DNA of 63,963 nucleotides from Candidatus Kerfeldbacteria bacterium CG_4_10_14_0_8_um_filter_42_10. GTDB taxonomy: Bacteria; Patescibacteriota; Patescibacteriia; UM-FILTER-42-10. The notes beneath the pieces were generated by a model. It saw only the letters and a list, made by a program, of their open reading frames with translations. It was not told the DNA's origin and did no database searches. Shown here piece after piece: positions 1 to 63,963 of the stretch (positions within the stretch are counted from its first letter, which is position 1; every line of letters begins with the position of its first letter). Location: positions 1 through 63,963 of the forward strand of contig PFMD01000025.1 of the NCBI GenBank assembly GCA_002784945.1, read 5' to 3'. Made by a program: the position numbers and the translations under genes.

Positions 1-45
1 GCATCCTGGGGGTGGAGAAGCTCCCAAGGGTTTGGCTGTTCGCCA

Positions 46-89
<44 letters not shown>

Positions 90-99
90 AGACATTTCC

Positions 100-938
100 C
101 TCACCTTGAAAGGTGAGGGATAAACGAGCTGTCTATAAATCTAGCTATTTGCTGGAACTCCTGTCGGCCTCAAATTAATGTGAGGCTTGAGTATCTCACA
201 CTACTTATAATATAATTAATATTATGAGTAATAATGTGTTGAGTGCAGATAACCAGCAGGGAAGGGCAAGGCATTCTCTTGATCCATGGTATATAACGGG
301 ATTCGTGGAAGGCGAAGGAACTTTTCATATCGCCTTTTACAAGGATCCCCGCATGAAACAATCCATTAAAGTGATACCGGAATTCCACGTAAACCAAAGC
401 TATTTGCGAATTGGAACATTGAAAGATATTCAAAAATACTTCGGTTGCGGTTACATTAAAGCTAATCATGCGAAAAATACCAAAGACACCACTTATGTAT
501 TTGTGGTGCGTGATCGGGAAGAATTAATCAGAAAAATCATTCCTTTCTTCAGAAAATATCCTCTTCATTCGATTAAACAAGAAAGTTTCAAGATATTCGC
601 TCAAATAGTAAAAATGATGACAAAAGGAAACCATAGGAATAAGAAGGGAATAGGAATAATCATCAATCTTGCTTACCAAATGAATAACTATGGCAAATAT
701 CGGGCAAGAAACAAGAATGATTTGCTGAAAACTTTGCAACCCTCAGAGACTATACGCTAGACCATCCTTCGCTAAAAGCTACGGATGGCAGGCCCTAATA
801 CTTTAATATAAGTAATTAAGGAGCTTGCCCGCCGAAGCTAAAGCGTAGGCGGGAAGATATAGTCCGAGCTGCGTAGCGATACGTAGAGTATGGCAGAAAT
901 GACCATACCATCTACAACAAGTATGATGTAACAAAATG
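100..938 (+). mobile_element. Group I intron in 23S rRNA carrying a homing-endonuclease ORF
   Basis: 839 nt interrupt the otherwise continuous conserved string GAGACAGT|TCGGTC. The 5' exon ends in T (U) and the insert ends in G (omega-G convention). AAGATATAGTCC at ~854-866 resembles the group I catalytic-core (P7/P3) string. There is an internal LAGLIDADG ORF. Confidence 0.8.
224..760 (+). CDS. LAGLIDADG homing endonuclease (single-motif, I-CreI-like size)
   Basis: 178-aa ORF entirely inside the intron. LDPWYITGFVEGEGTFHI fits the LAGLIDADG dodecapeptide pattern (..GF.(D/E)GEG.F). The tail is basic. Confidence 0.8.
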   Translation: MSNNVLSADNQQGRARHSLDPWYITGFVEGEGTFHIAFYKDPRMKQSIKVIPEFHVNQSYLRIGTLKDIQKYFGCGYIKANHAKNTKDTTYVFVVRDREELIRKIIPFFRKYPLHSIKQESFKIFAQIVKMMTKGNHRNKKGIGIIINLAYQMNNYGKYRARNKNDLLKTLQPSETIR

Positions 939-1525
939 TCGGTCTCCTATCTGCCGTGGGCGTTGAAATTTGAGAAGATCTTTCTCTAGTACGAGAGGAC
1001 CGAGAAGGACGAACCACTCGTTGACGAGTTGTCCTGCCAAGGGCATTGCTCGGTAGCGACGTTCGGTTAGGATAAACGCTGAAAGCATCTAAGCGTGAAG
1101 CCGCCTTCAAGATTAGATTTCATCATTAGATTCCCGGGAGATGACCGGGTTGATAGGCTTCAGGTGTAAGTCCGGTAACGGATTTAGCCGAGAAGTACTA
1201 ATAAAATCGAGCTTAATCGTAACCACAAAGGATACTAACGCACCTTTTCTAAGGTGCGATCAAATAATAATCTAAAATAAAAATGCTCACTAAACGATCC
1301 CGCGGCTGCGGAATCGCCCTGAGTTCCGTGAGAACGGAACAAAGGGTCTTAATCTTAAAAATAACAAACAAAATGTTCTCTAAATATCGAGTATTGCTGA
1401 AACTGGTTTTAGTCTTCAGTATTCTAGCAGTAGTAATTGGAGCGGTACTTATGATTTCTCCCGCTACTATTGCTGGTAACTAGTCGCCGGAGGCCGGTTA
1501 TCCCGCGGATGCGAGATGACTCCCT

Positions 1526-1697
1526 CTGGTGATTCTAGCGAAGGGGCCACACCTGTTCCCCGCCCACCTGCCTTCCCATATTCAAGGTTTATGCTAAGAC
1601 TTATGGGCAGGAAGGCGGGCGGGCCATCCCGAACACAGCAGTTAAGCCCTTCAGCGCCGATGATACTCCAACTCGGGGGAAAGTAGGCCATTGCCAG
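1526..1697 (+). rRNA. rrf: 5S rRNA with a ~60-nt internal insertion (172 nt instead of ~117)
   Basis: CTGGTGATTCTAGCGAAGGGGCCACACCTGTTCCC ... CCATCCCGAACACAGCAGTTAAGCCCTTCAGCGCCGATGATACT...GGGGGAAAGTAGGCCATTGCCAG. Helix I pairs CUGGUGAU with AUUGCCAG. The conserved halves are separated by a hairpin at ~1559-1623. Confidence 0.85.
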
Positions 1698-1709
1698 TTA
1701 TATAGAAAG

Positions 1710-1739
1710 ACTCTTGCTAACAGCAGGAGTTTTTCTTTT
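1710..1739 (+). terminator. Rho-independent terminator after 5S
   Basis: ACTCTTGCT-AAC-AGCAGGAGT stem-loop (one G-U) followed by TTTTTCTTTT. Confidence 0.7.
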
Positions 1740-1760
1740 GAAAAATGTTTTGCATGCAAA

Positions 1761-2009
1761 GCAATGGCCTATCCTGAGCCCGGAGGGCGAAGGATCTAAT
1801 TAACTGCCAGTTGAAGCCGCTTCATTAAAGCTAAAATTAAAAGAGCGGCCGAAACCCTGAATGGAATAAAGGGTCTAGGTAATCCGTTCCTGAAAAGGAG
1901 CGGTTTTTCATTTGGGAAAGTTGAGGCCGCTTCCTTAAAATTGAAAATTCAAAAGCGGCCGAAATCCCGCGAATCCGCCAGTCGGCGGAGTAGCGGGATA
2001 GGCTATTGC
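1761..2009 (+). ncRNA. Unclassified structured element / degenerate 5S-like module
   Basis: GCAATGGCCTATCC (1761-1774) is complementary to GGATAGGCTATTGC (1996-2009). It has two paralogous hairpins (1816-1849, 1925-1960). Its 3' end duplicates the 5S 3' end plus terminator context. Confidence 0.3.
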
Positions 2010-2024
2010 CAGTTATATAGAATA

Positions 2025-2052
2025 ACCCTTGTCTAAAGCAAGGGTTTTCTAT
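2025..2052 (+). terminator. Rho-independent terminator
   Basis: ACCCTTG-TCTAAAG-CAAGGGT followed by TTTTCTATTT. It is preceded by the same TTGCCAGTTATATAGAA context as the 5S terminator. Confidence 0.6.
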
Positions 2053-2153
2053 TTGGCTAATACTAGCCATTATGTTTTTTGGGAGTAAATTGATATTCCG
2101 CTTAAATTAGCGAAAAAATGTACTTTTGCTAGTTAAGAATTATTAAAAAAGTG

Positions 2154-2182
2154 TTGACTAATGGACTTTATTGGAATATAAT
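2154..2182 (+). promoter_or_regulatory. Sigma70-type promoter
   Basis: TTGACT (2154-2159), 17 nt, TATAAT (2177-2182), 37 nt upstream of the ATG at 2219. Confidence 0.6.
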
Positions 2183-2218
2183 ATTTTTCATATGATAATG
2201 TATGATATTCGCTAAAAT

Positions 2219-3073
2219 ATGAACAAAAAAGGACGTTCAAGGCTAACAATCACCCTGCGAAAAGATCTGCTCCCCTATCTGGATCAAACTATTGACGGAA
2301 CGAAAATTCGTAACCGGTCTCATGCCATTGAATATATTCTAGGACAATCTTTAGGCCCTAAAATTCGGAAAGCGGTTATTTTGGCAGGGGGGAAAGGAAT
2401 CCAAATGCGCCCTTTGACTTATGAAATACCCAAAGCCATGATTCCCGTGCACGGAAAACCAATCTTGCAACATATTTTGGAATCGTTGAGAGCTTACGGA
2501 ATTACTGACATCACGATATTTTACGGACACCTCGGAAAACTAATCCAGGATTATTTTGGAGACGGATCAAAGCATGGAGTTAAAATTTCTTATGTTAAAG
2601 AAAAAGAGCAGGCCGGCACGGGTGGATCGATCCGACAGCTTAAAAACCAATTCACCGACGCTTTCATTCTGATCTACGGCGACATTCTGGCTAATCTCAA
2701 TTACATTGATTTTATTGAATTCCACCAATCACACAACGGCATAGCCAGCGTAGCGCTCAGTTCTTTAGAAGATCCTTCAAAATTTGGAGTGGTTGGATTA
2801 CATGGATCAAAAATCGTCAGCTTTCGCGAAAAACCCGATAAGAATCCTACCCTATCCCGCTTGGTTAGCTCCGGCACATACATCTTAGAACCGGAGATTG
2901 TCAACTATATTCCCAAAAATGGCTACGTCAGTTTGGAAAAAGACGTTTTTCCGGCATTGGCGGAAAAAGGAAAGCTGTTCGGCTATCCTTTCGAAGGCCA
3001 ATGGTTCGACGTTTCCACGCCCGAGACCTACGAAAGAGTAATAAAGGAATGGAAGGGAAATAAACCCAGTTAG
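2219..3073 (+). CDS. Ribbon-helix-helix domain fused to a sugar-1-phosphate nucleotidyltransferase
   Basis: N-terminus RLTITLRKDLLPYLDQ...NRSHAIEYILGQSL looks like a CopG/Arc RHH. It is followed by AVILAGGKGIQMRPLTYEIPKAMIPVHGKPIL, the GxGxR NTP-transferase signature (RmlA/ManC/GlmU type). Confidence 0.8.
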   Translation: MNKKGRSRLTITLRKDLLPYLDQTIDGTKIRNRSHAIEYILGQSLGPKIRKAVILAGGKGIQMRPLTYEIPKAMIPVHGKPILQHILESLRAYGITDITIFYGHLGKLIQDYFGDGSKHGVKISYVKEKEQAGTGGSIRQLKNQFTDAFILIYGDILANLNYIDFIEFHQSHNGIASVALSSLEDPSKFGVVGLHGSKIVSFREKPDKNPTLSRLVSSGTYILEPEIVNYIPKNGYVSLEKDVFPALAEKGKLFGYPFEGQWFDVSTPETYERVIKEWKGNKPS

Positions 3074-3341
3074 AAGCCCCGACTTAGGTAGCGTTAATCA
3101 ATTATAAGAGTTAATACTCTTTAGAAGCGAACTTTTAAAGGGGTAAATAAATTCGGTTTTGGAAACGTATTCTTCAGAAAATAGTTGAAGAATATATCTT
3201 CAAAACAGAAAAACAGTTCATTTAACTTCGACCTTTGAAAAAGAAAGAGATAGAAAGGAGCAACGATTCGATGACGGTACAAGTCAAGGAGCCGTTTTTT
3301 CCGAACGGTTCATTAGGACTAGTTTAAGCGGAGGCTCGCGC

Positions 3342-4322
3342 ATGGAAAGGTACAAGGAACTTAAGTCGGGAGATCCATTTGTATTTCCTGGCCTAGAGAA
3401 ACAGTTTACCGTAGTGGGGTACATCCCTGGGGGATTCAATCGGATAATCCTAAAAGCGAATTGCAACGGTGGAACGGGAACTCGCATTCTCAAAATCGCT
3501 CAAGCGCATGAAGGCGATGCTGACGCCGATCAGTTCAAGGGCAAGTGTGGGCAGATCCACGATTACCAGCAGAGTCTTCAGAGACTTGGCGTACTTACCC
3601 CCAGCCCAATCACTACACATGAAAATGTTATTGACGGAAAGCGCTTTCTTCTGGAAACCTCCCCCTTCACTGGCCAGAGCGTTCATGAAATGATGCTCAC
3701 TGCTCCACGGAATGATGTCTTAGAACTGTGCCAGCAAATGATTGACGTAGCCCTGAAGCCCATCTTCTCGCAAAATTTGCGGGCGGATGGGAATCTGCCA
3801 TGCGGCGTAGACATGATTCCTCGGAACTTTACCAAAGATCCGGGAGTAATGCACTATGTCGACCTATGGCCGCCAAAGCTCTGGCTCGATGGTGAACCGA
3901 CTCTGGAATATCCCGAACCAATGGATACCAAGGTCATTCAGCTTGGAATTTTCCGGCATTTCACCATCAAAGGAGTCGCTCAGGCATTTCTGGTACAACT
4001 CTGCCGTATCCGACCGGAACTGCGAAGAGAGTTCCAAAGGCTCGTTGACGGCGCCCTCAAGGGAATGGGGCTTCACGAAGAATTGGGGTGGCTTCAGCAA
4101 CAACCCGCCAGGCAGTTTCAAAATGGAGGAGATCTGAAACAGATAATCGAACCTCTCGGCTACGAGCAGATCTATGGTCTGCGGGAAATCGCCTGTGAGC
4201 TGGCCTTTCAAGGTCAAATTTCCGCAGGTCAGCTAGAGCGGATCTTCAAAGACTCTCATTTCCAAGATACGCCACTGCCCTCAGCCACTATCCTTCAGAT
4301 CAAGGAGGTGCTCTTTCACTAA
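3342..4322 (+). CDS. Hypothetical protein (weak kinase-like spacing of motifs)
   Basis: 326-aa ORF with GGAGG ~8 nt upstream of the ATG. No family recognised. ILKIAQ...DMIPRNF...YVDLW is only vaguely kinase-like. Confidence 0.6.
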   Translation: MERYKELKSGDPFVFPGLEKQFTVVGYIPGGFNRIILKANCNGGTGTRILKIAQAHEGDADADQFKGKCGQIHDYQQSLQRLGVLTPSPITTHENVIDGKRFLLETSPFTGQSVHEMMLTAPRNDVLELCQQMIDVALKPIFSQNLRADGNLPCGVDMIPRNFTKDPGVMHYVDLWPPKLWLDGEPTLEYPEPMDTKVIQLGIFRHFTIKGVAQAFLVQLCRIRPELRREFQRLVDGALKGMGLHEELGWLQQQPARQFQNGGDLKQIIEPLGYEQIYGLREIACELAFQGQISAGQLERIFKDSHFQDTPLPSATILQIKEVLFH

Positions 4323-4328
4323 TCAAAA

Positions 4329-4366
4329 GGGGAGTCTGCTTTTGCAGCACTCCCCTGTTTTTTTTG
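4329..4366. terminator. Hairpin terminator between convergent genes
   Basis: GGGGAGTCTGC-TTTT-GCAGCACTCCCC followed by TGTTTTTTTT. It sits between the stops at 4322 (+) and 4378 (-). Confidence 0.65.
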
Positions 4367-4377
4367 CTGTATTTTAA

Positions 4378-5535
4378 TTATAATCGGATTATTTTTTTCT
4401 CTAATCCGGAATACGCCGAATCGCTGGAGCTTTCTCCGATAATGGAAGAAATGTAATCGCGCATTTTTTCAGTCACCACAAAATTATCAAAGTCAAACAG
4501 GGTTTCGTCTAAAACGCGGTGGTTTTCTTTCCCTGCCACTTCGGTTAGCGGTACAGAACTGACAGTAAATTCATTCCTGGATTTGTCTTTTTTAACAATG
4601 CAACTCATTGTTCCGGTTTCATTCCGGCTGATTGATCCGACTGCGTGCTGGCCCAGTTTAACCGCGAATTCCCGATCAATTTCAATCGGCTGGCCCGATT
4701 GAAGGTAGTTTCGGGGAATGATGCATTGGGCATAGATTCCCAAATGATTTTTAATCTCTTCTCTCAAGCCGATGGAAATGAAGTTCTGTCGGGATTCATT
4801 GCGAAAATTATCCGGCTGGTTATCCGCCATTCCTTTTAATCCTCCCTTAAAGCGCACCTCTTCGGCAATCACCACAGTGGCGTATTCTCCGTTGTTTTTG
4901 TATCTCTGCTCGATTAATTCCAATAATAAATCTAAAGGCACCTCTCGTTCGGGCACAACGATTAAATCCGGATTCGCCAAACAAGAAGCGGCCGGGATCC
5001 AGCCGGCTTTCATGCCGATGGTCTCAATGAGAAAAATCCGTTTCAATCCGTAAGCGGTATCTTCTTTGGTCTGCTTTGTGATGGAAACGATTTTACTGGC
5101 GGCAGTGGGGAATCCGGGACACCAATAAGTACCCGTCAGATCATTATCCACTGTTTTAGGAATTCCCACTACAGAGAGCTCCACTGTTTTGGAAACCTCT
5201 AGCGCGGCTCCCAAAGTATCGTCTCCGCCAATGGCAATAATGCCGTCTAAGGATAATTCTTTGATCCTTTCTTTTAACTGCTCCATTCCCTTTTCTACCT
5301 TCAAAGGATTGACGCGGGACGAGCGCAGAATTGTTCCGCCGTGGGTTTGCAGTATCGAAACGTCAACGTCTGAAAAATCGGTGGTCTTTCCTCCCTTTAG
5401 CAAACTCTGCCATCCTTCGATTCCTCCTAAAATCTTGTATCCTTTCTTTTGCGCTTCGGTAATCACCCCGTAAAGGGTCGCGTTCAAAGCGGCCGCAATT
5501 CCCCCGCCGGTGAATACTAAAATTGTTTTTGGCAT
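4378..5535 (-). CDS. pfp: 6-phosphofructokinase, probably pyrophosphate-dependent
   Basis: FTGGGIAAALNA, GGDDTLG and IPKTVDNDL motifs. Asp in GGDD and Lys in PKT are the residues known to distinguish PPi- from ATP-dependent PFKs. Confidence 0.8.
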   Translation of the reverse strand: MPKTILVFTGGGIAAALNATLYGVITEAQKKGYKILGGIEGWQSLLKGGKTTDFSDVDVSILQTHGGTILRSSRVNPLKVEKGMEQLKERIKELSLDGIIAIGGDDTLGAALEVSKTVELSVVGIPKTVDNDLTGTYWCPGFPTAASKIVSITKQTKEDTAYGLKRIFLIETIGMKAGWIPAASCLANPDLIVVPEREVPLDLLLELIEQRYKNNGEYATVVIAEEVRFKGGLKGMADNQPDNFRNESRQNFISIGLREEIKNHLGIYAQCIIPRNYLQSGQPIEIDREFAVKLGQHAVGSISRNETGTMSCIVKKDKSRNEFTVSSVPLTEVAGKENHRVLDETLFDFDNFVVTEKMRDYISSIIGESSSDSAYSGLEKKIIRL

Positions 5536-5617
5536 ATAAATTTAAGATAATAAGTTGTGATAGTATTCTAGCTTAATCAAATATCGGATGTCAAAACAAT
5601 TTGCCTAAATAATGGGG

Positions 5618-5646
5618 TTGACAATAATCTAAATCAGAGTTAAACT
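5618..5646 (+). promoter_or_regulatory. Sigma70-type promoter
   Basis: TTGACA (5618-5623), 17 nt, TAAACT (5641-5646), upstream of the CDS at 5708. Confidence 0.5.
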
Positions 5647-5707
5647 CGCTAGAACTTGAATCAGCAAGCTCGTTTAGAAATAGAAACTGGCAAAGAGGAG
5701 GTGCTGC

Positions 5708-6655
5708 ATGTACAGTCTTTTCGTTGGATTTTCGGTGAATCCGGAGATCCATGTGCGTTACCCAGGAGATAGTGAAAACACTAAAATCTCCGTTCCGGAT
5801 GCAGGTTGGAAAATCGAAGCGGGAGGCAGCGCCCTCAATATCCAAGTTGCGGCCAGCCGGGCAGGGATTACTTCCAAACTTTTCGCGGCCATAGGAACTG
5901 GCGGCAATGACCGAGCAGATTTTTTCCGCGAAGTAATGGATGGCTTTCTCGACAATCTGGATGTCTACCGCCTCCCTGTTCGTAAGCAAGACTCTTCCGT
6001 CGGAATCATTATCCAACCCAGCGTCGGAAGGCGGAGAATCCTCTCCCACAAAACTCCCTTAGTTCCTGAAAAAGTGAGGGAAAATGTCCCCTGCCTGCAA
6101 GCCCAGCTAGAGTCCTGCCAACCGGCTTTTCTCGTGCTGACTGGGTTAATGCCGGATGAGTTGGAGCTAGCCCAACCGTTTCTGAATTACCAAGGGGGAA
6201 AAATAGTACTTGCTCCGCACGTGGATCTAATTCAAAGCGGCAAACTGCTCAAATTGCTCCCGCGGGTAAACTACCTTTTCCTGAATGGGTATGAGTGTGA
6301 ATCCATTTTAGGAGAAAAACCAACCCTAGACGCCCTTCAAAGATTCAGCTACAAATACGGGCTGGACTGGATCAGCGTAACTACCGCCACCCACGGCGTT
6401 AAGGTAGCGACCCAGGACGAGCAATTCGCTCTACCGCATCTGGAGAGTTCCCTGCCGTTAGTAGACACCACCGGCGCCGGCGATGCTTTTCTCTCCGGAA
6501 CCATCATTGCTCTGATCAAAGGCAAACTCGCCCCCCGCACCGCTGCCTTGTATGGTTGCTGCCAAGCTCGCCTCGCCTGCAGCCGTGAAGGTGCGGCTAA
6601 TCTACCTCCTTGGCCCGAGGTAGAACAAATGGTTACTCTTAGCAGAACCCAATGA
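5708..6655 (+). CDS. PfkB/ribokinase-family carbohydrate kinase
   Basis: C-terminal DTTGAGDAFLSG motif of the PfkB family. AGGAGG lies 7 nt upstream of the ATG. Confidence 0.8.
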   Translation: MYSLFVGFSVNPEIHVRYPGDSENTKISVPDAGWKIEAGGSALNIQVAASRAGITSKLFAAIGTGGNDRADFFREVMDGFLDNLDVYRLPVRKQDSSVGIIIQPSVGRRRILSHKTPLVPEKVRENVPCLQAQLESCQPAFLVLTGLMPDELELAQPFLNYQGGKIVLAPHVDLIQSGKLLKLLPRVNYLFLNGYECESILGEKPTLDALQRFSYKYGLDWISVTTATHGVKVATQDEQFALPHLESSLPLVDTTGAGDAFLSGTIIALIKGKLAPRTAALYGCCQARLACSREGAANLPPWPEVEQMVTLSRTQ

Positions 6656-6680
6656 CGCTACGGCTCTTTTTCACTCTTAG

Positions 6681-6716
6681 CAGACCGTGTCCCCAAGGCA
6701 TGGTCTGATTTTTTTA
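6681..6716 (+). terminator. Rho-independent terminator
   Basis: CAGACC...GGTCTG hairpin (6681-6707) followed by ATTTTTTT. Confidence 0.7.
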
Positions 6717-6983
6717 TCCCGTTAGAAGCAGAATACCCCACAGATTATTGGAGAGACGAATACTTAAATGAAAGGAAACATACGATAAAACAAATTCCTA
6801 TCGGCGTGAGCTTATAACAAGATTTATTTGTCTTTAAAAAAATACAATGATAAACTACAAATAACTAAGCAAGGCTTAAAAAGAGAAAAATGAAAATTTT
6901 GAATTTTTGCTTGAATTTTTAAATTTTTACTTTTTGCGCCAGAGGCGCATCTGCCTTTGGCATGAGATTTTTGAATTTTTTCC

Positions 6984-8252
6984 ATGCAATACATTACTGA
7001 TCTCCATTTTCATTCCAAATATTCCCGAGCTGTTTCGCAACAAATGGATCTGGAAAACTGCGCCGCTTGGGCCGCCAAAAAAGGAATTCAGGTAATCGCC
7101 GCGTGCGATTTTACCCATCCGGAATTTTTTTACGAAATTAAAAACAAACTGGTGCCGCAAGCCAACGGGCTTTTTAAATTAAAAGATTCCGACTGGCCGA
7201 CCTATTTTCTGCTCAGCACCGAGATTAGCTGCATCTATTCCAAGAATAATCGCGGCTACCGCATTCACGTGCTGGTCTGGATGCCCAGCTTGGCCGCGGT
7301 GGAAAAATTCAACACTCAATTAAGCTGGATCGGCAATTTAAAATCAGACGGCCGGCCCATCTTGGGTTTAGACGTCAAGGAATTAACGAAAATCGCCTTC
7401 GGAGTTACCGACCAAGCGGCCGTGATTCCCGCTCACGCTTGGACGCCTTGGTTTTCGCTTTTTGGATCGGCCTCGGGATTTGATTCGCTTAAAGATTGCT
7501 TTGAGGAATACTCCGATAAAATCTATGCCATTGAGACGGGGCTATCAAGCGACCCCGCCATGAACTGGCGGCTTTCCCAATTAGATAACGTTTCCATTGT
7601 CTCTTTTTCTGACGCTCATTCCCTATCAAACCTGGGGCGCGAAGCCACCGTGTTTGAACTGGAAGAGTTGAACTATCAAAATATCTTGCGTTCTATTACC
7701 AAGCCGATTGACTCCGGGAATAAAATTGCCTATACTATTGAATTCTACCCGGAAGAAGGCAAATACCATTGGGATGGCCACCGCAACTGCAATATCCGCT
7801 TTTCTCCCGAAGAGACTTTAAAACATAAAGAGATTTGCCCGGTATGCCAAAAGAGGGTAACGGTCGGAGTAATGAATCGGGTAGAAAAGCTGGCGGACCG
7901 AGAAGTAATAAAAGAATCGCCGGCAGAAAGGCCGCCTTTTAAAAGCCTGGTTCCCCTTCAAGAAATAATCGCGGAAAGCTTAGGCCAAAAGAAAGGCACT
8001 AAGGCCGTTGATGCGGAATATGAACAATTGGTTAAAGCGGGTGAAAACGAGTTTAACATTTTAATGAATATTTCCGAGGAGGAGTTAAAAAAGATAACCC
8101 TTCCGAAAATAGCGGAGGGAATAATCAAAGTACGCCAAGGAGATATTGTAGTAGAAGCAGGGTACGACGGCGTATTCGGAACGGTAAAAGTCTGGCCAGA
8201 ACAGGAAAAAACGAGTGGGGCCGCGGCCAGCGGCCAAAAAAGTTTGTTTTAG
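6984..8252 (+). CDS. PHP-domain nuclease, endonuclease Q (EndoQ/TIGR00375)-like
   Basis: DLHFHSKYSRAVS, PAHAWTPW, SDAHS..LGRE, GKYHWDGH, zinc-ribbon-like CPVCQKRVTVGVMNRV, and PLQEIIAE. These match my recollection of archaeal EndoQ blocks. Confidence 0.6.
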   Translation: MQYITDLHFHSKYSRAVSQQMDLENCAAWAAKKGIQVIAACDFTHPEFFYEIKNKLVPQANGLFKLKDSDWPTYFLLSTEISCIYSKNNRGYRIHVLVWMPSLAAVEKFNTQLSWIGNLKSDGRPILGLDVKELTKIAFGVTDQAAVIPAHAWTPWFSLFGSASGFDSLKDCFEEYSDKIYAIETGLSSDPAMNWRLSQLDNVSIVSFSDAHSLSNLGREATVFELEELNYQNILRSITKPIDSGNKIAYTIEFYPEEGKYHWDGHRNCNIRFSPEETLKHKEICPVCQKRVTVGVMNRVEKLADREVIKESPAERPPFKSLVPLQEIIAESLGQKKGTKAVDAEYEQLVKAGENEFNILMNISEEELKKITLPKIAEGIIKVRQGDIVVEAGYDGVFGTVKVWPEQEKTSGAAASGQKSLF

Positions 8253-8350
8253 TCTAGCTTTTTAGGAAGTAGCTTTTTAGCTTATTAGATTCTTATTAAA
8301 ATTTCCCATCGACCTAAAAAGCTAAGAAGCTAAAAAGCTAATTATTATCT

Positions 8351-8440
8351 GGAGGCGTGCGAGAGTGGTTGAATCGGACAGTCTCGAAAACTGTTAGACC
8401 CGCAAGGGTCTCGAAGGTTCGAATCCTTCCGCCTCCGCCA
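8351..8440 (+). tRNA. tRNA-Ser (anticodon CGA), long variable arm, CCA encoded
   Basis: GGAGGCG acceptor pairs with CGCCTCC. Anticodon stem ACAGT/ACTGT has loop CTCGAAA. The long extra arm is GACCCGCAAGGGTC and the T-arm is GAAGGTTCGAATCCTTC. It ends GCCA. Confidence 0.9.
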
Positions 8441-8597
8441 AAGCTTATGCGAAGCATGAGCGAATCTGAATATAAAAAGGATTCGAAGGGCAGTAGTGAG
8501 GCAAGTCCCGCAGCGGGGACGCAGCCGAACGCCGACTGCTCCGAGCGGGCGCAGGAGCAGGCGCTGCCCCGGACCCGAATCCTTCCGCCTCCGCCAA
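8425..8597. repeat. Direct repeat copy 1: tRNA-Ser 3' end + 137-nt unit + second copy of the tRNA 3' end
   Basis: 8441-8597 matches 9781-9937 with 4 mismatches in 157 nt. CGAATCCTTCCGCCTCCGCCAA occurs at 8420-8441 (true tRNA end) and again at 8576-8597. Confidence 0.9.
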
Positions 8598-8627
8598 TTT
8601 ATAAAACAAAATGGTTATTAGATCATT

Positions 8628-9731
8628 ATGAGTATCAACGACTTAATTATCTACATCCTAGTTTTTTTCATGATTCTGGGAGCATTGGATAAGTGCATTG
8701 GGAATAAATTCGGTTTAGGAGAAAAATTCGATGAGGGTTTTAAAGCCATGGGACCGCTGGCTATTGCCATGGTAGGCGTTATTTCCCTGGCTCCTGTTTT
8801 GGCAGATTTTCTGGGAAAGATTATCGGGCCGATTTATTCTTTTTTTGGCGCTGATCCAGCTATGTTTGCTCCGAGTTTTCTGGCTATTGATATGGGCGGT
8901 TATCCTTTGGCTGTTCAAATGGCTCAAACAACTGAGGCGGGATTGTTTGCCGGAATAATCTTAGGCTCCATGCTCGGCGCGACCGTTGTTTTTACCATTC
9001 CCGTAGCGCTTAACATTATAAAAAAAGAAGATCACAAATTTTTGGCTATTGGCGTTTTAACCGGTTTAATTACTATCCCCTTCGGTTGTTTGGTCGGTGG
9101 CCTGGTAGCCGGATTCGCCTTAAAAATGATCTTGATCAACCTGATTCCCATAATCATTATCGCTTTATTAATCAGCCTAGGTTTATGGCTGATACCCGCT
9201 ACCATGATCCGCGGCTTTCGTTGGTTTGGTCAAATAGTGCTGATTGTTATCACCTTAGCCACCGCCGCAATTGTCACTGAAACTTTAACCGGTTTAGTAA
9301 TAATCCCCGGGTTAGCGCCAATCCAAGATGGTATTAAGGTAGTTGGCTCAATCACCATTGTTTTACTTGGTACATTTCCGTTTATTCACGTAATCACTAA
9401 ATTTTTCCAAAAATTATTAATGAAAGTCGGAAAAATTATCAACATAAACAGCGAATCCGCGGCTGGTTTAATCGTTACTTTGGCCAATAATATTCCCATG
9501 TTTAACATGATGAAAAACATGGATGATCGGGGTAAAGTTTTGAATGTTGCTTTTACCGTCAGCGCGGCTTTTGTTTTTGGCGATCACCTTGGTTTCACGG
9601 CGGCGGTCAGCCGGCCAATGATTGTGCCAATGATTGCGGGTAAGCTAACCGCCGGATTCTTTGCCGTTATTCTAGCTTATCTGCTTATTTCCCGAACAAA
9701 TATTTTAAACCCAAAACAAAAAGTTAGTTGA
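8628..9731 (+). CDS. eutH: Ethanolamine permease EutH family
   Basis: 367 aa, polytopic. INDLIIYILVFFMILGALDK...FDEGFKAMGPLAIAMVG...LAPVLA...DMGGYPLA...ATLANNIPMF..MK.MD.RGKV.N.AF.VSAAF.FGDHLGF aligns block by block with E. coli EutH as recalled. Confidence 0.85.
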   Translation: MSINDLIIYILVFFMILGALDKCIGNKFGLGEKFDEGFKAMGPLAIAMVGVISLAPVLADFLGKIIGPIYSFFGADPAMFAPSFLAIDMGGYPLAVQMAQTTEAGLFAGIILGSMLGATVVFTIPVALNIIKKEDHKFLAIGVLTGLITIPFGCLVGGLVAGFALKMILINLIPIIIIALLISLGLWLIPATMIRGFRWFGQIVLIVITLATAAIVTETLTGLVIIPGLAPIQDGIKVVGSITIVLLGTFPFIHVITKFFQKLLMKVGKIININSESAAGLIVTLANNIPMFNMMKNMDDRGKVLNVAFTVSAAFVFGDHLGFTAAVSRPMIVPMIAGKLTAGFFAVILAYLLISRTNILNPKQKVS

Positions 9732-9764
9732 ATTATTTAAAAGTACTTTATAAATCGTTATTTC

Positions 9765-9937
9765 CCTTCCGCCTTCGCTAAAGCTTATGCGAAGCATAAG
9801 CGAATCTGAATATAAAAAGGATTCGAAGGGCAGTAGTGAGGCAAGTCCCGCAACAGGGACGCAGCCGAACGTCGACTGCTCCGAGCGGGCGCAGGAGCAG
9901 GCGCTGCCCCGGACCCGAATCCTTCCGCCTCCGCCAA
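9765..9937. repeat. Direct repeat copy 2 (degenerate tRNA-end + 137-nt unit + intact tRNA-end copy)
   Basis: CCTTCCGCCTTCGCTA (degenerate) followed by the unit, ending CGAATCCTTCCGCCTCCGCCAA at 9916-9937. Confidence 0.9.
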
Positions 9938-10034
9938 AATTGAGAGTGGCGTCATTACCAAGCCAAGCATTCAAACAATCCAAAAAATCGTCAGCCGTCA
10001 GGCATCCCAATGGAGGAAATATTAGAATAACTTT

Positions 10035-10580
10035 ATGAACCGCAAAGAAAAAATACTGCTTTATGGCAGCAACATTTGGAACTTTGCCGATGGAATGTTC
10101 GGACCGCTTATTGCTGTATTCACTGAAAGAATTGGAGGAAGTATTTTGGATGTATCGTGGGCATGGGCAATTTATCTTATCGTTACTGGGATTTGCGTCA
10201 TTTTAGTAGGAAGGTATTCAGATCACCATAACAAGGAAAAAATAATGATTTTCGGCTATGGCTTAACGGCATTGTTCACCTTTGGTTATTTGTTGGTAGA
10301 AACTCCTTTTCACCTTTTTATCATTCAAGCGGGTTTAGGATTTGCTCTCGCCTTATGCAATCCTACTTGGTATGCCCTTTACGATAAGTACTCCTCTCAA
10401 AAATCCGCTGGATTAGCCTGGGGATTAGCAGATGGAGAAGCAAAGATTCTAACCGGAATTGCCATTATTATTGGGGGCTTTATCGCGAAAACTTTTTCCT
10501 TTGAGACTTTGTTTATTATCATGGGAAGTTTTCAAGTTATCGCTACGCTTTATCAAATGCAAATTTTAAAAAATAGGTAA
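10035..10580 (+). CDS. MFS-like membrane protein, half-size (about 6 TM)
   Basis: 181 aa, hydrophobic throughout. GRYSDHHNKEK between TM2 and TM3 resembles the MFS G-R-x-x-D loop. Confidence 0.5.
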   Translation: MNRKEKILLYGSNIWNFADGMFGPLIAVFTERIGGSILDVSWAWAIYLIVTGICVILVGRYSDHHNKEKIMIFGYGLTALFTFGYLLVETPFHLFIIQAGLGFALALCNPTWYALYDKYSSQKSAGLAWGLADGEAKILTGIAIIIGGFIAKTFSFETLFIIMGSFQVIATLYQMQILKNR

Positions 10581-10780
10581 GAGTTTTCCTTTAAGGAACA
10601 GGCTCTTACATAGTTTTACTCATCGCTTTTATGAAAAAACCAAAGCTCCACTAGAGTAAATGAATTATTCCATTTCTCCCAGTTAGAAAAACAGCTCTTG
10701 GAGCTATTTTTGTTTTTGCAAGTTTGTAGGCGAAACGCCGGCGCTTCGCCTACAAACGAATATTACGTTATAATGAAGCT

Positions 10781-11350
10781 ATGACTAAACAAAAAAAATC
10801 CATCCCTAAAAATGCCAAACGGGTATTCCGAGGAGAAATCTTCGAAGTGTGGCAATGGCAACAGAAAATGTTTGACGGGACCACTGAAACCTTTGAAAAA
10901 GTTAAAAGGCCAGATACTCTTCAGATAATTCCCGTGGTCGGACGCAAAATTCTAATAGAAAAACAGGAACAGCCGGGGCATTCCCAGTTTTTATCGCTAG
11001 CCGGAGGAAGACGAGATAATAACGAATCACCGCTCCAAGCGGCCAAACGAGAATTGCTTGAAGAAACCGGTTACTCTTCAAAAGACTGGCTGCTTTTTCA
11101 AAAGGAGTACCAACTTGGGCACGTTGTGTTTACTATTTATACCTACATTGCGCGTAATTGTTTCAAAAAGACCAATCCTAATTTAGATTCCGGAGAAAGA
11201 ATTACTACTAAGTTCGTTAATTTCAACCAATTTCTAGCGCTTTCCGACAATAAACTCTTTCGTAATCATGACTTCGTCAATACGCTTCTCAGAATAAAAA
11301 TGGATTCTAAAAGAAAAAAGCAATTCCAAAACTTGTTGTTTAAAAAATAA
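10781..11350 (+). CDS. NUDIX hydrolase
   Basis: Nudix box GGRRDNNESPLQAAKRELLEETGY (Gx5Ex7REUxEExGU). Confidence 0.85.
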   Translation: MTKQKKSIPKNAKRVFRGEIFEVWQWQQKMFDGTTETFEKVKRPDTLQIIPVVGRKILIEKQEQPGHSQFLSLAGGRRDNNESPLQAAKRELLEETGYSSKDWLLFQKEYQLGHVVFTIYTYIARNCFKKTNPNLDSGERITTKFVNFNQFLALSDNKLFRNHDFVNTLLRIKMDSKRKKQFQNLLFKK

Positions 11351-11414
11351 TCATTATATTTTACTTTTCCGCGATTTTATGGTATGATATGGAGGATTTT
11401 TAACCAAAGATACT

Positions 11415-12287
11415 ATGACTAAAATAAAGAAGGCTGTTATCCCGGTAGCAGGATTCGGCACGCGCTTCCTTCCGGTAACCAAGGCTCAGCCGAAAGAAAT
11501 GCTGCCGATCGTTGATAAACCATCGGTGCAATACGCGGTAGAAGAAGCGGTTCGAGCCGGCATCAAAGATATTATTCTAATTACCGGCTACAGTAAAAGG
11601 GCGATTGAGGATCATTTTGACAGCAATTTTGAGCTGGAATGCAATCTTAAAGCCAAAAAGAAAAATCAGGCTCTTAGGACAGTACAAAAAATCACCAGGC
11701 TGGCTAATTTTATTTATATTCGTCAAAAGAAAGCGCTGGGTAATGGGCACGCCGTACTTTGCGCCAAGAGCGTAATCGGCAAAGAGCCTTTTGTCGTAAT
11801 TTGGCCGGATGATTTAATTGACTCTAACCAAAATTGCATTCAGCAAATGATTGATGTTTTTTATCAGTATACCTCGCCGGTAGTAGGCGTTCTTAAAGTT
11901 CCTAAAAAAGATGTTTCTAAATACGGCATTATTGGTAATAAGCATATCCGAGGAAATGTGCATGAGGTTCTTTCTATAATAGAAAAGCCTGATTTAAAAA
12001 AAGCTCCTTCGCAATTGGCTATTCTTAAGGGTTATGTTTTGACCCCTGAGATATTCGATATTCTGGAGAAATTAAAACCCGGCAAGGGAGGGGAAATTTG
12101 GTTAGCCGATGCGGTTTTGAAACTTTTAAAGACTCAGTCCGTCTTTGCTTGTGAATTTAAGGGCAAGGTATACGACGTCGGCTCGAAGGCGGGCTGGCTG
12201 AAAGCGAATATCGCCTACGCCTTAAAACATCCTGAATTAAAAGAGGAAATAAAAAAATTCCTAGCTAAGGATTTAAAAAAGATATAA
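11415..12287 (+). CDS. galU: UTP--glucose-1-phosphate uridylyltransferase
   Basis: KAVIPVAGFGTRFLPVTKAQPKEMLPIVDKP N-terminal signature and VLKVP...YGII, typical of GalU. Confidence 0.85.
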   Translation: MTKIKKAVIPVAGFGTRFLPVTKAQPKEMLPIVDKPSVQYAVEEAVRAGIKDIILITGYSKRAIEDHFDSNFELECNLKAKKKNQALRTVQKITRLANFIYIRQKKALGNGHAVLCAKSVIGKEPFVVIWPDDLIDSNQNCIQQMIDVFYQYTSPVVGVLKVPKKDVSKYGIIGNKHIRGNVHEVLSIIEKPDLKKAPSQLAILKGYVLTPEIFDILEKLKPGKGGEIWLADAVLKLLKTQSVFACEFKGKVYDVGSKAGWLKANIAYALKHPELKEEIKKFLAKDLKKI

Positions 12288-12296
12288 ACAAACCTT

Positions 12297-13670
12297 ATGT
12301 CTAAAAAAATACTTTTTATTCTGGGACCACTCGCCCTAATTGCCGTTGGTTTTATATTATACAGCGTTATTGTTGGAGGAGGAACGAAAATTCCCGCTGA
12401 CGCCACCAAACAAAAAAAACTGGTTTATTGGGGAGTGTTTAATGAAAGCGGCGATATTGCCGATATCGTTAGCGCCTATCGGGTAATGCACCCAAACATT
12501 ACTATTGAATACCGCAAACTCAAGCCCGAGGAATACGAACAAGCATTACTGGAGGCTTGGGCTAAAGATGAAGGGCCGGACATTTTTTCAATCCATAACA
12601 GTTGGGTAGGAAAATATCAGGATTTTATCGCGCCTCTGCCCCCTTCCACCAAGATGGCCTTTTACAGCTCCACTAAAACCCTGGGCATTAAAGAAGAGAC
12701 TAAAATTGAATATAAAGAAACCCCTTCTTTAAAATTATCCGATCTCCAAAATAATTTTGTCGACGTGGTTTATCAAGATGCCGTAGTAAACAGCCAAGTA
12801 TACGGGCTTCCGCTGAGCATGGATACTTTGGCTCTTTTTTATAATCGCGATTTACTCAATCAAGCTAAGATTCCTCTTCCTCCCACCAATTATGATGAAT
12901 TTCTCTCGGACGTGCCAAAATTGACGGTGTTAGATAAAGAGGGAAACGTGCTTCAGGCTGGCACCGCTCTCGGAACGGCCAATAACATTCCGCGAGCTGC
13001 TGATATTCTCTTTCTTTTCATGCTCCAAAACCGGACCGAGATGACCGACGCCTCGGGAAAAAGGGCTAATTTCACCCACAACTCTCCCGAAGACCCTTCT
13101 AAATACCCGGGGGTGCTGGCCTTAGAATTTTTTACTCAATTCGCTGATAACAACAAAGAAGTTTACACCTGGAATGAAAATCTCCCCAATGCCTTAGAGC
13201 TGTTTACCCAGGGTAAGCTGGCCTTTTTCTTCGGTTATTCTTATCACATCCCGCTAATCGAACAACAAAGCCAGGGAAAAATCAATTATGGCATCACCAA
13301 CATTCCTCAGCTTAACCAAGAAGTGGACTACGCCAACTATTGGCTAGAAACAGTTTCAAAAAAAACCTTGTATGCCAATGAGGCTTGGGATTTTATTCAA
13401 TTTGCCACTAAAGCGGAAAATGCGATTAAGTTTATTGAAAAAACCAACAAGCCTACCGCTCTTAAAGCTCTAATCCCCCAGCAAGCTGAAGACAGCCAAT
13501 TGCAGTACTTTGTTTTACAAAGCCTGGTGGCTAAAAGTTGGTACCACGGTAAAGATCCCAATTTAATGGAACAATATATTAATGATCTGATGGAAAAAGT
13601 GGTAAAGGAACAACTTAAGCCTCAAGAAGCGCTTCAGCTGACTCAAGAATTAATTCAGCAAACTTACTGA
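12297..13670 (+). CDS. Extracellular solute-binding protein (ABC family 1-like), membrane-anchored
   Basis: N-terminal TM helix, then LVYWGVF...YGLPLSMDTLALFYNRDLL, typical of sugar-binding SBPs. There are no adjacent permease or ATPase genes. Confidence 0.65.
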   Translation: MSKKILFILGPLALIAVGFILYSVIVGGGTKIPADATKQKKLVYWGVFNESGDIADIVSAYRVMHPNITIEYRKLKPEEYEQALLEAWAKDEGPDIFSIHNSWVGKYQDFIAPLPPSTKMAFYSSTKTLGIKEETKIEYKETPSLKLSDLQNNFVDVVYQDAVVNSQVYGLPLSMDTLALFYNRDLLNQAKIPLPPTNYDEFLSDVPKLTVLDKEGNVLQAGTALGTANNIPRAADILFLFMLQNRTEMTDASGKRANFTHNSPEDPSKYPGVLALEFFTQFADNNKEVYTWNENLPNALELFTQGKLAFFFGYSYHIPLIEQQSQGKINYGITNIPQLNQEVDYANYWLETVSKKTLYANEAWDFIQFATKAENAIKFIEKTNKPTALKALIPQQAEDSQLQYFVLQSLVAKSWYHGKDPNLMEQYINDLMEKVVKEQLKPQEALQLTQELIQQTY

Positions 13671-13680
13671 TTGTTTTTCT

Positions 13681-14721
13681 ATGAAAAAATTACTTCTGAT
13701 TGTTCTGGGCCTAACTTTTTTTTCCTTGTTCCTTTTTCCTGTCCTAAACGTCCAAGCAGACTGTAATCCCACTTTGCTATTACCCCCTTGTACCTGCAGC
13801 GGAAATTGCAAGCTGAATGATTTTTTAGCGCTGGCTGCTCGAATGGCCCAATACGGCTTAGGCTTGCTTACCCTTGTTACCATTGGTTTTGTGATTCAGG
13901 GCGGATTTTCGCTGATGACCGCCATGGGCAGTTCAGAAAAGATCGAATCGGGCAAAAAACTTTTAGGCGGTACTTTTCGAGGGATGGCGATCGTGCTCTT
14001 AGCATGGATTATGGTTAATACTATTATTTTTCTGTTTACCGGCAACGCCAGCGGCTTGCTGTTCGGCGGAACGGGCAATCCGTGGTGGAAGTTCGAGGAG
14101 ACTCCGATTTCTAATACCTGTGATCCTCACGTTGCGAATAATTGTGCCTACCTTCAGGCCTGCACTGACACCACTGGTTGGGACGAACAAGCAAAAGTCG
14201 GTTCTCATTGCTGGAGCTATGGCACTTGCGAGGGGGGTGACGAAAAAATCTGTTGCGATACCGGGGAAACCATTCCTCAAAATTGCCAAGCGCCCGCCGC
14301 AGGCGCTTGCGGCGATCTGGCCGCGTTGGCCCAGCAATATAATGCTTTGTATCCCGCCGCGGACGCGCCTGATTTAACTGCTTTAAGAAACTGCGTAGAA
14401 TCAAACGTGCCTGCCGCCATGATTGACCAAAACCAAATTTACACTTATGAAAGGGATAATACCAGCTGCAACTATACCCATGGCCAAGCGGTATGCGGCG
14501 ATTGCGCTCATTCTCAATATTCCTGCCATTACGGAGGGGTCAGCGGCAACCAGGGAGCGCAGGGAGTGGATTATAATGCCGCTTCTGGATATACTGAAGA
14601 GCAGCTGAAGGATACTATTTTCAACGTACTGGATAATCAATGCGCGGGACTTTGGGGCGGGCGTTTATTTGAAACTGACCATACTCACGTTAGTAGCGTT
14701 GGTTGTAATAGCAATTCCTAG
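13681..14721 (+). CDS. TrbC/VirB2-like (CPR 'T4SS pilin'-type) two-TM protein with long Cys-rich C-terminal extension
   Basis: Signal peptide, then a TM - MTAMGSSEKIESGKK loop - TM core shared with the three downstream genes. The C-terminal 230 aa is rich in Cys. Confidence 0.65.
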   Translation: MKKLLLIVLGLTFFSLFLFPVLNVQADCNPTLLLPPCTCSGNCKLNDFLALAARMAQYGLGLLTLVTIGFVIQGGFSLMTAMGSSEKIESGKKLLGGTFRGMAIVLLAWIMVNTIIFLFTGNASGLLFGGTGNPWWKFEETPISNTCDPHVANNCAYLQACTDTTGWDEQAKVGSHCWSYGTCEGGDEKICCDTGETIPQNCQAPAAGACGDLAALAQQYNALYPAADAPDLTALRNCVESNVPAAMIDQNQIYTYERDNTSCNYTHGQAVCGDCAHSQYSCHYGGVSGNQGAQGVDYNAASGYTEEQLKDTIFNVLDNQCAGLWGGRLFETDHTHVSSVGCNSNS

Positions 14722-14726
14722 GAATT

Positions 14727-15386
14727 ATGAAAAAAAATACTCTAACATTTATTTTTTTAGGACTTGGTCTGTTATCAATTTTTTTGTTATCGGCTAATCC
14801 AGTTTATTCCGATTGCGAGCCTGGCTCTTTACTCCCCCCTTGCACCTGCAGCGGAAACTGTAAGCTGAATGATTTTTTGGCGCTGGCTGCTCAGCTGGCT
14901 CAATATGGTCTGGGGTTGCTTTCGATTATCACTCTGTTTTTTGTGATTCAGAGCGGATTTTCGCTGATGACCGCCATGGGCAATTCAGAAAAGATCGAAT
15001 CGGGCAAAAAAATGTTGGGTGGTACTTTTCGAGGGATGGCGATTGTACTTTTGGCCTGGGTGCTGGTTAATACCATCGTTTTCTTATTTACCGGAAACGC
15101 CAGCGGCTTGCTGTTCGGCGGAACGGGCAATCCGTGGTGGAAGTTCGAGGAGACTCCGATACTTCAGATTGATGAAAGATGTCCCCGTTTCCGTCAACCG
15201 TACCCCGAACATCCCGAATGCCATTATCTTCAATCTTGCCAAGACACTTCTGGTCAAACTGAGCAGTGGAAAACAACCGCTCACTGCTGGAGTTATGGCG
15301 TCTGCGCCGGTCCTGATGCGGTAATCTGCTGTGATTCGGGACAAACCGAAGGATCGTGCAGCGGCGGAGCTGGAGGATTCTATTAA
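14727..15386 (+). CDS. TrbC/VirB2-like two-TM protein with Cys-rich C-terminal extension (paralog of 13681-14721)
   Basis: Same core as its neighbour. DNA 15096-15160 is identical to 14044-14108 (65 nt). Confidence 0.65.
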   Translation: MKKNTLTFIFLGLGLLSIFLLSANPVYSDCEPGSLLPPCTCSGNCKLNDFLALAAQLAQYGLGLLSIITLFFVIQSGFSLMTAMGNSEKIESGKKMLGGTFRGMAIVLLAWVLVNTIVFLFTGNASGLLFGGTGNPWWKFEETPILQIDERCPRFRQPYPEHPECHYLQSCQDTSGQTEQWKTTAHCWSYGVCAGPDAVICCDSGQTEGSCSGGAGGFY

Positions 15387-15421
15387 TTTCTTTTGAATTA
15401 TAAAATTATTTATTCACTACA

Positions 15422-15775
15422 ATGAAAATAACACTCTCTAATATTATTTCAGTAATATTCATCATTTTTTTGCTGCTTATGGGAGTCTCTTCGGCCTTAG
15501 CCGCATCTATGGAAAGTCTGCCCAACCCGATCGGCCCCACTAATATGACCGCGTTGGATCTAATCGTTAAAGTACTCCAGTTATTACTAGGTGGCGTGAG
15601 TGTTTTTGCCTTAGCCATGTTCGTTTGGGGAGGCTTGGTAATGCTTACTTCTGGCGGTAATCCCGACCGAGTTAAAAAAGCCAAGGACACTTTGGTCTGG
15701 GCCGCTTTAGGCTTAGCAATTATTCTTTTCAGCGGAGCGATTGTACGTTATATTTTTCAAACTTTTCAATTTTAG
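15422..15775 (+). CDS. TrbC/VirB2-like small two-TM protein
   Basis: 117 aa: signal peptide, TM, LTSGGNPDRVKKAKD loop, TM. Confidence 0.65.
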   Translation: MKITLSNIISVIFIIFLLLMGVSSALAASMESLPNPIGPTNMTALDLIVKVLQLLLGGVSVFALAMFVWGGLVMLTSGGNPDRVKKAKDTLVWAALGLAIILFSGAIVRYIFQTFQF

Positions 15776-15820
15776 TTTTTTTCGGCAGCAAATCGTGAAA
15801 AATTAATTTAATTTACCAAA

Positions 15821-15922
15821 CCCCGTTAGAAATTCTGGGAATAAGGTTTAATATTTATACTGCTTTTACCTCCCTAAACTTATTATTTTGTAGAATCCAC
15901 GTTGTGTAAATTTCTAACGGGG
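15821..15922. repeat. CCCGTTAGAAATT / AATTTCTAACGGG inverted-repeat element
   Basis: Arms at 15822-15834 and 15909-15921 are perfect reverse complements, with a 74-nt AT-rich spacer. Confidence 0.9.
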
Positions 15923-16055
15923 TGAATACAAAAATTGTTCTTTATTTTAACTGGGAAAGTTGATCACGATCCGTTTCTTCAGCTGAAGTTAGCCAATTTT
16001 TAGGAATGTTGAATTAACTGCAAAAAGACGGCATGTTCTCTGGATATGATGAAAT

Positions 16056-16085
16056 TTGACATATTGGGATTAATTAAAGTATAAT
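16056..16085 (+). promoter_or_regulatory. Sigma70-type promoter
   Basis: TTGACA (16056-16061), 18 nt, TATAAT (16080-16085). Confidence 0.55.
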
Positions 16086-16146
16086 TTAGTTAGTTTTTTA
16101 TGCTGTTAAGCATAAAATAATCTTATTGAAGAAAGGGGGTGACAAT

Positions 16147-16500
16147 ATGAAAAAACTAGTTGGTTCTCTTGCCGCTTTGGGCACGCTTTTGGTGGCAAAA
16201 TCTGCTTACGCGGTAAGTTTCTATAATCCTTCTTCTACCTTGGGTCTAGGAAGTTCTGACCTGCAAACAACCGTCATTGCTATTATTCAATGGGTACTCG
16301 GTTTGTTGGGCTTGGTGGCTGTTATCATGATTTTACTCGGCGGCTTCAAATGGATGACTGCCGGAGGTAATGAAGAAAAAATTGAATCTGCTAAAAAACT
16401 CCTTACTGCTGCTATTATTGGTTTAGTAATCGTCTTGCTGGCTTGGGCAATCGTTATCTTTGCCCTCGGTGTGTTGCAGAATACCAGTGGCGCAAGCTAA
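16147..16500 (+). CDS. TrbC/VirB2-like small two-TM protein
   Basis: Start moved to the ATG at 16147 (AAGGGGGTG SD 6 nt upstream). Signal peptide, TM, MTAGGNEEKIESAKK loop, TM. Confidence 0.7.
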   Translation: MKKLVGSLAALGTLLVAKSAYAVSFYNPSSTLGLGSSDLQTTVIAIIQWVLGLLGLVAVIMILLGGFKWMTAGGNEEKIESAKKLLTAAIIGLVIVLLAWAIVIFALGVLQNTSGAS

Positions 16501-16526
16501 TCTTAAATTAATTTCGACTAACAGAA

Positions 16527-16558
16527 CCCCCGCGTCTGACGCGGGGGTTTGTTTTTTA
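16527..16558 (+). terminator. Rho-independent terminator
   Basis: CCCCCGCG-TCTGA-CGCGGGGG followed by TTTGTTTTTT. Confidence 0.8.
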
Positions 16559-16753
16559 CTTAAGATTACACTACAATAAATGAAGCTCCTCACAAGTAAA
16601 GCTGCGAGGTATCAAGCGGAATTCTCCGAAGACTTGCCTGCTCCACCGAAGCAGTTATTTCAGCTACGAAGGACGGACATCCTCACAGCAAGCTGCTGGA
16701 TATTCGGCGAAGGGGAATAAAAGATACTATACTTTGTGTTTGACTGATTCAAT

Positions 16754-18802
16754 ATGAATATCAAACAGTTTAATTTTCATAATTTAACCGGTTGGATCGA
16801 AAACAAAGCATCCTCCTTGCTCTGGATCAGTATTATTATCTATACTGGTTTTTTTATAAGCGGGGTTTTTTGGAAATACGGTCACTATGGCTACAATGCT
16901 CTTGATTTGGGAATTTTTAATCAGGTGTTTTATAACACCAGCAACGGCGATTTATTTGCATTGACTATCCACCCCCATTCTTATTTGGGCGATCACTTTG
17001 AACTGTTTATCTTGGCGTTGATTCCTTTTTATCTTATCTTGCGCGGCCCGCTGACGCTTTTAATTCTGCAAACGTTGGCTATCGCTTTGGCGGCCTGGCC
17101 GCTTTTTCTGATCGCAAAAAAAATTCTGAGTAAAAAGCTCGCCTATCTGATAGTTTTGATTTTTTTGCTTAATCCTTTCGTTCACAATATTAACCTATTT
17201 GAATTTCATATTTTACCCTTTGCTCTGTTTTTTATTTTTTTTGTTCTCTATTTCTATCGGGAAAATAAATTCGTTCCGTTTGTAATATTTTTCTTAATCG
17301 CTCTTTTAATCAGAGAGGATGTGGCCTTGGTGTTAATCATGTTTCCGGTTTTAGCGCTAATTGATCAAAAATCAAAAAAATGGTTTTTCTTTTCCTTGTT
17401 GGCCAGTTTGAGCTGGCTGGTTTTGATTTTCTTCATTGTCCCTAGATTCAGTCATTATGAATCTTATAAGTTCTTGTTTTACTATTCCTGGCTGGGTGAT
17501 TCCTTGGGAAATATTCTTAGTAATGCTTTTCTTCATCCCTTAACAGTAATTGCTCATCTTTTTTCTCTTCCGAACATTTCCCTTATTTTAGCGCTTTTTT
17601 TGCCATTTTTACTGCTTCCCATTTTAAAGCCCAAATATCTGCTTTTATCGTTGCTTGTTTTTGCCCAGCTTCTTTTGGGAAGTTTCAGCGGTGAGTTAGT
17701 TTTAAAGACTCATTACAGCACTCTGCTGCTGCCCGCGTTGTTTATCGCTGTTATCATGGCTTTTGCTTTTATTCTTAATAAAGACGACGGCAAGCGATTC
17801 AATTGGCAATTGAAAATAAAAAATGCGATTGGCAAAGAGCTGCCTATTTTTTTGATCGTTCTTCTTGCCGTGACCATCTATGCTACCATTACCTTTGGCC
17901 CGTCGCTGCCGCTGGCAAAAAACCTCTTAAGCACCCAAGATGCGGGGTTCACACAGCTAAAAAATAATTATGTTAAATTAATTCCAAAAGATAAGGCGGT
18001 TGCCACTTCTTATGATTTCTTGCCGAAACTTTCTGGCCGAAAAAACATTTATTCTCTGCATTATGCTTATATCGGAAAAAAGCAATACTCCTCAGAAGCT
18101 TACCAGCTCCCCAGTACCGATTATCTATTGGTCGATACGAACGATTTCTTAATTTATCAAGTGCAGTATCCTTCTAATTCTTTTTATCAAGACGCTTACG
18201 CCAAAGGTGATGACCGTATTCGATCAATCATCGCGGAGCAAGGATTAAAATTATCCAACGTCAGTGATAGAATTTTACTGTATCAAAAAGGGGCCGCAGC
18301 AGCATTAACTCCTTATGCCATTTTTAATGAAGCTCCTCCAATCCAAAATTCCCACGAGATTAAGGCCGCTCCGGAAATAATGTTTTTAGGATGGGATTCC
18401 TTAATCAGTTCAGAAAACAACAATCCTACATTTCAATTACCCCTTATTACTTTACCAGTTTCTCTTTATTGGCAGGTTGAAGAATTGCCGCAAGATAATT
18501 ATCAGCTTCTTTTGAAAGTAACCGATAAAAATAATCGGATTAATTATACAAAATATTATCCGCTGGGATACGGCATTTACCCGACCAGCGAATGGCTTCC
18601 GGAAAAAGTCATCGAGACAAATTATTGGTTTTTAATACCCCAAATTAAAATCTCCGCCGACAGCACCGTGACTGTTCAGCTGGTTAATTTGAAAAAAGGC
18701 CAGCCCTATTTGGGGCTTGATGGGCTTCTCTCCGCTACCATGAAAAATGTGGAATACGAACCAGTGGGGGAAAAAATAGAAATTCCCCTGCCGACTGATT
18801 AA
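16754..18802 (+). CDS. DUF2079-like polytopic membrane protein (putative GT-C glycosyltransferase)
   Basis: 682 aa. GYNALDLGIFNQVFYN...HPHSYLGDHFELFILALIPFY matches the DUF2079 N-terminal pattern as recalled. It has many TM segments and a C-terminal soluble domain. Confidence 0.65.
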   Translation: MNIKQFNFHNLTGWIENKASSLLWISIIIYTGFFISGVFWKYGHYGYNALDLGIFNQVFYNTSNGDLFALTIHPHSYLGDHFELFILALIPFYLILRGPLTLLILQTLAIALAAWPLFLIAKKILSKKLAYLIVLIFLLNPFVHNINLFEFHILPFALFFIFFVLYFYRENKFVPFVIFFLIALLIREDVALVLIMFPVLALIDQKSKKWFFFSLLASLSWLVLIFFIVPRFSHYESYKFLFYYSWLGDSLGNILSNAFLHPLTVIAHLFSLPNISLILALFLPFLLLPILKPKYLLLSLLVFAQLLLGSFSGELVLKTHYSTLLLPALFIAVIMAFAFILNKDDGKRFNWQLKIKNAIGKELPIFLIVLLAVTIYATITFGPSLPLAKNLLSTQDAGFTQLKNNYVKLIPKDKAVATSYDFLPKLSGRKNIYSLHYAYIGKKQYSSEAYQLPSTDYLLVDTNDFLIYQVQYPSNSFYQDAYAKGDDRIRSIIAEQGLKLSNVSDRILLYQKGAAAALTPYAIFNEAPPIQNSHEIKAAPEIMFLGWDSLISSENNNPTFQLPLITLPVSLYWQVEELPQDNYQLLLKVTDKNNRINYTKYYPLGYGIYPTSEWLPEKVIETNYWFLIPQIKISADSTVTVQLVNLKKGQPYLGLDGLLSATMKNVEYEPVGEKIEIPLPTD

Positions 18803-18810
18803 TCATAAAT

Positions 18811-18836
18811 CCCGTTAGAAATTTAATTCTAACGGG
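18811..18836. repeat. CCCGTTAGAA-ATTTAA-TTCTAACGGG tight hairpin
   Basis: Perfect 10-bp arms, 9 nt after the stop at 18802. Confidence 0.9.
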
Positions 18837-18855
18837 ACACGTCTTATTTTTCATG

Positions 18856-18883
18856 GGATGGCAGACTGATTAGTCTGCCATCC
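18856..18883. terminator. Hairpin between convergent genes
   Basis: GGATGGCAGACT-GATT-AGTCTGCCATCC, 12-bp perfect stem. Confidence 0.55.
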
Positions 18884-18945
18884 ACTAAAATAGTATTAAA
18901 CTCGCTTTAGAGATAAATCTCTAATAGGGTTCGCTATTCATCCTA

Positions 18946-20616
18946 TTAGGAACTCCTTTCTAACGGGATAAACTGATAAATAGTCACCGTTTGATTACGG
19001 AATACCGCTTTAAGGTATTTTTTGTTTTCAGGATTAAAACTCCCTAATTCCTTTTCCGCCTCAGAATAAAACAGATAAATAATGCCGTTTTCCGCCAGAA
19101 ATTCTTTCTTTTTATCACTTTCTTCGTCTTTTTCCCAAAACCATTCCACCTTTTCTTTTTTATTCTCGTAATCAACCGTTTCTACGCCATGCCCTAAGTA
19201 AACCTTTCGGCCGGACATTCCCGGAATAAAGTTTCCATTAACTTCTTCGGATAACACTACGTCATTCCAATTAGTATTGTTCTTTAGCCAGGCCATGGCC
19301 TGAGAATAGTCATCGGCTAGATAAAAATAGGGATAAGAATTGTTCTGATAGAGTAAAACGTCATTAGCCAAAACATAAACATTAGAGAGTGCAAAAAAAA
19401 TCATAAATAAAAATCCCGCCAGAATTTTATTATTAAGCAGCAAGTTAATCTGTTTATGGGAAAATTTTTGAGATAAAAATCGGTAGATCGAAAACAGCGC
19501 CACTATCGCTAAAATAGTAATGGGAAAATGAAAATTTTGCGTCAGTCTTCTTTGGAAAGCAAGCGGGATATACAGCAAAAAAAGCTGAATCATGAACCAA
19601 ACAGCAACAAAGGAAATTTTTTCATTATTAATTTTAAGAGATCTTAAAAAACCTAAGATTGCCAGAATACCCAAAAATCCGTAACTAATCAACAACATCC
19701 AAGGAACCGGAGTAGTTAAAATATTCTGAACTGACCGGCCGGCCATTAAGGGATCGATCTTTAGAAACACTAAGTAGAAAATAACCGCCGGCGCGGCAAT
19801 TAATAATAGTATCAGCAAGTGCTTTATTTTAGAATATAAAATACGCTTTTGTTTAATAGAAGAGATTAAAAGATATGCTCCTAGAACAGAAAAAACTGTG
19901 GCCATATGAAAAGGATGGAACCAAAACCAAAAAAAGGAAACAATTCCCGCCCCGATGCTGTAACGATAACAGTTATTCTCCCAGGCTAAAAGAATAAGCA
20001 GGAATACCAATAGGAAAAGAGTAGAAGAGGCTAGGATATGAGGAAGATGATAAAGGGAAAGAAAAGAAATCGATTCGGGAACCCAAAGGTCCATGGGCCA
20101 ATGGTAATATCCGCCCGCAATGTATTTTCCCGACTCCAAGATCGGAGCAAGCAAACCGCCTAAACCGGAAGAAAATAGGAGCAAGAAAATGGTCAGCTTC
20201 CGTTTTATTTTATCGGAAAACAAATAAGCAATAAACAAATAGGCGGTAAAAATGAATAAGGGGATTAACAGTAAACGGCTCAATTGCACCGCCAGCCAGT
20301 TAGGCAAGCTGAAAATTTTGGCAAAAGTTCCGACTAGGAACCAGAAAGGCTGGAAATAAGGGTAGGCTTGGGTTTCTGAGGTATAGAGATCTTGAAAAAG
20401 ATAATGTCCCTGCTTTACTTGCTCAAGATAAGAATAATAAACATTAGAATCTCCCGGAGTTAAGGCATGAATGCCGGTATAAGTAGTGCCGGAGGGAGTC
20501 CTCAGATACCCGAATAAATAGGGCCCGGCCGTAACCACAATCACAATAATACAAAGCCATACTAAAAGCCCGCGTTCTTTAGCACTAATGGAGTGAATTA
20601 CTTCTTTAAATATCAT
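18946..20616 (-). CDS. Polytopic membrane protein, GT-C-like glycosyltransferase candidate
   Basis: 556 aa with more than 10 hydrophobic segments plus a C-terminal soluble domain. No family recognised by eye. The last 7 codons run through a TTCTAACGGG repeat copy. Confidence 0.5.
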   Translation of the reverse strand: MIFKEVIHSISAKERGLLVWLCIIVIVVTAGPYLFGYLRTPSGTTYTGIHALTPGDSNVYYSYLEQVKQGHYLFQDLYTSETQAYPYFQPFWFLVGTFAKIFSLPNWLAVQLSRLLLIPLFIFTAYLFIAYLFSDKIKRKLTIFLLLFSSGLGGLLAPILESGKYIAGGYYHWPMDLWVPESISFLSLYHLPHILASSTLFLLVFLLILLAWENNCYRYSIGAGIVSFFWFWFHPFHMATVFSVLGAYLLISSIKQKRILYSKIKHLLILLLIAAPAVIFYLVFLKIDPLMAGRSVQNILTTPVPWMLLISYGFLGILAILGFLRSLKINNEKISFVAVWFMIQLFLLYIPLAFQRRLTQNFHFPITILAIVALFSIYRFLSQKFSHKQINLLLNNKILAGFLFMIFFALSNVYVLANDVLLYQNNSYPYFYLADDYSQAMAWLKNNTNWNDVVLSEEVNGNFIPGMSGRKVYLGHGVETVDYENKKEKVEWFWEKDEESDKKKEFLAENGIIYLFYSEAEKELGSFNPENKKYLKAVFRNQTVTIYQFIPLERSS

Positions 20617-20619
20617 AAT

Positions 20620-22005
20620 TTAGTGAAATCCTAAAAATGGAGGGAAATAGTTTTTTTTAGTGGTGAGTGACAGGAACAGTAACGCAAGGAAAAATACTAT
20701 TAAAATAATACTCATGACGATAAAAACATAAGATAAGAGCCCTATCAGCGTAAATAAAAACACGAATTCGGGGAAATATTTTTTATCGATTAGCACCGCT
20801 AATGGTAAAAACCATAAAAAATACCAGGGTTGAAGAAAACAGGCAGCGTAAAGAATATATCCCAGAAGAATTAAAAAATTGCGGTGGACAAAATCATCCC
20901 CTTTTTGCTTGATTAATCTTAACTGCCAAAAATAAATTATGGCGAAAGCAATCATCCCGCCGATGCTGACTATTTTCATAATCTGATCAAGGGTTAGGGT
21001 TAATATACTTTTTAGTGAAAGAATGAAGTTAAAAAGAAAACTGGGGAAAAGTGAAAGATTCATGTAAGAGGCTATTTTAGATTGATCCGCTAATCCTTGA
21101 AAAATGCCAGTGCCTTTCCAAAAAGGTAAATACAGTAAAACCGCGGCGACTAATAAGATAGCGGCCGCCTTTATAAAAATCTTGATTCTTTCGCCAGGAA
21201 CAATAATTTCTTTCCAAAGAAACAAAAGAAAAACGGGAAACAGCAAAACGGTAATATATTTTACCAAAACGGAAAAAAGCAGCAGCAACAGGCAAAACAA
21301 ATATTTCTTTTTGAGAAAAAAATAGATGGCCGCTACCACAAAAAAAATCATCAATAAATCGTTATGGACGTTATTTACCGCTTCAAAAAGAATTAAAGGA
21401 TTCCAAGCATAAAGCAATATTCCCCTTATCCTGTAGTCGGGATTGATTATTCCCAGAATCTTCCAGATAAAGTAGATGATGCCAAAATTTGTTAATAGCG
21501 CCAATAATTTGTAAAGAAACTGATTCCAAAAAAAGCTGTCTTGGGCTAAATAACTGAATCCAATGGAAAGCGACGTCCATAAAGGGCCGTATTGCATGGG
21601 CAGATAGTTCCATTCTTGGGGCGAAAAATTATAGAAGAGGTCCGACTTAAACCCTTCCGTTGCCACCAGATAGGGGTTTTCTCCGTAAACTGTCTGAATC
21701 CTTGCCCGAAAAATATAATTAAAAACGTCCGCTGAACCAATGGAGGGAATTAAAATTAAAATAACACTGAAAATTAAAGCGAATAAAACTATGATTTTTG
21801 AAATTCTTTGGCTTTTTTCTTCCTTAATCAATCGATAGGCGGCAAAATAACTGATTAATAAACCTAGGCTGATAAGAAAAAAGTAGATTAAGATATGGTC
21901 ATTCAGCGGGGGGGTAGAAAGACTTTGAAAACCAAAGGGTATATAGGCCAGCAAAGCAAAAAGGGCGCTTATGATTAGTCCTAAAATGATTATTTTAGTC
22001 CTCAT
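20620..22005 (-). CDS. Polytopic membrane protein, DUF2029/GT87-like candidate
   Basis: 461 aa, hydrophobic throughout. Loop PMQYGPLW resembles DUF2029-type mannosyltransferases. 4-nt overlap with the upstream gene. Confidence 0.5.
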   Translation of the reverse strand: MRTKIIILGLIISALFALLAYIPFGFQSLSTPPLNDHILIYFFLISLGLLISYFAAYRLIKEEKSQRISKIIVLFALIFSVILILIPSIGSADVFNYIFRARIQTVYGENPYLVATEGFKSDLFYNFSPQEWNYLPMQYGPLWTSLSIGFSYLAQDSFFWNQFLYKLLALLTNFGIIYFIWKILGIINPDYRIRGILLYAWNPLILFEAVNNVHNDLLMIFFVVAAIYFFLKKKYLFCLLLLLFSVLVKYITVLLFPVFLLFLWKEIIVPGERIKIFIKAAAILLVAAVLLYLPFWKGTGIFQGLADQSKIASYMNLSLFPSFLFNFILSLKSILTLTLDQIMKIVSIGGMIAFAIIYFWQLRLIKQKGDDFVHRNFLILLGYILYAACFLQPWYFLWFLPLAVLIDKKYFPEFVFLFTLIGLLSYVFIVMSIILIVFFLALLFLSLTTKKNYFPPFLGFH

Positions 22006-22709
22006 TTTTTAAAGCGAAGCCTAAGAATGGTTAAGAAGAAATTCAATATCTCGGTTCTAGAAAGTTTTGATCTTCCTTTCACCCGGTCCCGAAAAATTAT
22101 GGGAATTTCTTTTACCCGGAAACCTAATTTTTCACAAAGAAAGATGGTTTCTTCCTGAAAGGAATAGCCGTTGCTTTTTACTTTTTGCCAGTCAATTTTT
22201 TCGATTACTTGGCGGGAATAACATCGGAATCCCGAAGTAACGTCTTTTGTTTTTAACCCTAACACTAAACGGGAAAACCACATCGCTCCTTTGCTCATGG
22301 AATTTCTTAGTACCCCCCAATTCAGAATTCCTCCATCCGGTATCCGGCGCGATCCGATTACGACATCATAGCCGGCTTGCATTGCTTTGATAAAATTAGG
22401 AATTTCTTTGGGATTGTGGGAAAAATCAGCATCCATTTCAAAAACATAATCCGCTCCCAGCGCCAACGCTTTTTTAAATCCCGCGATATAAGCGCTACCC
22501 AATCCCATTTTCCCGGCGCGGTGGATTACTGTTACTTCGGGATGTGTTTGGGATAATTGATCAGCGATGGCGCCGGTACCATCTGGGGAATTGTCATCAA
22601 TGACCATAATATGCAAATCAACAATCTGCAAATTCAAAATAGCTTTAATTAAATCAGCGAGATTATCTTTCTCGTTATAAGTTGGCAGAATAATAAATTT
22701 TTTCATCAT
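22002..22709 (-). CDS. GT2 polyprenyl-phosphate mannose/glucose synthase (Dpm1/Ppm1-like)
   Basis: ILPTYNEKDNL...VIDDNSPDGTG...DADFSHNP motifs. Confidence 0.8.
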   Translation of the reverse strand: MMKKFIILPTYNEKDNLADLIKAILNLQIVDLHIMVIDDNSPDGTGAIADQLSQTHPEVTVIHRAGKMGLGSAYIAGFKKALALGADYVFEMDADFSHNPKEIPNFIKAMQAGYDVVIGSRRIPDGGILNWGVLRNSMSKGAMWFSRLVLGLKTKDVTSGFRCYSRQVIEKIDWQKVKSNGYSFQEETIFLCEKLGFRVKEIPIIFRDRVKGRSKLSRTEILNFFLTILRLRFKK

Positions 22710-24385
22710 ATAAGTTCATAAACATAATCATCGTCGAATCGCTGAACTAATGGCATTTCTTGGTAAGAGGATAGCGATTCTGGAGTGATTCGGCGAGTGA
22801 AAGCGGAATCAATCCCTTGATGAATTATAACATAATTCACTCCCATACCCTTAAGTTCTTTTACTGTGTTACTACTAGGAAAATCTTTTAAAAGATCATC
22901 TTCCAATTTCAAATAATCCTGCGGAAAAAAACCGCTATAACCATTAACCAGTTTGTTCCAATGAAAAGTGGAAAAGTAAAGATATTCCGCGGTACGCTCT
23001 ATTCCCGCATCTAAAGGGAACTCTATAATCACCCGTTCGGACTGATCGGCCAACCAGCGATATACCTCAGGAACCGTTGCTGCTACTTTCACCTCTTCGT
23101 AATAAACCGGCTGAAAAGGAGGAATCCATAAATATTCTGCGAATATCAAGGTTCCTATTAAAATTGCTATTCCCCAAACTGTTTTTTTTGATTTTATTTT
23201 TTTAAACCACTCATTCAAGGCTAAACCTATTATCAGGCAAGAGGAAAATACCATTACGATAGAAAAACGCCCCAGGGCTCTAAGACTATCAAATCCGGGA
23301 ATTAATTTATAAAGTATCAAAAACGGGCCGACGATACCTTTGTCCCCTTCGGCTAATCGGATTAACACGCCAAAGGAAAGCAAAAAACAGACTAGGCCGA
23401 TCATCAGATAAACAAAGACCCAGTTTATTTTGTTGGAATCATGTCGAAATTTGCGGAACATAAAAATAACGCTAAAAATGCTTAGGAACACGAAGGTGAA
23501 TCCAAAATACATTATTTTTTCAATTGTTTGGGGATAGCCAATCCAATCTCTAAGTAATGGGGAAAAAGCAAAATAATCTACCAAGGTCGGTGAAAAATAA
23601 TTCACCATACCGTAAGAGCGAGCATAACCGACTTCATTGCTGATTTGTAAGTAGGGATAAAAAACCGGCAGGATTGCTACAATAATCGCTATCACGGAGA
23701 TAGCGAGCTCAATCAGGAATTTTTTACCGGGCCAGGCTCGGCGCACTACTGCAAAGTAAGTAATCAAAAAGATGGCCGTCACAATTAAGGTCATAAAGAA
23801 ATAATGGGCGCTCATATATCCCAATAGGATATAAACTAAAGTAAAGCCGACAAAATGGCGATTTTTTTGTTTTTTAACCAAATTATGCAGAATTAACAGA
23901 ACCAGCGGAAAGAAGAAAATAATCTGCAAATGCATCTGGCTAAAATGAATTATTTTATAGGGATTAAATCCGAACATTATTCCTAGTAAAACAGAAACGG
24001 CGGTATTTTTAGTCAAATACAAACCCAGCCGATACATAAAGTATCCCCCGGCTATAAAGAATAAGAATATTAGAATATTATTGGCCAGCATCGCATTATT
24101 GGTCGCGGCAATAAGAGGCCAGGCCAATAAGGCCGTGCCAATTAAATTTTCAGAATAGGCAAGGGTGTTAGCATGGGGATAAAAAATATTCGCATTAAAA
24201 ATCGCCAAGGGATTTTTCTGAAACATATGAACATCCCAGGCCAAATTCCAAGTGATAAAATAGGAATCGGCTCCTTCTTGCGTCCAATTGCTCAAATGCC
24301 AGATCAAAGGATAAGTTATGATAACGGTAAGGAGAAAAAAAAGTAAAATGACCAGCCCATCTCGTTTCAAAAAAGATTTGATCAT
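22706..24385 (-). CDS. Polytopic membrane protein, GT-C-like glycosyltransferase candidate
   Basis: 559 aa. N-terminal TM, then the acidic/aromatic loop GADSYFITWNLAWDVH...NIFYPH...LAYSENL, then many TM segments and a C-terminal soluble domain. Confidence 0.5.
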   Translation of the reverse strand: MIKSFLKRDGLVILLFFLLTVIITYPLIWHLSNWTQEGADSYFITWNLAWDVHMFQKNPLAIFNANIFYPHANTLAYSENLIGTALLAWPLIAATNNAMLANNILIFLFFIAGGYFMYRLGLYLTKNTAVSVLLGIMFGFNPYKIIHFSQMHLQIIFFFPLVLLILHNLVKKQKNRHFVGFTLVYILLGYMSAHYFFMTLIVTAIFLITYFAVVRRAWPGKKFLIELAISVIAIIVAILPVFYPYLQISNEVGYARSYGMVNYFSPTLVDYFAFSPLLRDWIGYPQTIEKIMYFGFTFVFLSIFSVIFMFRKFRHDSNKINWVFVYLMIGLVCFLLSFGVLIRLAEGDKGIVGPFLILYKLIPGFDSLRALGRFSIVMVFSSCLIIGLALNEWFKKIKSKKTVWGIAILIGTLIFAEYLWIPPFQPVYYEEVKVAATVPEVYRWLADQSERVIIEFPLDAGIERTAEYLYFSTFHWNKLVNGYSGFFPQDYLKLEDDLLKDFPSSNTVKELKGMGVNYVIIHQGIDSAFTRRITPESLSSYQEMPLVQRFDDDYVYELI

Positions 24386-24392
24386 TAATGTA

Positions 24393-25676
24393 TTAGTAGA
24401 CTGTTAAAAATTTATTAATATAGTAAAATGGCTGATTATTCCTCCAATCCCAAAGCCAAGAATGATCAGAAGAACCAAGGTCATTAAGCTTTTCCCAGGA
24501 CATGTCCCACGTAATTATACCAACAAACTGAATAAACACTGAATATAACAAAAAGACAGAAAACACCAAGACAGTGATTCTTTTTTGAAGCAGCTTCTGT
24601 GTAATTAACGGCACAAACATAAGAATAAAGATTGGAGTAAGGTCAACCAGCATTCGCGGTCCGTAATTAACCCCGCCGTACCAAGCCCACCATTTAGCCA
24701 TAATTAATAAATAGGTTAATACCGCCAACGATAAATAACGCAAAAGGAATTTTGGTTCTTTTGCTAAAACAAGGGGTCGTCGCCAAACCATAATTATTCC
24801 CCAAAGAGAAAATAACAGAAATGGAGTAAAAATAAACAATCCCCGGCTGGGGCTGATCAGCAGGCCGAAGAAACCTTCTAATAAATTACTGCTCCAGTTA
24901 ATAATCTCCTGGCCATACCCCGTGGCCCAAGGAGCGCCAAAATAGTAAGTGTTATAAAAAGCTAATAGGCTAAGCGGAGCGATTATTCCTAAAATGGCCG
25001 GCGGCAACACTTTTCTTTTATAATGTAAAATAAATAAGAAAAGGAAAGCGACAATAATTGCATTCATCGGCCGGGCGGCAATGGCCAGGCCGGCAAAAAG
25101 ACCGGTCAAGCAAGAAAACCATTGTTTTTCCGCCGCTTTAAGAAGAACGAGTATAGTTAAGGTTAAAAAAAGCTGGCTAGCACCGTGCTGCCATAAATCC
25201 TGACTAGAAATAGTCCAGGCACTGGTTCCAAAAGCATAAGCCAAGGTCAGAACAACTGCCCATTTTTCCGAAATAAATCTTCTTAAAATAAATAGAAGAA
25301 AAAGGGCGGAAAAAGTAGTGATTAAGGCGGCGGATATTTTAGTTAAGCTCCCCACCACCGCACTGGTAATCGGAGCATGAAAAATAAAAGGAACAACATA
25401 AACCGGGAGCGCTAAAAAAGAGGTAAGCACCGGGTATTTAGAAACAATTTTATCCTCGCTATTCACCAAAGAATTAATTCTTGCTCCTTTTGAATCCAGA
25501 ATGATAACTTCATCTAATTCTAAATTTCCTTCTTGAATAATGCTGAGGGGCAGGTATCTGTTGGGGTAGCCATCCGAGGTTCCTAAAAAATTCGCATTAG
25601 CTAAATAAATAACAAAGATACCTAAAAATAATAAGGTGGCTCTAATCCAGCGATCAAGTTTAATTGAGAAAAGCAT
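24393..25676 (-). CDS. Polytopic membrane protein, ArnT/PMT-like GT-C candidate
   Basis: 427 aa with about 10 TM segments. First loop is GTSDGYPNRYLPLSIIQEGNLELDE. Confidence 0.45.
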   Translation of the reverse strand: MLFSIKLDRWIRATLLFLGIFVIYLANANFLGTSDGYPNRYLPLSIIQEGNLELDEVIILDSKGARINSLVNSEDKIVSKYPVLTSFLALPVYVVPFIFHAPITSAVVGSLTKISAALITTFSALFLLFILRRFISEKWAVVLTLAYAFGTSAWTISSQDLWQHGASQLFLTLTILVLLKAAEKQWFSCLTGLFAGLAIAARPMNAIIVAFLFLFILHYKRKVLPPAILGIIAPLSLLAFYNTYYFGAPWATGYGQEIINWSSNLLEGFFGLLISPSRGLFIFTPFLLFSLWGIIMVWRRPLVLAKEPKFLLRYLSLAVLTYLLIMAKWWAWYGGVNYGPRMLVDLTPIFILMFVPLITQKLLQKRITVLVFSVFLLYSVFIQFVGIITWDMSWEKLNDLGSSDHSWLWDWRNNQPFYYINKFLTVY

Positions 25677-25804
25677 ATTTATTTACCCCGTCAGAAGCTT
25701 TTTAAATGTTAACATAAAAAACCCAACAATGTAGGAATAAGCAAAACGGGTGAAGGTCTCTAATGAGGTTTACCGATAGTCAAAAAATAGGATTACTAGG
25801 AGCA

Positions 25805-26482
25805 TCAATTAACTAGGCGATGTTTAATTAATGTCCAAAGGGCTACGATTCCATCCTTCCAGGTTATTTTTTTACCCTCGCTGTATTCCCGACCGGCATA
25901 AGAAATGGGAACTTCGTAAATACGATATCCTTTTTTTAATATTTTCGCGGTCAGCTCCGGTTCAATATTGAATTTGTCGGATTTTAAAGTAATTCCTTTT
26001 AATACTTCTTTCTTCATCACCTTATAACAGGTTTCCATGTCGGTTAAAGTAGTATTGTAGAGCAGATTGGTCATAAAGGTTAAAAAATTATTCCCGACCG
26101 CATGCCAAAAAAACATTGTTTTGCCCTCTCCCCTAAAACGCGAGCCGTAAACCACCTCGGCCTTGCCTTCTAAAATCGGCCTGAGCAACTGGGCATATTC
26201 GCGGGGATCGTATTCCAAATCGGCGTCTTGAATAAGGATTATGCCACCACTGGCTTTGGCTAAACCGGTGCGCACCGCCCGACCCTTGCCGTAATTTTTG
26301 TCATGATAATAAATTCTTACCAGCGGGTCTTTTATTTCCTCCAGAATCTCTTTAGTGCCGTCGGAAGAACCGTCATCCACCAAAATGATTTCCTTTTCAT
26401 ACGGAGCCGCGTTAACCCGGCGGATAATTTCTTCGATGGTGGCCCGCTCATTATAAACGGGCATAATAATAGAAAGCTTCAT
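25805..26482 (-). CDS. GT2 family glycosyltransferase
   Basis: LSIIMPVYNERATIEEII...ILVDDGSSDGT...QDADLEYDP. Confidence 0.85.
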   Translation of the reverse strand: MKLSIIMPVYNERATIEEIIRRVNAAPYEKEIILVDDGSSDGTKEILEEIKDPLVRIYYHDKNYGKGRAVRTGLAKASGGIILIQDADLEYDPREYAQLLRPILEGKAEVVYGSRFRGEGKTMFFWHAVGNNFLTFMTNLLYNTTLTDMETCYKVMKKEVLKGITLKSDKFNIEPELTAKILKKGYRIYEVPISYAGREYSEGKKITWKDGIVALWTLIKHRLVN

Positions 26483-27786
26483 GTTATTGGTTCATTAGAT
26501 TCTTGTTTCCGTTCCGTATTCTCGAAAAAATAGGCCAGAACAAAAATAACTATTAAATAAGCGATGTAGTTGTCATTGAGGAATCGGGAAAAAAACCAAA
26601 AGACAAAAAGAAATACTCCGTAATTAGTCATCATTTGGCCGATGGTATTATTCCGTTTTTGAACTAATCCGAGAAAAAACAACAAGGGAGCACCCGCCAT
26701 CAGTTGGATAATCCAAAACGGAAAATAGTCGTAAATCGTTTCCACACCCAGCTTGATCATCGATAAAAATTGAGAGAATCCGTAGCCGGTAATCGGATAG
26801 CTGGTCATTAATTTTCCGCTGGGATAAAGAAAAACATCCTCCCAAAAAGCATGAAAATCCCAAATAAGGAACGGCGCTAAAATCACCGCGCCCAGAATGA
26901 ATAAAGGATAAATCTGTTTTAAAACCGCTTTAACGCGCTGAAGGTTTGGAAAAGAGGCAGCGGTTTGAAAGTAAAGATACAAAAAATAAAAAGGAAACAA
27001 CAACCAGGCGGATTGCTTGCTTAAACAGGCCAGAGCAAAAGCAACCGCCGCGGCCTTGTTTTTTCGGCGAGCTAAAAAGTAAGCGGTCAGGATAATCAAA
27101 AAAAGCACGAAAAAATCATTACGGCCTTCAATAAAGTAATGAATAAAGGGCGGATTAAAAAGAAATAAAATCAGCACCAAAAGTGTTTTTTCCGTGAGCT
27201 TTCCCAGCCTGATAAGGAAAAAAACGGATAAAACCAAAGCAAGAGCTAATACTATTCTCTGATCGTACCAATTAAAAATAGATTCCGAAACCCAATAAAA
27301 AGGCGCGGATGACAGAAAATAAAAAGGCAGGTAAACATTGTGATAAAGCGCCGGATTGACGAAGATTTCGCCGCTTAAAATTTCTTGAATTTTACCATCG
27401 CTCCAGTCCGTTAAGGGAGTGTTCAGATAATCTTCGGAATAAAAATTCTTTCCCGCTAATAGATATTTAATCGCTTCTTCGGTTTGAATTATGCCGTCGT
27501 GAATGGAAGAATATTGATCTCCTTTATCCCGGTTCACGATATTAGACGCAAAAGGAATGAAAATCACTACCAGCGCCATGAATCCGACTAAAAATGACTT
27601 GGCCAGAATGAAATGGTCGGGATGCTTTTTTCGGTACCAAGTTACCACATCAATAAATATTAACCCCAGGATTATTAAAAACGAAATGAGATAACTTAAA
27701 ATTTGCGCTTCCTTATTGACATCATGGGTAATCGAAAGCCTAACAAAAACTAAAATAAAAAGTAAGATTGTGCTTAATGATATCAT
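26479..27786 (-). CDS. Polytopic membrane protein, GT-C-like candidate
   Basis: 435 aa, hydrophobic throughout. 4-nt overlap with the downstream GT2 gene. Confidence 0.45.
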   Translation of the reverse strand: MISLSTILLFILVFVRLSITHDVNKEAQILSYLISFLIILGLIFIDVVTWYRKKHPDHFILAKSFLVGFMALVVIFIPFASNIVNRDKGDQYSSIHDGIIQTEEAIKYLLAGKNFYSEDYLNTPLTDWSDGKIQEILSGEIFVNPALYHNVYLPFYFLSSAPFYWVSESIFNWYDQRIVLALALVLSVFFLIRLGKLTEKTLLVLILFLFNPPFIHYFIEGRNDFFVLFLIILTAYFLARRKNKAAAVAFALACLSKQSAWLLFPFYFLYLYFQTAASFPNLQRVKAVLKQIYPLFILGAVILAPFLIWDFHAFWEDVFLYPSGKLMTSYPITGYGFSQFLSMIKLGVETIYDYFPFWIIQLMAGAPLLFFLGLVQKRNNTIGQMMTNYGVFLFVFWFFSRFLNDNYIAYLIVIFVLAYFFENTERKQESNEPIT

Positions 27787-28431
27787 CTAGTTGGTTTTTT
27801 GATACTTAATTATCCAATACATTCCCAGGTGAATTTTCTTTTCCAAGACCTGCTGCATTCCGGCCGAATCAAAAAAATTATTCAGAAGATGCTTGTCAAA
27901 TTGGTGAACGTGCGCATCATGCCACACGCGGCCGCGCCCTTTGGTCCAAAAAAACCAGACGGTCTTGAACAAAGCGTTCTCCTTGGGAACGGCTAAAATA
28001 AAAATTCCTTGCGGCTTTAATACTCGGCGTATTTCCTGAGAAACGAACTTAAGATTAGGAATATGCTCCAGCACGTCAAAGGCAGTAACGGCATCAAAGG
28101 AATTATCAGCAAAGGGAATTCCCTTTTGAATATCCGCGGCCAGGAATTTCAGCCGGGGGTATTTTTTTTGGGCATACTGGATCGCTTTTGGCGAAAGATC
28201 AATGCCGGTAGCAGTGGTTTTTAAATAGTCCGCGATTTTGGAGGTCATTAGGCCGCCGTGGCATCCTAAGTCCAAGATCTTACTTCCCGCACCTTGAAGC
28301 AATTCCGGAAGAATTTTAAATCTCTTTTCGTGCCAATATTTCTGAAAAAAATTCTTTTGGATTCCCTGATCATAATAATCAGGCGGCACAGCGCTATGCA
28401 GTTCATTCAACTGATCAGGGGCAATGTTCAT
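27787..28431 (-). CDS. Class I SAM-dependent methyltransferase
   Basis: ILDLGCHGG (motif I), DAVTAFDVLEH, and a VLKPQG post-I pattern. Confidence 0.8.
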   Translation of the reverse strand: MNIAPDQLNELHSAVPPDYYDQGIQKNFFQKYWHEKRFKILPELLQGAGSKILDLGCHGGLMTSKIADYLKTTATGIDLSPKAIQYAQKKYPRLKFLAADIQKGIPFADNSFDAVTAFDVLEHIPNLKFVSQEIRRVLKPQGIFILAVPKENALFKTVWFFWTKGRGRVWHDAHVHQFDKHLLNNFFDSAGMQQVLEKKIHLGMYWIIKYQKTN

Positions 28432-30044
28432 TATTCCTTTATTTGATAGATTTTAGCCTCTTGATCCTCATAGACCAGCTGAAAATGAGAATCATTTTTA
28501 AAGTTATTGTCCATGGCGGTATGATCTTTTTCCAAGAAAACGGTGGCGCTTTGAAAATCATTCTTAATTATATCATAAAGGTCGTTGCTTTCTTCTCCCG
28601 TGGTAATATGAACCCATTTCCAGTAAAGGTCCTGGCTGTATTTATACATAAAGGTGGGGTCCAATCCGACAATGTAATGATTATGGGTATTGTGGTAGAA
28701 AAGAATGGGAAACTCGTCCCAGTCGCTGTGCAGCACCAGGGATCCTGCAGAAGTATTGTTTTTCAGCCAGGTGCTGGCCGCTTGAAATTTATCGTAGCGC
28801 AACCCCGATCCAAAACTGTTGTGTTCTTGCTTCAAATCCCGCAGGACAATAGTGGGAACAGCCACTAGAAAGTAAACGGCCAGAATGGTAAAAACCACCT
28901 TTTTGCTGAAATAGTACAAGGTTACTTTTTTAAACAAGGAGCGAAAATCTATTTTCTGGATCAAGGGGTGAATGGCGAAAGCGCCGAACATCATCCCGAA
29001 AGGAACGAAATATTCCACGTAACGGCGGGATTTTAAAGTTAAAACCAAAAAGAAAAGCGTCAGAATCAACAAGACGAAAGACCTTCTGCTTTGCTTTCGA
29101 ATGGTAATGAAAAAAACCACTAAAGCCGTAATCAGGATTAAAAAAAGAAATACGGCGTTGGGGACCAGCTGATTGAACTGATAAGGATACCATTCGCCTC
29201 CCACTCCGATTATTTTTTGATAATTGACAATGCCGATTTCGACTAATTGCGACCAATAAAAAGGAAGGTTCTGGGGAAAATAAGGATTAATGACCAGTCC
29301 GGTCAAAATTCCGCCCAGAGCGGCCAGAAATAGTTTCAACTCTTTTCCTTTGGCGATTAAAGGAGCCAGGGCCGGCCGGTGGCGGAAAAGCTTGTTGAGT
29401 ACTCCGTTTCTTTTCTCTTGAAAATGGAAAGCGATACTGATCACGCCATAAGTAGCCGCCACCACCAAGGTCAAAGGAAAACCGCCATAAGCCCAGACAA
29501 AAACGGCGGAAATTACAAACAGCAGCTTCGGCCGGTAATTAAAAACGCACCACAGAACCATAAAAAGAAAAATAATCGACACGGAAGGCGCTTTCGCCAA
29601 GCTGATTCGAAAAGTGAACGGCTCAATAAACAACAAAAGAAGGCTGTACAGCCAGGCCAGCCGGATCTTTTCTTGTTTTAGAAACCAATAAAAGCCGGCT
29701 ATTAAAAAGGCGCCTAAAAAAATGGTGGCGACTTTAATTCCGATAGCCGGGCTCAAGATGGCCAGAAAGGGAATTAGAAAAACATGATAAAGAAAATGCT
29801 GGTCCGTATAGGCTCCTCCTAAAATAGTGTAGTCCGAAAGCCAAGGGAAATTCCGGGCGAGGTTTCCTTCTTGGATCAACAATCCCATCTTCATATGATA
29901 AAAAGAATCAGGATCGGGAAAATCCGGCGTGTACTGGATATAGAAAAACACTCCGAAGGCAATTAAAAAAATAACCAGATAGCCGATGAGTGGTTTTTCA
30001 AAATATGAAAATGGTTTTTGGTGAAAAATTGATTTAAAAAACAC
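28431..30044 (-). CDS. Polytopic membrane protein, GT-C-like candidate (DPD acidic loop)
   Basis: 537 aa. The first extracytoplasmic loop carries DPDSFYHMK, reminiscent of the DxD-type acidic motif of GT-C enzymes. It has more than 10 TM segments plus a C-terminal soluble domain. Confidence 0.5.
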   Translation of the reverse strand: MFFKSIFHQKPFSYFEKPLIGYLVIFLIAFGVFFYIQYTPDFPDPDSFYHMKMGLLIQEGNLARNFPWLSDYTILGGAYTDQHFLYHVFLIPFLAILSPAIGIKVATIFLGAFLIAGFYWFLKQEKIRLAWLYSLLLLFIEPFTFRISLAKAPSVSIIFLFMVLWCVFNYRPKLLFVISAVFVWAYGGFPLTLVVAATYGVISIAFHFQEKRNGVLNKLFRHRPALAPLIAKGKELKLFLAALGGILTGLVINPYFPQNLPFYWSQLVEIGIVNYQKIIGVGGEWYPYQFNQLVPNAVFLFLILITALVVFFITIRKQSRRSFVLLILTLFFLVLTLKSRRYVEYFVPFGMMFGAFAIHPLIQKIDFRSLFKKVTLYYFSKKVVFTILAVYFLVAVPTIVLRDLKQEHNSFGSGLRYDKFQAASTWLKNNTSAGSLVLHSDWDEFPILFYHNTHNHYIVGLDPTFMYKYSQDLYWKWVHITTGEESNDLYDIIKNDFQSATVFLEKDHTAMDNNFKNDSHFQLVYEDQEAKIYQIKE

Positions 30045-30053
30045 GATTTTTAA

Positions 30054-30195
30054 GAGGGTAAAAGAGCTAAGTGAGTTAAAAGGAAAAAGTGGAAAGGGTA
30101 AAAGAGATAAAGGTAAAAAGACGGAATGGATCTTTTCTCCTTTTACCCTTTTTCTCTTCTAATCCCCTAGCTCCTTTAACTCTTTTCTGCCTTTT
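30054..30195. repeat. A/G-rich imperfect palindrome (GGGTAAAAGAGCTAAG family)
   Basis: Left arm GAGGGTAAAAGAGCTAAGTGAG...GGGTAAAAGAG. Right arm CTCCTTTTACCC...CTAGCTCCTTTAACTCTTTTC. Related copies lie at 31616-31722 and 50359-50495. Confidence 0.7.
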
Positions 30196-30253
30196 AATAT
30201 TGATTCCTGCCAAGCATGGATGCAAGAATCATTGTTCCGACATAGCGAGGGAT

Positions 30254-31330
30254 TTATTTGTATTTCTTTAGCTCTTCTTTAAAATAATCAACCCAAGGAA
30301 TCAGGGCCGGATTCGTTTTGTTCAGCAGGGCCAAGTAATAACTGACGTATCCTCCCAAAGAAAGGATTTCGAATACCTGTTCGATCTTCGTTTTAGCCTT
30401 GGATTTATAACTAAGAGTGCTTATTTTATGCTTCTGGATCACCTTTCTAGTGATGGCGTACCTGATTTTAACCCGCGGGTGATACAGATCGGATTCAATA
30501 AACAAGAACAGCAAGGAGCTTTTATTAGACGAAGGGTTTTTCAGCCCTTCCAGCAGATGATGATTCAGCTCCGGAATGGCAAAATAAGTCGCAAAATTCT
30601 TTCCGTTTTCGTTGATTTGATTAGCAAAAGTATGAGCATTGGCGATTAAAAATTCTGACCCTACTAGTAGCGGGGTTTTATCATAACAAGCCAGAGCGAT
30701 TTTTTTGGCGGGATTGTTCTTGGCGGGATGAGATATTTTGAATCGCTGATTCACTTTTTCTAACAGTTTGATTACCTTTCTTAGTTCAGCGTCGCTAACT
30801 TTAAGAAACCCACATTTCTTAAGCAGCCCAATCTGGCCCATTACCGAATAACCCACGCCCATTCTGGGCTCGCCGCAAGGATTATGGATAGGATTAAAAA
30901 CATAGCCGGGCAGTTTTTGTTTCTTAAGAAACCGAGCCAGCCGGCCGTTGGTGGTGATTCCTAAAATTTTGACTTTTTTTTGAAGCGCCAGGCGGGCGGC
31001 GGTAAGCGTCTCTTCGGTAGTGCCGGAATAGCTGGAAAAAAGACAGAGCGTGTCGGAAGAAAGCGAAGCCGGAAGACTGTAATTATTAATCACCTGCAAG
31101 GGAACTTTCAGCTGATTATAAAAAAGCGACTGGATGATCTGGCCGCCCAGAGCGGAGCCACCCATGCCGCTAATTAAAATATTTTTCGCTTTTCGGTAAG
31201 AAGGGGGGATGCGCACTTTTTTCACCTCGCGCCACGCTTGCCGACACTGCTTTTCCAGCGATTCCAAAGAGGTACGCATCTTATTTCTATCCAGCCGGTT
31301 GATTTGAGAGATTTGATCTAAAATATTCAT
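30254..31330 (-). CDS. Bifunctional phosphoglucose/phosphomannose isomerase (SIS domain)
   Basis: ISGMGGSALGG and SYSGTTEETL SIS motifs. The size and C-terminal half are typical of the PGI/PMI family. Confidence 0.75.
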   Translation of the reverse strand: MNILDQISQINRLDRNKMRTSLESLEKQCRQAWREVKKVRIPPSYRKAKNILISGMGGSALGGQIIQSLFYNQLKVPLQVINNYSLPASLSSDTLCLFSSYSGTTEETLTAARLALQKKVKILGITTNGRLARFLKKQKLPGYVFNPIHNPCGEPRMGVGYSVMGQIGLLKKCGFLKVSDAELRKVIKLLEKVNQRFKISHPAKNNPAKKIALACYDKTPLLVGSEFLIANAHTFANQINENGKNFATYFAIPELNHHLLEGLKNPSSNKSSLLFLFIESDLYHPRVKIRYAITRKVIQKHKISTLSYKSKAKTKIEQVFEILSLGGYVSYYLALLNKTNPALIPWVDYFKEELKKYK

Positions 31331-31526
31331 CCCGTTAGAAGCAGATCGCGATCAACCCCGTTAGAACTCTCATATATGGTAAAAGAGTCATTTTAACGGT
31401 TTGTTCTAACGGGGTCAATTTCGATCTACGTAAGTTAATATTAATTTTGTCTTACTTCTTATTATTACTAAATTATTTATACCGCGATGCGATCGCGGCT
31501 TCTAACGGGATTCATTCCCGTTAGAT
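31331..31526. repeat. Nested cluster of five CCCGTTAGA(A) / TTCTAACGGG copies
   Basis: Copies at 31331-31340 (+), 31357-31366 (+), 31404-31413 (rc), 31500-31509 (rc), and 31517-31526 (+, variant ...GAT). They form outer and inner inverted pairs plus a terminal tight hairpin. Confidence 0.9.
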
Positions 31527-31776
31527 ATTAATTAGAGAAAAGAGGTGGTTAGACAGTTTTAAGTTGAGACCAGTATATCAATTTTTTTTTATCATTACAA
31601 GCAAAAGTCATGATTAAAAGGGTAAAAGGAGCTAAAAGAACTACGGGGCAAAAAGGGGGGAGGGGAAAAAGGGAGAGGGTTACTTCGTTTTCTTTGCCTA
31701 TTTTATTCTTCATCTTTTTTGCCGTCATCCCATACTACAAGCTACAAGCTAACATCCTAAATTCCTAAATTTTGCA

Positions 31777-31805
31777 TTGACTTATGGTATACTTTCTGTT
31801 ATATT
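31777..31805 (+). promoter_or_regulatory. Sigma70-type promoter
   Basis: TTGACT (31777-31782), 17 nt, TATATT (31800-31805), upstream of the CDS at 31844. Confidence 0.55.
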
Positions 31806-31843
31806 TTTAACGCAAACTACATTTTTTTAAAGGTCAGAACAAC

Positions 31844-32572
31844 ATGTCGGGACACTCAAAATGGGCACAAATTAAAAGACAAAAAGGAGTGGCTGATGCA
31901 AAAAAGGGCACTCTTTTTACTAAACTGGCCAACACCATTACCATTGCGGCCCGCGAAGGAGGAGGAAATCCCGAATCTAATTTCAAATTGCGGCTGGCCA
32001 TGGAAAAAGCCAGACAGGCCAACATGCCTAAAGACAACGTAGAGCGGGCCGTTAAAAGAGGAACGGGCGAACTGGAAGGAGTGCAAATAGAAGAAATCAC
32101 CTACGAAGCTTTTGGACCGGAAGGATTAGCTTTGTTGATTGAAACGGTAACGGATAATAAAAATCGGACCGCTTCGGAAATACGCAAAATCGTCACCAAA
32201 CACAACGGCCGACTAGGAGAAGCCAACAGCGTCAACTGGATGTTCGAGCGCAAAGGAGTTATTTATTTAAAAAAGCCGGATTCCGCCGAAGCGAAAGAGA
32301 CGCTGGAGCTGGAGCTGATCGACCAGGGAGCGGAGGATATTAAAGAAGAAGGTGAAATGTTCATTGTTTATTCCCGGCCGACCGATTTGGAAAAAATAAA
32401 AAAAATAATAGAGGGAAAGAACATTCCCGTGGAGCACGCCGCCGTAGAATTTATTGTCAATAACCCGCTGGACCATTCTCAAATAAAAAGCCCGGAAAAA
32501 ATCCAGAGATTTTTAGAGGAACTGGAAAACAGCGAAGAAGTAAATAACTTCTTTTCTAACTATGAAGAATAG
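31844..32572 (+). CDS. YebC/PmpR family DNA-binding regulator
   Basis: MSGHSKWAQIKRQKGVADAKKG N-terminus is diagnostic of the YebC family. Confidence 0.9.
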   Translation: MSGHSKWAQIKRQKGVADAKKGTLFTKLANTITIAAREGGGNPESNFKLRLAMEKARQANMPKDNVERAVKRGTGELEGVQIEEITYEAFGPEGLALLIETVTDNKNRTASEIRKIVTKHNGRLGEANSVNWMFERKGVIYLKKPDSAEAKETLELELIDQGAEDIKEEGEMFIVYSRPTDLEKIKKIIEGKNIPVEHAAVEFIVNNPLDHSQIKSPEKIQRFLEELENSEEVNNFFSNYEE

Positions 32573-33053
32573 CAAAGAGCAGTTGGTGCTGGGGATCGAT
32601 CCCGGAGTGGCCAGCGTCGGCTGGGCCATTGTACAAGGGAAAAATGATTCCGTCTCCTTTCAAAAAGCCGGCTGCATTCAAACCAGCAAGCATGGATCCT
32701 TCGGTAAAAGAGTGGCCTTAATCTACCGGGCCCTTAACGCCATAATAAAAAAATATCATCCTGATGTAGTCGCCGTGGAACAGCTCTTCTTTTATAAAAA
32801 CGTTAAAACGGCCATTGTCGTCAGTCAGGCGCGGGGAGTGATTTTGCTGGCGGCCGAACAGGCCGGACTGCCGATTACCGAATTCACGCCCCTAGAAGTA
32901 AAGCAGGCTATTTGCGGCTACGGCCGGGCGGAAAAACAGCAGATTCAAAAAATGATCAAAGTCCTGCTCCGATTGAAAAGCATTCCGCAGTCGGATGACG
33001 CCGCCGACGCGCTGGCCATTGCGGTATGCAGTTTAATTACGAAAGAATTTTAA
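32562..33053 (+). CDS. ruvC: Holliday junction resolvase RuvC
   Basis: LGIDPGVASVGWAIV, VAVEQLFF and DAADALAIAVC motifs. 11-nt overlap with yebC. Confidence 0.9.
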   Translation: MKNSKEQLVLGIDPGVASVGWAIVQGKNDSVSFQKAGCIQTSKHGSFGKRVALIYRALNAIIKKYHPDVVAVEQLFFYKNVKTAIVVSQARGVILLAAEQAGLPITEFTPLEVKQAICGYGRAEKQQIQKMIKVLLRLKSIPQSDDAADALAIAVCSLITKEF

Positions 33054-33056
33054 ATA

Positions 33057-33092
33057 GCATGAAGGCGAATTTGCGCAAATTCGCCTTCATGC
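33057..33092. repeat. Perfect 36-nt loop-less palindrome
   Basis: GCATGAAGGCGAATTTGC|GCAAATTCGCCTTCATGC. Related to the palindrome at 38002-38029. Confidence 0.9.
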
Positions 33093-33108
33093 TCGCTGAA
33101 CAAATAAA

Positions 33109-34608
33109 ATGCAACAGTTTCTAAACATCGTCTCGGTCTCTTCTGAAGTGGATCCCTTTTCCAAAAGCGGCGGTTTGGCCGACGTGGCGCGCGCCCTGCC
33201 CAAAGCTTTAAAAAGGCTGGGGCACAATGTCATTGTTATCACCCCTTTGCACGGCACCGCTCTGCGGGAAGATTTTAAGTTAAAAAAAATCAAACAGGAT
33301 GTTCCGATAGTAATTGATTCCTCGGCCACCGTAGCAGCCGATTTCTGGATGGGCGAACTGCCCGCCGGCGTCCCGATTTATTTCATCGACCACAGCCGGT
33401 TTTTCTCTTCCCATAAAAAAATCTACGGCTCTAAAACGGAAAATTTAAGGTTTTATTTTTTCGATCTGGCCGTCTTCGAACTGCTGCAGTTCTTGGCGTT
33501 CAAGCCGGACATTATCCAGTGCCACGAATGGCACACCGGCTTGGTTCCTTATCTTTTAAAGACCAGGTTTTCAGACCATCCTTTGTTTAAAGAAACCGCT
33601 TCCGTCTTCACCATTCACAACCTGGCTTTCCAAATGGGCAAAAACTGGTGGGAGGTTCCGCTAAAACAGAAAGACGAAGGCTATGCCAAGCTGCCTTTAT
33701 TTGACGAGAAAAATAAAATCGAAAATATCAACCTGGCCAAACGCGGAATCATCCATGCCGACATTATCAATACCGTTTCGGAACAATATGCCGAAGAGAT
33801 TATGACCAAAAAATTCGGGCAGGCCTTGGACCGCATCCTGCAGAACCGCTCCGACCGTCTGTTCGGAATAATCAACGGCATCGATTACCGCGATTATAAT
33901 CCCGCCACGGACCCCGGCCTGTATAAAAACTACGACTTTGATTCCCTGCACTTAAAAACCAAGAACAAACTCTTTCTGCAAAGAATGTTTAAGCTGCCGG
34001 AAAACCCGAAAGTGCCCTTAATTGCCATGGTCTCCCGCATCACCGAACAAAAAGGTTTCGATTTAATCATGGACATTTTGGATCCCCTGCTCAGGTTGGA
34101 TCTTCAGATTGTGGTTATGGGCGGCGGGGACAAGAAATACGAGAGTTTTTTTCGCAAATACATCAAAAAAAATCCCAAAAAAATCGCCGCTCACCTCCAG
34201 TTCGACCTCAATCATGCCACTAAGGTGTATGCCGGATCAGACATGTTTTTAATGCCTTCCCGCTTCGAACCGTGCGGATTGGGGCAAATGATCAGCCTCC
34301 GTTACGGCTCGATTCCGATTGTTCGGGCGACCGGCGGGCTGGTCGATACCATTACCGACTATAACGCCCGCACCCAAAAAGGGAACGGCTTCACGTTTAA
34401 AACCTACGACTCTCGGGATTTATTAGTCGCCATCACCCGCGCCATTGAAAACCACAAGCACCGCGAAGAATGGATTGAGCTGATGAAAAAAGGAATGCAG
34501 TTGAGCTTCTCCTGGAAGATCCCCGCCAAAAAATACGTTTTATTGTTCCGCAAAGCGATTAAGAACCGAGAATTATCCGAAGAGAAAAAAGAAAACGAGT
34601 CCCGTTAG
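33109..34608 (+). CDS. glgA: Glycogen/starch synthase (GT5)
   Basis: SSEVDPFSKSGGLADV N-terminal motif and the C-terminal SRFEPCGLGQM block. Confidence 0.9.
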   Translation: MQQFLNIVSVSSEVDPFSKSGGLADVARALPKALKRLGHNVIVITPLHGTALREDFKLKKIKQDVPIVIDSSATVAADFWMGELPAGVPIYFIDHSRFFSSHKKIYGSKTENLRFYFFDLAVFELLQFLAFKPDIIQCHEWHTGLVPYLLKTRFSDHPLFKETASVFTIHNLAFQMGKNWWEVPLKQKDEGYAKLPLFDEKNKIENINLAKRGIIHADIINTVSEQYAEEIMTKKFGQALDRILQNRSDRLFGIINGIDYRDYNPATDPGLYKNYDFDSLHLKTKNKLFLQRMFKLPENPKVPLIAMVSRITEQKGFDLIMDILDPLLRLDLQIVVMGGGDKKYESFFRKYIKKNPKKIAAHLQFDLNHATKVYAGSDMFLMPSRFEPCGLGQMISLRYGSIPIVRATGGLVDTITDYNARTQKGNGFTFKTYDSRDLLVAITRAIENHKHREEWIELMKKGMQLSFSWKIPAKKYVLLFRKAIKNRELSEEKKENESR

Positions 34609-34715
34609 AGGCTGCGGTCGCGATAAAGATAATATTGATTAATTATATGATAAATAAGATACCTTATCAGTTTAATAACCAGCGGGCTCGAGGCCGCGAC
34701 CTGCCTCTAAACGGG
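34601..34715. repeat. Variant CCCGTTAGAGGCTGCGGTCGCG / CGCGACCTGCCTCTAAACGGG inverted repeat
   Basis: The left arm contains the glgA stop codon (TAG 34606-34608). The right arm ends 1 nt before the ATG at 34716. Confidence 0.8.
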
Positions 34716-35939
34716 ATGAGTAAAGTAAAATGGGCTAGCCTGCTCCACATTTACCAGCCGCCGAATTGGGATCCTAGGGTGATCAAAAAAGTGGCGCGGG
34801 AAAGCTACCGGCCGATTTTAAATATCCTGAAAAAACAAAAAGGCGCCAAAATTACCCTGAACATCAACGCCTCTTTGACGGAGCAGCTTGCGCGCTGGAA
34901 ACTGACCGATTTAATATCCGACTTAAAACTACTGGCTAAAAGAGGGCGGATCGAATTTACCGGCAGCGCCCAATACCACGGGCTGCTCCCCAAACTGCCC
35001 GCTTCTGAAATAGTCCGCCAGATCCGGTTGAACACCCAAACCAATCGAAAATATTTGGGGAAAATCTACCAGCCGAAAGGTTTTTTCTCGCCGGAACTGT
35101 GCTATAGTAATTCTGTGGCTCGTCTGGTGGCTAAAGAAAAATTTGATTGGATGGCGCTGGATGAAATCGCCTTGACGGGAAAATTAAAATCAGTAGATTG
35201 GCAGCAAGGATACCAGGTTAAAGGAACTTCTTTAAAAATAATTTTCCGCAACCGGCTGGCCAGTGATTTGTTTTTAGCCCAGCCCCAGTTAGCCGCAAAA
35301 AAAATGTTCCGCCGGCTTTACCAGAAAAACCAACCGATTATTCTGGCGCTGGACGGAGAAACTTTCGGCCACCATCGGCCTGGCATGGAAAAAGTTTTAC
35401 AGGAACTCTTGAAAGACAAAGCAACGGAAAAAGTTACTTACTCGGAATACTTAAAAGAGTTACGGGACTTTAAAAAAATTACTCCCCTGGCCTCCAGCTG
35501 GGCTTCTTCGGAACAGGAACTGCAAAAAGGAGTGGCTTATGAGCTTTGGGATCATCCCCGAAATCCGATTCACCGCCTGCAGTGGCAACTGTTTAATTTA
35601 GTGGTTCCAATCACCGCTCAGAAAAAAAGCGACCCCTCTTTTCTAAAAGCCCGGCTGTTTCTGGACCAAGCGGAAAACAGCGACCCGTTCTGGTGGGCAT
35701 CATGCCATCCTTGGTGGAGCGTAGAAATTATCGAAGCAGGAGCTCAGCGGCTGGTTAAAGCGCTCACTTTATTAAAAACCGTTCCCGCGGCCAAATTGAA
35801 AAAAGCCCAGGCACTTTCCTCAAAAATTGCCAATTTAGCTCATCTCTGGCAAGATACCGGCAAAGCGGCTCATGAGAAAAAAATGTTCCTGGCCGGCTAT
35901 AAAGCAAAGCCTTATCTGGCCGGGAAGAAAGTTATTTGA
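34716..35939 (+). CDS. Glycoside hydrolase family 57 protein
   Basis: Start moved to Met28 of the tracked ORF (MSKVKWASLLHIYQPPNW), which aligns with the paralog's start MYWSNFLHIYQPP. Contains the LDGETFGHHRPG GH57 block. Confidence 0.8.
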   Translation: MSKVKWASLLHIYQPPNWDPRVIKKVARESYRPILNILKKQKGAKITLNINASLTEQLARWKLTDLISDLKLLAKRGRIEFTGSAQYHGLLPKLPASEIVRQIRLNTQTNRKYLGKIYQPKGFFSPELCYSNSVARLVAKEKFDWMALDEIALTGKLKSVDWQQGYQVKGTSLKIIFRNRLASDLFLAQPQLAAKKMFRRLYQKNQPIILALDGETFGHHRPGMEKVLQELLKDKATEKVTYSEYLKELRDFKKITPLASSWASSEQELQKGVAYELWDHPRNPIHRLQWQLFNLVVPITAQKKSDPSFLKARLFLDQAENSDPFWWASCHPWWSVEIIEAGAQRLVKALTLLKTVPAAKLKKAQALSSKIANLAHLWQDTGKAAHEKKMFLAGYKAKPYLAGKKVI

Positions 35940-36165
35940 TAAATCCAATTCCCGATCGCAGCCGCAGAGAGTTGCGCTCGGGGCATACCGCGGGCCTCCG
36001 CGCCCACGGTTGCTACTAAATTCGAAACGACAGTTTAATGGTAAGGTTTGAAAAATTGGGATTTGTGATTGGGAATTTATTTAGAAACTAGAAATCAGTG
36101 ACTAGTAATTAGTAATTAACCGCGGTTGCCTACAACCTACAAGCTAATTTCCTAACTTCCTAAAA

Positions 36166-51506: not shown

Positions 51507-54338
51507 ATTGCTCAATTATCAAAAAAATACCAGCAGACTTGGAAAAAACATCCAATCGGCACCACTCCTGCGGGGAAAAAGAAACGGCCGCGAAAACCGA
51601 TTGTTTTGATATTAAAAATCGCGCTGGCGCTTTTTGTTATTGGGGGAATTTTGGGAGTAGCGGCTTTTGCCTGGATTTCTAAAGACTTGCCCGATCCCAA
51701 TCGAATCCTCGATAGAAACGTGGCTCAAAGCACCAAAATATATGACCGCAGCGGCGAAACCCTGCTTTACGAAATCCATGGGGACGAAAAAAGAACCCTG
51801 GTCACTATTGATCAGATTCCCGACTATCTTCAAAAAGCAACCATAATTATTGAGGATAAGGATTTTTATAAACACGGGGCGATCAGTCTCTGGGCAATTT
51901 TTCGCACTGTGGTTAAGAACGTCGTGACCGGAAGTAAGGCGGGCGGTTCCACTCTTACCCAGCAGTTGGTAAAAAACGCTATTCTCACCTCAGAAAAAAC
52001 CTATACCCGAAAAATCAAAGAGGCAATTTTATCTTACAATTTAGAGAAAAAATTCACCAAGGACGAAATTCTGCAGATGTATCTTAATGAAATACCATAC
52101 GGTTCTAATGCTTATGGAGTAGAATCGGCCGCTAATACTTATTTCGGGAAGGGCGTTAAAGATCTCGGTTTGGCGGAAAGCGCCATTCTAGCCGCTCTCC
52201 CTCAGGCTCCTTCTTATTACTCCCCCTACGGCAGTCATGTCGATGATTTGATCGGCCGGCAACAGTACATTCTAGATCTTATGGCCGAAAACGGATACAT
52301 CACCGAGCAACAGTCCACCGATGCCAAAAACGAAAAATTGGAATTTAAACAGCGGATCGCCAATATTAAAGCGCCGCACTTTGTTTTCTATGTCAAAGAC
52401 CTGCTCACGGAAAAATACGGGGAAAGAATGGTCGAGCAGGGAGGGTTAAAAGTCATCACCAGTCTAGATAGCTATAAACAAGAGGTGGCGGAAACAGTGG
52501 TCAACGATCTCTCCGCCAAGAATGAACGCTATAATGCCTCTAACGCCGCCCTGGCATCAATCGATACGAAATCAGGAGAAATCCTGGCCATGGTCGGCTC
52601 CCGCGATTATTTTAACGAAGCTATTGACGGTCAGGTAAACGTAACCATTCGCGACCGCCAGCCCGGTTCTTCTTTTAAACCGGTGGTTTACGCCACCGCT
52701 TTTACCAAAGGGTACACCCCCGAAACGATGCTTTTTGATCTTAAAACCAATTTTGGCAACTACTCGCCTTCCAACTACGACCTCACCGAGCATGGCCCTT
52801 TATCCATGCGGCAAGCTTTGGCCGGTTCCTTGAATATTCCGGCGGTTAAAACCCTCTATTTGGCCGGATTGGACAACGTCTTAGAGCTTGCCCACGCCAT
52901 GGGATACTCCACCCTGAACGATCGCGACCGGTATGGCCTTTCGCTGGTTCTGGGCGGGGGCGAGGTAAAACTTTTAGAACATACCGCTGCGTTCGCGGTG
53001 TTTGCGCGAGAAGGCCTGCGCTATCCAACAACGGCCATTCTTAGAGTAGAAGATAAAGATGGAAAAATTCTAGAAGAATATAAACCGCCAGAGGGTCAAG
53101 AAGTGCTCGACAAAAAAGTCGCTCAACAAATAAACAGCATTCTTACGGATAATAACGCGCGCGCCTTTATTTTCGGCTCCCGAAATTACCTTACTCTTTC
53201 CGATCGACCGGTAGCGGCTAAAACCGGCACCACCAATGATTTTCATGACGCCTGGACAATCGGCTACACTCCCTCTATTGCTACCGGGGTTTGGGTAGGC
53301 AATAATGATAATTCCGCCATGTCTCGAGGGGCGGACGGTTCGGTGGTGGCCGCCCCGATCTGGCATGAATATATGCAACAAATTCTCACCGGGACTCCGG
53401 TCGAGTGGTTTCATTCCCCTCCTTCCGAAAATATTGAAAAGCCGGTTCTGCGAGGGCAAATCGATACCACCGTTACCAAAAAAGTGGATATCTATTCTGA
53501 AAAAGTAATCCCGGATTCCTGTCTTGATACCTACCCGGAAAAATACATCAAAGATAAAGAGTTTAAGGAAACGCACAACATCCTCCATTATGTTGACCGC
53601 AATAACCCCCGCGGACCTGTACCTGCTAACCCGGAAAAAGATCCTCAATACCAAGGATGGGAAGCTCCGGTAAGGCACTGGGCCGAGGCTCATGGCTATA
53701 CTTATAGTTTTGAATATGAAAGTTGCGATAAGCGCACCCCCGGATCACAACCCGAGGTAAAAATAACAAGCCCTAAGCAAAATTCCACCTTAAACGAAAA
53801 TAATTTTGATATCTCTACTACAGTTTCCGCAGGCAGCGGGCACCATTTAACTAAGGTGGAATACTATATTGATACCACTTTAATCGAATCTTCAACTAAA
53901 AGTCCTTTTCAAACCACGTACCAGCCGACTAATCTCACCAACGGGGATCATAAGCTGATCGTCCGGGCCTACGATGAAGTGCTAAATTTTACCGAAGGCA
54001 GTGTTAATTTCAGCTACCAATCCAACCAGGATACCAGCGTTTATTTTACCAATCCCGAGCAGTCTGGTTCTGTAAGCAGCGGCGAATTCCCCATCACTTT
54101 AGAAGCTTATGCTTATGATCCGGCCGGCATCAGTCAAGTTGACTTCTATTACTACGACGCCGGCCTCTCCTCACCTTCCCACATCCTCATAAATTCCGTG
54201 GAGTCGCCTTCCTCTAACTCAGTAAGTACCGCTTGGGCGGAGTCTCCGGATACCGGAGAATATAAATTATATCTCGTCGCCACTAATCGAAATCAAAAAG
54301 AGACGGAAAGCGACCGCCTCTCTTTAACTATTAATTAA
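51501..54338 (+). CDS. Class A penicillin-binding protein (transglycosylase + transpeptidase) with C-terminal Ig-like extension
   Basis: EDKDFYKHGA and GGSTLTQQLVKN (GT51). SSFKP (SxxK) and KTGTT (transpeptidase). About 200 extra C-terminal residues. Confidence 0.9.
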   Translation: MPIAQLSKKYQQTWKKHPIGTTPAGKKKRPRKPIVLILKIALALFVIGGILGVAAFAWISKDLPDPNRILDRNVAQSTKIYDRSGETLLYEIHGDEKRTLVTIDQIPDYLQKATIIIEDKDFYKHGAISLWAIFRTVVKNVVTGSKAGGSTLTQQLVKNAILTSEKTYTRKIKEAILSYNLEKKFTKDEILQMYLNEIPYGSNAYGVESAANTYFGKGVKDLGLAESAILAALPQAPSYYSPYGSHVDDLIGRQQYILDLMAENGYITEQQSTDAKNEKLEFKQRIANIKAPHFVFYVKDLLTEKYGERMVEQGGLKVITSLDSYKQEVAETVVNDLSAKNERYNASNAALASIDTKSGEILAMVGSRDYFNEAIDGQVNVTIRDRQPGSSFKPVVYATAFTKGYTPETMLFDLKTNFGNYSPSNYDLTEHGPLSMRQALAGSLNIPAVKTLYLAGLDNVLELAHAMGYSTLNDRDRYGLSLVLGGGEVKLLEHTAAFAVFAREGLRYPTTAILRVEDKDGKILEEYKPPEGQEVLDKKVAQQINSILTDNNARAFIFGSRNYLTLSDRPVAAKTGTTNDFHDAWTIGYTPSIATGVWVGNNDNSAMSRGADGSVVAAPIWHEYMQQILTGTPVEWFHSPPSENIEKPVLRGQIDTTVTKKVDIYSEKVIPDSCLDTYPEKYIKDKEFKETHNILHYVDRNNPRGPVPANPEKDPQYQGWEAPVRHWAEAHGYTYSFEYESCDKRTPGSQPEVKITSPKQNSTLNENNFDISTTVSAGSGHHLTKVEYYIDTTLIESSTKSPFQTTYQPTNLTNGDHKLIVRAYDEVLNFTEGSVNFSYQSNQDTSVYFTNPEQSGSVSSGEFPITLEAYAYDPAGISQVDFYYYDAGLSSPSHILINSVESPSSNSVSTAWAESPDTGEYKLYLVATNRNQKETESDRLSLTIN

Positions 54339-54342
54339 GAAT

Positions 54343-54642
54343 TCATCTTATTTGAATCCGCAGTTTTTTTACGGCGGTTTTTTTGTATTGGGAGTTTATC
54401 ATCTCTATAATTTTCTTTTCCTTAAACCCGATCTCCGCCGCGTAAACGGAATCTAATACTTCTACGGTTAATGTGCCTCTTCTCAGGTAGCGGGGTTTAA
54501 TCCGTTCCAGCGCCTGCCGACCCCAAGTTTCGGCCGTAATGTTTTTAAAATCTTCTATTATATGAGAAGCGGTTATTTCTTCTTGAATCCCCGCCCTTCT
54601 GATCGATCCGTCTAAAAGATTGCCAATTTTTTGAATAACCAT
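54343..54642 (-). CDS. DUF721 / DciA-like protein
   Basis: 99 aa, directly downstream of dnaN. Position and size are typical of DUF721 proteins. Confidence 0.5.
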   Translation of the reverse strand: MVIQKIGNLLDGSIRRAGIQEEITASHIIEDFKNITAETWGRQALERIKPRYLRRGTLTVEVLDSVYAAEIGFKEKKIIEMINSQYKKTAVKKLRIQIR

Positions 54643-54649
54643 TGTGCTC

Positions 54650-55756
54650 CTACTGTTTTATCGGCATGATAATATATAAGTAACCTTCCCCTTCTTCCGG
54701 TTTTATTACCCCCGGATTAGTGTTGTTGATTATTTCAATCACTACTTTTTCCGAATTTATGTTCTGCAGTCCGTCTAAAAGATAACGGTGATTAAAAACA
54801 ATTTCGTTTTCTCCTCCTTCGATGGCCACTTTCAACCGCGACACATTTTCTCCCAGCTGAGCATTAACGGCCGATATCACCATTTCTTTTTTATCCGGAA
54901 ATATTTTCAAGGTTACATCGTTTACCCCGCTTCGTGAAAACAAGCTGGTTGTTTTGATGGTTTTAACCAGCTCCTCTTTATTAGCCACCACTTTGGTTTT
55001 ACATTCCTTGGGGATAATCTGTTGATAATCTGGGTAGCTGCCCTCGATTGCTCTGGAGATTATTTCAATTTCATCCAGACAAAACAGCGCTTGGTTTTCC
55101 GCTAGGTAAATGTCTAAGTTTTCCACAGCGGTAACTCCCAATATTCTTATCAGCTCCTGCAGCGTTCTGGTTGGCAAAATTGTTTCTATTTCTCCGACCT
55201 GTTTTTTTTCAACCTTAATGATTTTTTCAGCTAAGCGGTAGCTATCCGTGGCAACCAACCTAATTTCTTTTTCCGTGATTTTCATCAGCACCCCGCTTAT
55301 TTCCGGTCTGGTTTCATCGTAAGCCGCGGCAAAAATAGTTTCTTTTATGGCATCTTTGAGCGTCCCTATGTTAAGCTGGATTTTATTCTTTTTTTCCAAA
55401 GACGGCAGCAAGGGATAATCTTCCGCGTTCATGCCCTGAATAGTGGTCTCTTGATCGGTGCATTTAATGTAGATTTTCTTTTCGGACTCTTCGATTAATA
55501 TCTTCTCGTTAGGCAAAAGGCTAATGTAATCGGCGAACAACCTTGCCGGAACGGTGGTTTTCCCGGGTTCTTCTATCTTCCCCCTAATTCGACAACTGAT
55601 TCCTATTTCCAGATTCGTCGAAGAAAGCTGAATTATTCCGTCTTCCGCTTTTATCAAAATATTATCCAGAATCGGAAGAGTGGTGTTTTTTCCGGCTAAG
55701 TGACTTACCACATTAAGTCCTTGATTTAAATTTTCTTGGGTGCAAAGTATCTTCAT
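54650..55756 (-). CDS. dnaN: DNA polymerase III beta sliding clamp
   Basis: 368 aa with a three-domain clamp pattern. N-terminus LNQGLNVVSHLAGKNTTLPILDNILI. Adjacent to dnaA. Confidence 0.9.
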   Translation of the reverse strand: MKILCTQENLNQGLNVVSHLAGKNTTLPILDNILIKAEDGIIQLSSTNLEIGISCRIRGKIEEPGKTTVPARLFADYISLLPNEKILIEESEKKIYIKCTDQETTIQGMNAEDYPLLPSLEKKNKIQLNIGTLKDAIKETIFAAAYDETRPEISGVLMKITEKEIRLVATDSYRLAEKIIKVEKKQVGEIETILPTRTLQELIRILGVTAVENLDIYLAENQALFCLDEIEIISRAIEGSYPDYQQIIPKECKTKVVANKEELVKTIKTTSLFSRSGVNDVTLKIFPDKKEMVISAVNAQLGENVSRLKVAIEGGENEIVFNHRYLLDGLQNINSEKVVIEIINNTNPGVIKPEEGEGYLYIIMPIKQ

Positions 55757-56004
55757 ATTATTATTAATAATAGATTATATTTAATTTAGTAGTAGTAATA
55801 AGCGAGTTGATAAGTGGAAAAGTGCTTAGAAGTTATTTTTTGCTAAGGAATTTTAATTTTTATTTTAACAGAGCTAGGGATAAGGCTATTGAAAACTTGA
55901 GAGGTACTGTCTTAAAATAAGAAAAGGAAAAACATTTTTAAATTATTCACATACCTTTCACAAGGTAATACCCAGGTTAACAAGAATTATTTGGGATCCA
56001 TTTT

Positions 56005-57375
56005 TTAGTTGTACAGACGTTGCCGAATTAATTCGATTTCTTGTTTTATTTTTTCATCTTCCTCCACTTCTTTTACTATTTTCATATAAGCATGCATGGC
56101 GGTGGTGTGATCTCGCCCACCAATTTCTTGTCCGATGTTGGGGTAAGAACTTTTCATTTCTTCCCGCATTAAATACATGGTAATTTGTCGGGGAACCACC
56201 AATTCTTTTTTTCGGCAATCACCGACCAGCTCCGCAATGCCAATGTCATAAAACTCCGCCACGGTATTGATCAGCTTTTTAGGGGTTATAGCTCCCCGGC
56301 GAGGGTTGGTAGAGAGGGCGGAAAGGACGTTTTTAGCAGTCTCAAGATCAAATGTGGAATTGTTTAATTCGTGGTGAGCGATCAAACGGTTTAAAGCGCC
56401 TTCCAACTCTCTAACATTGCTTTGGACCGAAGAAGCGATATAGGCAAGCAGGTCGCGATCCAAGATGTCAAAACCCTTTTCCCGACACTTGCTTTCTAAA
56501 ATGGCGATCCTGGTCTCTAAATCAGGGCTGGAAATATCTGCAATCATACCCCATTCAAAACGGGAGACCAGTCTTTGTTCCAAAGCCGGAATCGCCTTAG
56601 GGGGACGATCGGAACTGATAACAATTTGCTTGTTTAATTGATGAAGGGCGTTGAAAGTATGAAAAAATTCTTCTTGGGTTCTTTCCTTGGTGGCTAAGAA
56701 TTGAATATCATCGATTAAAAGCAGATCGGCCGAACGATAAAAATCTTTGAACTTTTCCGTGGTTCCCTTACTTACCGCTTGAATAAATTCATTGGTGAAT
56801 CTCTCGCAGGTTACATAAACAACCTTTTTATTTTTAAATATTTCCAGTGTTTTATGCCCGATTCCCTGCAAAAGATGGGTTTTTCCCAGGCCGACCCCGC
56901 CGTAAATAAAAAGAGGGTTATATACTATCCCGGGCTTTTCCGCTACAGCCTCACAAGCCGCCTTGGCCAAATCATTGCCTTTTCCGACCACAAAATTTTC
57001 AAAAGTGTAGCGGGGGTTAAGACCGTTAACGGTGGCGCTGGCATCCTCTTTCTTTGTTGCCGCGTCCATCGGCTTTTTCGGTTTTTCACCCTCATTAGCG
57101 TCGGCCGAAAGGATTTGGATATTTTTTATGCTTTCTACTTGGTAAACAATCTCCTTTAATCTATTATCGGTAAGATTTTGGAAAGCTTGGCTAATCGCTT
57201 TGTGGTATTTATTTTCAAACCAAGTTTTAGTGAAAGTGTTGGGGACGGCAATAATTACCTTAGTCTCTTCCAGTTCTAAAATAAAAGTATTTTTAAACCA
57301 GGTGGTAAAATTAGCCTTACTAAGCGATAGCTCTAATTCACCCAAAACCGCTTGCCAGAGTTGTTCTTTATTCAT
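56005..57375 (-). CDS. dnaA: Chromosomal replication initiator DnaA
   Basis: NPLFIYGGVGLGKTHLL Walker A, the LLIDDIQFL box, and a C-terminal DNA-binding domain with HTTAMHAY. Confidence 0.95.
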   Translation of the reverse strand: MNKEQLWQAVLGELELSLSKANFTTWFKNTFILELEETKVIIAVPNTFTKTWFENKYHKAISQAFQNLTDNRLKEIVYQVESIKNIQILSADANEGEKPKKPMDAATKKEDASATVNGLNPRYTFENFVVGKGNDLAKAACEAVAEKPGIVYNPLFIYGGVGLGKTHLLQGIGHKTLEIFKNKKVVYVTCERFTNEFIQAVSKGTTEKFKDFYRSADLLLIDDIQFLATKERTQEEFFHTFNALHQLNKQIVISSDRPPKAIPALEQRLVSRFEWGMIADISSPDLETRIAILESKCREKGFDILDRDLLAYIASSVQSNVRELEGALNRLIAHHELNNSTFDLETAKNVLSALSTNPRRGAITPKKLINTVAEFYDIGIAELVGDCRKKELVVPRQITMYLMREEMKSSYPNIGQEIGGRDHTTAMHAYMKIVKEVEEDEKIKQEIELIRQRLYN

Positions 57376-57575
57376 TTTAGCCCAAGTAGCTTAAATAATT
57401 AGCTACTCCTGAATATACCACAGATAAGAAAAAACAAAAATAATCCACAACTCGTTTTTTTGTTCATAACCTGTGGAAAGAATGAGGATAAGTACTGTCT
57501 CGTTGACCGTTAATAACCGGTCTGCTAGACTGAAGCTATCTCCAAAAATTATTTTATCTTTAAGGAGCGAAGCAG
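57376..57575. promoter_or_regulatory. dnaA-rpmH intergenic region with DnaA-box-like 9-mers (candidate oriC part)
   Basis: TAATCCACA (57441-57449) and TGAGGATAA (57483-57491, rc TTATCCTCA) are each 1 mismatch from TTATCCACA. CTGTGGAAA (57471-57479) is weaker. Confidence 0.4.
57503..57531 (+). promoter_or_regulatory. Sigma70-type promoter for the rpmH operon
   Basis: TTGACC (57503-57508), 17 nt, TAGACT (57526-57531). Confidence 0.5.
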
Positions 57576-57713
57576 ATGCCTAAAAGGACTTATCAACCCA
57601 AAAAAAGAAAGCGACAAAAGAGCCATGGATTCAGAAAAAGAATGAAGCGAGCGACCGGAAGAAAAGTACTTAAAAGAAGAAGGGCGAAAAAGAGAAAAAG
57701 AATCAGTATCTAA
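57576..57713 (+). CDS. rpmH: 50S ribosomal protein L34
   Basis: Hand translation gives [53 protein letters not shown]. It is below the ORF-track cutoff. Confidence 0.9.
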
Positions 57714-57721
57714 AAATTTTT

Positions 57722-58090
57722 ATGCTTGCCAAACAGTATCGACTGGTTCGGAAAAAAGATTTTGCCGAGATCTACCAAAAGGGGAAATCAAGCGCCCTTC
57801 CCACGCTAGCCCTAAGGTTCAAAAGAAGAAATCAAGCAGAGGGGGCGGTACCGGCAAATTCCCGTTTCGGTTTTGTAGTATCAGGTAAAATTTTCAAGAA
57901 AATAGTTTTGCGGAATAAATTAAAAAGGCAGCTCCGGAGCATAATTCAAAACCGACTAAACAGCATTACGGCGGGGTTTGACTGCGTGATTATCGCACGC
58001 TTCCGTATCGTTAATCGGGATTATCGGCAAATTGAAAAAGATGTTGATCAATTACTCCAAAAAACCAACCTTTTAAAGCTAAGTAAATGA
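57722..58090 (+). CDS. rnpA: RNase P protein component
   Basis: 122 aa, basic. Sits in the conserved rpmH-rnpA-yidD-yidC order. Confidence 0.85.
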   Translation: MLAKQYRLVRKKDFAEIYQKGKSSALPTLALRFKRRNQAEGAVPANSRFGFVVSGKIFKKIVLRNKLKRQLRSIIQNRLNSITAGFDCVIIARFRIVNRDYRQIEKDVDQLLQKTNLLKLSK

Positions 58091-58362
58091 AATCAAATAT
58101 TTTTTTAGTATTCCGAAAAGTAATTCTGTCTTTGATCAGATTTTACCAAATAACCATTTCGCCTGATCACGGCCTTTGGTCGTATAAACATCCCCACGGC
58201 TATTGTAAATTTAGCCCCACCTGTTCCCAGTACGCTTATCAAGCCATTGAAAATTGGGGGATTATTGTAGGCGGCGGTAAGGCGATTAGACGAATTATTC
58301 GGTGTAATCCTTTTAGTCGCGGGGGTTACGATCCTATTGAGTTAGAAAAACATAATACTTAA
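58087..58362 (+). CDS. yidD: Membrane protein insertion efficiency factor YidD
   Basis: YQITISP...CKFSPTCSQYAYQAIE..G motif. Confidence 0.9.
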   Translation: MKSNIFLVFRKVILSLIRFYQITISPDHGLWSYKHPHGYCKFSPTCSQYAYQAIENWGIIVGGGKAIRRIIRCNPFSRGGYDPIELEKHNT

Positions 58363-58376
58363 AAACAGAAAACAGA

Positions 58377-59186
58377 ATGATTGAGTTATTTAATACTATT
58401 CTATACGAACCGCTTTTTAACGGGTTGATTTATCTTTATCATGTCATCCCGGGAAAAGATATTGGTATTGCCATAATTTTGCTAACCTTAGCCATAAAAA
58501 TAATACTATTTTTCCCTTCTCTTTCGGCAATTAAATCTCAAAAAGCGCTTCAAGAAACCCAACCCAAATTAGAGGCGCTTAAGAAAAAATACAAAAACGA
58601 CAAAGAAGAATTAGGAAGACAACTGATGAAATTTTATAAGGAAAATAAAGTCAGCCCCTTTTCCTCTTGCCTCCCCTTGCTTATCCAGCTGCCAATTTTA
58701 CTGGCTTTGTATCAGGTATTTTTAAACGGTTTGATTACTGATCCGACCACCGGGCTGCTGGTTCCTAATCAGCTCAACCATCTATATGGTTACTTGAAGG
58801 ATATTTATTCCAACACTCCCATTCATTCCATGTTTCTTGGATTCGTTGATATGGCCAAGAGCAAAAACATTATTTTAGCGGTAATTGCGGGAGCGCTGCA
58901 ATTTTGGCAGGGAAAGATGATGGTAACCATGAAACCGGCAATTAAAACGGCCGGCAGCAAAGACGAAGACCGCGCCGCGTCCATCAACCGCCAAATGATT
59001 TACTTTATGCCGGTGATTACCGTAATTTTCGGCTACCAGTTCCCGGCCGGGTTAACCCTTTATTGGATCGTCTCAACCCTATTTACCATTGTTCAGCAGT
59101 ATTACTTTTTCCGAAAAAGAAATTCCAATCCTAATCCTAATTCCACCCTACCTTCTATACCCACCACTAATGAAAATCCAAGATAA
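58377..59186 (+). CDS. yidC: Membrane insertase YidC/Oxa1 family (short form)
   Basis: AIILLTLAIKIILFP, SPFSSCLPLLIQLPIL and GLTLYW blocks. Confidence 0.9.
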   Translation: MIELFNTILYEPLFNGLIYLYHVIPGKDIGIAIILLTLAIKIILFFPSLSAIKSQKALQETQPKLEALKKKYKNDKEELGRQLMKFYKENKVSPFSSCLPLLIQLPILLALYQVFLNGLITDPTTGLLVPNQLNHLYGYLKDIYSNTPIHSMFLGFVDMAKSKNIILAVIAGALQFWQGKMMVTMKPAIKTAGSKDEDRAASINRQMIYFMPVITVIFGYQFPAGLTLYWIVSTLFTIVQQYYFFRKRNSNPNPNSTLPSIPTTNENPR

Positions 59187-59484
59187 AAAATTAATTCATT
59201 TGCCGGTATTCACCAAATCAGGAAAAGAATTGGGCCGGGTTTGCGGTTTTGAAATAGACGTCGAAACTCAGGCAATTGTAAATTACCGCGTAAAGAGCCA
59301 TCGCTTGATAGCGGAACTATTTGCCAGTGAATTAATTATTGCCGCCGCCCAAGTCATTTCCATAACAGGAAAAAGGATGACGGTGAAAGACCTAGAGTTA
59401 TCAGAAAAAGCGGAAATGCTCGAAAAAAATCAATTGGTAAAAAACAAAGTTGCCCCGCCGGTTTCTTTCAGTAAATCGGAATAG
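59170..59484 (+). CDS. PRC-barrel domain protein
   Basis: Start set at MKIQDKKLIHLPVFTKSGKELGRVCGFEIDVETQ, which is typical of PRC-barrel proteins. The longer tracked ORF overlaps yidC. Confidence 0.55.
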   Translation: MKIQDKKLIHLPVFTKSGKELGRVCGFEIDVETQAIVNYRVKSHRLIAELFASELIIAAAQVISITGKRMTVKDLELSEKAEMLEKNQLVKNKVAPPVSFSKSE

Positions 59485-59890
59485 TAAAACACTAGACTAC
59501 AAAATTAAAAAGCAGGGAGAGTAAGGATGAAAATACCCGACTCCCCTGCTTTTGGTTTAGGGCTATTTAAGCCAAGCGCTAGATGTTAACTGTACATGCT
59601 TAAAATAAATCCTTGATTTCATATTATTTTCCCATTCCTCCGGCAATTTAGTGAACTACTTGTTTTATTTCACGACTAACAGCCATTCAAGCTTGTTAGT
59701 TATGGAAAAGTTGACAAAAACCAGGATTAAGCTAATATTTGTTGGTTAAAGTGATTCATCGCCAGAAGTAAAAGCCATTATTAAGGGAACTGCTTAGAAA
59801 CTAATGCAAAATGATTGTCCGTTTTATTTCAAGATTGCAAACAACGCTGAAGTTATAGAAAGACGTCAAAAAAAGGAAAAGGGTACCACT

Positions 59891-60592
59891 ATGGCTAATT
59901 TGAAAAGAAGACGTTTTGGTTCGTTACAGCCGGGCTCGGCTGCACACGTGATCGAACATGCCCGCGTCAGGGCGAGTCGCGGACGCGTTCCCTCATTACC
60001 CTATCTGGGTGTAGGGAATCCCCGCAAAGCCTTGGCATTGGCTCAAAGCGGCGCCACTGCCCCGCCTGACCCCAAAAACCATTTTCAGACCAGTGAGCAT
60101 AGGGTGACCACTGATGGCTCCCTGGACCAGTTCCTGGCCGACCTGGGGAAAAGGGTGAAGGTCCGGAAAGAGGTATTGCCGTTGCTCAAACTCGTGTTCG
60201 GCGCAGTTCCTCCTAACGGCACGATCCCGCCGGGAACCGAGTACAATTTCACCCTTCTTCAGTGGAAGGGACGCGGCAGTCGGGTCAGCAACAACCAGGT
60301 CCGGTCCGGCGCCATTCACGAATTAAACATCCAGGAGCCCCTGGTCGGAGTGGCCGCTTATGTGGCGAAGCTTCTTTCGCGCCGTGAGCTCACGAAGATG
60401 GGCTTGGAAAAGGTGATCGTTATGCATCCGCCCGTTTCTTTCTCCGGCTTCGGCGACGCCCAGCTACTGATCGGTCTTGATGCTTCCAGCAGAAGCGGCC
60501 TGATACTCGACGTGTTCGTTGGTGAACCCAGTAACAGTTGGAATGCTTCCAACACCGGCTTCCTGTTCCTGGGATCTTCTACCAACGGCTAA
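59891..60592 (+). CDS. Hypothetical protein (G+C-rich orphan)
   Basis: Start set at MANLKRRRF. No family recognised. Local G+C is about 57-62% on hand-counted lines. Confidence 0.5.
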   Translation: MANLKRRRFGSLQPGSAAHVIEHARVRASRGRVPSLPYLGVGNPRKALALAQSGATAPPDPKNHFQTSEHRVTTDGSLDQFLADLGKRVKVRKEVLPLLKLVFGAVPPNGTIPPGTEYNFTLLQWKGRGSRVSNNQVRSGAIHELNIQEPLVGVAAYVAKLLSRRELTKMGLEKVIVMHPPVSFSGFGDAQLLIGLDASSRSGLILDVFVGEPSNSWNASNTGFLFLGSSTNG

Positions 60593-60608
60593 CTCGGTTC
60601 TTTTCTTT

Positions 60609-60666
60609 AATCCCGTGTTCGTGTCCATTGCGCTACGCAATGACCTGAGCACGGGATTCTTTTATT
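60609..60666. terminator. Compound hairpin between convergent genes
   Basis: AATCCCGTG...CACGGGATT outer stem, CATTGCG-CTA-CGCAATG inner stem, then CTTTTATTT. Confidence 0.6.
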
Positions 60667-60678
60667 TAAAAAATTTTG

Positions 60679-61149
60679 CTAATTTTTGGCTGGTTTCATC
60701 AATGCACCAATCAGCAGTATTTCTCTTTTGAATTTTTGCTCGGCTATATTTTTATTTTTGTTCAGGCAGTAAATGAATTTCAATCCTTTTACCAATTTTA
60801 ATTCTTTGTTAATTTCGTTTATTGATTTCAGGTGGCCAATGAAATTTAAGTAACATTGTTTATACTGTGAAACCGTTTTGCAATTCAAAAAATTTTGCTG
60901 GCCGAACAGTTTTTTGTCTTGGGCGCTGGCCGGAATTAATCCGGCCGTGAATAATCCATTCGGTTCTTCGTTAAGAGTTAAAAATAAACGGCACTTATCG
61001 CAATTATTATCGCATTTTCGGACGTCTTCTGTGTCGTAAATCAAACGAAATCCCCGCCAATCGTCCAAAATAACGTTGATGAAGTTAGGACATTTTCTTT
61101 TTAACTGCCGGAATTTTCTTTCGGCAATAGTTATTATTCTTTTATTCAT
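60679..61149 (-). CDS. Hypothetical protein with CDNNCDKC cluster
   Basis: 156 aa. It starts immediately after the rSAM terminator. No family recognised. Confidence 0.5.
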   Translation of the reverse strand: MNKRIITIAERKFRQLKRKCPNFINVILDDWRGFRLIYDTEDVRKCDNNCDKCRLFLTLNEEPNGLFTAGLIPASAQDKKLFGQQNFLNCKTVSQYKQCYLNFIGHLKSINEINKELKLVKGLKFIYCLNKNKNIAEQKFKREILLIGALMKPAKN

Positions 61150-61152
61150 AAT

Positions 61153-61189
61153 TAAAAAAAATAAGGGCGGTCGGAAAATAACCGCCCTT
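61153..61189 (-). terminator. Rho-independent terminator after the rSAM/SPASM gene
   Basis: Minus strand reads AAGGGCGGT-TATTTTCCG-ACCGCCCTT followed by ATTTTTTTT. Confidence 0.6.
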
Positions 61190-61193
61190 TGGT

Positions 61194-62264
61194 CTATTTA
61201 AGGAAAGGAACCGGACATAAAGGATAACCGCCAAAAGGATTGCCTAATCCTTCGGCCGTGGCCCGGCATCCACCTCGGCATTTCTCCCATTTAGCGCAGG
61301 AATGGCAGGGCTCCCCCACATTGCTTTGGGTAAGCTTTAGTCGGTTACAGATCACTTCTGAACTGAGCGCTTTACTAATCGGATCTGAATCTTCCAGGCG
61401 GGAAAGCGTTACCGTACTGTTGGAACAGGCGCGGATGCTTCCGTCTACGGCAAAGTACAAGCCTTTGTCGTAAAACGGACACGATCCGAACACGTGCGGC
61501 ATCAGCACTTCGGCCGGAGCCAGGTCGAATTCCTGTCTTACTTCCTGCACCCGCTTAATCATTAAAGCCAGTTCCTTTTGGTTCGGAGCGATCTCCCAAT
61601 AATTCGGCCCGATTGCTTCGCCGGAACCCATTAATTCCAGATCAGTGCCGACGTTTCTCTTCAGGCACCAGCGGTAATATTCCGGCACTTGGCCGATGTT
61701 GGCTTGGCGGATTAGATTCTGCAGGCGGAAAAGCGGATCGCGATATCTCGCTTCAAGAAAAACGTTGATGGCCGCGATCATTTTCTCCGCCGTTTTTTTA
61801 CCGCGGCCCAAAAGGGCAGCCTGGATTATTAGCTGTTCAGGATCGCCGGGATCGACATTCAGTTTTCCCGTAATATTCACCTCTCTTTCTTTAAGCCAGC
61901 GGGCTAACTCCGGCGTAATGGCGATCATGTTAGTGAATATCCAGGGCTTGATTCCCCGCTTGAGCAGAAGGCCGACATAATCCTTCAGGCAGGGCCACAA
62001 CAACGGATCCCCTCCCAATAGATCCATTGTTTCCAGGTTGTTTCCCAAATAGTCCCGGCATAAATCAAGTACATGAACAGCCGTTTTTAAGTCGAGATTT
62101 TTGCCGTTCAAAAGCCGGCGCTTTACCATGTAACAGCCTGGACAAAGGCACTGGCAGTAAGTGGTGGTTTCTAGAATGCCGTAGCGCAATCCCGTTGGCC
62201 TAGTCTTGCCGTCGTAACGATTGCCGATCGCTTTCATGATTCTTCCTTTCTTTTTAAAGGGCAT
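61194..62264 (-). CDS. Radical SAM / SPASM-domain enzyme
   Basis: YCQCLCPGC (CxxxCxxC), LLGGDPL, and C-terminal CPFYD...DGSIRACS...CHSCAKWEKCRGGCRA. The true start may be Met10 (MKAIGN, better SD). Confidence 0.8.
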   Translation of the reverse strand: MPFKKKGRIMKAIGNRYDGKTRPTGLRYGILETTTYCQCLCPGCYMVKRRLLNGKNLDLKTAVHVLDLCRDYLGNNLETMDLLGGDPLLWPCLKDYVGLLLKRGIKPWIFTNMIAITPELARWLKEREVNITGKLNVDPGDPEQLIIQAALLGRGKKTAEKMIAAINVFLEARYRDPLFRLQNLIRQANIGQVPEYYRWCLKRNVGTDLELMGSGEAIGPNYWEIAPNQKELALMIKRVQEVRQEFDLAPAEVLMPHVFGSCPFYDKGLYFAVDGSIRACSNSTVTLSRLEDSDPISKALSSEVICNRLKLTQSNVGEPCHSCAKWEKCRGGCRATAEGLGNPFGGYPLCPVPFLK

Positions 62265-62271
62265 TGTTTTT

Positions 62272-62302
62272 AACTTAAAACCCCTTCTCTTCCAAGAAGG
62301 GG
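62272..62302 (-). terminator. Hairpin after the yerC-like gene
   Basis: CCCCTTCT...AGAAGGGG stem. On the minus strand it is followed by TTTTAAGTT. Confidence 0.45.
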
Positions 62303-62328
62303 TTGGTTATATATGTTACTAAAAAATA

Positions 62329-62652
62329 TCAAAACAACCTTTTCTCAGAAGAGAAAAAATTGTGATGATGAGCCGCGGTTCGTTTCAAAACTAATCTATA
62401 GCCGTCCATCCCGTCATTCAACCAACGAGAGATCCGGGCAATCGTGGTTGAACTTAAACCGGTTTCTTTTTCGATTGTGGAATAAGGAATTTTTTGGTTC
62501 AGCATTTGAGCAGCACGCCAACGATTTCCTAATTCAATGATTTCCTGTTCAGTCAGCAAATCCCTAAAAAACCGCTTGGCTTCTTTGACGTTTTTCAATT
62601 TCAACATTGCGGTCAGTAAATCGTTAGTTTTGAGGTTGTCCCATTTAATCAT
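62329..62652 (-). CDS. TrpR-like YerC/YecD family DNA-binding protein
   Basis: LLTEQEIIELGNRWRAAQML...YSTIEKETGLSSTTIARISRWLNDG matches the YerC/YecD helix-turn-helix pattern. Confidence 0.7.
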   Translation of the reverse strand: MIKWDNLKTNDLLTAMLKLKNVKEAKRFFRDLLTEQEIIELGNRWRAAQMLNQKIPYSTIEKETGLSSTTIARISRWLNDGMDGYRLVLKRTAAHHHNFFSSEKRLF

Positions 62653-62722
62653 TGTTTTCTACTTTATTAAGATAAAGCACTTTATTTGAATAAAGCATAA
62701 CAGATTAGCAAAAACTGTCAAG

Positions 62723-62819
62723 ATCCCCACACCTGAATTTGTTTTTCATTATTATGAATATAAAAAATTCAATCTCTCTATCTTCGGTTTTATTACCTAA
62801 CATATTCAGGTGTGGGGAT
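62723..62819. repeat. Perfect 16-bp inverted repeat with 65-nt AT-rich spacer
   Basis: ATCCCCACACCTGAAT (62723-62738) and ATTCAGGTGTGGGGAT (62804-62819). Confidence 0.9.
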
Positions 62820-62883
62820 AAAAACAGGACGATTGAAGCTGAAGCTCAACCGTCCTTTTGTAGCGCACAGTGGCAAAATTGAC

Positions 62884-63195
62884 TCAAGTAAGCGCTGAGA
62901 CAATGTGCAGTTGGTCAGGGGAGACGAAGTCGCCTCTTCTGCCCGGAAAGGACAATACGCTGTCCCGTACTGTCAGAAAGCCCCCACTGGAAAGCGGTAT
63001 CGTGGAAGAAGGATTTTGGCATAACAGCGCGGCTTGTGATAGATCAATCTCAAACAGCTGTCCATCACTAAGCCGTACCACAAATCCTGAAGGCGATGCC
63101 GGACAATCGTCTAGTATGTAGACTCCAGCTTCATCCAGATGGGCGTAGCGCTTATCCCTTGGGTCTAACGGGGTTCCGATGACTAGTATTGGCAT
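62884..63195 (-). CDS. Hypothetical protein, possibly DUF2442-like
   Basis: GGAGG SD 6 nt upstream. VRLSDGQLFEIDLSQ...FLTVRDSVLSFPG...GDFVSPDQL loosely resembles DUF2442. Confidence 0.45.
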   Translation of the reverse strand: MPILVIGTPLDPRDKRYAHLDEAGVYILDDCPASPSGFVVRLSDGQLFEIDLSQAALLCQNPSSTIPLSSGGFLTVRDSVLSFPGRRGDFVSPDQLHIVSALT

Positions 63196-63370
63196 TACGA
63201 CCTCCGCCTATAGGGGATTACAAGTGGGATTCAATTAAAGGTAGATTAACAGAAAGGTAGAAAAAGTAAATATATAATTACAAAACAATAGCTTATTATT
63301 GTCAATAATACTTGTGTTTTTAGGCCAATTTTATTATGATAAAGGAACTAACTAATATCCTATTCCTATT

Positions 63371-63541
63371 ATGGAGGAAAATAAACTACCAGGAAATCCT
63401 TCGTTAAAAAAGGATTTAATAAAAGTTACCCTTCTCACTGTGCTGATTGGCGTGGCGATGGCTGGGCTTAAGATTATTGATAATCAGAGCGGAGCAATAT
63501 CGGAATTTGCCAGCAAAATCATGTCATACGTTGTTAGATAG
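63371..63541 (+). CDS. Candidate 56-aa single-TM small protein
   Basis: Hand translation gives MEENKLPGNPSLKKDLIKVTLLTVLIGVAMAGLKIIDNQ... There is no clear SD. Confidence 0.25.
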   Translation: MEENKLPGNPSLKKDLIKVTLLTVLIGVAMAGLKIIDNQSGAISEFASKIMSYVVR

Positions 63542-63686
63542 ATTTTACGACTCAAAAATCCTGCTAAAATAAGCATTTTTAATAGTTTTTTGATATAATC
63601 TAGCAGTTTTTGGCTAATTAATGAGTATTACAGCTTGCCTTGAATACTCTGTATAGTTCTTGCCCTAATAGCGTCTGCTTCAAGCG

Positions 63687-63782
63687 GAAATCCGAAAACT
63701 TAAATCTAAGACGTGAAAACTCAATCAGCTAATTTATAAAACCTAAAAAGCTAATAAGCTACAAGCTAGACCACTCATGCCC
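63687..63782. repeat. 96-bp repeat copy 2
   Basis: Matches 51411-51506 (3 mismatches). Its last 4 nt are the first 4 nt of tRNA-Arg. Confidence 0.9.
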
Positions 63783-63853
63783 TCGTAGCTCAATGGATAG
63801 AGCAAACCCGTCCTAAGGGTGAGATGGGGGTTCGATTCCCTCTGAGGGCACCA
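63779..63853 (+). tRNA. tRNA-Arg (anticodon CCT), CCA encoded
   Basis: GCCCTCG acceptor pairs with TGAGGGC. D-arm TAGCTCAATGGATAGAGCA. Anticodon loop GTCCTAA. T-arm GGGGGTTCGATTCCCTC. It ends ACCA. Confidence 0.85.
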
Positions 63854-63963
63854 GATCTAGCCTTATGAACGAAAACCGGCCCTCCCCCCCCCCAAGATCA
63901 CCCGCCTCTGGCCCGGGGCATTGCTAACTATTATTCTCTGATGATTCTATCTTAATATTCCCG

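Follow-up and report, generated by a model that had tools for sequence, protein, structure and literature searches.

Expanded 5S rRNAs have been catalogued by Stepanov & Fox 2021, who listed 89 prokaryotic examples of 15 types, a catalogue from which CPR bacteria are absent (PMC7812874). One of their classes, defined by an insertion of at least 13 nt at core positions 34-37 of loop C, comprises long unbranched helices in the Thermoanaerobacteraceae, Halobacteroidaceae, Halanaerobiaceae and Lachnospiraceae, and includes the 172-nt 5S rRNA of Thermacetogenium phaeum (Thermoanaerobacteraceae) (PMC7812874). Loop C 34-37 was rated the least obstructed site on the bacterial ribosome, and expanded genes that are the sole 5S type were regarded as functional; retention of the loop C segments in the RNA was called unproven by the same authors, who considered excision possible (PMC7812874). 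Pseudogene remnants of 5S with insertions, lying beside normal 5S genes, are known from the Peptococcaceae and Pseudoalteromonas (PMC7812874), and a 108-nt insertion is present in the 5S rRNA of Halococcus morrhuae (Luehrsen 1981; cryo-EM PMC7530397).

In the candidate phyla radiation (CPR), Tsurumaki et al. 2024 found no insertions in 645 5S genes (PMC11270868). That survey was concerned with insertions of at least 100 bp only, and its 5S genes were detected by RF00001 with E up to 1e-4 (PMC11270868), a procedure that would therefore miss the gene described here. This gene lies in the window (the whole stretch of 63,963 nt that was analyzed), is 172 nt long, and is interrupted by a 65-nt hairpin that fits the loop C class of Stepanov & Fox. 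Loop C expansion of this kind is already known from Clostridia, and this is the first case found for CPR/Patescibacteria. An earlier note on this DNA had called a loop C expansion unusual, in a region that contacts uL5 and the central protuberance. The literature does not bear out a view of the site as unprecedented or as crowded by uL5, since it is a recurrent one in four clostridial families and was rated the least obstructed in the bacterial ribosome (PMC7812874).

The Interrupted 5S rRNA Gene

The 5S gene, its parts and the hairpin that directly follows it are as follows.

1526-1697, + strand: 5S rRNA gene, whole, 172 nt
1526-1558, + strand: 5' part of the 5S core, with the 5' strand of helix I, loop A, the 5' strands of helices II and III and the first loop C bases (high-posterior alignment to relatives and positions 1-36 of lineage covariance model R1)
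1559-1580, + strand: 5' arm of the insert, 22 nt, 17 of them pyrimidines, beginning with the GC clamp CCCGCCC (fold, composition)
1581-1601, + strand: apical part of the insert, 21 nt, 33% GC, with a small stem (UC-AA-GGU / GCU-AA-GA) and a tetraloop (fold)
1602-1623, + strand: 3' arm of the insert, 22 nt, 17 of them purines, ending in GGGCGGG (fold, composition)
1624-1697, + strand: 3' part of the 5S core, with the loop C motif CCAUCCCGAAC, the 3' strands of helices III and II, helices IV/V and the 3' strand of helix I (alignment, lineage covariance model)
1704-1741, + strand: terminator-like hairpin and T-run, directly 3' of the 5S (fold -19.3 kcal/mol, z -5.5; T-run from the sequence)

The conserved halves ...CACCTGTTC and CCATCCCGAACACAG... 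are parted by the block 1559-1623, which is exactly 65 nt long rather than the approximately 60 nt of the earlier note, whose claim of an internal block in a real 5S is otherwise borne out. In alignments with 8 and then with 30 related genomes the block falls cleanly inside loop C, and ...CACCTGTTC and CCATCCCGAAC... are contiguous in every relative, the block being absent from all 30. By these alignments and the lineage covariance model the insertion is in loop C proper, and the helix III part of the location suggested earlier does not hold. Between which residues it lies can be given in E. coli 5S numbering by hand alignment, according to which the block is situated between the equivalents of positions 36 and 37, with a run of C residues permitting placement up to 38/39.

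After in-silico removal of 1559-1623, the remaining core is 107 nt long, is 84% identical to its nearest relatives and keeps 29 of the 30 lineage consensus pairs, the missing pair belonging to the trimmed end only. This core takes the three-way junction fold with helices I-V by which a 5S rRNA is recognized (RF00001). None of the invariant columns (CCAT.C.CGAAC, GTTAAGC, GATGATAC, AGTAGG) is missing, and the conserved loop C motif CCAUCCCGAAC stays contiguous. The total of 172 nt had been given correctly in the earlier note; the ordinary length of about 117 nt set beside it had not, as the ordinary 5S genes of the window's family measure 107-109 nt.

The covariance model of the lineage (R1), built from the 5S genes of 30 relatives, aligns 1525-1699 from its first to its last position (98.9 bits, E 3e-28), and in this alignment 70 nt take the place of 5 positions in the hairpin loop of loop C, so that the extra nucleotides fall inside loop C. 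The full-length match is obtained with default filters, and with filters off only the 3' part is aligned. The general model RF00001 does not call the 5S at 1526-1697 at its gathering threshold (38 bits), and at a permissive threshold it yields 18.9 bits in the wrong register, misaligned to 1603-1699. This low score is caused by the 65-nt insert, the genes of relatives scoring 73-90 bits. Matches of the hairpin to microRNA precursors, which Rfam also reports at a permissive threshold, were rejected as meaningless.

The 5S starts about 300 nt past the end of the 23S and is the last gene of the rRNA operon, and the contig continues unbroken from the 23S through the 5S into 62 kb of ordinary single-copy genes. 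The hairpin 3' of the 5S gene is not listed by a terminator scan, though folding shows it.

Structure of the Insert

The arms of the insert, CCCGCCCACCTGCCTTCCCATA and TATGGGCAGGAAGGCGGGCGGG, pair at 19 of 22 positions in runs of 7+3+3+6 separated by three 1x1 mismatches. The hairpin with 22-nt arms and a 21-nt apical part described in the earlier note is thereby confirmed by the fold. Taken alone, the insert folds at -36.6 kcal/mol compared with -20.0 +/- 3.1 kcal/mol in shuffled sequences (z -5.39), and none of 200 shuffles is as good. Over the full-length (172 nt) ensemble, pairing probabilities are 0.93 or higher for 18 of the 19 arm pairs, with the core helices still formed. The predicted structure is that of an extensively self-paired, unbranched rod that extends helix III and leaves the conserved motifs uninterrupted. 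The G+C content of the arms is 70%, against 42-43% for the genome (window, 42.9%).

No match of the insert to an intron family was found by Rfam search, even at E up to 10. A group I/II intron was rejected on the grounds that 65 nt are too short for the catalytic core, and a bulge-helix-bulge intron because the predicted fold is devoid of 3-nt bulges flanking a 4-bp helix.

Copy Number and Occurrence in Other Samples

There is no second 5S-like sequence in the window's own genome (83 contigs, 1.36 Mb, 98.5% complete), which encodes the ribosomal proteins uL5, uL18 and bL25, and also RNase III (rnc homologue, 239.6 bits). With no other 5S gene in the cell, the 5S of the window would have to supply the ribosome, and we infer that 1526-1697 is a functional, single-copy 5S gene of a Patescibacteria bacterium. 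For a gene that neighbors the 5S, the nearest relative with a name is from Candidatus Kerfeldbacteria.

The identical 172-nt 5S with its insert is present in contigs from at least six samples that were put together by differing assemblers, and these contigs comprise MEGAHIT-style, SPAdes-style and JGI assemblies. The assemblies are independent, because one contig has a different 23S insertion, and the recurrence of the same 5S in independent assemblies therefore excludes an assembly artifact. The insert-bearing copies of the window's species represent one population, in which all are identical and there is no variation within the insert. All of the contigs found were genomic, with no RNA-derived contigs among the matches. 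When a spurious 74-aa ORF was used as the search query, matches came from the same population only.

Surroundings in the rRNA Operon

Other features of the operon and its 3' flank are listed below.

1-1220, + strand: 3' end of the 23S rRNA, model positions 2542-2925 (Rfam, 246 bits, with an 864-nt insertion)
79-938: intron-like 23S insertion of ~860 nt near model position 2604 (Rfam alignment)
224-760: LAGLIDADG ORF, 178 aa, within the 23S insertion (Pfam LAGLIDADG_1)
1996-2052, + strand: second copy of the 5S 3' end and terminator stem (1684-1733 versus 1999-2048, 84%; terminator-like site at 2024-2046)

At the same 23S site other assemblies of the same organism have different insertions, of 723 nt (contig L092, 1529-2251) or about 244 nt (contig L097, 141-386), and the window's own genome assembly breaks there, its contig C32 ending at the site. 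In L097, 33 differences are packed into 120 nt of the 23S just downstream of the insertion (940-1061); that L097 comes from a diverged strain was considered and rejected, as all 33 differences lie in this stretch beside the insertion site. The 23S on L117 (contig C32) contains further lineage-specific insertions at model positions of about 225, 283, 312 and 583, which measure about 170, 42, 29 and at least 55 nt, are AT-rich and are unrelated in sequence to the 5S hairpin. By BLAST there is no similarity between the 5S insert and the 23S insertions.

In the spacer between the 23S and 5S, a 36-codon ORF (window 1373-1483) specifies a hydrophobic peptide ending in ...LMI(S/T)PATIAGN. This peptide is conserved in three genomes of two genera (spacers L129 and L013 of genomes G005 and G004), with the DNA only about 67% identical, and the ORF possibly encodes a genuine mini-protein within the operon. 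Downstream of the 5S, 1761-2056 forms a structured module in which 1809-1857 resembles 1919-1967 and parts of which are conserved in G004 and in contigs L107 and L108.

Distribution Among Relatives and Beyond

Ordinary 5S genes of 107-120 nt are present in 32 of 40 sampled relatives. No other intact 5S with a loop C insert of 40-70 nt was found among one genome each for 185,579 species, in a scan that is blind to truncated copies such as that of G005 (see below). Its 54 matches turned out to be nested 5S copies or else ordinary genes for which the upstream anchor had matched by chance. Among 241 million metagenome records, the sole matches were the same organism (L092) and a single nested 5S (L093), and no inserts of 6-36 nt were found at the loop C site in 400 genomes of the class. 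On contig L107, where the gene neighboring the 5S is 80% identical and the gene order is the same, the 5S is a plain 108-nt gene without the hairpin. Contigs with 85% and 82% homologs of the neighboring gene end before the 5S, and L109 has no 5S in reach.

Contig L108 of a close relative (Logan SRR22388270) has as its position 1 the base right after the loop C site (window 1625), and if the assembly graph branches here, alleles that carry the insert may coexist with alleles that lack it. By RF00001, no 5S is found in eight genomes (G001, G016, G021, G025, G028, G034, G039 and G040), and two of these, G034 and G040, are 100% complete and consist of 20 and 7 contigs, respectively. A BLAST search with the window's 5S against G001, G021, G034, G039 and G040 yielded nothing convincing. 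An interrupted or rearranged 5S that is invisible to the standard model may be hidden in some of the eight.

The Same Hairpin in a Sister Genus

A search of relatives gave an exact match to the arm sequence in G005, a genome of the same family and another genus. Here the hairpin resides in a second 5S-like copy upstream of the normal 5S. This copy consists of the 5' part of the gene, the same hairpin at an identical site and a stretch of 22 nt from the 3' part, after which it breaks off into two small GC hairpins, and it is followed by a second leader and then by an intact 5S that lacks the insert and belongs to another sequence type. G004, which belongs to the same genus as G005 (g2), has a single plain 5S without the hairpin. 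We infer that the hairpin-bearing 5S of G005 is a decaying copy beside which the clean 5S serves, and hence a hairpin-bearing copy is not always the working gene.

The hairpins of the window and G005 show no differences at 42 paired-arm positions, 21 of them in the 5' arm and the three mismatch positions included, with differences at 6 of 21 positions in the apical part, 9 of 57 in the core flanks and 30 of 46 in the leader. The contrast of the arms (0/42) with the core and apical part together (15/78) gives a Fisher p of 0.0011. The small apical stem is kept in G005, where the tetraloop differs and one U.G pair has become U.A, covariation that rests on two sequences, the copies of the window's species being identical. 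As judged from these comparisons, the hairpin stem is evidently under constraint, and the hairpin itself would be either older than the window's species or exchanged between lineages.

Clamped Palindromes and Nested RNA Genes

Rickettsia has palindromic elements that have become inserted within genes, at sites where they are tolerated. In the window's genome there are nine palindromes with the clamp CCCGC[AC]C...G[GT]GCGGG, the 5S insert included, compared with 0-2 in shuffled genomes, and a reversed-motif control for this census gives five. Three of the nine clamped units enclose tRNA genes and one encloses a GIY-YIG ORF (104 aa, PF01541, 58 bits). The units on contigs C18 and C56 are cargo-less like the 5S insert, whose apical part of only 21 nt has no room for a spare gene copy or a nuclease gene. 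The units with tRNA genes are as follows.

C55:441-615: tRNA-Pro(UGG) between GC-clamped complementary arms
C23:234-333: tRNA-Ala(CGC) between GC-clamped complementary arms
C6:8043-8143: tRNA-Arg(UCG) between GC-clamped complementary arms

When the units on C55 and C23 are removed in silico, their flanks are recognized as an outer tRNA, and the unit therefore sits in the anticodon loop of that outer tRNA. All three nested tRNA genes, that on C6 included, would lie within the anticodon loop of an older tRNA copy. The halves of the outer tRNA-Pro on C55 still look intact. Nowhere in the genome is an arm of the 5S insert matched better than by an arm of the tRNA-Pro unit (C55), with which it agrees at 14 of 16 positions; beyond the 7-nt clamp the match is 7 of 9, for which we estimate a chance of about 0.02. 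No second copy of the 5S insert was found in the genome by BLAST. The likeness of the arms, which is a matter of sequence and short of proof, points to a common family for the 5S hairpin and the clamped palindromes.

The same genome has about 11 small GIY-YIG genes, three of which lie between inverted repeats.

C58:25809-26129: small GIY-YIG gene exactly between 18-21-nt inverted repeats
C75:62034-62320: small GIY-YIG gene exactly between 18-21-nt inverted repeats
C75:65659-65935: small GIY-YIG gene exactly between 18-21-nt inverted repeats

The arms on C58 (CCCGCACCTTTTT...) match those around nested 5S genes of L088, another Patescibacteria genome. In such nested arrangements, found in L093 (415-700)/L059, L088, L074 and L068, a complete 5S is carried on long complementary arms within the loop C of an outer 5S, and the base of the arms is CCCCGC(C/A)C in three of these four lineages. 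The nested 5S genes belong to Candidatus Buchananbacteria and other uncultured genomes, and the outer copy of L088 looks nearly complete. The exposed-loop sites are the 5S loop C of the window, the anticodon loops on C55 and C23, and the loop C of the outer 5S in L093, L088, L074 and L068. A literature search found no description of GC-clamped palindromes around nested RNA genes of Patescibacteria.

Fate and Origin of the Hairpin

The two fates put forward in the earlier note, excision as an intervening sequence and persistence as an expansion segment, both still stand. The reading that we favor, with confidence a little above even, is that the window contains the sole functional 5S of the cell and that its loop C hairpin is probably retained and comes from a cargo-less member of the palindrome family. 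By analogy with the loop C helices of Thermacetogenium, Halobacteroides and Halanaerobium at the same sterically free site, the hairpin most likely stays in the mature 5S as an expansion segment atop the central protuberance. Retention would be roughly twice as probable as excision, given the free site, the clostridial precedents, the conserved apical structure and the presence of only one 5S gene. As for its origin, the hairpin is probably a cargo-less member of the clamped palindrome family that was tolerated in a permissive loop, because the same hairpin occurs in the sister genus and its arms are like those of the tRNA and GIY-YIG palindromes. More tentatively, and with confidence somewhat short of even, this family is proposed to be one of undescribed GC-clamped palindromic insertions that enter exposed loops, the 5S hairpin being a selfish insertion that is becoming an expansion segment. 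The usual cargo of such insertions would be a small GIY-YIG nuclease gene or an extra copy of the interrupted gene. In the window the interrupted 5S would have stayed in service, and in the sister genus the insertion would mark a copy that has been replaced and is decaying.

If the hairpin were instead an excised intervening sequence, RNase III would cut the stem and the mature 5S would consist of two pieces joined by helices I-III. RNase III is encoded (239.6 bits), a stem of ~22 bp is a plausible substrate, and a rod of this length that replaces part of a hairpin loop has the usual shape of an intervening sequence. In addition, short non-intron insertions in CPR 23S rRNA are thought to be cut out (PMC11270868), and Stepanov & Fox allow excision for the loop C class (PMC7812874). 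However, no fragmented bacterial 5S was found in the literature, three regularly spaced mismatches leave the stem with 19 pairs over 22 positions, two genera have kept the apical stem despite a varying loop, which a discarded segment would not need, and removal is not required at a sterically free site (PMC7812874). Excision is thus unlikely, although it deserves serious consideration. A different objection concerns origin, as the hairpin could have arisen locally, by fold-back duplication of neighboring 5S sequence, and then have descended vertically with loss in some relatives, unrelated to the palindromes. The 5' arm does resemble the uninterrupted site-spanning sequence GCCACACCTGTTCCCAT (score 20 versus 14.5 +/- 2.2 in shuffles, of which 33 of 1000 score at least as high), BLAST finds the insert only once in the genome, and the reversed-clamp control, with its five palindromes, is not empty. 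That similarity to the site sequence is weak (about 0.03), however, and since within one genus the hairpin is present in G005 but missing at the same gene in G004, precise loss or transfer is needed. A local origin also has to contend with the clamp and 14 of 16 arm positions being common to the tRNA-Pro palindrome, and we regard it as unlikely, slightly more so than excision.

It is far less probable that the interrupted 5S is a disabled gene, a pseudogene with the working 5S in an unassembled part of the genome. The hairpin-bearing copy of G005 is just such a truncated pseudogene adjoining a normal 5S, draft genomes are often without rRNA genes, and Rfam does not call the window's 5S, but the core helices and conserved motifs of the latter are all intact and its sequence is identical across samples. 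Moreover, the contig is unbroken from the 23S through the 5S to 62 kb of genes, so that the operon is without another 5S, and no other 5S-like sequence is present in the 83 contigs at 98.5% completeness. That the palindrome was made by the assembler can be practically dismissed. Chimeric reads can yield palindromes, but here the arms are imperfect, with three mismatches, the same sequence is present in the MEGAHIT-style, SPAdes-style and JGI contigs of different samples, and a diverged copy is found in another genus (G005).

The gene adds the candidate phyla radiation to the groups with expanded 5S rRNAs, which had been a few Clostridia, the Alteromonadales and haloarchaea. It has a practical side as well, as RF00001 at its threshold misses the gene, genomes are scored as 5S-less as a result, and the grading of genome quality is affected. 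In addition, the presence of the same hairpin in the working gene of one genus and in the discarded copy of another, together with the likeness of its arms to the palindromes that split tRNA genes, suggests a concrete path, open to testing, that could lead from mobile palindromes to expansion segments.

Comparison With Known Systems

The intervening sequences of 23S rRNA that are excised by RNase III (PMC11270868) resemble the window's insert in that a hairpin block replaces the tip of a helix and is sporadic among relatives. They are common in small genomes with a single rRNA operon, and RNase III is present, as it is in the window's genome. Such RNase III-excised sequences are known, however, for 23S (and 16S) and not for 5S, and the stem of the window's insert is short and mismatched. 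In Halococcus morrhuae, as in the window, an oversized 5S is the sole type and the insertion is a self-folding module that leaves the core undisturbed, but the insertion of this archaeon is at about 104/105, is branched and longer, and is the only one of the two for which retention has been demonstrated experimentally.

The Ssn GIY-YIG nucleases, which are associated with hairpin repeats (Chenal et al. 2025, PMC11893778), invite comparison on two counts, as the window's genome likewise has many small GIY-YIG genes and as GC-rich palindromes recur in both at specific kinds of site. The 5S hairpin is without a gene, and the link to Ssn is by domain family only. The arrangement in G005 is that of the Peptococcaceae and Pseudoalteromonas remnants, namely a truncated copy with the same insertion as an expanded 5S elsewhere and a normal 5S in the same operon, whereas the insertion-bearing copy of the window is intact and the only one.

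The closest counterparts are the clostridial loop C segments of Thermacetogenium phaeum, Halobacteroides halobius and Halanaerobium spp. (PMC7812874). They are inserted at the same site as the window's hairpin, both are long unbranched helices with internal loops that leave the conserved motifs intact, and in some strains the expanded form is the only 5S type, as in the window's genome. The window represents a different phylum and is likened to the Clostridia by site and shape. Unlike the clostridial segments, its hairpin also marks a decaying 5S in a sister genus and has arms that resemble other palindromes.
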